Source: an uncultured bacterium (GTDB lineage: Bacteria > Fidelibacterota > Marinisomatia > Marinisomatales > UBA1611). Taken from it: a stretch of 64,000 bases of DNA. Made by a program: the position numbers and the translations under genes. Below, piece by piece: positions 1 to 64,000 of the stretch. A model generated the notes under the pieces. The model had not been told where the DNA came from. It did not search any database and saw only the letters and a program-made list of their open reading frames with translations. The stretch is from positions 192,001 to 256,000 of the forward strand of contig CALSPG010000001.1 in NCBI GenBank assembly GCA_943788175.1, in the 5' to 3' direction. The stretch's first letter is position 1; each line of letters opens with the position of its first letter.

Positions 1-456
1 TTAAATGATTCTATTTTTTTTTGGGATTATCCGATCAATAATAGACCTGGTAATCCAGCATTAGTAAATTATGATAATGCTCAGTATTGGTCAGTTGTTG
101 AAGCTATGCACGCCGGACCTATTTTAATTAATAAAGGCTTACAAATGGTAACGACAGAAGAAGAAATTTTTTTTAATACACCTGTTGATGGCATTCAGCC
201 AAGGTCAGCTATGGGTTTAAAAAAAAATGGAGATGTTATCTTTATGGTTGTAGATGGTCGCCAAATAGACAGTCGGGGTGTTTACTTAAAAGAACTTGCT
301 ATGTTAATGGCTCAGTTTGATTGTGACCAAGCATTAAATCTCGATGGTGGTGGTTCAAGTGCTTTAATCATAAACGGTAAATTAATAAATAAACCAATTG
401 GCCTGAATACTCAAAGACAAGTTATGTCTTGTGTAGGTGTAATAACGGAGGGTTGA
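1..456 (+). CDS. Phosphodiester glycosidase (NAGPA/DUF2233) family protein, 5' truncated by window
   Basis: Frame is open from base 1; motifs AGP, PRSAMG, VVDGRQ, ALNLDGGGSS. Confidence 0.85.
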   Translation, partial: LNDSIFFWDYPINNRPGNPALVNYDNAQYWSVVEAMHAGPILINKGLQMVTTEEEIFFNTPVDGIQPRSAMGLKKNGDVIFMVVDGRQIDSRGVYLKELAMLMAQFDCDQALNLDGGGSSALIINGKLINKPIGLNTQRQVMSCVGVITEG

Positions 457-1077
457 TTGAGCTTTATTAAAAAAATATATGATTGGGTGCTGAATCTTTC
501 TACTAAGCCAAATAGCAATTATTCTATTTCAATTCTTTCATTTTCTGAGGCTTTTTTCTTTCCAATACCTCCGGATGTTTTATTAATCCCGTTGTGTCTT
601 GGAAATAGAAAAAAAGCATGGAATTTTGCGATTTTATGTAGCATATTTTCGATTTTAGGAGGTATAGTAGGTTACTATGTTGGTAAAATACTATGGTGGA
701 ACGTTCCAGGTCTCGACTATTCTTATTTAGCTAATCTTTTTATGGAATATATACCAGGCGTAAATGAGGGGGGTTTTAACAATATAAAGAAGTTGTATGA
801 TGAATGGGATTTTTGGATCGTTTTTACAGCTGGATTTACTCCTATACCTTTCAAGTTAATTACTATTTCTGCTGGTACCTTCAATATTAATTTGGGTATG
901 TTCGTCTTTGCCTCAATTATTAGTCGAAGTGCTAGGTTCTTTTTGTTGGCATTTTTAATAAAAGTTTATGGTGAAAGTATTAGATCGTTCATTGAAAAAT
1001 ATTTTAATATTCTTGCAATGCTTTTTACTTTTCTCTTGATTGGTGGTTTTATTTTAATAAAAATTATATTGTCATAA
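457..1077 (+). CDS. DedA/YqaA (VTT domain) membrane protein
   Basis: SFSEAFFFPIPPDVLLIP and GFTPIPFK motifs, several TM segments, TTG start. Confidence 0.85.
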   Translation: MSFIKKIYDWVLNLSTKPNSNYSISILSFSEAFFFPIPPDVLLIPLCLGNRKKAWNFAILCSIFSILGGIVGYYVGKILWWNVPGLDYSYLANLFMEYIPGVNEGGFNNIKKLYDEWDFWIVFTAGFTPIPFKLITISAGTFNINLGMFVFASIISRSARFFLLAFLIKVYGESIRSFIEKYFNILAMLFTFLLIGGFILIKIILS

Positions 1078-1110
1078 TTCTAAAAGAAATTTATAAAAAT
1101 ACTTTAAAAA

Positions 1111-1548
1111 TTGAACAAAAAAGTAAAATTAAATATTATTGATATAGGTTGGAGAGAGTGGATAGAACTTGTCGATTTTGATAACTTTTATCTTAAGGCC
1201 AAAATTGATACAGGTGCCACGGTTTCAGCTCTCCACGCTACTCATATTAAAGAGTTTGTTTTTAAACAAAAACCTTATGTGGAGTTTCGCATGCATCAAT
1301 CAAAATCTTATAAAAAAATTAAAAAGCCTGTGGTTGGTTATAAAACTATCAAAAACTCATTCGGGACAAAACAATCGAGACCATTGATAGATATTTCTAT
1401 AAAAATAGGAGATGATATTATTAATACAATAATCACGTTAGCTAGAAGATCAAGTATGGCATATCCAGTACTTATAGGTCGTTCTGCATTAGCAAAAAAT
1501 TATAGAATTAATCCTAAAAAATCGTTCCTAACTGGAAAGTTAATTTAA
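1111..1548 (+). CDS. RimK-associated retropepsin-like protease
   Basis: IGWREW, AKIDTGA, LIGR motifs; directly upstream of rimK. Confidence 0.85.
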   Translation: MNKKVKLNIIDIGWREWIELVDFDNFYLKAKIDTGATVSALHATHIKEFVFKQKPYVEFRMHQSKSYKKIKKPVVGYKTIKNSFGTKQSRPLIDISIKIGDDIINTIITLARRSSMAYPVLIGRSALAKNYRINPKKSFLTGKLI

Positions 1549-1556
1549 ACTATTAT

Positions 1557-2435
1557 ATGAAGATTGCATTATTGTCAAGAAATAGAAACCTATTCTCAAC
1601 AAATAGGCTTTATAATGCTAGTACAAAAAGAGGGCATAGTGTTGATATTATTGATTATGTTAGATGTTATATCAATATTGGTGAGAATCAAACATCAATC
1701 TATTATAATGGTCAAAAATTGAGTACGTATGATGCTGTAATACCTCGCATAGGAGCTTCTCAAACGTCATATGGAACGGCAATTGTAAGACAGTTCGAAA
1801 TGCTAGGTAACTATTGTGTAAATAAATCTGATGCTATAATAGCTTCTAGGGATAAGCTTCGTTCATTTCAAATATTAGCTAAATATGGTATCGATATGCC
1901 TATAACTGGATATGCTAGTCATACAATGGACATACACGATGTGATTGAAAAAGTAGGCAGGACTCCATTAATTATGAAATTGTTACAAGGCACACAAGGT
2001 AATGGTATGGTCCTTGCTGAAACGATGAAAGCAGCTGAATCGGTTATGAATGCATTTAAACAGGTCGATGCAGATATATTGGTCCAAGAGTTTATTAAAG
2101 AATCTAGTGGTGTTGATATTAGAGTGATTGTAGTTGGAAACAGGGTGGTTTCAGCGATGCAAAGGGTTGCTCCAGAGGGGGAATTTCGTTCAAATGTTCA
2201 TAGAGGAGCTGCAACGAAACATATTGACCTTACATTAGAAGAAGAAGCAATAGCCATAAAATCAACAAAATTATTAGGTTTAAGTATTGCTGGTGTTGAT
2301 ATGATGAGGTCGAAACGTGGTCCATTAGTCTTAGAGGTTAATTCATCTCCAGGACTTCAGGGTATAGAACTACTTACTGGCGCTGATGTAGCAGGAGAGA
2401 TTATTAATTTTATTGAAAAAGACTGTAATCGTTAA
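1557..2435 (+). CDS. rimK: RimK family alpha-L-glutamate ligase (ATP-grasp)
   Basis: DAVIPRIG, RDKLRS, EFRSNVHRG, LEVNSSPGL. Confidence 0.92.
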   Translation: MKIALLSRNRNLFSTNRLYNASTKRGHSVDIIDYVRCYINIGENQTSIYYNGQKLSTYDAVIPRIGASQTSYGTAIVRQFEMLGNYCVNKSDAIIASRDKLRSFQILAKYGIDMPITGYASHTMDIHDVIEKVGRTPLIMKLLQGTQGNGMVLAETMKAAESVMNAFKQVDADILVQEFIKESSGVDIRVIVVGNRVVSAMQRVAPEGEFRSNVHRGAATKHIDLTLEEEAIAIKSTKLLGLSIAGVDMMRSKRGPLVLEVNSSPGLQGIELLTGADVAGEIINFIEKDCNR

Positions 2436-2446
2436 AAGGTGATGTT

Positions 2447-3577
2447 ATAACTAAAAGAAAATTTGCATTTGTAGTACACCCTTTATCCTCAGAGTATATT
2501 AGAAACGTTGTTCATTTACCTAATCTATTTGCAAAAAGATGGGTTATGCGATTCTTAGAAAAAACAATGGCCTATTCTCCGCCTTTAATTTATTCAAAAA
2601 TTGAAGGTATTCAATCAATTGTTGGCACTGAGGCAGAAGGTTGGTTGATATCAGTTGGTGGTACGCCCAGAGAAATGATGTCAAGAGACCCGTCTTTCAC
2701 ATATAAAAAATTAATAAAAGCTGCTCATTTGGCAAAAAAATTAGGTGCTGAAATAATGGGTCTTGGCGCATTCACAAAAGTTGTTGGCGATGCAGGTATA
2801 ACGGTAGCTAAAAATTCACCTATTCCAATAACTACGGGTAATAGTTATAGTGCATCAGCCGCCTTATGGGCAGCAGCAGATGCTTTAAAAAAACTTGATT
2901 TAATTGAACCTTCAGTAAATAACGAAAAATTAAAATCGAAAAGTATGATTATTGGAGCAACAGGTGCTATTGGTTCAGTTTCTTCAAAATTACTGTCTAT
3001 GATATTTGAAGAAATTATTCTTTGTGGAAGGAATAAGGATAAACTTGAAATTTTAAAAAAAGATATCCTGAATATTTCTCCTAATACAAAAATTATGATA
3101 ACTACAAATGCTGATGAATATGTTTCCATTGCTGATATGATCGTTACAGCTACATCTGGAGCTGGTAAGAAAATTTTTGATATAATGAAAGTCAAACCAG
3201 GGTGTGTTATAACTGATGTCGCAAGACCTTTAGATTTAAAACCTGAAGATGTTAATAAAAGACCTGATGTTATGTATATTGAATCTGGAGAAATAGAAAT
3301 ACCTGTTAAAAATAAATTAAAGATGAGAAATATTCATTTACCACAAAATGTCGTCTTTGCATGTATGGCTGAAACAATTGTTCTTGCTCTCGAGGGTCGC
3401 TTTGAAAAATTTACAATCGGACGTGACATAGAATGGAAAAAAGTAAAAGAAATTTATAAGCTTGGACTTAAACATGGGATGAAACTAGCTGCAATTTCAG
3501 GTGTTAATGGTGTATATACGGAGAAAGATATTGAAAAAATTAGAACTTTAGCTCTAGCTGCAATAGAAGCAAGATAA
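2447..3577 (+). CDS. COG5322-type NAD(P)-dependent dehydrogenase (acyl-ACP reductase-like); start uncertain
   Basis: In-frame KFAFVVHPL upstream of the 2546 ATG; GLGAFTKVVG, TTGNSY, IGATGAIG, DVARP, FACMAETI. Confidence 0.75.
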   Translation: MTKRKFAFVVHPLSSEYIRNVVHLPNLFAKRWVMRFLEKTMAYSPPLIYSKIEGIQSIVGTEAEGWLISVGGTPREMMSRDPSFTYKKLIKAAHLAKKLGAEIMGLGAFTKVVGDAGITVAKNSPIPITTGNSYSASAALWAAADALKKLDLIEPSVNNEKLKSKSMIIGATGAIGSVSSKLLSMIFEEIILCGRNKDKLEILKKDILNISPNTKIMITTNADEYVSIADMIVTATSGAGKKIFDIMKVKPGCVITDVARPLDLKPEDVNKRPDVMYIESGEIEIPVKNKLKMRNIHLPQNVVFACMAETIVLALEGRFEKFTIGRDIEWKKVKEIYKLGLKHGMKLAAISGVNGVYTEKDIEKIRTLALAAIEAR

Positions 3578-3579
3578 AA

Positions 3580-4002
3580 TTGAACTTGAGACCACGATTT
3601 CATTTAGCTTTCCCTGTCAAAGACCTCGATTCTACAAGGTCTTTTTATGTTGGTTTACTTGAATGTAATACTGGTAGAGAATCAGAGAGTTGGATTGATT
3701 TTGATTTATATGGACATCAAATAGTTGCTCATCTTTCACCAAATGATTGTCAAGAACTAGACACAAATATTGTAGATGAAGATAATATTCCTTCTAGACA
3801 TTTTGGTGTAATTTTAGATTGGAATCAATGGGAAGAGTTGCATAATAAATTAGAAAATTTGAAGTTTGAGTTTTTATTAAAGCCAAAAATAAGATTTAAG
3901 AATGAAGCTGGCGAGCAGGGAACTTTTTTTATAAGTGATCCTAGTGGTAACGCTTTAGAGTTTAAATCATTTAAAAATGAATCAATGATTTTCAAAAAAT
4001 GA
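3580..4002 (+). CDS. VOC/glyoxalase family protein
   Basis: FHLAFPV, GHQIVAH, RHFG, DPSGNALEFK. Confidence 0.85.
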   Translation: MNLRPRFHLAFPVKDLDSTRSFYVGLLECNTGRESESWIDFDLYGHQIVAHLSPNDCQELDTNIVDEDNIPSRHFGVILDWNQWEELHNKLENLKFEFLLKPKIRFKNEAGEQGTFFISDPSGNALEFKSFKNESMIFKK

Positions 4003-6125
4003 TAAGAATCGCTCACCTTTATTGTAAATATAGTTTAATGTTTTTTATTTTTGTTTTATCCTGTTCAAGTCCTGAGCAGAAAAATCTAATAATACCAAAT
4101 TTATTTTCTGACGGAGTTATTATCCAAAGAGATACTTTAGTAAATATTTGGGGTCAATATTTACCTAATCAAAAAATTGACATTTCCTGTTCTTGGGGTT
4201 TTGATACATTAACTTTCTCAGATTCTTCAGGCTATTGGATTACAAAGATCAAGACTATAAATAATTCCGATGAGCAATCAATTACAGTTTTTAGTAGCGA
4301 AGAGTCCATTAAAGTTAGAAATGTTTTAATGGGAGAGGTATGGTTAGCAGCTGGTCAGTCAAATATGGAAATGACGTTTGATTATTGTTGCAATTCAACT
4401 GATAGCTCATCTTTTGAAATAGAGACAGCTAATTACTCAAATATAAGGATGTATAACGTAAAAAAAGCTTTAAGTGATAAACCTTTAAATGATACTGAAG
4501 GTAAATGGATAAGTGCCGTAGGCAAAGACATAACCAATTTTAGTGCGGTAGGTTATTTTTTTGCTAAAAAATTACACATAGAACTTGATGTGCCGATTGG
4601 CATAATACATTCAAGCTGGGGAGGTAGTAATATTCAGTCTTGGTCTAGTCTCAATGTTCTAGAACAGATAGAAGGTTTTTCAGACAAGCTTAAAAAGCTT
4701 AAAAAAGATTCTCTTAAATATAAAAAAACAAAAAATTGGTATTCTCAATTTGAAAACATACCATCTGGGTCACATTCATGGGACTTGTTTTTATCAGAGG
4801 TTTTTCCTGAAAATGATTATTTAGACTTTTTATTACCTGGTTGGAAAAGCTTAGATTATTTAGGGAAAAATGATATTAAAAACTTTTCAAATGATTCCTA
4901 TCATTGGGAATCTTTAACTGAAGAGAGCTTTATTAAAGCTGTATTCAATAATTTAAACTTCTCAGGAGCTGTTCTTTTTAAAAATGAATTTGAATTAGAT
5001 TCTTTACATTCAAATTCATATGATTTGATAATACGACCTGATAAAGATAGGCCATCTGGTTTATGGGAGTACGATTTATATATAAATGGTTCGAAAGTTG
5101 GTTCATCTTTAATCGATTTAAAAGACGCCGATTATGTTTCCAATAAACAAGATCAAAAATACAATATTGATTCCAAATTATTAAAGATTGGAAAAAATGT
5201 TATTATGGTTAGAGTGCTTGGCGTTTCTAGCCTTGGAGAAATTAAAATAAAATCATCTCATGCAAATATATCTTTTATAAAGAAATGGAAAGCCAAAATA
5301 TTAGCTGAAGAGGCATTTCAAGTTGATAATTTTGAATACCCTTATACATCCTTTTATAACTATAAAGATCAAAATATAAATTTTTCAGATATTCCTGAAA
5401 AATTTTTCTTGAAACATAATACGTTAACCAGTTTATATAATGGTATGATGAACCCTTTATTAAATTATACAATTAAAGGTTTAATTTGGTACCAAGGAGA
5501 AAGTAATGTAGGAGGATCCGGTGAGATCCAATACCAGAAAATTTTCCCTTTAATGGTTAAAGACTTTAGAAAATCATTCGGTGAAAATATGCCTTTTTAT
5601 TTTGCTCAAATTGCTTCTTATGTTGGTTATGGTGGATTGCTACCTCATTTCCGTCATGTTCAAAACAGCCATTTACATATAAAAAATACTGGCATGGTCG
5701 TTACCTTAGATGTAGGAGAAAATCATGATATACACCCTTCAAATAAGCATGACGTTGGTAATCGATTTGCCTTATTAGCCTTAAATAGGACATATAATAA
5801 AGATTTTATCGACTCTGGCCCAGAATTAGATAACATTGAGCAAGAAGGAAGATACCTTAATGTTTATTTTAAAAATTGTGACTCTGGTTTAATGCAGATA
5901 AATAATAAAAATACATGGTTTGAGATAGCAGGAAGTAATAAAATTTATTTTGATGCAGAGGTAGATGTATATAATAAGCTAATACAATTATCTTCAAAAG
6001 AAGTAACTAATCCAAAGTATGTTAGATACGCTTGGAGCGATACCGCTAGTGCGACCTTATTTAATAATGAAGGCCTACCAGGCCCACCATTTTCTTCAGA
6101 ACATTTGCAATTACACCATAAGTAA
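3999..6125 (+). CDS. Sialate O-acetylesterase (SASA/SGNH) family, probable lipoprotein
   Basis: GQSNME, WYQGESN, DIHP, VRYAW; LSC lipobox. Confidence 0.85.
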   Translation: MIRIAHLYCKYSLMFFIFVLSCSSPEQKNLIIPNLFSDGVIIQRDTLVNIWGQYLPNQKIDISCSWGFDTLTFSDSSGYWITKIKTINNSDEQSITVFSSEESIKVRNVLMGEVWLAAGQSNMEMTFDYCCNSTDSSSFEIETANYSNIRMYNVKKALSDKPLNDTEGKWISAVGKDITNFSAVGYFFAKKLHIELDVPIGIIHSSWGGSNIQSWSSLNVLEQIEGFSDKLKKLKKDSLKYKKTKNWYSQFENIPSGSHSWDLFLSEVFPENDYLDFLLPGWKSLDYLGKNDIKNFSNDSYHWESLTEESFIKAVFNNLNFSGAVLFKNEFELDSLHSNSYDLIIRPDKDRPSGLWEYDLYINGSKVGSSLIDLKDADYVSNKQDQKYNIDSKLLKIGKNVIMVRVLGVSSLGEIKIKSSHANISFIKKWKAKILAEEAFQVDNFEYPYTSFYNYKDQNINFSDIPEKFFLKHNTLTSLYNGMMNPLLNYTIKGLIWYQGESNVGGSGEIQYQKIFPLMVKDFRKSFGENMPFYFAQIASYVGYGGLLPHFRHVQNSHLHIKNTGMVVTLDVGENHDIHPSNKHDVGNRFALLALNRTYNKDFIDSGPELDNIEQEGRYLNVYFKNCDSGLMQINNKNTWFEIAGSNKIYFDAEVDVYNKLIQLSSKEVTNPKYVRYAWSDTASATLFNNEGLPGPPFSSEHLQLHHK

Positions 6126-9100
6126 TTAGATCTTTATTTTAAATGTTTTTATTTCAAATGGTTTTAGCTTAAGACGATAATTGTCCTTAACTCTCTTAGC
6201 TTTACTAATGTTTTTTTGTTCAAGAAGGTTTGTTTCTGTTATTTCTCCATCTAAATAAATATTACCTTTTGAATTCCTACCAAGTGTTTCAACAGTTCTA
6301 ATAATAATTTCATTTTCATATTCACTTTTTTTAAAAGCGGCAATCTCTATTCCTTTGCCTTCATAGGTTATAGAGCTTGATGTCGATAAGTTCTTGTAGC
6401 CTTCAAAAATAAGTGGAGGATGATTTAATAAAGTAGATTCTTCAATTACATTTGACCTAATTAAATCTTTATTATGTGGATAAAAACTATAAACAAATTC
6501 ATGATATCCGATATCTGCATCTGCATCTGGATTATTAGGAGATCGTAGCAAATTAAGGTCTATTGTGTTATCAAAAATGGAGTAACCATATTTACAATCG
6601 TTCATTAACGCTACACCGTAGTCATTGTTAGATAAATCAGCATACTTATGTCCAACCACTTCAAATTTTGCTCTGTCCCAGCTCGTGTTCTTATGAGTAT
6701 TTCTTTTCACATGACCATATTGAATATCAAAAGTAGCTTGTTCAGTAGTAATGGTGGTAGGGAAGTGAACCCTAAGCATTTTGTGTTTTTCTTTCCAATC
6801 AACTGATGTATTAAAATCTAAACGTTTAGAATGGTTTGATAGAGAAATATGCTGTTTAATTGTAGAGTTCCCAATAGTATATGATATAGTTAAAGAACTA
6901 TTTACAACACCTACTTTAACCTTTTCAATTTTTGTTACTGTTGAGGTTTCTAGTAAAGAATCTTTATAATAGAAGTCAATATCCCAGGCATCCCAATTAA
7001 GAGGTCTATCTTCATAAAGAGACAGTATATTACCATTAGATCTAAGAAGGTTTAATTTTAGCGTTTTATCATAAGCGGACTTCATCGTACCATCTTTATG
7101 AAATTCATATTTAACATAATTATTTTCAAGAATTAGATTAGAATCATTAACTGTTTTATTTTTTTCTTTTTTACCTTTAGAAAAAGTTTTGAATGAAAAT
7201 GGTTCTAATTCTACAAAACATACTAAATCGTTATTTACTTGTTGAGTAGCTAGGCTAATCTTATCATCTGATATAATTTGATAGCCTTTATATTTATAAG
7301 GAATTTTTACTACCCCTTTGAAATGGTAAGAAAGTGAGTTTACTAAAGTAAATGAATTTTTATCTTTTTTAAATAAAATAGAGGCTGATTTATTTAAAAG
7401 CATATCACATGTTTTATGAATATCTTCATATTCTTTATGTGTGTTTTTATAAACTAAATTTATACTTGACCCTGGAATGATATCATGAAACTGATTAATC
7501 ATTAATTTTTTCCATGCTTCATCAAGATCGCTATGAGGGTAACTCTTCAGGTCGCAATTAGACCATAAAAACTCTACAGCTTTGAGTTTGTTTTCTAATT
7601 TTCTATTTTGTTTTTTTACTAGACCATGAGTAGTTAAGGTACCTCTATGTAATTCAAGATAAAGTTCTCCGACCCATGTTTCTAATTGGTTTTTCTTTCT
7701 ATTTAATCTTTTAAAAAAGTTTTTTGCATGATCAAATGAAACTTTTGGTGCACCTTCAAGATTTTTTAATCTTTTTCCTAATTCAATATTCTCTGGTTTA
7801 GGACCACCACCACCATTACCAACCCCAAAAAGAGACATAAACTCATTTAATTTATCTTTTTCTTTAAATGTTTTTTGAGCAGGCATTAAAAACTTTGTAT
7901 CTAATTCACTATTATATGAGTTCTCAGGAGGGAAGTGTGTTAAAATTTCTGTACCATCAATTCCACGCCAGTTAAACGTCTGAAATGGAAAGTCATTAAA
8001 TTGATTCCATGAGATTTTTTGGGTTAAAAAATAATCTACCTCAGCTTGTTTCAAAATTTGAGGAAGAGCTGCAGAGTAACCGAAAACATCTGGAAGCCAT
8101 AAATTATCTACATCCACGCCAAATTCTTTTTTAAAGAAAATCTTTCCATAAAGTAATTGACGTACCATAGATTCTCCGCTAATAAGATTGCAATCTGCTT
8201 CTACCCACATACCTCCTTGAAGTTCCCATTGACCTTTTTTCACAGCAGCTTTAATTCTTTTAAAAATAGAAGGGTAAAAGTCCTTCATGAACTGATAGTG
8301 TTGCGGCATAGAAGCTCCAAATACATAATCTGGGTACCTATCTATTAAATCTAATTGAGTTGTAAAAGTTCGTGCACATTTTCTAATCGTCTCTTTTACA
8401 GGCCAGAGCCAACCTGTATCTATATGCGCATGTCCAACAGCAGTCACTTTTAATTCTGAGGATGAGGCGCGTTTATTTAGTTCAGCTGATAATATATTTC
8501 TTGACGCATTAGCATCTTTCTGATCAGCTTTAAAAGCTATTAGAGCTTGGTTGAGTGAATTGATTACCCTTAATCGCTGTGTAGAGTCTTTTTCTAGCTT
8601 TTCTATTAATCCAAGTAGAATTCTTACATCAAGGTGTAGATGCCATATATCTTCTCGAAATATTCCTATATCTATGGTTTCTACTTTAGCATCAAATGTT
8701 CCATGCCTTTTTGGATTGTCTTGCTCTGGATCTACATCAACAAAAATTCCAAATAAAGAATTTGCTGCAGTCTCAACCCAAATTTCAACTTCATTATTTT
8801 TTATACATGTTTTAGGTATCAGTACTCTAGTTCTAACAAAATTTTGATCCCAAATAGAAGCGTTTGTAATACCTTGAACTTCTTTTCCTTTAGGGTCATA
8901 AACTAACCCTTCTCCAGAAAAGTCTAAATCAGCTATGACCTTTTTTCCACGCCATTCTTTTTTAATACGTCCATTGAGGCAAAACCATGCACTATCCCAT
9001 TCTTTACCCCAACTTTTACCTTTCGTAATTGGTTTGTACTTTAATTTGTTTTTTTCGGAAAAAGGAACAGCGTTTTTTGACCATGCATATTTTGATGTTA

Positions 9101-9192
9101 GATGAAGTTCTATCTTCAATGAAATAATCTTTTAGTCTATTATTCCATTGTTCAATTCTTGATACAATTATAGCAGTTTCTTTTTTATTCAA
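6126..9192 (-). CDS. GH38 alpha-mannosidase; probable TTG start at 9192 with an indel near 9100
   Basis: GHAHIDTGWLW, WLPDVFGYS, ELYLELHRG, NQFHDIIPGS; upstream frame MNKKETAIIVSRIEQW follows an AAGGGA SD. Confidence 0.9.
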
Positions 9193-9253
9193 AATTGATT
9201 ATTCCCTTAAACTTGATTATTTATTTAAATATTAATAATTAATCACAATAAAA

Positions 9254-11579
9254 TTAAACAGGCGAACCTTCCATTTGTTGTTCTAGTTTTCTGGCAACAG
9301 ATAAAAACTGATTAACATTCATCTCTTTTAAGTTTACCACACCATGAACCGCTCTTAAATGCGGATTTTTGTTTTGGTACCAATAATCTCTACCAAGTAA
9401 AAGTTGAAGGTCTTTATGCTGTTTTACCCAAATATCTTGAGATAAGTCACAAAATGGACCATCAAATTCGTAACTAGGAAAAGAGGCTTCCTTTTGGCTT
9501 AAATAGCAATTATTAAACGTAGATCTCATAATAGCCATTGAATTTAAAGTCACAGGCACAATGATATCAGCTTCATCAACATCAAACCTATACCAGACAT
9601 TGCGATATCCCCATATTCTCAGTTCTGATAAGTCTTCTGTCTCGTTCCATATTCGTACGGCCTCTGCTATGGTTTGTAAGTACCTTGTATAGTGTGTATC
9701 AGGACCACTGCCTTCAGGGTCAAAGGCGACAGATATAACCGTTGGTTTAATTGTTTTAAGCTGTTCTAAAACAGGTAGTACATCTCTATTTATTTGAGGG
9801 TTTTCTGTGAAAATATCACCTTGGTAGAAACCTAATCTTAGATGATGAACGTCTTGAACGCGAACGCCGTAATTAGCCCAAACTAGTTCTTCTTCATATT
9901 CACGAATCATACCTTTAAGGCTTTGAACTTCTTTTGAATTTTTTTCACCATCATAATAATTATGAATTTCTTTAATTACTTTTTTAATAGTAATGTCTAA
10001 TTCAGAGGTATTCTTTACACCCATAAATTTCTATTAATGCTCTAACAAGTCTATGCGACATTCCTCTTTTTTGTTGAGATGAGTTATTTTCAGCAATAGC
10101 ATCTAAGTAATGAAATACATCCTTATCCCATTTTTTTTTGTAACCGTTCTCAAAAAAATCATCGTATCGTGTCATTTGAATTTTATCATCAGCTAAAAAA
10201 GATTTTGTATCTTGAAGTAAAGTTTGAATAAAATCATTTGTAACAGATGTAAAACCAGAAGTCATATTTACGAAATGATGATGATTACTAGGTTCGCGGA
10301 TAAGTTGCATTATGTACGGCATTAAGCCAAGCATAATATCATCATGATGAGGACCAGTATGATAAAAAATTTGATTAGTTTCAAGTTTAGAACCTTTTTC
10401 AACTTTACTTTCAACTTTTTTAATTACATCGCTAACAGTGTCAGCGTTTAATGATGGGATATTTTTACAATGCTCATCATTTTGTAAATTATCAAGTGAT
10501 AGTTTTTTTCCAAAAACATTTATATCTCTTGAAAGCTCCAAAATTGAACGTTGAAGTTTTTGATCATTCCATTCTGAATTTTCCCAATAATCTCTTTCAA
10601 AGTCTGTAAGCAGCTTCCCAGCACCCTTAGTAATATAAAAACAGCTCTTTTTGAGTTTAGATAAAGCTGTTGCTGGATATTTAACATCAGGAGCATGTTC
10701 AAGCGAGTTTTTAATAATTTTCGATTTTGCTTCGCCAGCGGCGATAATTATTCCAGTTGCATCAGGATTATATGTAATCGTTCCAAGTCCAATTGTAATA
10801 ACAAGCCTATTTCTACTAATTTCAATTCCCCCAAGATCTGTAGCTGCTGCTGCCTGAGTCTCGAAATTAGTACCAGTTAATCTTGTCGTTGAATTATGAT
10901 CAGATCCACGAACATTAAAAGCAATATGTCCATCAGGTCCAATTCCTCCAAGAAAAAAACCAATACCTCCCATGGATCTTATTTTATTTTCATATTCAGC
11001 GCACCATTGGTCAATTAGTAAAATAGATTCTTGCTGTTCTTCTTCAATCTCACTTGTTGGATCTCTAAACCTTAAAGTAAGATCGATTCTGTTATCAGGA
11101 AATATTTGTTTTCGATTTTTTCCGTTTACTAACTGAATTTTATCTGAATTTATAAGTAATGCTTTTTGGGGGTCTAATTCAAAACCTTCGATGTAATATT
11201 TGCAAACGTAATTATAAAAGCTGTTGTGTTGATTAGGATTAAGAGGATAAAATTCATCAATTTGTACAAATTTTAAGCCTCTTAAGCTTGGTTTATCTTT
11301 TAACAGTAATCCATTATCTTCTCTTAACTTTTTGACAGCCTTGTCATCCCAATTTTGAAGAATATGATGAGTCCATTTAATAAAGTATTCAGGTGTTTTT
11401 CCTGTAGGTAAACTTATGACACCATTCGGGTTATTTGATGACCACTCTAAGAACCGTAGAGAAGTAATAAGGCCAAGTTGAGGAAAGCTATCTAAGACAA
11501 TATAAGGAATACTTGAAGTTTGGGTCTTAATTGACTGTTGATTAAAAAAATGTTTTTCTACAGGACTAAATTGATGCAT
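9254..11579 (-). CDS. nagB: Glucosamine-6-phosphate deaminase (NagB-like) fused to a PIG-L-type deacetylase domain; split by an indel near 10020
   Basis: LPTGKTP, GGIGPDGHIAFN, GPHHDD, DPEGSGPDTH; removing one G from TATGGGT joins the two ORFs. Confidence 0.8.
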
Positions 11580-11635
11580 TTTATAAAATGTGTTTTATGT
11601 GTTTGCTATGCAAGTTAAGTTGAATATTGTATTCC

Positions 11636-11653
11636 TATCTTATACTTAAGATA
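11636..11653. promoter_or_regulatory. Imperfect palindrome TATCTTATACTTAAGATA, candidate operator
   Basis: 16/18 identical to the motif at 20753-20770; lies in the divergent nagB/glycosylasparaginase intergenic region. Confidence 0.4.
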
Positions 11654-11723
11654 ATAAATAATTATAGTTATTGACTATATCAATAATCATATTTTGTTAA
11701 TTTTTTAAAAGGATTATTAAATT

Positions 11724-12674
11724 ATGAAAAGAAGAGACTTTTTTAAAACTGGATTAGTTGGTTTTTCATTGCCATCGTTAACGAAAGCTAAATCTGATGT
11801 TAAAAGAAACAAAAAAAAACCTGTTATAATAACTACTCATAATTTTCCAAAAGCGAATGCTGCTGCTGTGAAGGTTTTAAATAAATATGGGGCATCGATG
11901 GATGCAGCAGAAGCAGCATGCATGGCTGTTGAAGCAGATGAAAAAAATAGTAATGCTGGAATAGGTAGTTTGCCGGATGAGGATGGAAGAGTGACATTAG
12001 ATTCATGTGTAATGGATAGTAATGGAAATTGTGGTTCAGTGGCTTTTTTGCAAAACATTGTCCATCCAGTTTCAGTTGCGAGAAAAATTATGGATGACAC
12101 AAAACATGTAATGCTAGTGGGAAAGGGGGCGAAAAAATTTGCTGTTTCTAAGGGTTTTAGACATACTAATTTATTGACAAAAGATTCTCGCAATGCTTGG
12201 ATGAAATGGCAAAAAAATAGAGTGGAAATGACTCCACATGATACGCATGATACTTGTGCTACCTTGATTCAAGATCATAATGGAAATATTTCAGGAGCAT
12301 GTACGACAGGAGGTTGGGCGTATAAAATGCATGGTCGGGTTGGTGATAGTCCACTTATAGGTTCCGGCTTATTTATTGATAACAATGTTGGTGGAGCAGC
12401 TGCCACCGGTTTAGGTGAAGAAGTCATAAAATCCTCTGGTAGTTTTCTAGTCGTAGAATTAATGAGGCAAGGGTATGACCCTGTATCAGCTTGCAATGAA
12501 GCTTTAAACAGAATAATTTCGTCATACAACGGTAATCCTGATTTTCAAATTTGTTATATTGCAATAAGTAAGGACGGGGAGGTAGGTGCTGCATGCCTTA
12601 AATGGGCATTCCCTCATCTTATTACTAAAAGTGGAATAACTAAATTAAAAAGTGTTAAGGGATTATTATCGTAA
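11724..12674 (+). CDS. N(4)-(beta-N-acetylglucosaminyl)-L-asparaginase-like Ntn hydrolase, Tat-exported
   Basis: Tat signal MKRRDFFK; HD-T autocleavage site, GRVGDSPLIG, AAATGLGEE. Confidence 0.8.
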   Translation: MKRRDFFKTGLVGFSLPSLTKAKSDVKRNKKKPVIITTHNFPKANAAAVKVLNKYGASMDAAEAACMAVEADEKNSNAGIGSLPDEDGRVTLDSCVMDSNGNCGSVAFLQNIVHPVSVARKIMDDTKHVMLVGKGAKKFAVSKGFRHTNLLTKDSRNAWMKWQKNRVEMTPHDTHDTCATLIQDHNGNISGACTTGGWAYKMHGRVGDSPLIGSGLFIDNNVGGAAATGLGEEVIKSSGSFLVVELMRQGYDPVSACNEALNRIISSYNGNPDFQICYIAISKDGEVGAACLKWAFPHLITKSGITKLKSVKGLLS

Positions 12675-12684
12675 TAACAAAACT

Positions 12685-13449
12685 ATGTCAAGCATAATTG
12701 AAGAAAATATAATACGAATAGTTAGTCGTTTAGACATTCCTGGCAATGCTGCAAAAATATACCTTTTTCTACTAAAGAATGGACCTTCAACAGCATATGC
12801 TGTAAGCAAAACATCTGGGGTTAATAATGCTGTAGTATATCGAGAATTGGAGCGATTAAAATCTAGAAACCTTGTCTACCAGCTTGGAATAAAACCACTA
12901 AAGTATGAAGCAATAAATAAAGAAGGCCTTTTAAAAACATTAAAGAAACAAAATAAAACTGAAGAAAAGCTCCTAGAAAATTCTTTAAATGAATTATTTA
13001 AAGGTAAAAAGAATTTAATATCAATACGAATTGATGATTATGATGATTTAATGATTGAAATTAAAAAAGAAATTTTTAATGCAAAACAACAGATATTAAT
13101 AAGGTTATGGTCTGAGGAAATGACTGTTTTAGAAAAAGACTTGAGGAATGCAGAAAGCAAAGGAGTAAACATACAACTTCTTTCATTCACTCCCTTGGAA
13201 AAACCCATAGGAGAAACTTTTTCATATAATATTGACCCTCATTCATTTACTGAAAATTGGGAGAGGGGTATTGCTTTATTTGTGGATGAAGAACGTGTTG
13301 TAATTGGAAACAAAATAGGTAAATACCCTATACATGCTATGTTAACAAACGACCCTCTGATTACTGAATCAATTAAAGATCAAATATTGCTTGACGTTGA
13401 GCTCGTTAAGAATAAGAGAGAGATGAGGAAAAAATATGATAAACCTTAG
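12685..13449 (+). CDS. TrmB family transcriptional regulator
   Basis: N-terminal wHTH (AKIYLFLL..GPSTAYAVSK..VYRELERL) plus sugar-binding-type C-terminal domain; ATG 12685 is likelier than 12652. Confidence 0.8.
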   Translation: MSSIIEENIIRIVSRLDIPGNAAKIYLFLLKNGPSTAYAVSKTSGVNNAVVYRELERLKSRNLVYQLGIKPLKYEAINKEGLLKTLKKQNKTEEKLLENSLNELFKGKKNLISIRIDDYDDLMIEIKKEIFNAKQQILIRLWSEEMTVLEKDLRNAESKGVNIQLLSFTPLEKPIGETFSYNIDPHSFTENWERGIALFVDEERVVIGNKIGKYPIHAMLTNDPLITESIKDQILLDVELVKNKREMRKKYDKP

Positions 13450-14447
13450 AAATCTATTTTAAGCTTTTTCAATTTTATGATGAGATGTTCAGCAAATCGT
13501 TTAAAACCGATGTCATTATAATGAACCCCATCAACAGTAGCTTCATTATCTTTGCCTATGCAATCTTCGCTCTCAATTAAATAAATTCTTTTATATCCTA
13601 TATTAATCGCATTTAGAATTTCTTTTTTTAATATATTATTTTTTTCATAAATATTTTCTTCAATATAATCGTCATGACATTCTGGTTGCTCAACAAAAAT
13701 AATAGGTTTATCATTAGAATTTTTACTAGATCTAATTGATTCGATTAGTGGGATGACATTTAACTCGATTGATTTCATATCGACATTTGGCAAGCAATCT
13801 ATAACATAGTAGTTGGTTTTGATGTTTGATAAAATTGATCCAACCGAAGGCTCTAAATGACCATTACCGCTAAATCCGAAATTAATGCAGTTATATTCTG
13901 TTCTCCTGGATATAATATTTGTATACGCTAATCCGGGTCGAGATGCGCAGCCTCCTTGAGTAATACTAGTACCATAAAAGACTATTGTTTTTAAATCTGT
14001 TTTATAGTTTGAAAAATTACAATCATTATTAATCCCAATTTTGAGATCTATTAACGTTACATAGAGAGGAAGGTGCAATCTAAACTTTCTTAATTTACTT
14101 TTTTTATTTTCAAATATTACAGCCTTATTACTTTTTCCTTCCGGAATACCAGTAGAGCGGTAATACCAAGAATTATTCTTGTACTCGTAGAGGTCAAGTC
14201 CTTTGATTCCTGTATTTGGCATATGATTCATTTTAAAATCTGACAAAATTTTCCAATGAACTACTATTTTAGGACTATTTGTTTCGAACATAATACTAAC
14301 GCCAGCTGAATTTTGGGATATCTTCCATAATTCTTGTCGAACTGAATTTTTATATTTATCTGGTATCCTTTGAAAAGGGTATTCTCTAGCTAATTTTGTT
14401 TCAACTAGACCTTGAGCGATAAGGGAATTCGAATTGAAAAATTTCAA
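13446..14447 (-). CDS. SGNH/GDSL hydrolase with GxDLY N-terminal domain
   Basis: GLDLY, YGTSITQG, NFGFSG, DGVH. Confidence 0.85.
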   Translation of the reverse strand: MKFFNSNSLIAQGLVETKLAREYPFQRIPDKYKNSVRQELWKISQNSAGVSIMFETNSPKIVVHWKILSDFKMNHMPNTGIKGLDLYEYKNNSWYYRSTGIPEGKSNKAVIFENKKSKLRKFRLHLPLYVTLIDLKIGINNDCNFSNYKTDLKTIVFYGTSITQGGCASRPGLAYTNIISRRTEYNCINFGFSGNGHLEPSVGSILSNIKTNYYVIDCLPNVDMKSIELNVIPLIESIRSSKNSNDKPIIFVEQPECHDDYIEENIYEKNNILKKEILNAINIGYKRIYLIESEDCIGKDNEATVDGVHYNDIGFKRFAEHLIIKLKKLKIDF

Positions 14448-14448
14448 A

Positions 14449-15216
14449 TTAAATATTTATTGATTTAATAAATGGTTTTAAAATATTAATCCATTTTTGA
14501 TAACCTTGGTCATTCAAGTGCAGACCATCTGTGCTTAAGCTACGCATCATTTCATTGTTGCTATTTAAAAAATGGGAATGGAGGTCTATTATCTCAAAAT
14601 CATTGTATTTCGAAATGATTTCATTTGTTTTATTTATTTGATCATTTATAGATGGATAATCTGAGTATAAAAATTGATAATGAGGTTTTTCATCTAAATA
14701 TTGCTGATTATTTATAGGTAGGATAGTCTGAATATATATTTTTGTTTGCGGTGAACTTTTTTGAATAAATTTTGCAGCAAGAAGAATATTTTTTGCAACA
14801 TACTCAGGTGTTCTTTCGGGCCTGCTTCTATTATCATCAAAAAAGTCATTTATTCCGATTAAGATATATACTGCAATAGGTTTATAAAAAACGATTTCCT
14901 CTAGTCTTAAAAGAATACCATCTGAATAATCACCAGATATCCCACGATTAACAATATTCTCAACATCGAACTTTTCATTCCAACGACGCAAACCGTAAGT
15001 AATACTATTGCCTAGAAACACAATTTTATTTTTACCTATAGGACTATTTTTAAATTCTTTAACTCTATTTTGATAAAATTGCTTTTGCCAGTCTAGTTGA
15101 AATTTTATTACCGTTGTTGAGTCAGGATATAATAATGAGATATCATCACTATTAGAACAATTATAGCTCTGAACAAAGAAAATGAAAGAGATTGTAGTGA
15201 CAATCAGATATTTCAA
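14449..15216 (-). CDS. Secreted SGNH/GDSL esterase
   Basis: FLGNSIT, NRGISGD, GIND, DGLH. Confidence 0.85.
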   Translation of the reverse strand: MKYLIVTTISFIFFVQSYNCSNSDDISLLYPDSTTVIKFQLDWQKQFYQNRVKEFKNSPIGKNKIVFLGNSITYGLRRWNEKFDVENIVNRGISGDYSDGILLRLEEIVFYKPIAVYILIGINDFFDDNRSRPERTPEYVAKNILLAAKFIQKSSPQTKIYIQTILPINNQQYLDEKPHYQFLYSDYPSINDQINKTNEIISKYNDFEIIDLHSHFLNSNNEMMRSLSTDGLHLNDQGYQKWINILKPFIKSINI

Positions 15217-15236
15217 AAGCTAGTTACCGATTGTTG

Positions 15237-18173
15237 CTAGAAAGAATATCGAAAACCAAGGTCAATAGTTCTACCATAATACTGCTCTGTAGCTAAGTTT
15301 TCGCTACCCGCATCTTCAGATGTAATACCTCGATAACGATTCACATCATTTGTTTCTGTTAAGTTACTGGCATTAAAATAGATAGAAAGACCTTTATAAG
15401 GAAGCTCCTGTTTTATCGATAAATCCCATCTCCTGTAAGCGTCTGTAGTTTGTCTTAGTTCAGGCCAAAAATTTGTACTCATAAAAACATCATCATTATA
15501 TAGCATAGATAATCTGCCTGAAAACCCCTTGTAATCATAGCCAATAGATAAATTTATAATTTCATTAGGTTGATCTAGTAATCTATCTGTATAAGTAGTG
15601 TCAATATTATACTTAACAACCTCAAATGGCGCCCAAATTATTTCTTGTTCGATAAAAGTTATTGGGTAATCAACTTCAGACTCCGTAAGAGTATAGTTTG
15701 CATTAAAAACTAGTCCACTTAGTAAACCTGGCAAATACCAAAATCGTGTTTGGTAGTCAATTTCAAATCCGTTCAATAATACATCATTTGAATTATTAAC
15801 AGTATAGTTAAGTATTCTGTAGTCTTGAAAATCACTTGACAAATCAAAGTTTGACGTATCATCAGGAAAAATAATTCTAGAACCACTAGAATAGATTAAG
15901 TCTTTGATATTTTTCTGAAAATAACCAATTGTAAAAAGACCAAGCTTATCTTGATTGAAAGAAATAGAAAAATCTATATTGTTAGATAACCCAGGTTCTA
16001 AGGATTTATTCCTCCAATCCAGTGATTTAGCTTGTCCATTTGCTCTTTGCAGAGGAATAATGTCTGTATAACTAGGCCTAGTCAAAGTATTTGTTTGAGC
16101 ATATCGAATACTTAGCCACGTAGCGGGCCTGTAATTCAAAAATAATGCAGGTAAATAATAAGAATTTTTTCTAGTATAAGATACCGTATCACCTACATAT
16201 ACCCAATGAGCTAAAGCATGGTCCAGTGAATTATTTGAATAGTAAGTTGTTGTGTTTGTTTCTCTTCTGGCTCCAGCAATTATGTTCATTGATGGCCCGA
16301 TATTAACATCTGCCATAAAATAAGAAGCTTCGTATTCTTCCTTACCATTGTAATCATAGATCTGTGAATTTGTTTGATGTATGTGGTGCATAACATATTC
16401 ATCAATTGTTGTATTTGAAGTCAGTTTATTAAAATTTTCTGAAAAATAAGTATACACATCCATCATAAAATCTAAATCAGCAACAGCACCAAAAGAATAC
16501 CGGCCATCAAAAAAGTCATCGCCGTCATAACTATTATCAACAAAAGCTGAAAGGGGTAATCTACCTGGGTTTACAATAAGCGAATCAAGATCATAATGCT
16601 CAATAAGTGCATCTCGTTGCGAAGTAGCGCCAGCTGCTCTACCTACAAGACCATATTCATGCTGTTGATCAAATGTTCTCTTTTTAATTTTCTTCTTATT
16701 ACCAAATTTAAAATTTCCAGATATATAGTCCGAAATCCGAAAATCATATTTTAAATTAAATCCAATAGATTTTTCATCTTCAATGCTATTTTTCAACCAA
16801 TAGTCGTAGCGGGAAAAATCCATATTTCCAGTATCATTTATAGCTATTTCTTGTATGTATTCAATATTTGAATCATATGTATCATCAGAAAATGCAAATT
16901 GCTCTGCAAAATTAAAATCATAATAAGTATCTTTATTTTTAGATTTTGAATAAGATGAATAAGCGTCTAAATGAAAAATATCATAAAGAGTTTGATTGTA
17001 CTTCCATGATTCCGTTAATACACCGATCGTGTTGATACCAGTACTTGAAACCATATACCTATAGTTATCTCCAAGGCCGTAGCTTATTCCATAACGCGTT
17101 ATATCTTTCTCAATCTCACTGTTTAGGTTACTGTAGCTAATATTGCCGTTAGGGATGGCTATATCTATAACTTGCAATAAATTGTTTCTATTATTGATTC
17201 TTGACCAATCATTTAAATTAAAACTAGTTAGCTGGAGAGGGTTAATAGTATCTACCTGTGCGCCAAATAAATAATAACCAGAACCAATTTCATGGGAACT
17301 TCTATCTCTATTTTCTGTGTCTATTTGAGCTAGAACTCCGATTCGATCATTCCAAAAACGTTTGCTTAAATCAAGAACAGTCTTATCATCACCATAGCTA
17401 TTTCTAATACCATTATACATACCTTGAGTAATGATATTTCCATGAAATCCTGGCTTTGCTTTCTTTAATTGAAAATCTACAGTTCCTCCTAGAACGTCAG
17501 CATCTCTATCTGGTGTTCCTGCTTTTATTACTTCAATACCATCAAGCATATACTGCGAAATCATGCTTAGATCTGTACTTCGGTTTTCATTATCAGTAGA
17601 TGCAAGTTTTACTCCGTTAACAGTAATATTATTATATTTTGGAGAAAGTCCTCTAATGATGACCTTGTTTCCTTCGCCGCCTTCTCGACGAATAGACACG
17701 CCCGGAACCCGGCCAACAGTTTCAGCAGCGTTAGCATCGGGTAAATCTTGAATTCTATCTGAAGAAATTATATTTACCAATGATTTAGAATTTAATTGCC
17801 GATTTATCGCATTCATTTGACCTTTTGCTTGGGCAGTAACAAGGACCTCATTACCCTCAATTGTTTTATAAACTAAATTGAAGTCGACAATAATTTCTGT
17901 TGTATCGCTATTTAATAAAAGAGAGTCAGAAAATGTCTCATAACCAATATATGCAGATTTTATCTTGTATGATCCTGCTTTCATATTTTTTAACTCATAA
18001 AATCCATCTTCATTTGTTGCTGATCCAATAGCAGTTTGGTCAATAAAAACATTAGCCCCAACCAATGGGTTGCCATTGTTTTTGTCATATACATGACCAG
18101 AAATAGTGTAATTTGTAGCTATTAACTGCGTGGATGCTAAAAATAAAATATTTATTAAATATCTAATTATCAT
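15237..18173 (-). CDS. TonB-dependent receptor
   Basis: Signal peptide, carboxypeptidase-regulatory-like domain, plug (LPDANAAE..RVPGVS), C-terminal YSF. Confidence 0.92.
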   Translation of the reverse strand: MIIRYLINILFLASTQLIATNYTISGHVYDKNNGNPLVGANVFIDQTAIGSATNEDGFYELKNMKAGSYKIKSAYIGYETFSDSLLLNSDTTEIIVDFNLVYKTIEGNEVLVTAQAKGQMNAINRQLNSKSLVNIISSDRIQDLPDANAAETVGRVPGVSIRREGGEGNKVIIRGLSPKYNNITVNGVKLASTDNENRSTDLSMISQYMLDGIEVIKAGTPDRDADVLGGTVDFQLKKAKPGFHGNIITQGMYNGIRNSYGDDKTVLDLSKRFWNDRIGVLAQIDTENRDRSSHEIGSGYYLFGAQVDTINPLQLTSFNLNDWSRINNRNNLLQVIDIAIPNGNISYSNLNSEIEKDITRYGISYGLGDNYRYMVSSTGINTIGVLTESWKYNQTLYDIFHLDAYSSYSKSKNKDTYYDFNFAEQFAFSDDTYDSNIEYIQEIAINDTGNMDFSRYDYWLKNSIEDEKSIGFNLKYDFRISDYISGNFKFGNKKKIKKRTFDQQHEYGLVGRAAGATSQRDALIEHYDLDSLIVNPGRLPLSAFVDNSYDGDDFFDGRYSFGAVADLDFMMDVYTYFSENFNKLTSNTTIDEYVMHHIHQTNSQIYDYNGKEEYEASYFMADVNIGPSMNIIAGARRETNTTTYYSNNSLDHALAHWVYVGDTVSYTRKNSYYLPALFLNYRPATWLSIRYAQTNTLTRPSYTDIIPLQRANGQAKSLDWRNKSLEPGLSNNIDFSISFNQDKLGLFTIGYFQKNIKDLIYSSGSRIIFPDDTSNFDLSSDFQDYRILNYTVNNSNDVLLNGFEIDYQTRFWYLPGLLSGLVFNANYTLTESEVDYPITFIEQEIIWAPFEVVKYNIDTTYTDRLLDQPNEIINLSIGYDYKGFSGRLSMLYNDDVFMSTNFWPELRQTTDAYRRWDLSIKQELPYKGLSIYFNASNLTETNDVNRYRGITSEDAGSENLATEQYYGRTIDLGFRYSF

Positions 18174-18197
18174 TATATAAACCTTCTTATGTATACA

Positions 18198-18629
18198 TTA
18201 ATTTGTAGTTATCCCGAGATTATTTAATTTATCTTTAAAGTAACCAATTTTATCTGGTCGATTACAATCACTTGGGTTAAATAATTTTGAGGCAAATGTC
18301 CGAAGACATGCATCTCTTATAACTGACCAGTTATCTTGTAAATTTGCAATTCTTTCAACTGCTGCATAATCATTGTTATAATTCTTAAAGTTTTGAAAAC
18401 GCTGCCTAATAGCTAACATATCATTCAGGGTCTTTAGGCCATCTTTGCTACAGTCGCAAACTGAGGATGGTTTGTAGGTTGCCATTGATAAAGAACGTGG
18501 TGCCAGTATCTTTTCTTCTGCATAATTTAATGGTTTGTCGGATTTTACCTGCTTCTTGTCGCCAGTAGAACAAGAGTAAATAAATAAAATAAGGGTAATA
18601 TATACAACTTTAAATAATTTCATTTTCAT
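18198..18629 (-). CDS. Hypothetical lipoprotein with four non-lipobox Cys
   Basis: IYSC lipobox; CDC motif plus two further Cys. Confidence 0.65.
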   Translation of the reverse strand: MKMKLFKVVYITLILFIYSCSTGDKKQVKSDKPLNYAEEKILAPRSLSMATYKPSSVCDCSKDGLKTLNDMLAIRQRFQNFKNYNNDYAAVERIANLQDNWSVIRDACLRTFASKLFNPSDCNRPDKIGYFKDKLNNLGITTN

Positions 18630-18666
18630 AAAAGTTTCTTGTAATAAAATATTAAAAATAGATAAT

Positions 18667-18700
18667 AAAAAAAAGGGGTAGTCAATTAAAACTACCCCTT
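18667..18700 (-). terminator. Rho-independent terminator after the secreted protein gene
   Basis: AAGGGGTAGT/ACTACCCCTT 10-bp stem followed by a T-tract on the minus strand. Confidence 0.85.
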
Positions 18701-18731
18701 CAATTTAAACGGTATAATAACGTTTAAGTTA

Positions 18732-20720
18732 TTACTTCATGAACGCCATCTTCTTCGTAACAGTTGAACTTCCATCTGTTAAAGTATAGAAGTAAATACC
18801 TGTAGAAGCAGATTGACCCATTTCATCAGTTCCATTCCAACGTAACTTGTGAGTACCAGCCAGCTTAACACCGTTAGCTAAAACTTTAACTTTCTGTCCA
18901 AGGACATTAAAAATCGTCAAGTTAACTGTTGAAGCTTGAGCAATACTAAACTCAATCTCAGTTGTTGGATTAAACGGATTCGGATAATTCTGCTTTAGTG
19001 CAAACTCTTTTGGTAAAGCTGTTGAATTATCTGTACCTAATGTAACTAATGACCAACGAGGATCTCCAATTGGGCCACCAGTTGTACTATGCGTAGCAGC
19101 TGTAGAAACAGAGCTATAGCTAGCATTGTAGTGCATAGGCCATTCAATCGTATTCATATTGCCATCATGCTCATATGACCAGTTATTATTAGCGCCAACA
19201 CCTTGAGTAGTTTGATCATCTCTGAAGTCCAATGTTCTTGCGAGCTGTTTTGTTATATACATCTCATCAAGCTGCATTTGTAAGTCAGACCAGTTTAAAA
19301 CTGCATTATTTGTGCTTGTAACACCTATACCGGCAGCGATTGTAGCTAAAGTTGAATCATCAGCCCATACCATCTGCTGAGCAGCGGTTAACATTGTGTC
19401 ATGAACAGTAACAGTAGTAGTACCGCCTGAACCAACATGTACAACGGTATCAGCTGCAGTAGTTACAAATATTGAATCAACACAACCAGAACCATCAGCC
19501 GCGTAAGCAGAAGTGATAGTATCAAAAACAGCTGGCGTAATAGTCATTGAATCCGGTGTAACAGTAGTTACGGTCCAAGACCAAGGATTGTTTGCCATAT
19601 TATTCATAAAGCCAGTTAATGCTGGGCTCCAAACAGCTGCATTGTTGCTCCAATTGATATTTCTATCATTCATATTAACAACTTGACCATCTGACATGAT
19701 ATAAGTACCCGCGGTTACTTGTTGGGTATCAGCAGGTGTGGTAATAGTCGTAGTAATTACACACTGATCTGAAGTATCAATTTGTACCACAGCAGGCGTA
19801 ATATCTTCAAATCCATCTGGGTTTACTATCCCGGCTTTTCTCAATGCCATTTGACCTACTCCGCCTTCCCACCAGACGCCCCATCCTGAAACATCATAGG
19901 TAGACTGACCGTAAGACTTTGTGTTATATAGAAGGTTGTTGGTAACCTGTAGGTTATTCTGTCCACGATACCAAATCATATCCATAACAACATTGGTAAA
20001 TGTGTTATGATCAATGATGCCATGATCAACGTGCTCATAAATTACTAAGGCCTCACCAATCACACCATCAACAGTATTTTGTCTAAATTCTAGTGTGTCA
20101 ATAGTACCCAACCAAGAACCGGCACCCCAGACTACACCACCATAAAACATTCCGCCTGGGCCATTAGTAAAAGCCTTAAAAACGGAATTCGTTATATGGA
20201 AATCTGTATTTTTTCCCAAAGTAAAAAAAGCTAGAAAATTAACATGCGAAACAATACAATTGTTAACGATGATTTTGTTATCGGTTGATGTTGCGCCTGC
20301 AATTTGAAGTGAACCCTCTTCACCAGATGCGTAAGCGTTAAGAATGAGGTTCTCCAACTTCAATTCAGCACCTGCACCCACTAGTGTAAAAAACAGTCCG
20401 TTTTGGTGTCCTAAAGCACCTTCAGCGTTAGCTAGAGGTTGAATGGTAACTGGTTTAACGTCAGCGCTTGCAGGAACTTCACCTATAATGTGAATTGCTT
20501 GGCCGGCATCTACCGGAATATGTTCCGATGTAAGCCATTTTCCGCCTGCGACTGATGGTAAGCTTAGTCTGTAAACGCCAGCTCCACCTGCTGTAATTGC
20601 TGCTTCAAGCTGTCCTGGCTGTGCGGCTGCATCCCAGACTACTTCAGTAGTATCTGCGAACAACGTTACAGAAGAAAAGGTAAGAGCAATTAAGCTATTT
20701 TTTAATAACGATTTTATCAT
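18732..20720 (-). CDS. Secreted beta-helix-like protein with GDPRW motif and FlgD-Ig/T9SS-like C-terminal domain
   Basis: Signal peptide, IDHNTF/VTNNLL beta-helix repeats, PIGDPRW, FALKQNYPNPFNPTT tail; AAGGAG SD. Confidence 0.75.
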   Translation of the reverse strand: MIKSLLKNSLIALTFSSVTLFADTTEVVWDAAAQPGQLEAAITAGGAGVYRLSLPSVAGGKWLTSEHIPVDAGQAIHIIGEVPASADVKPVTIQPLANAEGALGHQNGLFFTLVGAGAELKLENLILNAYASGEEGSLQIAGATSTDNKIIVNNCIVSHVNFLAFFTLGKNTDFHITNSVFKAFTNGPGGMFYGGVVWGAGSWLGTIDTLEFRQNTVDGVIGEALVIYEHVDHGIIDHNTFTNVVMDMIWYRGQNNLQVTNNLLYNTKSYGQSTYDVSGWGVWWEGGVGQMALRKAGIVNPDGFEDITPAVVQIDTSDQCVITTTITTPADTQQVTAGTYIMSDGQVVNMNDRNINWSNNAAVWSPALTGFMNNMANNPWSWTVTTVTPDSMTITPAVFDTITSAYAADGSGCVDSIFVTTAADTVVHVGSGGTTTVTVHDTMLTAAQQMVWADDSTLATIAAGIGVTSTNNAVLNWSDLQMQLDEMYITKQLARTLDFRDDQTTQGVGANNNWSYEHDGNMNTIEWPMHYNASYSSVSTAATHSTTGGPIGDPRWSLVTLGTDNSTALPKEFALKQNYPNPFNPTTEIEFSIAQASTVNLTIFNVLGQKVKVLANGVKLAGTHKLRWNGTDEMGQSASTGIYFYTLTDGSSTVTKKMAFMK

Positions 20721-20749
20721 TCGTTACTCCTTCATGTTGTTTTTTTTAT

Positions 20750-20773
20750 TAGTGTCTTAAACTTAAGATACTA
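20750..20773. promoter_or_regulatory. Inverted repeat TAGTGTCTTAA-AC-TTAAGATACTA, candidate operator
   Basis: 11-bp arms with one mismatch in the divergent intergenic region; shares its core with 11636-11653. Confidence 0.45.
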
Positions 20774-20862
20774 TATATTTATAGCATCTTAAAGATTAAA
20801 TTAATGCTTCTTAACTATGTTCGTCAATACATTTATTAAAACCATAAAAAGTCTAAAATTTT

Positions 20863-23349
20863 ATGAAAACTAAAATAGTTGAACGTTTAATCGAAGGATG
20901 GGAATTCAAGGAAGTCTCTTCAAAGACTTGGATGCCAGCTTCAGTACCTGGCTGCGTTCATACCGACCTATACAATAACAATGAAATAGTAGACCCATTT
21001 GTTGGTACCAATGAAATTGATCTCCAGTGGATAGGAAATAAAAGTTGGATATATAGAACAAAATTTAAAATCGACAGAAACCTTTTTAAAATGGAAACTA
21101 TTTTTTTAAACTTCTTAGGATTAGATACATACGCTAAGGTCAGTCTAAACAATGTAGACATTTTAGACGCTGATAATATGTTTCGTGCATGGACAGTCAA
21201 CGTTAAAGAAATAATTACAGAAAATGAAAATGAGCTCATAATTAAATTTGATTCTCCAATTGAAAAAATCTTGCCTTTAATGAAATCAATTGATTATGAA
21301 TTGCCTGCGGATAATGATCAAATAAAAAAAACTAGTCCTTACACTCGCAAGGCTCCCTACCATTACGGTTGGGACTGGGGGCCAAGCTTTGCAACCTCAG
21401 GAATTTGGCAACATGTAGAATTGATTGGTTATAATTCTTTTACAATTAAAGATTTGTTTATTAATCAAATGAAAACCGATAAAATAAGTTCACAGATTGA
21501 GTGTAACGTTTTTGTTCACTCAGAACGCAGATGTAAAGCTGACCTATTGATCAAAGAGCAAAAAAGTAATATAAACATTGTAAAGTCTATCGATTTATCT
21601 CCTGGAATTAATCAAATAAAAAAGATTGTTGAAATATCTAAACCTGATCTTTGGTGGCCGAATGGTCATGGCCAACAAAATATGTACGAATTCAATGTAA
21701 AAGTGGAATCGGTTGATTACTATGAATCTATTAAAAAAAGAGTTGGGTTGAGAGATTTTAAAGTTGAACAAAAAATAGATAAAAAAGGATCTAGTTTTAC
21801 ATTTGTTGTCAATGGTAAACCAATTTTTTCAAAAGGAGCGAATTGGATTCCAGCAGATTCTTTTACAACCAGATTAACTAAAAAAAATTATTATACATTA
21901 TTAAAAAGCGCGGTTGATGCTAATATGAATACACTACGAGTGTGGGGTGGTGGAATATATGAAAGTGATGATTTTTATGATTTATGCGACGAAATGGGAT
22001 TAATCGTTTGGCAGGATTTTATGTTCGCATGCACACTCTATCCCGGAGATAAAGATTTTTTAGAAAGCGTTAGAAAGGAAGCAGAATATCAAGTTTCTAG
22101 ATTAAGAAATCACCCTTCAATAGGGTTATGGTGTGGGAATAATGAAATTGCGTGGGCTTGGCATAATTGGGGCTGGAAAGATAGATTTCCTGAGCAACTT
22201 TATTATAATGATTATAATTCATTGTTCCATAATGTTTTGCCGAGTGTTTGTAATGAGTTTGATCCCAATCGGTTATATTGGCCTTCTTCGCCTGGAGATA
22301 GTGATATGTTACCAACTGTTGGGCAGCAATTTGGTAGTGGTGATAATCATTACTGGGGTGTATGGCATAGCGGAGACAAATTTGTTGCATTCGAAAGCAA
22401 TATTGGGCGCTTTATGTCTGAATTTGGCATGCAATCTTTTCCAGATTTAAAAACTATAGACTATTTTTGCGAAGATAAAGATCAAAGTATTAATTCAACT
22501 GTCATAAAACAACATCAAAAAGCATCCTTAGGCAACGATAACGTTATGAAATACATCCTAATGTATTTTAAACCACCAAAAGACTTTTACTCATTCGTTT
22601 TGTCAAGTCAGATTATGGCTGGTGAAGCTATAAAAATAGCTGCCGAGGCGCATAGAAGGAATATGCCTTACTGCATGGGCTCATTATATTGGCAATTAAA
22701 CGATTGCTGGCCTGGGGCATCTTGGTCATCCTTAGATTATTTCGGTAACTGGAAAGCATTGCATTATTATGCTAAAGAATTTTTTAAACCTCTTTTGATT
22801 TCATTTGAAGAGGAAGAAGACGGTGTGAGCATATATATTGTTAATGACGGCAACATTATAAATAATGCATTAATATTTTTTGAGGTGCGCAATTTTAATA
22901 ACGTTGTTGAGTATAGTCATGATTTACCTTTGGATATTAAACCTAATGAATCAAAAAAAGTTTTTTTTGAAAAAAAGAAAGTCTTATTTGCAAAAAGTAA
23001 AAAGAATAATATTTTACTAAGGGCTAAGATAGTTTTGAATGATGAAACTATCTCATCAAGCGATTATCTTTTTGATATTCCAAAAAATTTGAAGATTCCT
23101 AAGCAAAATTTTTCTACAATCATAGAAAAATTTGGAAACAGAATTAAAATTAAAATTAATTCTAAATCGTTCTTGTACAAATTTCATATCCTTTGTTCCA
23201 ATGATACGGGTCGATTTGATGATAACTATTTTAATATGCTTCCTGGCGAAGAAAAAACGATCCTATTTTTTCCATCGATTAATTTAAAAGGTAATATAAA
23301 TTTTGAGCCAAAGTTTATATTTAATAGTGTTGAAGGCTTAAGTAATTAA
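20863..23349 (+). CDS. GH2 beta-mannosidase
   Basis: RKAPYHYGWDWGP, KGANWIP, RVWGGG, WCGNNE, SEFGMQS, WQLND. Confidence 0.92.
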   Translation: MKTKIVERLIEGWEFKEVSSKTWMPASVPGCVHTDLYNNNEIVDPFVGTNEIDLQWIGNKSWIYRTKFKIDRNLFKMETIFLNFLGLDTYAKVSLNNVDILDADNMFRAWTVNVKEIITENENELIIKFDSPIEKILPLMKSIDYELPADNDQIKKTSPYTRKAPYHYGWDWGPSFATSGIWQHVELIGYNSFTIKDLFINQMKTDKISSQIECNVFVHSERRCKADLLIKEQKSNINIVKSIDLSPGINQIKKIVEISKPDLWWPNGHGQQNMYEFNVKVESVDYYESIKKRVGLRDFKVEQKIDKKGSSFTFVVNGKPIFSKGANWIPADSFTTRLTKKNYYTLLKSAVDANMNTLRVWGGGIYESDDFYDLCDEMGLIVWQDFMFACTLYPGDKDFLESVRKEAEYQVSRLRNHPSIGLWCGNNEIAWAWHNWGWKDRFPEQLYYNDYNSLFHNVLPSVCNEFDPNRLYWPSSPGDSDMLPTVGQQFGSGDNHYWGVWHSGDKFVAFESNIGRFMSEFGMQSFPDLKTIDYFCEDKDQSINSTVIKQHQKASLGNDNVMKYILMYFKPPKDFYSFVLSSQIMAGEAIKIAAEAHRRNMPYCMGSLYWQLNDCWPGASWSSLDYFGNWKALHYYAKEFFKPLLISFEEEEDGVSIYIVNDGNIINNALIFFEVRNFNNVVEYSHDLPLDIKPNESKKVFFEKKKVLFAKSKKNNILLRAKIVLNDETISSSDYLFDIPKNLKIPKQNFSTIIEKFGNRIKIKINSKSFLYKFHILCSNDTGRFDDNYFNMLPGEEKTILFFPSINLKGNINFEPKFIFNSVEGLSN

Positions 23350-23366
23350 TAATAATTGGAGATATA

Positions 23367-24056
23367 ATGACGTTAGAAAATGACATACGAATGGATAGGT
23401 TAGACAAAACAAAAGAGGCCGCTACGAAAGTTAATGAATCGCTAGATTGGCCAAATCTCATAAAATTCAGAAAAGAAAATGATGAGATTAGAAAAACTGG
23501 TTTGAAAGTTAAAATTGTATTTATGGGTGATTCGATTACTGAGGGTTGGTCATTAAGTGACCCCGATTTTTTTAAAAAGAACAGTTTTGTTAATCGTGGT
23601 ATTGGAGGTCAAACTTCACCACAAATGCTATTAAGATTCAAACAAGACGCAATTCATCTTAATCCTAATATGGTGATAATAAATGCTGGAACAAATGATA
23701 TAGCGGAAAATACTGGTCCATCTAATCAAGAAATGATAATCGACAACATAACATCAATGGCTGAAATTTGTATGAAAAACAACATTGATGTTGCACTTTC
23801 TACTATTCTTCCAGTCTTTAAGTACTCTTGGAATGAAAATATTATAAATGTTCCAGAAAAAATTTCGAGTGTTAATAAGATCCTTAAAAAGTATACGGAA
23901 AATAACAATATACAGTTTATAGACTATTATTCTTCAATGGTTGATGAGCAAAAAGGGTTGATGTCTGCATATGGTACTGATGGTGTTCATCCAACAAAAG
24001 AAGGGTATAAAGTAATGGCGGATACGTTAAGAAATACAATTGCAGGGGTACAATGA
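23367..24056 (+). CDS. SGNH/GDSL esterase
   Basis: FMGDSITEGW, NRGIGGQT, GTND, DGVHP. Confidence 0.88.
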   Translation: MTLENDIRMDRLDKTKEAATKVNESLDWPNLIKFRKENDEIRKTGLKVKIVFMGDSITEGWSLSDPDFFKKNSFVNRGIGGQTSPQMLLRFKQDAIHLNPNMVIINAGTNDIAENTGPSNQEMIIDNITSMAEICMKNNIDVALSTILPVFKYSWNENIINVPEKISSVNKILKKYTENNNIQFIDYYSSMVDEQKGLMSAYGTDGVHPTKEGYKVMADTLRNTIAGVQ

Positions 24057-25162
24057 ATTTTCAATTGATTGTTAAAATTTGTTTATTATTGATTTCAATT
24101 GTTTCTCCAATTTTTAGCCAAGGTTTTTGGGGTAATGAGTTTCCAGAAGGGAAAATTGAATACGAGCCGAAGTCATATGTTTGTTATAAAACTGTTCAAC
24201 CTGTAATACTTGATGGTAAAATCACCGAAAAAGCTTGGGCAGATATTCCCTGGACAGATTCTTTTGTTGATATTGAAGGTTCTTTAAAGCCAAGGCCATA
24301 TAATGATACGAAAGTAAAAATGCTTTGGGATCGGGATTATTTTTATTTTGCTGTGTACATGAAAGAGCCACATGTCTGGGCAACAATAAAAGAAAGGGAT
24401 GCAGTAATCTATAAAGACAATGATTTTGAGATATTTTTAGATCCAGACGGAGACACTCATAACTATTACGAGCTAGAGGTTAATGCTTATGGAACAGAAT
24501 GGGATTTGTTAATTACTAAGCCTTATCATGATGGTGGAAAAGTAGCCTTAGATTCTTGGGATATACCTGGTTTAATTACAAGTGTACACATTGATGGTAC
24601 ATTGAATGATGCTTCGGATCTTGATAGCGGATGGAGCATTGAAATCGCGATTCCTTGGAAGGCCTTCATTGGAAATTACCGTTCTAATAATCCACCAAAA
24701 GATGGTGAGCAATGGAAAATTAATTTTAGTAGAGTCCATTGGGAAACGAATATTATTAATTCAGCTTATGTAAAAACTGAGAGGCCCGAATATAATTGGG
24801 TATGGTCACCTCAGGGTGTAATATACATGCACATGCCTGATCTTTGGGGCTTGGTACAATTTACAGAAAATATCATTGGTAAAGAGGTTGTACAATTCAA
24901 GTATAGTAAGATTGATAAGATAAAATGGAGCCTAAGACAGGTATATTACAAGCAGCGAAATTATTTTTTTGCGAATCAAAAATATTCTGATTCAATTAGA
25001 GAATTAAATTTCTTTAAAGATTTAAAATTGAAAAAAACACCTTTTAATGGAGTTTCTTGGCCGCCAAAAATTACATTAACACCCTCAGGCTGGGAAGCTT
25101 TTGTAACATGGGAAAATAAAAATATTATCATTCGCAAGGATGGAAGGGTGTGGGTTGAATGA
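24053..25162 (+). CDS. Carbohydrate-binding family 9-like secreted protein
   Basis: KMLWD, DNDFEIFLDP, YYELEVN, WSIEIAIPW, NWVWSPQG. Confidence 0.8.
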   Translation: MNFQLIVKICLLLISIVSPIFSQGFWGNEFPEGKIEYEPKSYVCYKTVQPVILDGKITEKAWADIPWTDSFVDIEGSLKPRPYNDTKVKMLWDRDYFYFAVYMKEPHVWATIKERDAVIYKDNDFEIFLDPDGDTHNYYELEVNAYGTEWDLLITKPYHDGGKVALDSWDIPGLITSVHIDGTLNDASDLDSGWSIEIAIPWKAFIGNYRSNNPPKDGEQWKINFSRVHWETNIINSAYVKTERPEYNWVWSPQGVIYMHMPDLWGLVQFTENIIGKEVVQFKYSKIDKIKWSLRQVYYKQRNYFFANQKYSDSIRELNFFKDLKLKKTPFNGVSWPPKITLTPSGWEAFVTWENKNIIIRKDGRVWVE

Positions 25163-27231
25163 ACTTATCATTTATTGATTGGATGATTGTAATAATTGTT
25201 CTTGTTGGTATGATTTACTCAGTTAATCTAACCAAAGGATTAATGAAAAGTGTAAGTGATTTTTTATCTGCTGGAAGAACAGCTGGCAGATATGTTTTAT
25301 CTATTTCAAGTGGCGTAGCGGGACTAGGTGCTATTTCCATTGTGATGTTTTTAGAAATGGGATATGTCGCAGGATTTTCATTGTCATGGTGGGGTTTAAG
25401 CCAAGGTATAATTCTTTTAGCTATTACAATGTCTGGATGGGTAATTTATCGTTTCAGGATGACTCGAAGTCTCACGTTGGCTCAGTTTTTTGAAAAAAGA
25501 TATAGTCGAAAATTTAGAATATTTGCAGGCCTAGTGGCTTTTTTTGCTGGCCTCATTAATTTTGGAATATTTCCTGCAGTTGGGGCACAGTTTTTTATAA
25601 ACTTTTGTGGTTTACCAGAGTACTTGTTAGGTCTACCGATGTATCCTCTAGTGATGATAGTATTATTAGGAATTGCATTGTATTTTGTATACACAGGTGG
25701 TCAAATAGCTGTAATAATTGCTGATTTTTTTCAAGGTGTTTTTGTAACAATTATATTATTTATTATTACTTTGTATTTGCTTTTTAGTATTGGTTGGGAT
25801 CAGGTTTCTGATTCGTTGCAAAATACACCTATAAAACTGGCAAAAGAAGAAATTCAGGTTCTCAAAGGTGATGCGTCTTTTCAGTTGTTATCAAAAGAAG
25901 AACAAACATTACAAACTGATGAAATTAATGTAAAATATGAAAATTCTTCTCGCATAAATCCATTTAAAACTAGTCATGTGGAGGATTTTAATTTGTGGTA
26001 TTTTCTCATCGGTATCATAGGAGTTATGTATGGCGCCCTAAGCTGGCAAGGGTCTCAAGGGTATAACTCATCAGCAAAAAATGCTCATGAAGCGAAAATG
26101 GGTGTTGTTTTAGCAGGCTGGAGAGGTATTCCCCAAGGGATGTTTATGTTTTTAGTCCCTGTGCTTGTTTATGTTTTAATGAATCACCCTGATTATCAAC
26201 ATATAGCTGATTCAGTCAATGCTTCGCTAGCTTCTTTATCTTCAGATACTTTGCAAGGTCAAATGAGAGCTCCTTTTGTACTATCTGAAATATTACCCGT
26301 TGGATTAATTGGTGCATTCGCGGCCTTGATGCTTGCTGCTTTTATCAGTACACATGACACGTACTTGCATTCATGGGGTTCTATATTTATTCAAGATGTC
26401 ATTATGCCTTTCCGAAAAAAACCATTTGATAAAGAAACGCATATAAAAGTTTTAAGATATTCTATTTTTGGAGTTGCTGTTTTTATATTCCTATTTAGCT
26501 TACTCTTTAGCCAGAGTCAAAAGATTGCACTTTACTTTGCGGTTACTGCTGCTATTTTTGCTGGAGGATGTGGTGCTGTAATTATTGGTGGTTTGTATTG
26601 GAATAAAGGTACAACAGCGGCTGCTTGGACCGCAATGATAATTGGAGCTGTAATTGGGGTTTCCGGTACACTGATCAAGCAAATTTCTGATATCTGGTTA
26701 CTAGACGTAAGTAGTTATAGTCAGCTAAAAACAATTTTAATATTTTTAAAAAATATTAATGGTCAAGAATACTGGGGCCTAGGTATGGCCTCTTCATCAA
26801 TATCCTACATCGTAGTATCTCTTTTATTCCCTGAAAAACTAGTAAATATGGATAAGTTATTAAATAGAGGGGAATATAGCATTGATGGAGAAGTTAATGT
26901 AGTCGATGAGCAAGTTAAAAGAGGTTGGAAGGTTTTTGGAATGGGAAAAGAATTCACTAAGAATGATAAACTAATTTACATTCTTAATTATGCATGGACT
27001 GGATTCTGGACCTTGGTGTTTATTATTGGAACAGTTTATAATTTATCAAACCCTGTCAGTGACGATGCTTGGATGAAATTCTGGGAGTATTATATTTACA
27101 TTCATTTAATACTATCAGGCATTGTTTTAATATGGTTCACCCTAGGAGGGTTTTACGATCTAAAAAGCATGATAAATGCTTTAAAATCTGATGTAAGAGA
27201 TCACGGGGATTCAGGATGGGTAGACAGCTAA
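25159..27231 (+). CDS. Sodium:solute symporter (SSS)
   Basis: DFLSAGR, FFEKRYS, AAFISTHD; many TM helices. Confidence 0.88.
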   Translation: MNLSFIDWMIVIIVLVGMIYSVNLTKGLMKSVSDFLSAGRTAGRYVLSISSGVAGLGAISIVMFLEMGYVAGFSLSWWGLSQGIILLAITMSGWVIYRFRMTRSLTLAQFFEKRYSRKFRIFAGLVAFFAGLINFGIFPAVGAQFFINFCGLPEYLLGLPMYPLVMIVLLGIALYFVYTGGQIAVIIADFFQGVFVTIILFIITLYLLFSIGWDQVSDSLQNTPIKLAKEEIQVLKGDASFQLLSKEEQTLQTDEINVKYENSSRINPFKTSHVEDFNLWYFLIGIIGVMYGALSWQGSQGYNSSAKNAHEAKMGVVLAGWRGIPQGMFMFLVPVLVYVLMNHPDYQHIADSVNASLASLSSDTLQGQMRAPFVLSEILPVGLIGAFAALMLAAFISTHDTYLHSWGSIFIQDVIMPFRKKPFDKETHIKVLRYSIFGVAVFIFLFSLLFSQSQKIALYFAVTAAIFAGGCGAVIIGGLYWNKGTTAAAWTAMIIGAVIGVSGTLIKQISDIWLLDVSSYSQLKTILIFLKNINGQEYWGLGMASSSISYIVVSLLFPEKLVNMDKLLNRGEYSIDGEVNVVDEQVKRGWKVFGMGKEFTKNDKLIYILNYAWTGFWTLVFIIGTVYNLSNPVSDDAWMKFWEYYIYIHLILSGIVLIWFTLGGFYDLKSMINALKSDVRDHGDSGWVDS

Positions 27232-27246
27232 GGAGAAAATAATCAC

Positions 27247-28335
27247 GTGAAACATATATTAATTGTTATTGGCTATTTTATAATATTTACTGGATGCAGG
27301 CACGATGAATCGAAATTGGGAAAAGCAGTTGATCAAATGGAGCCGAATGAAATGATTGGCTACGTACCCAACAACCAAAAGTTAGGGATGAAGTGGCTAT
27401 TAAATAATATGCTCGAGGATGATAAGAAAACCTTGAGTGTTAGGTTTCTTTTAGATAATTGCATTTACGCATACAAGGCCTGGGAAAACACTCCCTGGGG
27501 TAGCGTTAATGATTCATTGTTTTTTGAGTATGTACTCCCTTATTCAAGTTTAAATGAGAGAAGAGATAATTGGAGACTGGATTTTTACGAGCGTTTTTAT
27601 CCAATTGTGAAAAATGCCAAATCTGCTTACGAAGCAGCAGCTATCTTAAACAATAATATTTTTGAGATGGTTGGAGTCATTTACTCCACAAAAAGACCAA
27701 AAGCAGATCAGTCACCATACGAAAGTATTGAGGCAGGTTTAGCTTCTTGCACAGGACTGAGTTTTATGTTAATTGATGCGTGTAGAAGCGTTGGGATACC
27801 TGCTAGGTTTGTTGGTACCCCATCTTGGTATAATAATAGTGGAAATCATTCTTGGGTAGAAATTTGGGATAATGGGTGGCATTTTACAGGCGCTTATGAA
27901 CCAACTGGCGACAAGCTAAATGATGGTTGGTTTACTGATTTAGCGGCCAGAGCTGTTGAAGGGCATCCTAAATATGGCATTTATGCTTCTACTTGGAAGG
28001 AAACGGACATTTATTTTCCAATGGATTGGAAACCTGGTGTAAATAAATACTTTGCAGTGGATGTTACACCAAGGTATCAAAATTTTCTAGATAGTAATCT
28101 TATTCCACTTCGCATAAAGGTTGTGGATTCAAATGGTGAAAGAAAAAGAATTTTAGTCAGTGTAAGTGGTGATAACGATTTTTCATTTGCGGGGTACTCA
28201 AAGGATGAAAAAAATGATTCAAACGACCATCTAACTCTTTACTTACCCGAAAGTAATTCGTTTATAATAAAAGTCAATCAATACTCAAAGACTGTTATAC
28301 TAAATAAGGAAGAGTTAATTGAAATTAAGATTTAA
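27247..28335 (+). CDS. Transglutaminase-like lipoprotein
   Basis: FTGC lipobox; ASCTGLS, RSVGIPAR, GNHSWVE. Confidence 0.8.
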   Translation: MKHILIVIGYFIIFTGCRHDESKLGKAVDQMEPNEMIGYVPNNQKLGMKWLLNNMLEDDKKTLSVRFLLDNCIYAYKAWENTPWGSVNDSLFFEYVLPYSSLNERRDNWRLDFYERFYPIVKNAKSAYEAAAILNNNIFEMVGVIYSTKRPKADQSPYESIEAGLASCTGLSFMLIDACRSVGIPARFVGTPSWYNNSGNHSWVEIWDNGWHFTGAYEPTGDKLNDGWFTDLAARAVEGHPKYGIYASTWKETDIYFPMDWKPGVNKYFAVDVTPRYQNFLDSNLIPLRIKVVDSNGERKRILVSVSGDNDFSFAGYSKDEKNDSNDHLTLYLPESNSFIIKVNQYSKTVILNKEELIEIKI

Positions 28336-28390
28336 AAACTTTAATGTATTTCATAATCAGATTAAATCTATTATTTAATAAATAAGTTTT

Positions 28391-29152
28391 ATGATTGATG
28401 ATTTTTCAAAAAATGGATATTATTTAAAAAAAACAATTTTTAGTAAGTCTCTTATTAATTTATATGAAAGTGAATTTGATAAGATTGTCCATCAGCTTAA
28501 AAAAAGTAGGGAGGATATAAATGCTCGATGGGGAAGCAAGTTAACATCTAATATTGAACCTGATGATAGCTTTGTCATTCATACTCATAATGTCCAGAGC
28601 TATTCTTCGGTCTTGCTCCAGATGATACAAAATAATAGCTTCTTAGATGAGGTTGAAAAAATTATAGGCCCCGATATTATTCTTCATCATACAAAGCTGT
28701 TCGAAAAACCACCGATAATAGGAGCTGCCTTTCCTTTGCACCAAGATTGGTCTTATTTCCCTACAAGGAATAATTCAATGATTGCAGCGGTTATCCACCT
28801 ATCAAGATCGGATGAAGATATGGGTTGCATGAGAATTATTCCTAAATCACATAAACTCGGAAAAATTAAAAACAGTGATGGGCATAGATATAACTCTAAG
28901 ATTCATAATAAGTATAAGTTAGAAGATGCAATACCAATAGAAGCTAACCCAGGTGATGTTCTTTTTTTTCATTGTTGCAGCCTACATGGTTCAATGTCAA
29001 ATTTATCAACTAAACCTAGAAAGAGCATTTTAGTGCAATTATATTCTGGTCAAGATGAAGTTGAAGAGGGAAATAATCATACGAATGCTCAACTAGTGTT
29101 AAGAGGTTTTAATTATTCTTCAACTCGCTCATCTGTTAATGTAAAAATATGA
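28391..29152 (+). CDS. PhyH family Fe(II)/2-oxoglutarate dioxygenase 1
   Basis: HQD...LHGS...R. Confidence 0.88.
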   Translation: MIDDFSKNGYYLKKTIFSKSLINLYESEFDKIVHQLKKSREDINARWGSKLTSNIEPDDSFVIHTHNVQSYSSVLLQMIQNNSFLDEVEKIIGPDIILHHTKLFEKPPIIGAAFPLHQDWSYFPTRNNSMIAAVIHLSRSDEDMGCMRIIPKSHKLGKIKNSDGHRYNSKIHNKYKLEDAIPIEANPGDVLFFHCCSLHGSMSNLSTKPRKSILVQLYSGQDEVEEGNNHTNAQLVLRGFNYSSTRSSVNVKI

Positions 29153-29156
29153 ATAA

Positions 29157-29942
29157 ATGAATTTAAAAACTTCATTTAAACAATTTTATCAAGAAAATGG
29201 ATATGCTATTATTCCTGATGTTATTGATTCAGGCTTAGTGTTAGAAGTTCAAAACCATGTTATGTGGCTACAAAATAAATACCCGGATATTCGCGCAGAA
29301 GCTTTTCATCATGATCTTTTAATTAATGATCCTTTTATTCACAAGCTTTTAGATAATAAAAACATGCTCGATATTATTGAAGGAGTTATAGGTTCAGATA
29401 TAGCTCTTTTTGGCGCCCATTACATTGCAAAAAGACCAAGAGATGGCAAACCAGTTGGTTGGCATCAGGACGGTTCATATTGGCCGTTAGAGCCAATGAA
29501 TGTAGTTTCAATTTGGTTAGCTGGAACAGATTCAAATAAATCAAATGGTTGTATGCGTGTTATTCCCGGAACTCAAAACAAAAAATTAATTAAAGCCTCT
29601 GAAATGATAAAATTAGATACAAACGATTATGTTTTAGATTTGGCCATTTCTAAAAGTGATATTGATAGTCAAAAAGCTGTAGATGTAGAGCTTAATGCAG
29701 GGGACATTTCAATTCATAATCCTTCAATCGTTCATGGCTCAAATGCTAATTTATCTGATAGTTGGAGAATTGGATTAACACTTAGATTTATTCCTACTTC
29801 CACTTATGTAAACAGAGCAAATTGGGAATGCATACTTCTTCGAGGAAGACCTAATAATGCAGTAAAAAATAATTACGTATCGAAGCCTATTTTTCAAGAA
29901 GGTGAGCATATGTATTTTTCTGGATATAAAAACTTTTTATAG
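29157..29942 (+). CDS. PhyH family dioxygenase 2
   Basis: WHQDGSYW...VHGS...R. Confidence 0.88.
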   Translation: MNLKTSFKQFYQENGYAIIPDVIDSGLVLEVQNHVMWLQNKYPDIRAEAFHHDLLINDPFIHKLLDNKNMLDIIEGVIGSDIALFGAHYIAKRPRDGKPVGWHQDGSYWPLEPMNVVSIWLAGTDSNKSNGCMRVIPGTQNKKLIKASEMIKLDTNDYVLDLAISKSDIDSQKAVDVELNAGDISIHNPSIVHGSNANLSDSWRIGLTLRFIPTSTYVNRANWECILLRGRPNNAVKNNYVSKPIFQEGEHMYFSGYKNFL

Positions 29943-29950
29943 GGGATTGC

Positions 29951-30724
29951 TTGATTAGTGAAAATAATAACTTAAAGGATACTGGTTTCACCTTTGTAGA
30001 TGATGTTTTTTTGCAAACGGATATTCTAGAATCAAAAAATTCATTTTGGGATGTAATCAATTCTAAATATGACACTGGAATTGAACCAGAAAATAGATTT
30101 TGGAATGTAGGCGAAGATCCAAAGAAAATAATTAAGATTGATAAACCTCATTTAAGTAGTAACGCATTACACAATCTTATAACCCAAGAAAATTTTGGTA
30201 AAATCCTTGCGAAGATTACTAAAGCAAGAAAAATTCAGGTTTGGCACACGCAGGGAGTATGGAAACCGACAGGAGGTGGATTAAAGGGCAATGCTGGTTG
30301 GCATAGAGACATTCAATACTGGCCTTTTTGGGAGCCCTATGGTATTTTTACTGCTTGGATTGCATTAACTGACGTTTTTTCAAATTCAGGTCCTGTGAGA
30401 TATATTGCAGGTAGCCACCATTGGAATGAAATAAGTGGCGTGGATTTTTTTAATAATGATATAGAGTGTCAGGATAAAATAATTAAACAGAAACATAGTA
30501 ATTATAAAATTGTTAAGGCTCAAATTGCTTCTGGATCTATAGCCATTCATGGATCAAAAACATACCATTCATCCGTAAATAACACTAGTGGGAGTCCTCG
30601 TGTAGGAATGGTCGTACACTTTTCTACAGACCAAGCAAAAAAAATAAATATAACTGATAAGCATTCTGACTATTTAGATATTTTAAATGATCAATCCATT
30701 TGTCCGATTATATATGATTCTTAA
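29951..30724 (+). CDS. PhyH family dioxygenase 3
   Basis: WHRD...YHSS...R; TTG start after AGGGG. Confidence 0.85.
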   Translation: MISENNNLKDTGFTFVDDVFLQTDILESKNSFWDVINSKYDTGIEPENRFWNVGEDPKKIIKIDKPHLSSNALHNLITQENFGKILAKITKARKIQVWHTQGVWKPTGGGLKGNAGWHRDIQYWPFWEPYGIFTAWIALTDVFSNSGPVRYIAGSHHWNEISGVDFFNNDIECQDKIIKQKHSNYKIVKAQIASGSIAIHGSKTYHSSVNNTSGSPRVGMVVHFSTDQAKKINITDKHSDYLDILNDQSICPIIYDS

Positions 30725-30773
30725 TTTGTTACATTATCTTTTGTTTATTTTTTATCAATTTTGAAAGGTTTTT

Positions 30774-31436
30774 ATGTCTAATAGTACTATCGGCTTAAAT
30801 GACGATTTAAGAAATTATTTATTGAGTGTATCATGTCGTGAAAGTAAAACGTTGAAAGATTTGCGCAAAGAAACATTAATACTCAAAGAAGCTCAAATGC
30901 AAATATCTCCAGAACAAGGCTCTTTTTTAGCGTTCTTGGTAAAAGTTTTAAAAGCAAAAAAGACTTTAGATATTGGTGTTTTCACAGGATATAGTTCACT
31001 GGTTGTTGCAGATGCACTACCTGATGATGGCGTTGTTATTGCCTGCGACACCAGTGAAGAGTGGACAAATATCGCTCGAAAATATTGGAAACTAGCAGGT
31101 GTAAATAATAAAATTCAATTAAAATTAGCTCCAGCTATAGAAACACTCGATAAATTAATTGAAAACGGCTGCAAAGGTACATTTGATTTTTCATTTATAG
31201 ATGCAGATAAAATAAACTATCAAAATTATTTAGAAAGGTCGCTAATATTACTAAAACCAGGTGGAGTTGTTGCAATTGATAATGTATTGTGGGGAGGAAA
31301 AGTGTTAGACAGTCAAGATAATGAACCCGCAACAAGAGCGATTAGAATATTTAATGAAAAGCTTAAGGGCGATGAAAGAGTATTAATTTCAATGGTTCCA
31401 ATTGGAGATGGCTTAACTCTTGCATTCAAAAAATAG
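30774..31436 (+). CDS. Class I SAM-dependent O-methyltransferase (CCoAOMT-like)
   Basis: MQISPEQG, DIGVFTGYS, FIDADK, DNVLW. Confidence 0.9.
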   Translation: MSNSTIGLNDDLRNYLLSVSCRESKTLKDLRKETLILKEAQMQISPEQGSFLAFLVKVLKAKKTLDIGVFTGYSSLVVADALPDDGVVIACDTSEEWTNIARKYWKLAGVNNKIQLKLAPAIETLDKLIENGCKGTFDFSFIDADKINYQNYLERSLILLKPGGVVAIDNVLWGGKVLDSQDNEPATRAIRIFNEKLKGDERVLISMVPIGDGLTLAFKK

Positions 31437-31457
31437 TCTCTGAGTGATTCACAAATA

Positions 31458-33170
31458 ATGAATATATTTTTTAAAAACTTTATAATATTATCTTTAGCTA
31501 TCTTATTGTGGAATTGTGAAAGCAAATTTTCTCAAAATGAATTACATCTTTCGCCTGAAAAGCCAGATGCTTTCCCTGAGCTTACAGAAAGGAATAGGCT
31601 CATAGGAGAATTATCACCTGAAAGAAGTTGTTATGATGTTATTCATTATTTAATAGATATTGATTTTGACATTGATAAAAAATATATAAAAGGTTTTGTT
31701 GAAATTCGTTCTGTTGCAAAGGATGATTTTTCTATTCTTCAGTTTGATTTAGCTAGAAAAATGATGCTAAATAAAGTTGAGTATCAAGATCAGATACTTA
31801 AGACTTCTAGAAAAAAGGATGCAGTATTTGTTGAATTTCCTAATATTAAAGATGGCGAGAACTTTACCTTCCGTATTTATTACGAAGGCAAACCATTAGA
31901 AGCTAAAAATCCACCTTGGGACGGTGGTTTTGTTTGGGAGAAGGATAAAAATGGTAGGCCTTTTGTTTCCGTTGCGTGTGAAGGTGATGGCGCAAGTCTT
32001 TGGTGGCCTTTAAAAGATCATATAGCTGATGAACCGGATGAAGGAGCAACAATGACTTTTACCGTTCCTAGCGAACTTTACTGCGTAAGCAATGGTCGTT
32101 TAATAGATATCTCTAGTAATGAAGATAAAACAAAAAAATCATTTACATGGGCTGTTAATAATCCAATAAATAATTATAATATTTCTGTTCAAATTGGTCA
32201 TTATGTGTCACTTCAAGATACGATTCGTCATAATGGATTAGTTGATACTCTAAATTATTATGTTTTGGATTATCATAGAGAAGTTGCAACAAATCACTTT
32301 AAACAATCAAAGAAAGTAATCCGATTTTTCGAGAAATATTTTAGTGAATTTCAATGGTGGGATGATGGTTATAAACTTGTTGAAGTTTCTTATCTTGGTA
32401 TGGAACATCAATCTGCCGTAACCTATGGAAACAATTGGAATAACTGGGGCGGAGAGCGAGCATGGACTAGTAAGTATTATGGCATTGTGGATGGCCTTTT
32501 GTTTCATGAGACTGCTCATGAATGGTGGGGTAATAGTGTCACTGCGATAGATCCTGCTCATATGTGGATTCATGAAGGAATGGCTGTTTATAGCGAGGCA
32601 ATGTTTATTGAGGACCAGCTTGGCTATAATGTTATGATTGACTTTTTATTAGATAAACGTGAAGGTATACGTAATAGACGTCCAATCGTAGGGCCATCGC
32701 ATCAAAATTACTGGGCGTTTGGTGATAGCTATAATAAAGGCGCTTGGGTTCTGCATACGCTTCGTAATATTATAAACAATGATGATCAATGGTTTTCAAT
32801 ATTAAAAGAATTTTCAATTGAGAATGCAAAAAGCCACGTTTCAACTCAAGACTTTTTAAATCATATAATTAAAGTTACAAAAAAAGATTTTCAATCAATA
32901 TTTAATCAATACTTTTATGACCATAGACCGCCAACCTTTGAATATTATCAATTGGGTAACAAATATTATTACCGATGGTCGAATGTTATCTCAGGTTTTA
33001 CAATGCCTTTAGACATAGATGTTAATGGTTCTGAAATGAGGTTGTTTCCTACAGAATTATTGCAATCAATAGATATAGCAAAGCATTCAGTTATATATGC
33101 TAGAGATTGGGAATCTTATGTAGTCCTTAAAGAGGACTCTAGTATTATTAAAAAACTTAATGGAGAATAG
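31458..33170 (+). CDS. M1 family aminopeptidase
   Basis: GMEHQ, HETAHEWWGN...E, YNKG. Confidence 0.9.
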   Translation: MNIFFKNFIILSLAILLWNCESKFSQNELHLSPEKPDAFPELTERNRLIGELSPERSCYDVIHYLIDIDFDIDKKYIKGFVEIRSVAKDDFSILQFDLARKMMLNKVEYQDQILKTSRKKDAVFVEFPNIKDGENFTFRIYYEGKPLEAKNPPWDGGFVWEKDKNGRPFVSVACEGDGASLWWPLKDHIADEPDEGATMTFTVPSELYCVSNGRLIDISSNEDKTKKSFTWAVNNPINNYNISVQIGHYVSLQDTIRHNGLVDTLNYYVLDYHREVATNHFKQSKKVIRFFEKYFSEFQWWDDGYKLVEVSYLGMEHQSAVTYGNNWNNWGGERAWTSKYYGIVDGLLFHETAHEWWGNSVTAIDPAHMWIHEGMAVYSEAMFIEDQLGYNVMIDFLLDKREGIRNRRPIVGPSHQNYWAFGDSYNKGAWVLHTLRNIINNDDQWFSILKEFSIENAKSHVSTQDFLNHIIKVTKKDFQSIFNQYFYDHRPPTFEYYQLGNKYYYRWSNVISGFTMPLDIDVNGSEMRLFPTELLQSIDIAKHSVIYARDWESYVVLKEDSSIIKKLNGE

Positions 33171-33278
33171 TTGATTACAATGGCATTATCAGATCTGTAT
33201 GTTATTTTTATTGTATCAATTGTTTTAGCGATAAAAGTAAGTATATTTTATTTAGTTAAATCAAAAAACGATAAATAG
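33171..33278 (+). CDS. Putative 35-aa single-TM small protein
   Basis: TTG directly after the M1 stop, GGAG upstream; MITMALSDLYVIFIVSIVLAIKVSIFYLVKSKNDK. Confidence 0.5.
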   Translation: MITMALSDLYVIFIVSIVLAIKVSIFYLVKSKNDK

Positions 33279-33282
33279 TAAC

Positions 33283-34155
33283 TCACTTAGTGGCTCTGAT
33301 GACAACATAACCAAATGGGCTTTGTTCTTTTTTATTTGCAGAATACTGGAGACATTTACAAAGCATATCTAAAAATAATTTAGGATATAAATTAAGTAAA
33401 TGTTTCTCATTAGCTCGAATCAAGTCTATCCATTTAGGAAGCACGGAAGATACATTAATAGTTATGTCTTCACATGTAATATCTCTAAATCCAGTTCTAT
33501 TCAAAGTTTTCCCCCACTTTTTAATAGTATAAAACTCTTTTGTTGCTAAACCGTGTTTTGCTATTGATACTTTATAAAAATCGAAAAAGCTTAATAATTC
33601 CGGTTTGATAATGATATCAGCAATAGCTATTTGACCATTGCTTTCTAAAGCATCGTAAGCACTCGATGCAAATAGTTGTTTATTTTCAAAATGAAATGCG
33701 GATTCGATAGCATAAATGTTTTTAAATTTTCTATCTAAACTTGAAATATTTTGTGCATCACAAAGGGAAAAACTTGCCTTATTATTAAGGTTTTTTGTTT
33801 TTGCAAGATTTCTTGCTTTAATAATTTGCGACTCAACAATATTTATTCCAGTAATAGAAATATTATTATTTAATTTTGCTAGGTAGCAAGCAGGAGCACC
33901 AGTTCCACATCCCACATCAAGCCAATGACCACTTTTTATAAACGTTTTTGTTACAATGTCGACCATGTTTTCCTGTGTTTTAACTACAGAATCAGGTAAA
34001 GAGTTTGTTGTGAAATGATAGCCTAAGTTCAAGAACATATTGTTATCACTCATTGCATGAAAAAGAGGCTCAAGAAGGTGGTAGTACGTTTTAATTTTTT
34101 TGTTTGAGCTTGCTCTAAAAACAAAATTGTAAAGTAGGTCTTTTTTAGTAATCAT
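33283..34155 (-). CDS. SAM-dependent methyltransferase (sterol/tocopherol-MT-like)
   Basis: FLNLGY, LDVGCGTG, AIESAFHF. Confidence 0.82.
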   Translation of the reverse strand: MITKKDLLYNFVFRASSNKKIKTYYHLLEPLFHAMSDNNMFLNLGYHFTTNSLPDSVVKTQENMVDIVTKTFIKSGHWLDVGCGTGAPACYLAKLNNNISITGINIVESQIIKARNLAKTKNLNNKASFSLCDAQNISSLDRKFKNIYAIESAFHFENKQLFASSAYDALESNGQIAIADIIIKPELLSFFDFYKVSIAKHGLATKEFYTIKKWGKTLNRTGFRDITCEDITINVSSVLPKWIDLIRANEKHLLNLYPKLFLDMLCKCLQYSANKKEQSPFGYVVIRATK

Positions 34156-34186
34156 ATCTTTAAAATACTTGATAAATAGTTAGTGT

Positions 34187-35050
34187 TCATAATATAAAAG
34201 CTGCAGATAAAAACACTGTAAAGAGAATGCCTATATAACCTGCGAAATATAATTTTCTCTCAAAACAAGGCCTAGCTGCTATAACAGGTAGACAAATAAA
34301 CAATAGTCCTGGTGCAAAAGTCACATAAAATGGATGTGATTCTGATATCATATGTTTTGAAGATAATAATTTGAAAAATACTAAAATAATGGTTGTGTTA
34401 AAAAACCATCCTATAAAATTTTGAATTGGTACACCATAATAATTCCCAGGCTTATCCCATCTCCACCTACCTTCACTGACAGCTATTGGATCTAATATTA
34501 AATCTAAAATTGTAATAAATATAGATGTCATAATTATAACTTCTAATGAAATGATGCTATTAAATCCCATGTCGAGTATTAGAAAAGAGCAATTTAATGA
34601 CATATATATTAGGCCTGACCATGCAATGGCTATAAGCAAAGGTACATTGCCAAGCATAGGTCCAGGGCACAGAGATGGTTCGTAGGAGTATTTACCAAAA
34701 ACATAGCCTTTGTTTGCACCGATTATTTCTAAAAAAAGGCTGGTAGTAAAGCTGATTATGAAAAAGATAACAGTGTTTAAAACACCAAAAAATAATACAC
34801 TATGAAAAACAAAAAAACTGAAGCCTAGAATGACTTGAATCATCCTTATATTTTCTGCTTTTTTATAATTGGATTCGCTTTCGAGCTTGTCCCCAAAGTA
34901 AAGTAAAGATTTTATACCAACACTGTAAATTCTGTAAAGGAACAATATGGATAAGCATAGAGCAAAAAAAAATATTGTGAAATAATTGACCAATTGAATA
35001 TTATGACTTTTTATAGTTAGTACTTGATTAATGAAAGTAATGATTATCAA
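34187..35050 (-). CDS. CruF/DUF422-like carotenoid hydratase family membrane protein
   Basis: EIIG..G.VFGKY.Y, DLILDP, YYGVPIQNFIGWF. Confidence 0.8.
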   Translation of the reverse strand: MIIITFINQVLTIKSHNIQLVNYFTIFFFALCLSILFLYRIYSVGIKSLLYFGDKLESESNYKKAENIRMIQVILGFSFFVFHSVLFFGVLNTVIFFIISFTTSLFLEIIGANKGYVFGKYSYEPSLCPGPMLGNVPLLIAIAWSGLIYMSLNCSFLILDMGFNSIISLEVIIMTSIFITILDLILDPIAVSEGRWRWDKPGNYYGVPIQNFIGWFFNTTIILVFFKLLSSKHMISESHPFYVTFAPGLLFICLPVIAARPCFERKLYFAGYIGILFTVFLSAAFIL

Positions 35051-35194
35051 AATTTATTTATAATATTTATTTATCTTTTGATAAATTATTCGATTATTTA
35101 TTCAGGGAAATAATATAGATTCTTGATATCAAGGCAGTTAAAAATATAATGTATTTAGCTGCGTTTTTCATTCTTACTCAAAAAGGAAAAAGCT

Positions 35195-35593
35195 CTGAAA
35201 AATTCAGCAATTAGTAAAATTTTATCTATGAAAATAATAGCTGTTGTTGGTATGAGCCCAAACCCTGAAAGACCAAGTCATTTTGTTTCAAAATATATGA
35301 TCAATAATGGTTTTAAAATAATTCCAGTAAACCCTGGGCAAAAAGAAATTTTAGGCCTTAGATGCTACCCGGCATTAAAAGATATAAAATACGAAGTTGA
35401 TATTGTAAACGTTTTTAGAAATTCAGATTATGCTACGCCTATCATTCAAGAAGCTATTTCTATCAAAGCGAAAGCGATTTGGCTCCAAGATGGCATTGTT
35501 TCAAGTGAAGGTAAGCAGATGGCTAAAGATAATAACATAACTTATATTGAAAATGATTGCATTTTAAGAAGACATAAGAGATTGTATGAATAA
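35195..35593 (+). CDS. CoA-binding protein (YccU-like); start CTG 35195 or ATG 35228
   Basis: IAVVGMS, IPVNP, VNVFR, WLQDG. Confidence 0.85.
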   Translation: MKNSAISKILSMKIIAVVGMSPNPERPSHFVSKYMINNGFKIIPVNPGQKEILGLRCYPALKDIKYEVDIVNVFRNSDYATPIIQEAISIKAKAIWLQDGIVSSEGKQMAKDNNITYIENDCILRRHKRLYE

Positions 35594-36335
35594 TATTTTT
35601 TTAAAGGTTCTAGTTATAGTTTTTTGTTTAGCATGTTTTCCTTTTGCTCAAAAAGGATCTAAGTTACCTGAAAGTGTATACTTGAACATATCTTTAGGGA
35701 TTTTGCAGCCACAAGGTGAGTTTGCAAGTAATGTTACTAATAATGGTTATGGTGTTGACTTTGATGGTGGCTGGTATATTTATAATGGCCCTGTTGGATT
35801 AGGCGTTAATATTATTGCAGCTCAATATGGTAATTTTACTCGCCAAATACCATATAGTTACTACTCTAGTTTGGTTACTTTAACCGAGACAACCGAATCA
35901 ACTATATTTATTGTTAATCCTTATGTTCAACCTACCTTACGAATGGGAGATTTTAGTTTTTACACTAAATTTTTTGCAGGTTATCAAGTTCTTGAAACAA
36001 AAACTAAGATACAGAATGATGCGCAAGAGAATAATGAGAATGAAGCTGATGAGCCTGATTATATAGCTCAATCTACGGTGGCGACTGATGGTGCTTTTAA
36101 TTACGGAGTTGGTCTTGGTATGAGATTTCCGATATTTAGAGGTGGTGAGAATGGACCGCTATTTATTTGTTTAGAAATGAAATGGTCAAAAGGAGGCGAG
36201 GCTGAATATCTAAATGCAGGTAAGGATGGAGCTATTGTATTTAGTGACGCTGCTGATGGACCGGTTACAACGACATTTAATCCTGACAAGTCAATGACGG
36301 ACCTTTTTAATATTTCAATAGGTATTGGGTTCTAA
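35586..36335 (+). CDS. Outer-membrane beta-barrel protein
   Basis: Signal peptide, alternating beta-strand pattern, C-terminal IGF. Confidence 0.65.
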   Translation: MNNIFLKVLVIVFCLACFPFAQKGSKLPESVYLNISLGILQPQGEFASNVTNNGYGVDFDGGWYIYNGPVGLGVNIIAAQYGNFTRQIPYSYYSSLVTLTETTESTIFIVNPYVQPTLRMGDFSFYTKFFAGYQVLETKTKIQNDAQENNENEADEPDYIAQSTVATDGAFNYGVGLGMRFPIFRGGENGPLFICLEMKWSKGGEAEYLNAGKDGAIVFSDAADGPVTTTFNPDKSMTDLFNISIGIGF

Positions 36336-36377
36336 TTTTTATAAAAACCCAAGATATAGTTTTTTGAATCAGATATT

Positions 36378-38742
36378 ATGTTAAAAGCAGTTATAATCAT
36401 TTTATTGATTGATGTTTCTTTTTGTCAAAGTAAATGGATTAAAACTTATGGTTCTGATGAGCTAGATGGAGCAAATCATGTGTTGCCATTAGAGGATGGT
36501 TTTCTTCTTACTGGTTTCACAAGTTCCTTTGGAAATGGTGGAAATGATCTTTGGGTTATAAGAACGGATAAAAACAGGGAAAAGGTTTGGGATAAATTCT
36601 ATGGTGGAATGCATTTAGAGACTGGCCACAAATCGATTAAAACCAAAGATGGTGGATTTATTATTTTAGGACAAACTTATTCTTATGGATCAGGCTCTGG
36701 AGATATTTGGGTTTTAAAAATTTCTGATAGTGGTACTATTCTTTGGGATAAGACGTACGGTAATGAAAACCTCGATATAGGCACCGATATATGTGTTTCT
36801 AATGATAGCGGATATATGATAGTGGGTACTACACATTCTAAGAAAACTAATAGCCTCGATGCATATGTGATAAAAATTGATTCAGTTGGAAATGTAATTT
36901 GGAATCAAGTCTATGGTGGATTATCAGCAGATGGTTTGAATTCTATTTCGAAATTAAATGATGAATATGGATATATGTTATTTGGTTACACTAAGTCCTA
37001 TATGCTTGACGAAAATAGAAAAAAGAAAAAAGGATTTTTTGGGCGAATATTATCTTCAGTTTTTAAAAAAGAAGCTTCTTCTGAATCATGGCTAATAAAT
37101 ATTGATGAATATGGAGATAGGAATTGGCACACTACCTATGGAGGAAAAAAAGAAGACATTGGAAAGCAAATTAACTCTTTTTCTGATGGCAGTTTCTTAC
37201 TCTTCAACGAGACTGAATCATTTGGTGCCGGTGGAAAAGACATTTGGTTAATAAAAATTGATAGGAATGGAAAAATAGTATGGGAGAACACCTTAGGAAG
37301 TAAAAAAGATGAGTATGCTGGATCAACAAAATTAATATCAGATAAAGAAATACTCATTAGCGGACAAAAGCCATTAAAAAATAAATTATCATTTAGATCT
37401 CTTTTTTCTTCAAAACCTAAAAAAAACAAGAATAAAAACGGTAATTTTATTTCCTTCATTACAAAACTGGACCAAGAGGGGAAAAATTATTTGGCAGAAA
37501 GATGATTTTGAAGATGAAAAAAATCGAGTTCCTTATATTTCAAATATCAAAAATAACATATTAATTGTTGGTCAAAAATCAACTAAGTATAATGGCAATG
37601 GTGATGCATGGGTAGCTTTATTGAAAGAAAATGGTGATAAAATATGGGAAAACAGTTTTGGTGGTAGAGGCGCTGATGGTGGTAATCATTCCATAGGTAC
37701 ATCTGATGGCGGATATATTTCTGTTGGATATACAAATGCTTATGGAAATGGTAAAAATGATGTTTGGATTATTAAAACAGATTTTACGGGAGAAAGAGAA
37801 TGGAGTCGCGTGTATGGTGGAAAGTTAGATGATTATGGTTGGGGTATAACAGAAAGTATTGATGGTGGCTATGTAATAGCAGGTGAAACCTTTTCATTCG
37901 GTAGAGGGCAAAGTGATATTTATCTATTAAAAATTGATTCAACTGGAAATATGGTATGGAATACAACATTTGGAGGCCTTGCAGAAGATGTCGCTTATGC
38001 GGTTGTTAATTCTGATGATGGTGGTTTTGTCGTTGCATCGCAAACAAAGTCATATGGTAAGGGCGGAAGCGATGGCATGATTGTTAAGTTCAATTCTGAT
38101 GGAATCAAGGAGTGGCATAGACTTTTTGGAGGAAAGGGATTAGACTATTTTAAGTCAATAACTATTGATTCTATAAAAGGATATGTTTTAGCAGGTGGAA
38201 CAAGGTCATTTGATAATGGGGATAGTCAAGGATGGTTATTATCTGTCAACCTAGACGGTTTTCCAAAGTGGGAAAAAACTTATGGTGATAAAGGCGAGGA
38301 TGCTTTTAATATGATAACTAGAACAAAGGATAACGGTTTTGTAGCGGTTGGATCTAGTGCATCATTTTTCAGTAAAGGAATGAAAGATGTTGTAATGATA
38401 AAACTTGATTCTTTAGGACAAAAATTATGGATGAACTTATATGGAGGTAAGAAAGACGATATAGCAACTGCTGTAAGTGAGTGCAAAGATGGAGGCTTTA
38501 TATTAACAGGTGAAACAACTAGCTATGGGAAAGGTAAAAGCGATATCTTTCTACTTAAAACGAACCAATTAGGAAGAGAAAAATGGAAAAAAACTGTTGG
38601 CGGTATTGGAGTAGACATTGGTAAATCTGTACAGGAATTATCTAAGGGCGGCTACATAATTTCGGGGACCTCGACTATATCAAATTTATCGTTTGATTCA
38701 ATTTTAATTAAAACGGATAAAAAAGGTAATGTCTCAAAATAA
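36378..38742 (+). CDS. Secreted beta-propeller-like repeat protein; split by an indel near 37480
   Basis: Many WxxxYGG...D...DGGY...G...DxWxxK repeats; deleting one G in GAGGGG joins both ORFs. Confidence 0.75.
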
Positions 38743-38838
38743 AAAATATAAAATAAATCATTTTAAATATTCATTTATCAAATCAATTATTACATTCTAC
38801 TCTATCATTAAACCAAAAAAGTATAAACAAATAAAAAT

Positions 38839-40749
38839 ATGAAAAATTATATCCTTATATTATTTTTACTGCTACTCTTTTCTTGCGGTGGAGATTCAAA
38901 AAAAGATTCTAATCTAAGCATTAGTAAAGAAACCATTTCCAACAAAGATTCTCAGACTAGTGCCGAAGATGGTGGTTATGGATTTGAAAAAATTTCAAAT
39001 AGTCTTGGATTTGGTACTTATGCGTGGAGTGAAAAAATTGATAAAACATTTTTTGGAGACCCGAAAGCTGTTAAAGGTGGAACTCTAAATTATATCCATT
39101 CATTGTTTCCAAGAACGATGAGAGTCCTTGGTCAAAATTCATCTCAAGTCCTTAACTCTAGAACTATTATGAGTTTATGTTATGAAGGTTTACTCGGTCA
39201 GCATCCTGCAACATTGGAGTTTACGCCTAGATTAGCCTCTCATTGGAAAATATCAAAAGACAAGACAACTTTTGAATTTAGAATAGACCCTGATGCAAGG
39301 TGGTGGGATGGAATGCCGGTAACTTCAGACGATGTAATCGCAACGTGGGATCTTAGGATGGATGAGACTATTCTTTCTCCGGCAGAACAAATAACATATG
39401 GAAAATTTGAGAGACCAATTGCCAAATCAAAATATATTGTTTCTGTAAAAGCGAAATCGGTTAATTGGAGAAATTTTTTATATTTTTCAACAATGGTTCT
39501 TCACCCAAATCATATATTAAAGAATCTCGACGGTACTGCTTTTTTAGAAGAGTATGCTTTCTCAGTTATTCCAGGAACAGGTCCCTACATTCTCAAGGAT
39601 AAAAATATTAAAAATCAAGAGTCCTATACTCTTGAAAGAAGAACTGATTATTGGAATGTGGACAGTCCATTTAATAAATATAAATATAACTTTGATAAGA
39701 TTAAAGTCTCCGTAGTTAAAGATAACGATGCGCTACAATTTGAAAAATTCAAAAAAGGAGAACAGGATATATATAATGTTCAGAGATCTAGGCGTTGGGT
39801 TGAAGAGACAGATTTTAAAGCCACAAAAAAAGGTTGGATTAAAAAGCAAAGAGTCTATTCTGAAAAACCTGCCGGCACTTCAGGCTATTATTTTAATATG
39901 CGCCAATGGCCATTTAATGATAAAAGAATAAGATATGCTTTTTGTTATTTGTATGATCGCCAAAAAATGAATAAAGAGATGTATTACAATGAATATGGTA
40001 TGATGAATTCACTTTATTCGGGATCTGTTTACGAAAACAAGGATAATAATCCCTTCGAGTATAATCCAGGAGAGGCAAAAAGACTTTTAAGAGAAGCTGG
40101 ATACATAAAAAGAAATTCTAACGGTTGGCTTGTTCATTCTGAAACAGGAAAAATATTATCTTTTGAGATTGTAATTCAAAAAACTAGTGCATACATGGTA
40201 ACTCCTGTTCAACAAATGCTTAAAGAATATGGAATAGATATGCAAATTAAGTTTATGGATTATAATACTATGATAAAAAACGTGAATGCCAGAAACTTTA
40301 ATGTTTGTCTCCTAGCATATTCTGGCCTTATTTATCCTAACCCAGAAGGGAGTTTAAGATCTACATTGGCCGACCAAAATGACAATAATAATGTTTGGGG
40401 TTTTAAGAGCGATAGAGTTGATAAGCTTTTAGATGAATATGATATATGCTTTGATCAAAAGAGGAGAGTAGAAATTATTAGAGAAGTTGACGGAATCTTC
40501 AGTGATGTTCATCCTATTGCATTTAGTATTTCAAGAAACTATTCAAGAATGATGTGGTGGGATAAGTTTGGCTATCCTGATTGGATGTTTTCACGGTATG
40601 TAGGTGAATATTGGGATGCTTTATACTACTGGTGGTACGAAGGCGATAAAGATACGGTATTGAAAGAATCTATAGAAAACGGAAAGTCATTACCGTTAAA
40701 ACCCATCGATATGAAATACTGGCCAGATTACTTAGCGAAAAATTCATAG
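38839..40749 (+). CDS. Peptide ABC transporter substrate-binding lipoprotein (family 5, YejA-like)
   Basis: LFSC lipobox, AVKGG, GTGPY; first gene of the ABC operon. Confidence 0.85.
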   Translation: MKNYILILFLLLLFSCGGDSKKDSNLSISKETISNKDSQTSAEDGGYGFEKISNSLGFGTYAWSEKIDKTFFGDPKAVKGGTLNYIHSLFPRTMRVLGQNSSQVLNSRTIMSLCYEGLLGQHPATLEFTPRLASHWKISKDKTTFEFRIDPDARWWDGMPVTSDDVIATWDLRMDETILSPAEQITYGKFERPIAKSKYIVSVKAKSVNWRNFLYFSTMVLHPNHILKNLDGTAFLEEYAFSVIPGTGPYILKDKNIKNQESYTLERRTDYWNVDSPFNKYKYNFDKIKVSVVKDNDALQFEKFKKGEQDIYNVQRSRRWVEETDFKATKKGWIKKQRVYSEKPAGTSGYYFNMRQWPFNDKRIRYAFCYLYDRQKMNKEMYYNEYGMMNSLYSGSVYENKDNNPFEYNPGEAKRLLREAGYIKRNSNGWLVHSETGKILSFEIVIQKTSAYMVTPVQQMLKEYGIDMQIKFMDYNTMIKNVNARNFNVCLLAYSGLIYPNPEGSLRSTLADQNDNNNVWGFKSDRVDKLLDEYDICFDQKRRVEIIREVDGIFSDVHPIAFSISRNYSRMMWWDKFGYPDWMFSRYVGEYWDALYYWWYEGDKDTVLKESIENGKSLPLKPIDMKYWPDYLAKNS

Positions 40750-40768
40750 GTTGATTATCGAATAGAAT

Positions 40769-42055
40769 ATGGTAAACTATTTTTTAAGAAGAATTCTTTT
40801 AATGATTCCTACATTCTTGGGTTCAACTATTTTAGTCTTTACCATCCTGCAAATGGCACCAGGTGGCCCAATAGAACAGATGATGTTAGAACTCCAAATG
40901 GGCGGTAGTGTTGTTGGTGAAGGAGGAGGAGGAGCATCCTCAAGCGCTATAGGCGGTGTATCATTACCTCCTAAAGCTTTGAAAGAGCTTGAGCGGTTCT
41001 ACGGATTCGACAAGCCAATTTATCAAAGATATCTAAGTTGGTTGGGTGTTTGGCCGAGAGAAATTAAGCATAGGGATTTTTCAATACCTAAAGATATAAG
41101 CTCTGTTGAAAAGAGAGTTGGTAAAGTGGATGGTGTTATTTGGAAAGTTGATGTATCTATTTCTAATGAAAATGATCTTATTGTTTATGAAAAAAGTGGT
41201 GAGAAAAGTAATAATTGGTTCTCGAAAGTTGAAAACATAAACGAAGATGGATCATTAGATGCTGTTGTTTTTCAGCAAGAATATTCTGGTATCTTAACAG
41301 GAAACCTTGGCAAATCTTATACTTATCTAAAGCCTGTTACTGAAGTTATGAAACCCCGTTTTAAGATATCTTTATTTTTTGGTTTAACAGGCATATTTCT
41401 TTCATATTTAATTTGTATACCTCTAGGAATCAAGAAAGCATTAAATCACGGCTCTGTATTTGACTTCGGTTCAAGTGTTTTAATTTTTATGGCTTATTCC
41501 ATTCCAGGTTGGGCATTGGGTGGTGTCCTATTAGTTTTGTTTGGAGGCGGTAGTTTCTTTGATGTTTTTCCTTTAGGTGGTTTTAGGAGCCCCTCTGAAG
41601 TCTGGGATACTTTATCGCCGATACAAAAAGTTTTTAATCAAGTACATCACATGATTTTACCAATTATTGCGTGGTCTATTGGTAGCTTTGCAACCTTAAC
41701 AGTTCTAATGAAAAATAGTCTTCTTGAAAATTTAAGTCAAGATTATGTTCGGACTGCTTTTGCAAAGGGTTTAAAAGAAAACCGTGTTATCTGGTACCAC
41801 GCTATGCGCAATAGCCTAATTCCTATTGCCTCTGGAATAGGACATCTTTTAGGTGTAGTTATTGCAGGATCTTATTTTATTGAACGTATGTTTAACATCG
41901 ATGGGTTTGGAAGAATGGCATATGAAGCTATCTTATCAAGGGACTATCCTGTCACATTAGGTTTCTTAGTCATAGTTGTTCTAATTAGACTTTTAGGAAA
42001 CATAATTTCTGATCTTGTACTAGCAATCGTTGACCCTAGGATACGTTTCAAGTAA
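40769..42055 (+). CDS. Peptide ABC permease (YejB/OppB-like)
   Basis: RRILLMIPT, DYVRTAFAKG, HAMRNSL, DPRIRF. Confidence 0.9.
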   Translation: MVNYFLRRILLMIPTFLGSTILVFTILQMAPGGPIEQMMLELQMGGSVVGEGGGGASSSAIGGVSLPPKALKELERFYGFDKPIYQRYLSWLGVWPREIKHRDFSIPKDISSVEKRVGKVDGVIWKVDVSISNENDLIVYEKSGEKSNNWFSKVENINEDGSLDAVVFQQEYSGILTGNLGKSYTYLKPVTEVMKPRFKISLFFGLTGIFLSYLICIPLGIKKALNHGSVFDFGSSVLIFMAYSIPGWALGGVLLVLFGGGSFFDVFPLGGFRSPSEVWDTLSPIQKVFNQVHHMILPIIAWSIGSFATLTVLMKNSLLENLSQDYVRTAFAKGLKENRVIWYHAMRNSLIPIASGIGHLLGVVIAGSYFIERMFNIDGFGRMAYEAILSRDYPVTLGFLVIVVLIRLLGNIISDLVLAIVDPRIRFK

Positions 42056-42060
42056 GGCTT

Positions 42061-43110
42061 GTGAGTAAAATGAAAAATACTTCCATTCTAAGTAGAAGGT
42101 GGCAAAAGTTTAAGACCTTAAAGCGTGGTTATTATGCTCTGGTAATTTTATTATCGTTATATATCCTTTCTTTCTTTTTGCCTCTATTAATTAATAATAA
42201 AGCATTAATCGTTAAATATAACGGGAACTATTATTTTCCTATTATTACGGGGTTTGTTAGTGGGGAGGTGTTCGGTCAAGACGTTCCTGGTGAAGCTAGG
42301 TATAGGAAACTAAAAAGTTCTTTTAAAGAGGATTTAAACAGCAGTAACTGGGTTTTATTACCACCCTATCCTTACTCACCTTATGAAGATATAACCTATG
42401 AGGGAAATAAGATGTATCAATCACCATCTTCTCTACATTGGTTAGGTACAGATAATACAGGGAGAGATGTTTTTGCTCGCCTTTGTTATGCCTTTAATAT
42501 ATCAATATCATTTGCGTTGATACTTACAATCATCAATTATATCGTTGGTATTTTAATTGGCGGAGCGATGGGGTATTATGGCGGCAAATTTGATTTAATT
42601 TTCCAAAGGTTAATCGAAGTTTGGTCTAGTTTACCAATGCTTTTTGTAATAATTATTATATCTTCAATTTTGAAACCATCATTTTTCCTTTTAATTGGTA
42701 TCTATACATTGGTCAATTGGATAAGTATGACTTATTTGATTAGGGCAGAATTTTACAGAGAGAAAGCTAAGCCATATGTTGCTGCTGCTTTAAGCATGGG
42801 ACAATCAAATTTTAAAATTATGTTTAAACATATTTTAGCTAACTCTCTTGTACCTATTATTACCTATTTCCCATTTTCAGTTGTTGCTGGAATATCAGCA
42901 CTTGTTGGCTTAGATTATTTAGGCTTTGGCTTAGCGCCTCCAACTCCATCCTGGGGTCAAATGCTAGATGTGGGTTTATCAAATATTTCAAAATGGTGGA
43001 TGGTATTTTCACCAGTTTCAGCTCAGTTTTTCACACTTTTAGCTATTGTTTTTATTGGCGAAGGCGTTCGAGAGGCTTTTGACCCAAAAGTATATTCAAG
43101 GTTAAGATGA
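42061..43110 (+). CDS. Peptide ABC permease (YejE/OppC-like)
   Basis: HWLGTD..GRDV, PTPSWG, GEGVREAFDP. Confidence 0.9.
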   Translation: MSKMKNTSILSRRWQKFKTLKRGYYALVILLSLYILSFFLPLLINNKALIVKYNGNYYFPIITGFVSGEVFGQDVPGEARYRKLKSSFKEDLNSSNWVLLPPYPYSPYEDITYEGNKMYQSPSSLHWLGTDNTGRDVFARLCYAFNISISFALILTIINYIVGILIGGAMGYYGGKFDLIFQRLIEVWSSLPMLFVIIIISSILKPSFFLLIGIYTLVNWISMTYLIRAEFYREKAKPYVAAALSMGQSNFKIMFKHILANSLVPIITYFPFSVVAGISALVGLDYLGFGLAPPTPSWGQMLDVGLSNISKWWMVFSPVSAQFFTLLAIVFIGEGVREAFDPKVYSRLR

Positions 43111-44093
43111 TTCAAGAAAAATTAATTGAAGTAAAAAACCTTAAAACTTTTTTTAATACAGAAGCAGGTGTTGCTAGGGCTGTAAACAATGTTTCTTTTG
43201 ATATTTTTAAAGGTGAGGTTCTTGGCATTGTTGGCGAATCTGGTTCTGGTAAATCTGTGACTTCAATGTCTATAAATCGTTTAATTCCTAATCCCCCCGG
43301 GGAAATCGTTGGTGGTGAAATCTTTTATAATGGTGTTGATCTATTGAAGTTAAGTTATGAAGAAATGTGTGATATAAGAGGTAAGGATATATCAATGATT
43401 TTTCAGGAACCTATGACATCATTAAATCCTGTTTTGCGTATTCAATCTCAAATGAATGAAATAATAATCAAGCACGATGGTTTGAGTCCTGAATCCGCCA
43501 CTAATAAAAGTATTGAAATGTTAAAAAAAGTAGGTATTCCTGAGCCAGAGAGAAGAATATATGATTATCCGCATCAATTTTCTGGTGGCATGAGACAGCG
43601 AATTATGATAGCTATGGCCTTACAGTGTAATCCGGCATTGTTAATTGCTGATGAACCTACAACTGCACTTGACGTCACAATTCAAGCTCAAATTCTTGAC
43701 CTTATGATGGACTTAAAAGACCATAGAAAAGACTCTGCTATCTTGTTAATTACCCATGATTTAGCAGTAATAGCTGAGACATGTGATCGTGTAATTGTCA
43801 TGTATGGTGGTGTTATTCAAGAAATTGCAACTATTTTTGATCTTTTTAAAAACCCTGTAAACCCTTACACAAAAGCTCTCATGGAGTCTATTCCGAAAAT
43901 GGATCATAACTCTAAACGTTTAAAAGCATTAAAAGGTATGGTTCCCTCTATTTTAGATCTTGGTGACGAATGTAAACTTTGCTCACGATTTGAACCAAGC
44001 GAATGTGCCTGTGGAGGAACAAAAGTAGAACCAGCATTAATAGAGATAAAAAAAGGACATTTTGCCAGAATAAACGAAAAACTTATAAAATGA
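43107..44093 (+). CDS. Peptide ABC ATP-binding protein (OppD-like)
   Basis: [24 protein letters not shown]. Confidence 0.92.
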
Positions 44094-44960
44094 GTAAGAG
44101 TAATCAGATATTAAAAGTAAGGGACTTGATTGTAGATTTTCCAATTTTCGGTGGAATTATGCAAAAAGAAGTAGATGCAGTTCATGCAGTTCGTAAAGTG
44201 TCCTTTGAATTATTTAAAGGTGAGACTTTAGGCATTGTTGGCGAATCAGGTTCCGGTAAATCCACACTTGGGAATGCAATTTTAAATGTATTGAAAGTTA
44301 ACAGCCCCGGATGTCCATATAAATGGCGAAATATTTTTAAATATTAATGATGAAAGTGTTGATATATTAAATTTAGAAAAAAATAAAATGAAGCAATATC
44401 GCAAACATATTCAAATGATTTTTCAAGATCCTTACTCATCATTGAACCCGCGAATGCTTGTGAAGGATATTGTTAAGGAATCATTAGATATAAATACTAG
44501 TTTAACAGAATCCGAGAAAATGGAAAAGGTTTTTTGGCTTTTAGATAAAGTTGGCTTATCACCAGAACAATCAAGTCGGTATCCTCACGAATTTTCTGGT
44601 GGACAGAGACAAAGAATTGGAATTGCAAGAGCTTTAGCAACAGAACCTGATATTATTATAGCTGATGAACCTGTCTCGGCCTTAGATGTTTCTATCCAAG
44701 CCCAAATCATAAACCTTATGATGGACCTTCAAAAAGAATTTGAACTTTCTATCCTTTTTATTGCGCATGACTTATCTGTCGTGAAGCATATTTCAGACCG
44801 TGTAGGCGTTATGAACTTAGGAGAATTGGTGGAAATAAATAAGACATCTAGCATATTTAATAAACCGAAGCATAGCTACACTAAAGAGCTTTTAAGGGCT
44901 ATCCCAGAACCAGACCCAGTAGGTAGGGAAGATAGAAAAAAGAAAAGGCTATCAATTTAA
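44090..44960 (+). CDS. Peptide ABC ATP-binding protein (OppF-like); indel near 44300
   Basis: ATGA overlap start; GESGSGKST in the first frame, FSGGQRQR and DEPVSALD in the second. Confidence 0.88.
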
Positions 44961-44975
44961 CAAATAGAAGAATAC

Positions 44976-46667
44976 ATGGTATACAAAGATTTTCATTACG
45001 AAAGATTAGAATTAGAGAAAAGTAAAAGCATATTAAATAAAATTATATCTGATTTTAAAAATGCGGTTTCAGCTAAAAAACAGATTGATGCAATCAAAGA
45101 AGTTGACAGCTTTTCAAGGGAATATATGACCTATCAAGCGATGGCCAGTTTGAACTATAGTAGAGATATAAATGATGATTCTGCTAAAAATGAAAAAGAC
45201 TATTATGATTCTATATCTCCCGATATGATAGAGGTTTTTGATAGGTTTGATAAGGCTTTACATCAATCAAATTTCAAGAGTGAAATTGTAGATATGTTCG
45301 GTGAAACTTTTTTGAATCAGATAGAAATTAATCTTAAAACATTCGATTCGAAAATCAAGGATATGTTAAAAGAAGAGATTAAGTTAAAAAATGATTATAC
45401 AAAACTAACTGCGGGAGCTAAAATCGAGTTTGAAGGAAAGGAATACAACCTTGCTGGTTTAGGTCCTTTTCATTCAGATGTAAATCGCTCAGTTAGAAAA
45501 AAATCATATGAAGCACGCTTTGCTTGGTTTAAAAGTAAAGAGGATGAATTAGATAATATCTATGATAAGTTGGTGAAGTTAAGACACAATATTGCTGTTA
45601 CTTTAGGTTATAAAAACTTTATTGAGCTCGGATATTACAGAATGGGTCGTTCTGACTACGGGCCAGGAGAGGTCGCAAATTTTAGAAAGCAGATTGTTGA
45701 ACACGTCGTACCTATTATATCAAAATTAAGCGAACAGAAAAAAGAAATTTTAGATTTAGATCATCTGTATTTTTATGATGGTATAAATTTCAAAGATGGT
45801 GACCCAAAACCAAAGGGGACACCAGACCAATTAGTTGCAGAAGCTAGAACTATGTATCATGAGTTATCTCCTGAGACTGGAGAGTTTTTTGATGTCATGA
45901 TAGATGAAGAACTTATGGACTTGGTCAATAGGGAAGGTAAAAGGCCTGGAGGGTTTTGTACTTCCTTCCCTAAGTATGAGAGGCCTTACATCTTTTCTAA
46001 TTTTAATGGAACAGATCATGACATTACAGTTCTAACGCATGAGGCTGGCCACGCGTTCCAAAATTATTCCAGTTCCAATCAACCTCTAGTTAATTATCAT
46101 TGGCCGACAATGGAAGCAGCAGAAATCCACTCTATGAGTATGGAGTTTTTTACTTGGCCATGGATGAAGAATTTTTTTAAAGAGGATACAGAAAAATTTA
46201 AATATAAACACATTTCTGGAAGTCTTTCTTTCTTGCCTTATGGTGCCTGCGTTGATGATTTTCAACATTGGGTTTATGAAAATCACGATGCTTCTCCAAA
46301 AGAAAGAAAACAAAAATGGCTTGAGCTTGAGAACGTTTATATGCCTCATAGAGATTATGATAATATGATTTTTGCTAGAGACGGTGGAATATGGCAAGGG
46401 CAGCTACATATTTATCAGATGCCTTTTTATTACATTGATTATACTTTAGCTCAGACATGTGCTTTTCAATTTTGGATCAAGAGCGAAACAGATAAAAAAG
46501 CAGCTTGGAATGATTATTTAAAACTATGTTGTGCTGGAGGTAGCCTGTCTTTTACGAAGTTAGTAGAACTTGCTAAATTAAAATCACCATTTAAAGATGG
46601 CTGTCTTGAAGAGGTAGTAGGCTACGTTGATAAATGGTTGAAAAATTTCGACATAAAAAATATGTAG
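44976..46667 (+). CDS. M3 family oligoendopeptidase (PepF-like)
   Basis: GKRPGGFCT, HEAGH, EIHSMSME, PFYYIDY. Confidence 0.92.
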   Translation: MVYKDFHYERLELEKSKSILNKIISDFKNAVSAKKQIDAIKEVDSFSREYMTYQAMASLNYSRDINDDSAKNEKDYYDSISPDMIEVFDRFDKALHQSNFKSEIVDMFGETFLNQIEINLKTFDSKIKDMLKEEIKLKNDYTKLTAGAKIEFEGKEYNLAGLGPFHSDVNRSVRKKSYEARFAWFKSKEDELDNIYDKLVKLRHNIAVTLGYKNFIELGYYRMGRSDYGPGEVANFRKQIVEHVVPIISKLSEQKKEILDLDHLYFYDGINFKDGDPKPKGTPDQLVAEARTMYHELSPETGEFFDVMIDEELMDLVNREGKRPGGFCTSFPKYERPYIFSNFNGTDHDITVLTHEAGHAFQNYSSSNQPLVNYHWPTMEAAEIHSMSMEFFTWPWMKNFFKEDTEKFKYKHISGSLSFLPYGACVDDFQHWVYENHDASPKERKQKWLELENVYMPHRDYDNMIFARDGGIWQGQLHIYQMPFYYIDYTLAQTCAFQFWIKSETDKKAAWNDYLKLCCAGGSLSFTKLVELAKLKSPFKDGCLEEVVGYVDKWLKNFDIKNM

Positions 46668-46738
46668 TCTTTATTGAGATTTTTTGAAATTTTAGTTGTA
46701 TTTAATTTTTGATAAATTTTATGTTCAGTATAGATACA

Positions 46739-47344
46739 ATGAAATATTTTACTATAATTATTATTTTTTATTGCTTTATAACTGCTCAAGATGGTGTCAG
46801 GGTTGCCCCTGAAAAAATATCAAATCGTGTACAAGTAATTGTAAGTGGTAACCACCCAGACGCAATAAATAACGAATCTACAATAATTTTTGATAATTCT
46901 AAAAATATTGATTTAAGAAGTAATAATAGGCCAATTAAAAATACGGTACCTCAAAGCGATACTGAGGAAGAATTATTTTTGCCAAATGAAGTTATGCCCA
47001 CACTGTCAACTGAAGAATTAAAACTAGTGGATTTGCAAAAAACTGAAACCCAAATTAATCAAAAATCAAAAATATTATCAGATGATTATATATCATCTTT
47101 TAGTGTAGTAAAAAGTGGCCCTATTTATGATGGTTCTAGGACACAAAACCTTTTATTAATGAAAGCATTATCTATCAAACCTGGCTGGAGTAATAATGCC
47201 AAATGGCCAGATGGTACAGATGTAGATGATTATTCTATTGTAGACTGGATTAAATACGGCAAAGGCAAAGTAATAGGAATAGGAAATGATGCATCCAAAG
47301 AAGCTAGATCATATCTCTTTGATAAATATGTTAAATCAAAATAG
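46739..47344 (+). CDS. Hypothetical secreted protein
   Basis: Signal peptide MKYFTIIIIFYCFITA; no family recognised. Confidence 0.55.
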   Translation: MKYFTIIIIFYCFITAQDGVRVAPEKISNRVQVIVSGNHPDAINNESTIIFDNSKNIDLRSNNRPIKNTVPQSDTEEELFLPNEVMPTLSTEELKLVDLQKTETQINQKSKILSDDYISSFSVVKSGPIYDGSRTQNLLLMKALSIKPGWSNNAKWPDGTDVDDYSIVDWIKYGKGKVIGIGNDASKEARSYLFDKYVKSK

Positions 47345-47402
47345 CACTTCAAGAATTACCTCTTTTTTTGATTTTTTTTTAATTATTATGAAATAGTTAA
47401 CA

Positions 47403-48202
47403 TTGAAAATTAATTTATTCAAATTTTTAATATTCTTTTTCTTTTTAAATATTTGCTTTGGACAAAAAACATACATTCGATCCTCATTGCCATCTAGAGG
47501 AGGCTTGGTTTTTAATCCAGACAACGGAAGACCATTTAGTAATCTAGCCATTGAATACTTTGATAATGGCCGTATAAAAACGAAAGGAAGGTATTCAGGT
47601 GGTTATGCTAGCGGCTACTGGGTGTATTATTATCCAAATGGACAATTAAAATCGAGGGGACGGTACTACATGGCTTCTGATCCGAAACTAAATGGAATAA
47701 TAGAAAATGGTCGCGCTGGGAAAGTGGGTTTTTTGGCATAGTAATGGCTCTAAGAAAGATGATGGGTTCTTACAAAAACAGTCAACAAGTTGGGGCCTGG
47801 ACATTCTGGCATCAGAATGGATTTAAGCATTCTGAGGGAAGGTACAGACAGGGAAAATTGCATGGAAAATGGAAGTTCTGGTATGCAAACGGAAACACAC
47901 AAGAGAGTGGGAATTATATTTTAGGCTTAATTGATGGTGAATGGCTTTTTTGGGATACATTAGGACAGCTTATTGAAAGTGGTAGATATCAAAATGGGAG
48001 ACCAATCGGTGAACATAATGGTTGGTATGGCTCTGGTGGCAGAAAATGGAAATTGAATTATCAATTTGGGAAGATTCATGGACCATATACATCTTGGCAC
48101 GAAAATGGTGAACCAGAAAAATCAGGAGACTATATATCAGGGGAAAAGTATGGCGCTTGGAATTACTGGGATATCAACGGTAAAAAATTAATTAATAATT
48201 AA
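47403..48202 (+). CDS. MORN/YwqK-type repeat protein; indels near 47720-47745
   Basis: Repeated G.W..W..NG motifs across two ORFs. Confidence 0.75.
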
Positions 48203-48210
48203 TTATTAAT
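48191..48210. repeat. Perfect 20-bp AT-only palindrome between convergent genes
   Basis: ATTAATAATTAATTATTAAT. Confidence 0.6.
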
Positions 48211-48218
48211 ATACAGGG

Positions 48219-49351
48219 TCATTCTTTTAATACTATAGGTCTCCAATTTTTCCAGTCTAAGGGTCGATAGGGTAGTTTTTCAAACCATTCTTTTTTCAGC
48301 TTATTTATATAGGGTTTGATGTTTAGCGGTACGTCATCAATGGGGCTTCCCACTCCTTTAAAGTATATTAACCTTGTTTCATAAGGTAAGCGATACGTTA
48401 AATCGAAAAACGCAATTAGATGGACTCTGTTTCGCTGTATTCAGGTAAAATTATGCCACCTCCGCAACTGACGCAGTTTTCTAAAAAATTATCTAACATG
48501 ATAGGGTAATTAGGCGATTTTGTCCAGATTGAATCAGGTCGGTCTGTGTATATGTAGTATTTAGGCTCTATAATATTGATGGGCCCAAAATCAACATCTA
48601 AAATTTTCTGATTTTTATAGTTTTCATCAAAACTATAGTTAAATGTCATCTCATAATGATTTCTAAAAAAAATAATTTTTTCGAAAGTGATCTGTGGTGT
48701 TTTATCATCCTGGATAGATAACAGTCTATCCGTTATATAAGTAGTCCCTTTTCTTTGATATTCCTCATTCGGGAAAACGGTGTGTTTAGCTGAACCGTTC
48801 ATTATTTCAGTTTTTATTTTATTTTGCTCATGTCTGTTTAGTGTATGTGGCCAAAATGTTAAGAAATCTTTTATATCTGTTGTATCTTCAATTACTTTAC
48901 CCCAAAAGTCGTCCAACGCATTTTGTTTTGAAATTTTTACTAACGTATCAGAGACACCATGGGTCCAAGCCCAGCTTGATTCGTGGTCACCTATAGCTTC
49001 TATTCTTGCTTTTCTTACGCGTTTGTTTGCGGTGTTTTGCATGTAAGTCATCATAGAAAAAAATAAAAAAACAAAAACTATAATAATTATATATCTATCA
49101 TATGATTCTTCTTTGTTTTTTAATAGAACAAGAAAATTCCAATTAGCTTTTATAAAATCATATGCCTTATGAGCTTTTTCTATTTTTTTACTCGCTAATA
49201 ACTTTTCATCGATAGTTTCAAAGTTGTCTAATTTCCAATACTTTAAATACTTTTGGTACTTTCTATATAATTCAAGTTTAGAGCATTTGTGGTTGAGACC
49301 AAAATACTCCAGTTCTTTTTTAAGAGTAACTATTGTCTTTTCTAGGTCCAT
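48219..49351 (-). CDS. Membrane protein with degenerate J-domain-like N-terminus; probable indel near 48420
   Basis: LEYFGL...YQKYLKYWKLDNF...AYDFIK, one TM, CVSC; another frame (LIAFFDLTYRLP...WRPIVLKE) stays open to TGA at 48219. Confidence 0.55.
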
Positions 49352-49474
49352 TATAGTGCAACTCTAATGCTCGATACTCCAGATATACTTGTTAGAAATA
49401 AGGTCATAAATACAAATGAAATTAAATAATAATTATTTGGTTAGAGCTAATAAAATTTTCTTTTAATTTATTGT

Positions 49475-50866
49475 ATGTTAATTCGCCTATTTTTCGGAAT
49501 CTCATTATTTCTTTTATCTAGTTGCTCAAATATTAGTAACGAATCAGAATTAGAATTAAAAAGAGGTCTTTTCTATAATACTTCCAATGGAAAGCCTTTC
49601 TCCGGTAAAGTATATAAATTATATAATAATGGTTCTAAAATGCGAGAGGCGCAATTTGATATAGGTGCTATTGAAGGTTCATACACTTATTATGATAACG
49701 AAGGCTCGATAATTTATCCAGCAGACGAGGCTTCATTAGATTTTAGAGATGGGAAAAAATATTTTGCAAATTCTGATAAAGAATTCTGGGGTTTAGCCTT
49801 TGGAACTTATCAAAGCGGAGAAACTTCTTTCGAAGTGCTTTATGAAAATGGCAAGGTAGTTGGAGATTATGTTTACTTTAACCGAGACGGTTCTATCAAG
49901 TCCCCTATCTTTACGTCATTATTGATTCGTCGCGGAGATGTCTTATATCAAGAAAGTTCACCAGAACCTTACACGGGTCCTGTATTTGATCTGTGGGAAA
50001 ATGGAAATAAAATGTTGGAGGGCTCCTACAAAAATTCTGTTAAGGACGGTAGGTGGATGGAGTGGTTTGATAATGGTCAGCCAGAGAAGACAGTACAACT
50101 ATCGTTACGGACTTCGTCATGGCTATTGGGCTGAATGGCACAGCAACGGCTTGCTCTCTATTGAAGGTAGCTATACGTTGACGGTAAAGAGGATGGCACC
50201 TGGACATATCTGGTACCCTTCCGGCCAAAAAGAAAAGATAATCATGCAAAAAGAAGGTTGGTGGAATGGAAGGATCTCAAAAATGGTTCTTAAATGGCCA
50301 AATGATGGAAGATATAAGCTATAAAGACCAAATGCCTGTAGGCAAATGGCAATATTGGTTTGAAAATGGTCAACTAAAAGGAAGAAAGAAACTATGAGAA
50401 TGGTTTGCCCTCCGGAAGCTGGACTCAGTATTATAACAATGGATTTATGAAACATAAAATCAACTACTTGTACTAGGCAAGGAAGATGGTACGTGGGTCT
50501 ATTGGTATAACAACGGCCAAAAAAAGGAAGAAAAAAACTTTATCAATGGAAAAAAAGAAGGTAAGTGGCAAAGTTGGTTTGCCAATGGCGCCAAAAAAGA
50601 AGTGAGATACTTTTGCTGGTAATTTAAAAAGTGGAGTGTGGAGAGAATGGTATGACCTCCAGCCCAGAGAAGAAAGACGATATGTGAACGGTAAATTAGA
50701 TGGGCCTAGAAAAAAATGGTATTCCAATGGTAAGTTAAAAGAAGAGGGTAATTATAAAGAGGGTAAAGAGAACGGAAGATGGACCTACTATCTTGAAGAT
50801 GGCGCTATTGAAACATCCTATGATATTAAAGGTAACTTTTTATCGCGAATTAATGTTGATGACTAA
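49475..50866 (+). CDS. MORN/YwqK-type repeat lipoprotein, heavily frameshifted at 50100-50630
   Basis: LSSC lipobox, PFSGKV, repeated W..W..NG units spread over several frames. Confidence 0.65.
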
Positions 50867-50953
50867 AAAAACTAAAAATAGTTCGGATTGCCACTTATAA
50901 AAAATGTACTTAAGTTAAAAAGCATCTGTTTTAAACAATTACATAGAATAATC

Positions 50954-52094
50954 ATGAAAAAAATCTTTTATTTACTCAATATTATTATCCTTCGCCTCTG
51001 CTCAACAAGGGCTCAACTTGGAAGAGCTTGAATCAGATGATAACGGGACCCTAATGTATCCTTACTCTGGGAAAGTATTTGAATACTGGCCTAATGGGGA
51101 TTTAAAGGTTAGAGGTAGACTTAGAAATGGTTTAAGAAATGGTAAATGGGAATATTATCACACAAATGGATCAAAGATGGCTGCTGGTAAGTATTTCGAT
51201 GGCAATGGTTCTAAAATCGATCCTGAAACTAAGATTCCCATGCAGGGTTTTGTAGGTAATTGGACGTTCTACTATAAAACAGGGCAGCAATGGCAAGAAG
51301 GCAGCTGGAAAGACGGTATACCATCAGGAGAACATGTAAAATGGTATCCTAATGGAAATACTAAAACTATTCTAACATATGAGAGCGGAGAGCTTCAGGG
51401 GCCTATAACTAAATGGTTTGAAGATGGTCAAGTAAAAGAAGAGGCGTTTTACAACTTTGGTAAGCTAGATAGTTCTTACTCAACCTGGTATTCAAATGGC
51501 AGCAAAAAAGAAGAGGGTGATTACTTTCGAGGCATTCAAAATGGACATTGGACATTTTGGCACGAAAATGGAGAGCTAAAGCGAGATGGTAGTTATTCAA
51601 ATGGTGAAATGGATGGTATCTGGGTGGAATATGCAGCTGATGGAAATAGTATCCAGCGAAGTAGGTACAATGAGGGGTTGTTTCTATATGACTTGCATTG
51701 GGGGCCGAAAGAGCTTTACACAAGGTCACAAAAGCTTAGAAAAAAGAATATAGAGTCTTCAATTTTAGTTTTAGACAACATTGTCAATTCATTCAAAGAA
51801 AGTAAGTATGCCACTCGATCTCAATTTTTAAAAGCCGAAATTTATATGAATGATTTAAAAGATTTTAATGCTGCAATTAGGGAATATAAAGCAGTAGTTA
51901 AATTGTTTCCCACCTCTGCGCAGGCCCAAGACTCACAATATATGGTTTCTTATATCTATGGTAGTGTATTAGATAATAAAAAGCAGGCTAAAAAAGAATA
52001 CAAATCTTTCCTTAAAAAGTATCCTAGTAGTAGGCTTGTATCCGCAGTGAGATTAGAATTGAAACAGCTTAATAGTAGGATGGCTAGAAAATAG
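50954..52094 (+). CDS. MORN repeat protein with C-terminal TPR/BamD-like domain; indel in the signal region
   Basis: ATG 50954 plus A7 run; MORN units, then AQDSQYMVSYIY and FLKKYPSS TPR-like helices. Confidence 0.75.
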
Positions 52095-52099
52095 TTTAT

Positions 52100-53422
52100 T
52101 TAGTCTAAACCAATAATTGTTGGTTTATTTACGGGCCCAGTTAGTTTTAAGACAATCACAGGTCCTTCTCTGTTTAAATTTTTATCATTCTCTATTTCCC
52201 ATTCTCTTATAATATCTCTTACGCCATATGATATCGGATTAATTCTAATTTCAGTATCAAATAAATCCAATGAACTAAAATCTTTTTTTCTAGTATCAAA
52301 TGAAAATTGCCCACTAATATTAATTTTTAAAAATGGACTATCAAATAATGCTTCAATTATTCCAAATTCATTATCATAAAATCGAAAATTAAAATCTGCT
52401 CTTCTAATACGTAATAAACCATTCCTGGCACCAAGTTCAAGCATTAAGAAGTTTATAGTCTCATCGTTAGTAATAGACGGTGGTATTTTAAACTCAAGGT
52501 TTTTGATTGAAAAATCACCACTGCCATTCTGAAAATTTGGATAGCCTTCCGTATCTAAAACTTGGAAAGATAAATTATTTATATTTAGGATTATATCGTT
52601 TATTTTGAAATTAGTTTGTTCGAAAATATCATTATTAGGGATGGCTGTTACTGACAATCCTTTAAGTGTGAATTTTCCATATTTTTGAAAATACTCAATA
52701 CTAGAACTTTTTGGAGATAAACCAATATTAATATCTGAAAGTAGCGACTGTTCAATTTCATTTATATTAAATCTAAAAGACCAGTTTGTACTGTCTTTAG
52801 GAAAATTATCAGATTCTTTGTTGGTTATTTTTTTCGTTTCCCAGTTTAAAGAAATATATTTTTCTTGTTTTTTGTGGCTTGAAGTTGTTCGCGCATCAAT
52901 ACTAATTGGTAATGACATAGTGTAGTTCCATTCATTATTGCTAAATGGATATTTGTCGGGTCTTATCAAAGACTCGATAACTAAGTCATTATAATTTTTT
53001 GGATATTTTTCATTTTTTTGGAAATAAGCTTCGGTTGCTTTTTCTAAAACTTCAAAAGCATCCATCGGTGTTTCATACCGTTTATCTGAAAGATCAGTTA
53101 ATATTAAGTTGTAAAAATTCGCTAATTTGTAGTTGGTTATTAATTCAAAATGATCAAGCAATAAGCCAGGTCCATTAATCACTATTCCTATTGATTCATC
53201 ATTTATATTTTTTATTGCTATATCATCAAAACCAAATTTTAAAGATTGTATTGAGAGTTGTGCATTCTCAAGGCTGTCTTTTGATATATTAGTAGCTATT
53301 TTAAATTTATTAAGTTGAAAATATAATTGTTCTAATGATGCTGTCGCATCAATATAATTTTGGCTTTTTATACTTTGCCCTATAATTAAGACAATAAAAA
53401 TGCATTTTGTTAAAATTTTCAT
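52100..53422 (-). CDS. Hypothetical exported protein
   Basis: Long ORF; signal-like MKILTKCIFIVLIIGQS from ATG 53422. Confidence 0.6.
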   Translation of the reverse strand: MKILTKCIFIVLIIGQSIKSQNYIDATASLEQLYFQLNKFKIATNISKDSLENAQLSIQSLKFGFDDIAIKNINDESIGIVINGPGLLLDHFELITNYKLANFYNLILTDLSDKRYETPMDAFEVLEKATEAYFQKNEKYPKNYNDLVIESLIRPDKYPFSNNEWNYTMSLPISIDARTTSSHKKQEKYISLNWETKKITNKESDNFPKDSTNWSFRFNINEIEQSLLSDINIGLSPKSSSIEYFQKYGKFTLKGLSVTAIPNNDIFEQTNFKINDIILNINNLSFQVLDTEGYPNFQNGSGDFSIKNLEFKIPPSITNDETINFLMLELGARNGLLRIRRADFNFRFYDNEFGIIEALFDSPFLKINISGQFSFDTRKKDFSSLDLFDTEIRINPISYGVRDIIREWEIENDKNLNREGPVIVLKLTGPVNKPTIIGLD

Positions 53423-53501
53423 ATTTTTATTAATTTGTTGTATACATAATTTATGTAGTGAGTCAATTTGATAAACTATTTTTTTCGAATACTTTAATTT
53501 T

Positions 53502-53831
53502 ATGAAAAAACGACAAAACATTGTGTTCTCTACGGATGAAAATTTTTTTCATGATAAAAATGAATCTATAGAACCTATTAATGTGGCTGCAAATGAACAA
53601 AATCTGAAAATCAGTTTAAAAAGGCTACCTGGTAATAGGATATTAACGATTATTAATGGTTTAAAAGGAGACGCCTTAAGCTTTAATGCTTTATCAAAAG
53701 ATCTTAAAAAGGCTTGTGGTGTCGGCGGATCGGTAAAAAATAGACAAATCTTAATCCAAGGAAATCATAGGGAAAAAATAATAAAAATTTTAGATGAAAG
53801 AGGCTTTAAAGTAAAGGCCAGTGGAGGTTAA
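53502..53831 (+). CDS. yciH: Translation initiation factor SUI1/YciH
   Basis: LKKACGVGGSVK, IQGNHR. Confidence 0.9.
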   Translation: MKKRQNIVFSTDENFFHDKNESIEPINVAANEQNLKISLKRLPGNRILTIINGLKGDALSFNALSKDLKKACGVGGSVKNRQILIQGNHREKIIKILDERGFKVKASGG

Positions 53832-53840
53832 ATTTATAAC

Positions 53841-55013
53841 ATGAAATTTTTTAATTTAATTACATTTATAGTTTTAAGTGTCATGTCATTTTCTTCGTGC
53901 GATAAATCGTTAAAACTATCAAAAATAAAAATGGTGCTAACTGGGAGTGTTCATGGCCAGTTAGATCCTTGTGGCTGAAAGAAAAATCCTCTAGGCGGTC
54001 TGTCTAGAAAATTAATGGTATTAAAAGATATGCGTAAGAATGGTGAAAGCCCTCTAGTTCTTGATGCCGGCGATATGTTCTTTAGTAAAACTAGCATTAA
54101 CATTAATAATATTAAATCAGAGCAGCATAGGTGCGAAACTATGTTAAAAGGCTACGAGAAAATTGGCATTGACGCTCAAAATGTTGGTAAGTATGAACTT
54201 TTAGCTGGGTTATTATATCTGAAAAAAATGGAGAAAAAGTTCAGTAATATTCCATTTATTTCTGCAAATATAAAAAGTGCTGCGACAGGCGAGTTATTAT
54301 TTAAGCCATACCGTGTCGTAAGTAAAGATGGTCTTAACATAGGTGTTTTGGGTTTAACTAATATGGTTCCTGATACGATGCGCTCTGTTGTCATGGATGA
54401 CTACATAAATACAGGAATTAAATACATTAAAGAATTGAAAAATAAAGTTGACCTTATTGTTTTGCTTGTTAATGCAGATAGAACTTCCCAGGCTTCTTTA
54501 TCAAAACATTTTAGCGATGCGGATTTTATTTTTACAAGCGGTAGTACTCATAGAACTAGCTCATCAATGACTCAAAATAAGAATGGTCCTTTTTTATATT
54601 CTAATGGAAAACAAGGTAAATACCTATCGATAATTGATCTTGAGATTAAAAATGTCAAGGGACCCATTGCTGATCTTTCAGCTCCAGAACAAAAAGTAAA
54701 ACAACTTAATAATAGGCTGAAAAGATTGCAGAAAAAAGATCCAAATAGTTCTCTTGAAAAAATTTATGCTGGTAAAGATAATATCTTAAACCTAATCAAA
54801 CGCTATAAAAACGACCTTAAAACAGCAGAAACTGCTATTGAAAATGCTTCAAATAAAATGAGATACACTAGTTTCGCGTTAAATAGAAAAATAAAAGATG
54901 ACCCTGAAATGTTAACAATGGTTAATCTTGCTGTCGAAAAATGTAAATCGTTAGAATTGAATAATAATAGTTTTGAAAAAAGTAATTCTCACGGGCACAA
55001 CCATAGCCATTAA
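53841..55013 (+). CDS. UshA-like (5'-nucleotidase fold) selenoprotein lipoprotein, 390 aa, Sec at codon 46
   Basis: ATG 53841 gives a lipoprotein signal (FSSC), then HGQLDPCG-TGA-KKNPLGGLSRK in frame with the 54015 ORF; SECIS-like hairpin follows. Confidence 0.88.
53990..54008 (+). promoter_or_regulatory. Bacterial SECIS-like hairpin
   Basis: Stem TCTAGGC/GTCTAGA (7 bp, one G-U); loop GGTCT starts with G, 18 nt after the TGA. Confidence 0.75.
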
Positions 55014-55057
55014 TTTTTTTAAAAGGTTTAATATTATCAAATTTTAATTTTGAATTA

Positions 55058-55543
55058 ATGAACTATTCTAACTCGATCCACCAAGTAGGTATCTTCATAT
55101 TTATATCTTTAATTTTTAGTATTTCTACTAATTTTTTCCGATCTGATTCTATTGATTATATCTCAAAAGGATTTGATAAAGTTGAATCTTTAGATGATTT
55201 AAATTTAAATAGTGAAGAGGGTATTAAAGAGGTTAGTTTAAAAATTGCTCAGGATTTGTTCAAAAAGGAGACACTTTTTATTGATGCTAGAGCTAAAGAA
55301 TATTACCTTGAGGGACATATCCCTGGTGCAATTTGTTTTGATGATTTTGATTCTCTTTCAAATGAAATTGATAATAGGATCCAAAATAATGAATTTTTTG
55401 TAGTTTACTGTAGTGACGATGACTGTGGTTCAAGCGAAGAACTTTCATATCAGTTGCTTGACGAGGGCTTTACAAGTATTTATTTATTTCGAGGCGGTTG
55501 GAAGCTGTGGATAGATAATAAAATGCCTATTGAAAAACCATGA
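55058..55543 (+). CDS. Membrane-anchored rhodanese-domain protein
   Basis: N-terminal TM, FIDAR, GHIPGA, VYCSDDDC, GGW. Confidence 0.85.
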   Translation: MNYSNSIHQVGIFIFISLIFSISTNFFRSDSIDYISKGFDKVESLDDLNLNSEEGIKEVSLKIAQDLFKKETLFIDARAKEYYLEGHIPGAICFDDFDSLSNEIDNRIQNNEFFVVYCSDDDCGSSEELSYQLLDEGFTSIYLFRGGWKLWIDNKMPIEKP

Positions 55544-55991
55544 ATTACTTAAAAAGTTATTCTATATTAATATTAAGAATTATTGTTGGCTCGGTTTTCT
55601 TATGGGCTAGTCTAAGCAAGATCATAGATCCTTCAAAGTTTGCTAGAGAAATTTCAAATTATCATGTTATGCCATTTGGTTTGGAGAATACGTTGCTATC
55701 TTTTTACCATGGTTAGAGTTTTTTATTGGCTCTGCACTCATTCTTGGAATTATGGTTGATGGTTCGGTAATCATATGTGCATCTTTATTAATTATGTTTA
55801 ATTTGCTTGTAGCTCAAGCAATGGTTCGAGGTTTTAACATAGAGTGTGGATGTGGCTTAAAAGAGGGTGAGCTAGTTGGTTTTCAAAAGCTATTTGAAAA
55901 CTTTACCTTTCTAGGATTCTGTGTTTTGATTTATTTTAGAAAAAATAAATTTTTGGAAATATTTCCAAAAACAGAATTGTCTGATAAATAA
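55540..55991 (+). CDS. MauE/DoxX family membrane protein; one-base deletion near 55690
   Basis: ATGA overlap start; LRIIVG.VFLWAS..KI.DP, LPWLE, IECGCG. Confidence 0.8.
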
Positions 55992-56013
55992 CATAGATGT
56001 AAATTTATATCAT

Positions 56014-56086
56014 GCGAGAGTAGCTCAGCTGGTAGAGCATCACCTTGCCAACGTGGATGTCGCGAGTTCGAATCTCGTCTCTCGCT
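56014..56086 (+). tRNA. tRNA-Gly(GCC), CCA not encoded
   Basis: GCGAGAG/CTCTCGC acceptor stem, D-arm, TTGCCAA loop, GTTCGAATC T-arm. Confidence 0.93.
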
Positions 56087-56092
56087 CGCGAT

Positions 56093-56129
56093 AATAGCCT
56101 TACCTGATTTTTTCATGTAAGGCTATTTT
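56093..56129 (+). terminator. Terminator-like hairpin after the tRNA
   Basis: AATAGCCTTAC/GTAAGGCTATT 11-bp stem plus T run. Confidence 0.7.
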
Positions 56130-56326
56130 GATTACAGTTAAGTATTTGTTATCTATTTTTTTGATTTTTATACTTTTCGTATTGATGATATGGATTATTT
56201 AGGTAAATTATTCTAAGCTTTCTTTGCTATCTATGTGTTTTAGTTAACATTAGCTTGTCCTAATCAACTATGTATTACATCGTGTATAGCATCTGTGCTC
56301 TTAAAATATTATAGGTTATTAACCAT

Positions 56327-57061
56327 TTGAAGATAATATATATTATAATTTTTTCTTTTTTAGGGAATTGCTTGTTTTCTCAAACGTGTTCTCTTGATGG
56401 TAAGAGTGTTGTCCCCGTCAGCTCAACAGAGATAGTTAATAATGAATCCTTAGCTCTTTACAGGTGCTCTAATGGTCACCAGATGTGGTTAGCCAATCCT
56501 GAAACTAAGGTTAGCAATGAATCTATTAATTGAATCTATTGGTTCAGATAATAAGATCTATTGCTCCCATAAAATAGGCAGGTAGCTAAAGTATAAGGTT
56601 AGTGATTCAGAATTGCGAGTTTCTAACCCTGACAGTTTCTAAAGGCTTTTCTAAGCAAAGCTATTGATTCTCAAAATATAAATACCAAAACTATTATCTG
56701 ATAACTTAAATGTGGCTCCTAAAAATAAAAATGTTGATTCTCTCAGGTTTTACCGCTGTTAAAAAAAGAGAGACTATGTCTAAAAAGGAATCTCAGAGAT
56801 TCAAAATTTTCAAGTTCTTTAAATATTCAAAAATTTGGGCTTGAAACACTTTTGCACAAAAAAATTGAAAGTGACAGGCAGTTTTCTGAGAAACTTGATA
56901 ATGAAAAGTCTGAACTACTCCACTTGATGTATACTCAAAAAAAGTTATTTGATAAAATAGATGATAATAGATTTTCTTTTAAAAAATACCCTATTTTTTC
57001 ATATTCCAACATGTTGTATATTGCTATATCTATTGCATTTACATCGTATTTAATTTTTTAA
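56327..57061 (+). CDS. Hypothetical protein with signal peptide and C-terminal TM, fragmented by indels
   Basis: N-fragment TCSLDG...RCSNGH; C-fragment ends in a hydrophobic helix; middle is broken. Confidence 0.4.
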
Positions 57062-57122
57062 ATTTTAATAATGGCTCCTCCTGGAGCAATTTTTTATATT
57101 TAGACATATAATATCAATTCAT

Positions 57123-58750
57123 ATGTCACAATTTAATAAAAATACTTTTTTGTTTTTTCTTTCTCTCCTATTTGTGTTTACAAATTTATATGCTGTTAAT
57201 AAAATTTCTGTTTCAGGGATAGTGGAAGACGTGAATGGCGTGTTGCTTTCAGACGTGTTAATAACTTTAAGTAGGCAAAACAACAGCGCTGTTTCAAATC
57301 GATTCGGTGAGTTTGACCTTGGGCGTATTTCTTCCCAAACGATACAATGTATGTAATGTGTATAGCTGGTTTTCAAAAAAAAGAATTCATGCCTTCATAA
57401 CTAGTATGAAAATAAAGCTATTTCCTAAATCTATTATTCAAGAAAAAATAAATAACGTAAGAAATGGCCAGACGCTGATTATTCCGCCTGGTATTCATTT
57501 TCTTTATCCGGATTTTAATGTGGATAGTACTTTTGGTCTAATTATTAGTAACAAATCAAACGTTACAATCCAAGGATCCGAAAATTCAGAGATAAGATTG
57601 TTGAAAAAGAACGCGGATATTTTTCGTATTTTTAAATCAAATAATATTAATATAAAAAATCTAATTATTAGTTACGATGATTTAGATAAAAGGACAAAGA
57701 ATTTTAATATTTCTAGAAGTCAAGCTGTTGATTTTCCTGATGCTTTAAACTTGGCGAAAAATCATGTATGGTGAAAACTCGGTTTTTAAATATGACGGTA
57801 GTCTTCACCATACAAAAGGTTTTAAAGAACCTTTTATTGAACATCATTTAGCGAATGTCGTCAATATCGTGAATTCAACAAATATAACTTTCGATAGCGT
57901 AACTTTTAGTGCTCATGGGAAAATATGCCTAGCCGGACAAAACTCACGAAATATTTCTATTAATAATTCTGTATTAAATGATGGTATTTATGGAACAGTA
58001 TTAAAAAATTGTCAAAACGTTAGCATTTCAACAATCTCTTATTATCGGATAATGCAGAGTTATATTATTACAATAATAGTACATTGAATTACGTTGATAA
58101 TAAAATTAAAATTTTAGGGTACCATGTTCCAGAACTTATTTTTGTCGAAGGTGGTTCTATAGAGATGCTAGATGAAACTATTATTCCACCACCAAAACCC
58201 ACTTATCTTAGCTCTGAAAGTTTTAAAATGAGTAAGAAAGAAATTACGTTTGATCAATATGACTCTTTTTGTATGGCTACAGATAAGGGTTTGCCCGATG
58301 ACAGTGAGTGGGGCCGTGGGACTAGGCCTGTTATAAACATATCTTATGATGATGCTGAATTGTATTGCAAATGGTTAAGTGACCTTACGGGAAAGAAGTT
58401 CAGGCTACCCAATGTTACTGAATGGGAATTTGCTGCTAGAGGTGGTTTAAAAGGCGGTGATGATTATGCGTATAGCGGCAATAGTTTGTTGGAGCCAGTA
58501 GCTTGGTGTAAATACAATACAAATGGAATGACAGAGCCGGTTGGTTTAAAAATTCCCAATGAACTAGGGTTGTTTGATATGTCTGGAAATGTATTTGAAT
58601 ATTGTAGTTCAACAAATGACAGCATGATTGTTCTGAAAGGTGGATCTTGGGCAAATAGTGGAGTTGGTTGTAGAGTTGCTGACGAAGTTGTAAGCAGTAT
58701 ACACCATTGGGATGATAATATTGGCTTTCAGAATAGTTCAAGGAGACTAG
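57123..58750 (+). CDS. Secreted multidomain protein (carboxypeptidase-regulatory-like, beta-helix, FGE-sulfatase domain); multiple indels
   Basis: Consecutive ORF fragments; RLPNVTEWEFAARGG, PNELGLFDMSGNV, DNIGF(R); likely stop TAG 58748-58750. Confidence 0.65.
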
Positions 58751-58752
58751 GC

Positions 58753-59424
58753 ATTAGAAATCTAATTATAATTGTTCTAATTAAGCTTTTGTTATTAATT
58801 GATTGTCTTCAAGCAAATCTTCCATTAGGATTTGTATACCTTGATTCAATTATCCCAACAGTAAAAATTGATTTAAAGTACTTCGGTAAAGAGAATTTTA
58901 CAGGTACTAATATTAATGGATATGATTCAAATAGGTGTATTATATCAAAAGACGCTGCTTTTGCATTAAAAAATGTACAAAGTGATTTAGGTCACTTTAA
59001 CTATGGTTTGAAGGTTTTTGACGCATATAGGCCACAAAGAGCAGTTGACCATTTTGTAAAATGGGCTAGAAATAATAATCAAAAAATGAAAAGTGTTCAT
59101 TATCCAAATGTGAATAAGAAAAATTTATTTAAGGAAGGATATATTGCTTCTAAGTCAGGTCATTCAAGGGGTAGCACGGTAGATTTAACTATAATTGATT
59201 TTGAAACAGGGTTAGAACTAGATATGGGTACATGTTACGATTTTTTTGGTGAAGAATCATGGATCACATTTGAGAATATCAATGTAGTTCAAAAACAAAA
59301 CCGCCTACTTCTTCAATCGGTTATGAAAAAATATGGTTTTAAGCCTTTAAAGGCCGAATGGTGGCATTTTACGTTACATATTGAGCCTTTTCCCAATAAA
59401 TATTTTAATTTTAAGATTATTTAA
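58753..59424 (+). CDS. ddpX: D-alanyl-D-alanine dipeptidase (M15D, VanX/DdpX-like)
   Basis: DAYRPQ, SGHSRGSTVDLT, EWWHF; signal peptide begins at ATT after AAGGAG. Confidence 0.8.
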   Translation: MRNLIIIVLIKLLLLIDCLQANLPLGFVYLDSIIPTVKIDLKYFGKENFTGTNINGYDSNRCIISKDAAFALKNVQSDLGHFNYGLKVFDAYRPQRAVDHFVKWARNNNQKMKSVHYPNVNKKNLFKEGYIASKSGHSRGSTVDLTIIDFETGLELDMGTCYDFFGEESWITFENINVVQKQNRLLLQSVMKKYGFKPLKAEWWHFTLHIEPFPNKYFNFKII

Positions 59425-59429
59425 AAATA

Positions 59430-60785
59430 ATGGTTCGATATAAAAAGATTGCTGTTATTTTATGTTTAGTTTCTCTTTCAATTGCAGAAGATATCAAACC
59501 TAGTTACGAGCAAACTTCAATTAAAATTATTAATTCTCTTAAATCAGATAGTGTTGGTTATAATAGATTATCTTATCTTTGTGATATGTTTGGTCCAAGG
59601 CTTAGTGGTTCAAAAAATCTTGAAAAAGCAATCGACTGGATTATAAAGGAAATGAAACTCGATGGATTATCTAATGTAAAAGGTGAAAGAGTAAAAGTAC
59701 CTACTTGGATAAGAGGGGAGGAATCATTGCAAATTCTGGTTCCGTATATAAAAGATTTAAAAATTCTTGGAATAGGTGGTAGTGTTGGTACACCTAAGGC
59801 TGGAATTAGTGGAGAAGTTTTAGTACTAAATAGTTTTGATGAACTGGAAGAAGTAAAGTATAAAGCAAGGGGAAAAATTGTTTTATTTAATGTGCCTTTT
59901 ACTACTTACGGTGAAACGGTAAAGTACAGATATGATGCTCCTAGCAAAGCTGCAAAGTACGGTGCAAAAGCGACTTTAATTCGTTCTATAGGATCCTGGT
60001 CTATGAATACGCCGCATACTGGTACAATGGGAGAATATACTTATCACAAAAAAATTCCTCATGCTGCTATTACTTCTGAAGATGCAATGATGATATCTAG
60101 GATATCTAAAAGAGGACAAAAAGTAGTATTAAAATTAAATATGGATGGAAAATTTGTCGAAGATAGGTGGTCTAGAAATATCATTGCCGAACTTAAAGGT
60201 TCTACTTACCCGGAAGAAATAATTGTAGTTGGTGGGCATATTGATTCATGGGATGTTGGGCAAGGTGCACATGATGATGCTGGTGGTTGTGTGGCTGCTT
60301 GGCGTGCTGTTACGTTAATTAAAGAATTGGGATTAAAACCACGAAGAACTATCAGAATAGTCTTATGGACAAATGAAGAAAATGGTGGGAAGGGAAATGA
60401 AAATTATAAAAATGAACATTTATCTGAGTTAAATAATCACATACTTGCTATAGAATCTGATGGTGGTGTTTTTGCGCCTCGAGGTTTTGGTTTTACAGGA
60501 AGTGAAAAAGCTAGAGATTACATTCTAGATATTGCATCATTACTTGACCCAATTGGAGCTGGGACCATTACTAATTGGGGTAGAGCAGCAGACGTAGCGC
60601 CATTAAATGATAACGGTGTTCCAGTAATGTCTCTTAATGTTGATAATTCTAAATATTTTTGGTACCACCACACAAATGCTGATACTTTTGATAAAATTGA
60701 TTTTCGAGAATTTAATAACTGTATAGCTGCCATGGCGATAATGAGCTATGTTGTTTCTGATATGGAAAAAAAGTTGCCAAGGTAA
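59430..60785 (+). CDS. M28 peptidase (carboxypeptidase Q-like)
   Basis: GPRLSGS, GHIDSWDVGQGAHDD, NEENG, YHHT. Confidence 0.9.
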   Translation: MVRYKKIAVILCLVSLSIAEDIKPSYEQTSIKIINSLKSDSVGYNRLSYLCDMFGPRLSGSKNLEKAIDWIIKEMKLDGLSNVKGERVKVPTWIRGEESLQILVPYIKDLKILGIGGSVGTPKAGISGEVLVLNSFDELEEVKYKARGKIVLFNVPFTTYGETVKYRYDAPSKAAKYGAKATLIRSIGSWSMNTPHTGTMGEYTYHKKIPHAAITSEDAMMISRISKRGQKVVLKLNMDGKFVEDRWSRNIIAELKGSTYPEEIIVVGGHIDSWDVGQGAHDDAGGCVAAWRAVTLIKELGLKPRRTIRIVLWTNEENGGKGNENYKNEHLSELNNHILAIESDGGVFAPRGFGFTGSEKARDYILDIASLLDPIGAGTITNWGRAADVAPLNDNGVPVMSLNVDNSKYFWYHHTNADTFDKIDFREFNNCIAAMAIMSYVVSDMEKKLPR

Positions 60786-60801
60786 ATTACAATTATAAGA
60801 T

Positions 60802-62934
60802 ATGTTTTATAAAAATACATACATAAGACTATTTCTATTAATTGTTATTATAATTCTACTCCATAAATATGCTCCAACTCCTTTAAAATACCCTAAAACC
60901 AATATGAATAATAATATCAGTGACAATTACCACGGTAAAGAGGTAAAAGATGAGTACAGGTGGTTAGAGGACGAAACCTCAGTACAAACTGATGCGTGGA
61001 TTCAAAAACAAAACGCGTTTACTGATAGATATATAAGAAAAATCCCCTTTCGTAAAAAGATTCAAAAAAGGCTTAAAGAACTTTGGAACTATCCAACCAT
61101 GAGTATGCCATTTATTAAAAATGATAAAATTTATTTTTACAAAAATAATGGCCTTCAAAATCAATCTATTTTATACGCGAAAACGAACATAGAAGATTCT
61201 GATACCTCAGCAAAAGTAATAATTGATCCTAATAAATTATCTAAAGATGGAACTGTAGCTCTTAGTGGTATATATTTTTCAAATGATAACAAATACCTTG
61301 GGTATTCAATCTCAAAATCTGGCTCAGATTGGAGAGAGTTTTTTATTAAAGATTTATCTTCAGGGAAAAATTTAAATGACCATCTGCAGTCGATTAAATT
61401 TAGTGGAATGTCCTGGGTCGATGATGGTTTTTATTATAATGCTTTTCCTCAACCAAAGGATGGTCGCGAATTATCTGAGATTAATCATAGTAGTAAAGTA
61501 TTTTTTCATAAATTAGGCACAAGTCAAGACGCAGATCGCTTGGTTTTTTCCGATTCTAAAAACCCAAAAATAAATAATTACCCATCAACAACAAAAGATG
61601 GTGGATTTTTAATTATTTATAGAACTAAAGGTACATACGGTAATAAACTATTAGTTAAAGACTTAAGAAATGAAGGCAGCGATTTTGTAAGTATTGTTAA
61701 TGATTTTAATTCTGATATAGATATTATTGACAATCTTGATGGTAAGCTTTTAGCTATTACAGATAGAAATGCACCTAGAAAGAAGGTTGTCTTAATAGAT
61801 CTAAAAAATCCAGAAGAAAATAACTGGGATACTATTATACCTCAAAATGATAATATCCTTACATCGGTTAACATAATAAACAATAAACTAGTTGCTCATT
61901 ATATGGTGGATGTCCTTTCTAGTTGGTTAATTCATGATTTGAAAGGTGAATTAATTCAAAAAGTAGAATTACCAGGGCCTGGAATATCTTATGGATTTGG
62001 TGGTAGTAAAGAACAATCTGTTTCTTGGTATATTTTTGAATCGTTGGTTCATCCTCCCACGGTTTTTATGTATGACTTTGATAAATTCAAATCAAATTTA
62101 TACTATGATTCAAAAGCTAAGTTCGACAAAGATAGATTTATCATGAAGCAAGAGTTTTATTTCTCGAAAGATGGTACAAGGGTTCCAATTTTTATTGCTT
62201 ACGAAAAAGATCTCGTTTTAAATGGTTTATCTCCTACTCTGCTATATGGTTATGGAGGATTTAATATATCTGAAAAGCCATATTTTAATAAAACAATTCC
62301 AGTTATACTTGAAAATGGAGGTGTATATGCTATCGCTTGTATTAGAGGAGGTGGAGAGTATGGTCAGGATTGGCATAGTCAGGGGATGCTAGAAAAAAAA
62401 CAAAATGTATTTGACGATTTTATTGCTGCGTCAGAGTTTTTAATCACTCAAGGTTTTACTTCACCTGATAGATTAGCAATAAGGGGCGGCTCAAATGGAG
62501 GAACATTAATCGGTGCTGTTCTTAATCAAAAACCTCACCTTTTTCGTGTTGCGTTTCCAGAAGTCGGTGTTATGGATATGCTAAGATATGAAAAGTTTAC
62601 GATAGGCTGGGCATGGGCTGTTGAATTTGGGTCTGTCGAAAATAAAAATAGTTTTGTGAACTTATTATCATATTCACCATTACATAATATCAAAAAGAAA
62701 TCATATCCTTCTGTTCTAATTTATACCGCTGACCATGATGACAGAGTTGTTCCTGCTCATTCATATAAATACGCAGCCAAGCTACAAAGTAATCAAATGA
62801 ATGATGTAGATCCAATTCTAATTAGGATAGGTACAAAAACTGGTCATGGTGCAGGTAAATCGACAGAAACAAAGATAAGAGAATATGCTGAAAAATGGGC
62901 TTTTATGTTTTATGAGATGGGAATAAAGTACTAA
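60802..62934 (+). CDS. Prolyl oligopeptidase (S9A)
   Basis: YRWLED, GYGGF, GGSNGG, DDRV, GHG. Confidence 0.93.
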   Translation: MFYKNTYIRLFLLIVIIILLHKYAPTPLKYPKTNMNNNISDNYHGKEVKDEYRWLEDETSVQTDAWIQKQNAFTDRYIRKIPFRKKIQKRLKELWNYPTMSMPFIKNDKIYFYKNNGLQNQSILYAKTNIEDSDTSAKVIIDPNKLSKDGTVALSGIYFSNDNKYLGYSISKSGSDWREFFIKDLSSGKNLNDHLQSIKFSGMSWVDDGFYYNAFPQPKDGRELSEINHSSKVFFHKLGTSQDADRLVFSDSKNPKINNYPSTTKDGGFLIIYRTKGTYGNKLLVKDLRNEGSDFVSIVNDFNSDIDIIDNLDGKLLAITDRNAPRKKVVLIDLKNPEENNWDTIIPQNDNILTSVNIINNKLVAHYMVDVLSSWLIHDLKGELIQKVELPGPGISYGFGGSKEQSVSWYIFESLVHPPTVFMYDFDKFKSNLYYDSKAKFDKDRFIMKQEFYFSKDGTRVPIFIAYEKDLVLNGLSPTLLYGYGGFNISEKPYFNKTIPVILENGGVYAIACIRGGGEYGQDWHSQGMLEKKQNVFDDFIAASEFLITQGFTSPDRLAIRGGSNGGTLIGAVLNQKPHLFRVAFPEVGVMDMLRYEKFTIGWAWAVEFGSVENKNSFVNLLSYSPLHNIKKKSYPSVLIYTADHDDRVVPAHSYKYAAKLQSNQMNDVDPILIRIGTKTGHGAGKSTETKIREYAEKWAFMFYEMGIKY

Positions 62935-63308
62935 GAAACAATCTTATCGATATCTTCCCTTATTAGGATTAATATTGCTGATTGAGGGACAATAAGGTAC
63001 CCTTTTTGTTCTATTTCAAGCTCTATCGCAGCTTTCCCTAGATAAAGGGCATAATCACCAATCTCTGCTTGAGTAGGAATATATTTAACATCGCTCTTAG
63101 AATCTTTCCATGGCTCATCAACAATATCATCAGGAGCCCCTAATGGTATACCAGGACCAACCTCAACAACAATGCCAGCTTTGACTTCTTGCTTTTCAAC
63201 AACACTAGGAGGGAGGTAAAGCCCCGCTGGAGAAGTCTTATCACCTTTGTCGGGTCGAATTAAAAGTCTGTCACCTACAACCAAGATTTGTTTATTCTTA
63301 CTTTTCAC
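62931..63308 (-). CDS. Stand-alone GroES/Cpn10 family co-chaperonin
   Basis: GDRLLIRP, GLYLP, VGPG; no adjacent groEL. Confidence 0.8.
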   Translation of the reverse strand: MKSKNKQILVVGDRLLIRPDKGDKTSPAGLYLPPSVVEKQEVKAGIVVEVGPGIPLGAPDDIVDEPWKDSKSDVKYIPTQAEIGDYALYLGKAAIELEIEQKGYLIVPQSAILILIREDIDKIVS

Positions 63309-63341
63309 TTGATAAACCCACTAAAGAATATTTTGTAAAGT

Positions 63342-63902
63342 TTAATTATTTTTAGAATCTATTACAGTGGGTGGTGTTTCTTTTGGTTTGCTACCCCAAT
63401 AAGAAGGGCGTGTATTAAGCATATAAAATAGATTTTCAGAAGTACGATATACTATATCTACACCAATATTTCTGTAAAAGTTGTGAGCATAGTCTTGACC
63501 TTTATTGCTAAATATAGTCGATGCTATCAGCTTGTCATCCTGAAAAACTGATAAGAGTTTTCCAGAAACGGTATCAACGCCAAATGTAACCCATTTATTT
63601 GGATTTTTTGACATAACCATATCATAAGTTCCGCCGATAACTTTTTCAAAGAATTGGTCGATTTGCCTATCTTTAACAACTAACGAATCATTATCAAGGA
63701 TAGACCAAACTGAGTCAGTTTTAAAAAGAGTGATTGATTCACCAGAAGAATCTTTGAGTATAATTTTATTTATAATATCTGCATCTAAATCAAATATCGT
63801 TTCAGAGGTGCCTATGTATTTATTTTGTTGTCCTTGATTGATAAAATAAAGAAATAATAATGTGCCAAAGGCGATGAGTAAGTATTTTAAAGATTTATTC
63901 AT
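63342..63902 (-). CDS. DUF4340-like protein
   Basis: N-terminal TM; lies downstream of a GldG-like gene end. Confidence 0.55.
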   Translation of the reverse strand: MNKSLKYLLIAFGTLLFLYFINQGQQNKYIGTSETIFDLDADIINKIILKDSSGESITLFKTDSVWSILDNDSLVVKDRQIDQFFEKVIGGTYDMVMSKNPNKWVTFGVDTVSGKLLSVFQDDKLIASTIFSNKGQDYAHNFYRNIGVDIVYRTSENLFYMLNTRPSYWGSKPKETPPTVIDSKNN

Positions 63903-64000
63903 ATATTTGTTTTAGTATATCTGCTTTTGTTTTTTCATTCTTTGATCTGTAGAAGCCTAATCCAGCGATTATTAGTGAAGGTAAAAGGACATTAGCCCAT
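63899..64000 (-). CDS. 3' end of a GldG-like ABC auxiliary protein (partial)
   Basis: WANVLLPSLIIAGLGFYR TM tail; ATGA overlap with the next gene. Confidence 0.45.

Follow-up and report, generated by a model that had tools for sequence, protein, structure and literature searches.

The locus poses the question of whether a TGA codon ends a short reading frame upstream of another, or is read as selenocysteine (Sec) inside one longer gene, and what the product of such a gene might do. It lies in the window, the 64,000-nucleotide stretch of DNA from an uncultured bacterium that was analysed here, where the gene caller reports an open reading frame at 54015–55013. A preliminary description of this DNA had placed ATG 53841 in the same frame as the called ORF, and translation confirms it: counted from that ATG (53841–53843) the frame holds 390 codons, and its sole in-frame TGA is codon 46 (53976–53978). 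Residues 1–20 read MKFFNLITFIVLSVMSFSSC, the last being Cys20, and residues 34–45 read TGSVHGQLDPCG; the TGA follows, and then, still in frame, KKNPLGGLSRK. We consider it very probable that the gene (Table 1) encodes one exported 390-residue protein in which UGA46 is read as Sec.

Table 1 Features of the selenoprotein locus, in window coordinates
Feature	Position	Strand	Remarks
SUI1/YciH-type gene, upstream	53502..53831	+	Pfam SUI1, E 2e-17
GGAGG ribosome-binding site	53823..53827	+	13 nt 5' of ATG; overlaps 3' end of SUI1 gene
Full CDS, 390-aa UshA-like selenoprotein (short form)	53841..55013	+	Stop TAA included; translated with TGA=U
Signal peptide to Cys20, probable lipobox FSS-C	53841..53900	+	Conserved Cys after hydrophobic stretch
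Cys44-Gly45-Sec46 (TGT GGC TGA)	53970..53978	+	TGA 53976-53978 is the Sec codon; motif D-P-C-G-U, residues 42-46
SECIS-type hairpin UCUAGGC / GGUCU / GUCUAGA	53990..54008	+	Arms 53990-53996 and 54002-54008; loop 53997-54001
His-rich C-terminal tail (HGHNHSH)	54987..55010	+	HxHxH-type tail in relatives of alignment A1
Membrane-anchored rhodanese-like gene, downstream	55058..55543	+	Pfam Rhodanese, E 6.7e-15; YCSDDDCG with C118 and C123
MauE-family membrane protein gene, ECGCG motif	55540..55991	+	Pfam MauE matches two ORFs; frameshifted near 55691

The TGA is conserved among relatives. In a search of 61 related genomes, 59 of the 61 matches at E ≤ 2.8e-59 contained one TGA, and the two without it were a C-G-C form and a fragment lacking the N-terminus. 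Among the 150 matches listed from 301 genomes of the phylum (Marinimicrobia, SAR406), 148 carried the TGA; the two stop-free ones again read C-G-C. The stretch D-P-C-G-TGA was found in 60 distinct DNA sequences from related loci in many independent assemblies, while C-G-C occupies the Sec column in loci L049, L112 and L113. The 150 library representatives include 16 with C-G-W, where TGA had been called as Trp, and 17 with C-G-C. Homologues thus have TGA or Cys at this position, as the preliminary description had predicted (CGC or CGU). The idea that Cys forms mark the loss of the Sec machinery holds only partly: selA exceeded the cut-off in none of five genomes of a small-genome genus that includes the Cys-form genome G047, but two other C-G-C genomes, G089 and G201, keep selA.

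A SECIS-type hairpin follows the TGA. The preliminary description had reported a 7-bp hairpin with a G-first loop 18 nt downstream; the hairpin is present, but 18 nt is the distance to its loop, and the stem begins 11 nt after the TGA. Folded alone it reaches −8.2 kcal/mol (z −0.29), and 74 of 200 shuffled sequences fold equally well, which is not better than chance; its significance derives only from comparison across relatives. In an alignment of 60 distinct sequences, GGC GGU CU is invariant in all 60 and CUG is kept in 59, the invariant core of the hairpin being GGCGGTCT; across the genome, GGC accounts for 15% of Gly codons and CUG for 4% of Leu codons. Pairing is retained in 84.8% of the cells of this alignment, against 25–50% when the partner strand is slid. 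One stem pair (columns 27/39) joins two synonymous sites and occurs as six pair types (GC 30, AU 14, GU 6, CG 5, UA 2 and UG 2, with one sequence unpaired). Covariation is 0.258, which none of 500 shuffles attained, the shuffled alignments giving 0.129. In 38 of the 60 sequences the outermost pair of the stem does not form, which leaves only 4–6 conserved bp. In two of three Cys forms and in one paralogue the residues GGL persist without the hairpin codons, and the same hairpin (GGUCU, 11 nt after the TGA) recurs in the long-form loci L114–L116 described below.

In E. coli fdhF, the minimal SECIS is a short hairpin that begins 11 nt downstream of the UGA and has GGUC within a G-rich loop. The hairpin in the window resembles it in both respects; unlike it, the conserved stem is 4–6 bp long with no bulged U evident, and binding by SelB is putative. 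The distance of 18 nt falls inside the UGA-to-loop range of 16–37 nt given for bacteria (PMC10778597) and, with the conservation and covariation, upholds the earlier statement that the hairpin has bacterial SECIS geometry. A permissive Rfam search of positions 53800–54200 returned no SECIS family, only a chance miRNA match (E 6.9). Across the genome, a TGA is followed by a hairpin with a GGTCT loop at 17 places, of which only the window's gene has the 7-bp stem in the right setting. Most likely, the GGUCU hairpin would recruit SelB and Sec-tRNA(UCA), and recoding is well supported by these sequence comparisons.

If translation instead terminated at the TGA, two products would result, a lipopeptide of 45 residues and an independent protein of 332 residues initiated at ATG 54015 (Met59). 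This is the ORF that standard callers and most public entries give, and the window's hairpin taken alone is not significant; the reading is nevertheless very improbable, because the 12-codon interval separating the TGA from ATG 54015 (KKNPLGGLSRK) is conserved in frame as protein, the Cys forms continue straight through the column, the 332-residue product would have neither the signal peptide nor the first beta strand, and the hairpin is constrained at synonymous sites. Public gene calls are mostly truncated, and only 23 of the 120 relatives listed cover at least 95% of the query.

The genome carries the machinery for Sec insertion. A genome search found selD (396 bits), itself TGA-containing, together with selA (467 bits), an adjacent selB (316 bits) and a tRNA-Sec with anticodon UCA, all above cut-offs; the selA, selB, selC and selD genes that the preliminary description had proposed to look for are accordingly present as selA, selB, selD and tRNA-Sec(UCA). 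The selD gene has a different hairpin from the GGUCU type. The stops of the 970 open frames of at least 300 codons in the genome are TGA in 172, TAA in 591 and TAG in 207, the neighbouring rhodanese gene ends in TGA, and Trp in GGWKLW is encoded by TGG, in agreement with the earlier view that TGA is a normal stop here and the code is not reassigned. It is scarcely credible that the TGA arose through an error of sequencing or assembly, marks a pseudogene or has been reassigned to Trp or Gly. Trp does stand in all 15 public full-length entries covering the column, and in the nearby MauE gene the assembly carries at least one probable one-base error, but the Trp entries trace to TGA in the DNA (P0011 compared with locus L020), the TGA recurs in the 60 distinct sequences and stands unchanged in contigs of four public runs from four different studies (two DNA, two RNA-library), TGA ends 172 of the 970 long frames, and homologues have Cys at the column, never a sense-codon Trp or Gly. 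The contigs of the four runs likewise speak against the misread TGC or TGT that the preliminary description had named as a possible refutation. Its central proposal, a 390-residue exported selenoprotein that gene callers cut short, is supported by the homologues, the hairpin, the Sec machinery and the truncated public calls. The excerpts of the literature reached by our search report no selenium at the protein level for any UshA-like CxU member.

The exported product is probably a lipoprotein, as a conserved Cys after a hydrophobic stretch suggests. This Cys follows the hydrophobic stretch immediately in all 28 of the related loci printed (as WSC, FSC, TSC, WNC and similar), which agrees with the Cys of the lipoprotein signal proposed earlier (FSS-C20); the residues at −1 to −3 (F-S-S, L-W-S, W-N) are atypical of a classical lipobox. 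At the other end of the protein, H386 of the His-rich tail is invariant in alignment A4, and the tail is modelled as disordered (pLDDT < 50).

As the preliminary description had stated, an UshA-like family with CxU has already been described, with function unknown. The 2008 GOS marine selenoproteome lists a 'COG0737, UshA-like' CxU family (Zhang & Gladyshev 2008, PMC2398784), its table listing 76 sequences with Sec, from 20 samples, and 92 homologues with Cys, and the family also appears in reviews (PMC9312934, PMC13188914). The window's protein shares with it the UshA/5'-nucleotidase homology, the Cys-x-Sec, the marine origin and a bacterial SECIS downstream of the TGA; we see no difference in kind, and the accessible text of the papers gives no architecture, taxon or gene context. 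The family is also catalogued as NCBIfam NF041198 (UshA_like_PCGU), an equivalog model of 519 positions with a cut-off of 275 bits. Against this model the window's protein scores 212.9 bits (residues 9–377, profile positions 3–387), below the cut-off, with short-form relatives at 170–199 bits and long forms at 499–566 bits. Common to both forms are P-C-G-U, a degenerate 5'-nucleotidase-like domain and a helical region with GKQGK and RLxRLQKKDP-type motifs. The long forms carry four CxxCH motifs in a C-terminal region (about positions 390–519) and no His tail, whereas the 390-residue protein has no CxxCH and a His-rich tail instead. A second model, NF049981 (UshA-like (seleno)protein family 2), gave 43.3 bits against a cut-off of 140; the motif of that family is CxxU (PMC13188914), as opposed to CxU in the window's protein.

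It is thus well supported that the window's protein belongs to a known UshA-like Cys-x-Sec selenoprotein family, as its short form without haems; it is neither a new family, having been catalogued since 2008, nor a new principle of recoding. A search for longer fused relatives of 684–2000 residues found none, which is weak evidence. A metagenome scan with one long-form protein as query gave no match, and a scan with an alignment gave 80 loci, mostly unrelated multihaem proteins, from which the 15 covering the whole query were used.

The AF2 model of the protein (pLDDT 80.5, pTM 0.80) has E. coli UshA as its best Foldseek match (E 4.6e-17, TMq 0.59, about 400 aligned columns). UshA was likewise matched through NCBIfam PRK09558 (E 9.9e-17) and in a profile search of PDB sequences (E 7e-15), whereas a Pfam search found neither a metallophosphatase domain (none at E ≤ 1) nor a 5'-nucleotidase C-terminal domain. 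E. coli UshA, a periplasmic 5'-nucleotidase/UDP-sugar hydrolase (PDB 1USH, 1OIE), shares the overall fold and export to the envelope; it differs in sequence (17–18% identity), in its intact GNHE and in having no Sec-containing loop. The GNHE of UshA aligns with GKYE in the window's protein. Motif I, D-x-H in UshA, reads S-V-H, with Ser in place of the Asp; in more distantly related Sec forms its His gives way to R, N or F. Short and long forms alike retain one Asp of the old metal site without variation (D75 in alignment A1, D26 in A5). Comparison shows that the predicted UshA fold is kept with its two-metal phosphatase site dismantled, so that the selenoprotein is probably not a phosphoesterase. 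The C-G-U loop has pLDDT < 50, which leaves its modelled position with respect to the old active site unreliable.

The neighbourhood of the short form is conserved. In 29 loci from distinct related genomes (L020–L048), the SUI1 gene lies upstream in 27, the rhodanese-like gene downstream in 27 and the MauE gene downstream in 26, and the order SUI1, selenoprotein, two-Cys rhodanese, MauE is common to most related genomes. The MauE start overlaps the rhodanese stop (ATGA), and C118 and C123 of the rhodanese are invariant in 24 sequences. In one short-form lineage (L024/L073) the first 4 kb or so downstream contain no rhodanese, and the Cys form of G047 has different neighbours. Near the long forms, neither rhodanese nor MauE was found at any of the 15 loci searched with Marinimicrobia HMMs, where divergence could hide relatives; the neighbours of three Sec long-form loci (ten ORFs, Pfam) belong to housekeeping families only.

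The conserved gene order suggests an envelope thiol/selenol relay, and this is the mechanism that we tentatively favour. The C-G-U loop, situated just after the first beta strand, would be the reactive centre, alternating between selenol/thiol and selenenylsulfide. The fused tetrahaem cytochrome c domain would carry the electrons in the long form; for the short form, the likely partners would be the downstream membrane-anchored two-Cys rhodanese-like protein and MauE with its CGC motif, the three proteins together forming the relay. Relays of the DsbB/DsbA and MauE types have in common with this arrangement a small polytopic Cys membrane protein and adjacent exported proteins with Cys pairs. 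Unlike in those relays, the partners include no thioredoxin fold and would be a rhodanese-like domain and a pseudo-phosphatase with Cys-x-Sec. A literature search for MauE together with rhodanese found no paper on such a module, and what it returned was unrelated by title.

A complex prediction that paired the selenoprotein, with Trp in the place of Sec, and the rhodanese domain gave a score of 0.33 (0.01 for the best of three controls), which lends weak support. Of 80 solved complexes 58 reached that mark, and of 110 mismatched pairs 2 did; scores of 0.60 or under included seven of the 80 solved complexes and both passing mismatches, and in this score band a passing pair is wrong more often than it is right unless the pairing is likely beforehand. 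At least 48% of contacts are common to the runs, and the pLDDT of the partner is at least 77. Counted against the relay were the long forms without rhodanese or MauE, the lineage L024/L073, the neighbours in G047, the MauE frameshift in this assembly and the Cys forms in the selA-keeping G089 and G201. It is possible, if doubtful, that the relay is kept across the abundant ocean phylum Marinimicrobia (SAR406), that the Cys-x-Sec loop replaces the two metal ions of the ancestor, and that in other phyla the same module is wired to the fused tetrahaem cytochrome. If true, the relay would be the first testable function for one of the sea's more abundant orphan selenoproteins.

The same genes could serve sulfur or selenium transfer in place of a pure electron relay, the rhodanese loading a persulfide or perselenide that the SoxB-related UshA-like protein takes or processes on its C-G-U loop. 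This would suit the SoxB model TIGR04486, the third-best NCBIfam match (E 1.1e-15) and one that recurs for relatives, as well as the rhodanese downstream in 27 of 29 loci and the haems in long forms of the same family; haems are common in sulfur-cycle enzymes. We regard it as rather unlikely, since the SoxB score is 57 bits against a cut-off of 550, the dimetal site used by SoxB is lost in the window's protein, no sox genes were seen in the annotated flanks, and the C-x4-C loop of the rhodanese, with its two invariant Cys, looks more dithiol-like than a standard persulfide carrier would.

Binding of a soft metal is improbable. The C-G-U loop and the His tail would here serve as an envelope site for Cu(I), Hg, Zn or Ni, in a chaperone, detoxification or sensing role. 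The HxHxH-type tail is conserved in short forms, with its invariant H386, the remaining Asp of the old metal site has not changed, and Cys-x-Sec is expected from general chemistry to bind soft metals strongly. Against this, the long form lacks the His tail and carries four haems instead, an indication of electron transfer; the model shows the tail as disordered; and the flanks hold no metal-resistance or transporter genes. The thiol/selenol relay remains our preferred reading, and the rhodanese/MauE link together with the haem fusion of the long form narrows the candidate functions to redox or chalcogen chemistry in the envelope.

For annotation, the consequence is direct. SAR406 genomes and marine metagenomes usually call this gene without its first 50–60 residues, so that the signal peptide and the reactive Cys-x-Sec are lost, or else Trp is put at the Sec position. 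The NCBI family model NF041198 would not rescue the gene, because the short form scores below its cut-off. NF041198 matched in 292 of the 301 sampled genomes of the phylum, almost always with TGA, and exceeded the cut-off in one of the 301; selenium supply therefore bears on the role of this envelope protein.

The MauE gene itself is a single intact frame in eight relatives. Contigs of all four public runs have an extra A at 55691/55692 and MauE is intact there; the frameshift in the window is likely a one-base error of assembly.

The preliminary description had placed the start of the gene upstream of the called open reading frame (54015-55013), and translation of the window bears this out: the ATG at 53841 shares the same frame, which encodes MKFFNLITFIVLSVMSFSSC at first and TGSVHGQLDPCG further on. 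Codon 46 is the proposed TGA (53976-53978), after which KKNPLGGLSRK runs into the called frame, and the product has the expected 390 residues, ended by TAA at 55011-55013. TGA is indeed an ordinary stop in the source genome (G000), where it terminates 172 of the 970 open frames that are 300 codons or longer, and also the next gene, which encodes a rhodanese-like protein. A single exported 390-residue protein with selenocysteine at position 46 is strongly supported.

Features at and around the selenoprotein gene (window positions unless a contig is named)
Feature	Position	Strand	Remarks
Ribosome-binding motif GGAGG	13 nt upstream of ATG 53841	+	read from sequence
Post-TGA hairpin UCUAGGC-GGUCU-GUCUAGA	53990-54008	+	stem starts 11 nt, loop 18 nt past TGA
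tRNA-Gly (GCC)	56014-56087	+	directly past MauE; end of gene string
ORF, 473 aa	52100-53521	-	no Pfam family
ORF, 446 aa	58084-59424	+	FGE-sulfatase-type domain 15-201; D-Ala-D-Ala dipeptidase M15 domain 249-444
selD, locus L001	G000:C7:396580-397506	-	in-frame TGA

We read this TGA as a selenocysteine codon because four lines agree: the machinery, the conservation of TGA, the pairing of Sec with Cys forms and constraint on the RNA. The source genome (2.27 Mb, 92% complete) carries selA (467 bits) adjoining selB (316 bits), a tRNA-Sec with anticodon UCA (57.3 bits) and selD (396 bits), so that all four components sought were found. The selD gene has its own in-frame TGA, in HGAG-U-ACK, followed by hairpins unlike that of the UshA-like gene, for example CCCAG-GUU-CUGGG about 30 nt downstream.

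Searching 61 related genomes gave 61 matches at E <= 2.8e-59. A single TGA occurs in 59 of these; G047 has a C-G-C form, and the remaining match is a fragment beginning at residue 107. Across a sample of the phylum, Marinimicrobia (SAR406), 292 of 301 genomes had a match, and among the 150 matches listed 148 contained TGA, the two stop-less ones reading E-P-C-G-C. All 60 distinct DNA stretches read have C-G-TGA, then a basic residue and GGL. An exhaustive profile search yielded 156 proteins at E <= 1e-30, and in the best 150 of these the Sec column reads C-G-C in 17, as anticipated for Cys homologues, C-G-W in 16 full-length entries (P0127 and P0143 among them) and C-x-C with a different middle residue in a few. 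Tryptophan stands at this position in all 15 public full-length entries that include it (P0002, P0003, P0011 and others); P0011 is the product of a locus (L020) whose codon is TGA. These entries are mistranslations rather than natural Trp variants, TGA evidently having been misread as Trp by gene callers on short contigs. Twenty public runs from 12 studies contain the stretch, and contigs (rather than raw reads) spanning this place, from two DNA and two RNA-library runs, show no listed difference at 53976-53978 or in the hairpin; a contig in an RNA library does not in itself prove transcription. Seven genomes (G027, G035, G009, G014, G025, G019 and G036) have two gene copies, each with its own in-frame TGA, and a paralogue in G029 (L067) reads K-P-Y-K-V, with neither Cys nor Sec at the column.

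The 7-bp hairpin of the preliminary description is present, although its 18 nt is the distance from TGA to the loop, whereas the stem begins at 11 nt. This loop spacing falls within the 16-37 nt given for bacterial SECIS elements in PMC10778597. Folded as a single sequence, the hairpin does not stand out (-8.2 kcal/mol, z -0.29). In an alignment of 60 sequences GGCGGTCT is invariant and the next G is kept in 59; yet, in the source genome, GGC accounts for 15% of the Gly codons and CUG for 4% of those for Leu. One stem pair joins the third positions of a Leu and a Ser codon; it is GC in 30 sequences, AU in 14, GU in 6, CG in 5, UA and UG in 2 each and mismatched in 1. Overall 84.8% of stem cells pair, against 25-50% with the partner slid by 1-3 columns, and covariation scores 0.258, compared with 0.129 in shuffled alignments, none of 500 shuffles reaching the observed value. 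The conserved helix spans only 4-6 bp, with the outermost pair unpaired in 38 of the 60 sequences. The GGL residues are kept with different codons in two of three Cys forms and in one paralogue without Cys, and the same hairpin follows the TGA of three long-form genes (those with a C-terminal four-CxxCH domain) from unrelated metagenomes. The element is thus constrained at the RNA level and covaries, and a conserved mini-hairpin is strongly supported as the predicted recoding signal. One C-G-C form (L112, G089:C40) still has GGCGGTCTT after its Cys codon, like a leftover SECIS core, and may represent a recent Sec-to-Cys change; its genome retains selA. No selA exceeded the cut-off in the five genomes of genus g26 (G047, G093, G125, G132, G225), which are small (0.9-1.1 Mb, 95-99% complete); the G047 protein is C-G-C, with a plain signal peptide lacking a lipobox Cys.

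The top NCBIfam match of the window protein is NF041198, 'UshA-like (seleno)protein' (PCGU), at 212.9 bits, short of the 275-bit cut-off, and only positions 3-387 of the 519 are aligned; those beyond 387 correspond to a cytochrome domain. Four CxxCH motifs occur in the representatives 466-488 residues long, which all have their called start at the Met directly past TGA and score 499-566 bits; short forms score 170-199 bits. The low score, the partial match and the absent cytochrome domain therefore place the window protein in a short, haem-less subfamily, with a His-rich C-terminal tail in place of the haem domain. A match above the cut-off occurs in only one of the 301 phylum genomes.

An AF2 model (pLDDT 80.5, pTM 0.80) has E. 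coli UshA as its best structural match (E 4.6e-17, TMq 0.59), and Pfam detects no metallophosphatase domain. The GNHE of E. coli UshA is replaced by GKYE, and is likewise missing from the long form; motif I is S-V-H, and Sec forms that are more distant have R, N or F in place of its His. The comparison strongly supports a retained 5'-nucleotidase fold from which the metal site is absent. Invariant instead are the P-C-G-U/C loop, modelled with low confidence at C-G-U, one Asp (LDAG), S-A-N, GKQGK and a basic helix.

The literature confirms that the family had been described: 'COG0737, UshA-like' with motif CxU is reported from GOS data, with 76 sequences that have Sec and 92 homologues that have Cys (PMC2398784), and listed again in two reviews (PMC9312934, PMC13188914). 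The hidden-selenoprotein reading is correct, then, for an ordinary member, of the short subfamily, of a known kind. Judging by title, none of the papers naming both 'MauE' and 'rhodanese' concerned a MauE-rhodanese-selenoprotein module, nor did those listed for 'selenoprotein' and 'Marinimicrobia'.

The gene begins 9 nt past a SUI1/YciH-type gene. Immediately downstream is the gene for the rhodanese-like protein, which has a membrane anchor at its N-terminus and two Cys that are invariant (YCSDDDCG). The stop of this gene overlaps the start of the one after it, for a membrane protein of the MauE family that carries an ECGCG motif. Among 29 loci of distinct related genomes (a further 41 from the same, overlapping genomes being left out), SUI1 lies upstream in 27, and rhodanese and MauE downstream in 27 and 26. 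One rhodanese-less locus runs into the end of its contig; in the second, L024 (the same as L073), rhodanese is truly missing within about 4 kb. This arrangement does not hold everywhere: other genes surround the Cys form of G047, an HMM search found neither rhodanese nor MauE in 15 long-form loci, and three long-form Sec loci are flanked by housekeeping genes.

Electron or chalcogen transfer is favoured over hydrolysis because the long form fuses the same module to four haems and the short form keeps a neighbourhood with two more Cys-pair envelope proteins. The Cys44-Gly-Sec46 loop could, tentatively, be a selenenylsulfide/selenol-thiol redox centre. It might instead accept rhodanese-derived sulfur or selenium. 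Complex prediction, run on a database sequence with Trp at the Sec site, weakly suggests contact with the rhodanese domain: the score was 0.33 against 0.01 for the best of three controls, with at least 48% of contacts agreeing between runs and partner pLDDT of at least 77, where 58 of 80 solved complexes attain the mark applied, as do 2 of 110 mismatched pairs, but at scores of 0.60 or less only 7 of the 80 do so, together with both mismatches. Soft-metal binding through C-G-U and the His tail is a further conceivable role.

The MauE gene (55540-55991) is split in two frames by a missing base at about 55691. It is a single intact frame in eight relatives, and the contigs of all four public runs compared have an extra A at 55691/55692, so the frameshift probably reflects either a mistake in assembly or a lesion peculiar to this strain (G000). 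Relatives of the 473-residue ORF lie upstream of SUI1 in 53 of 70 related loci, drawn from two overlapping sets, and the domain pairing in the 446-residue ORF is unusual.
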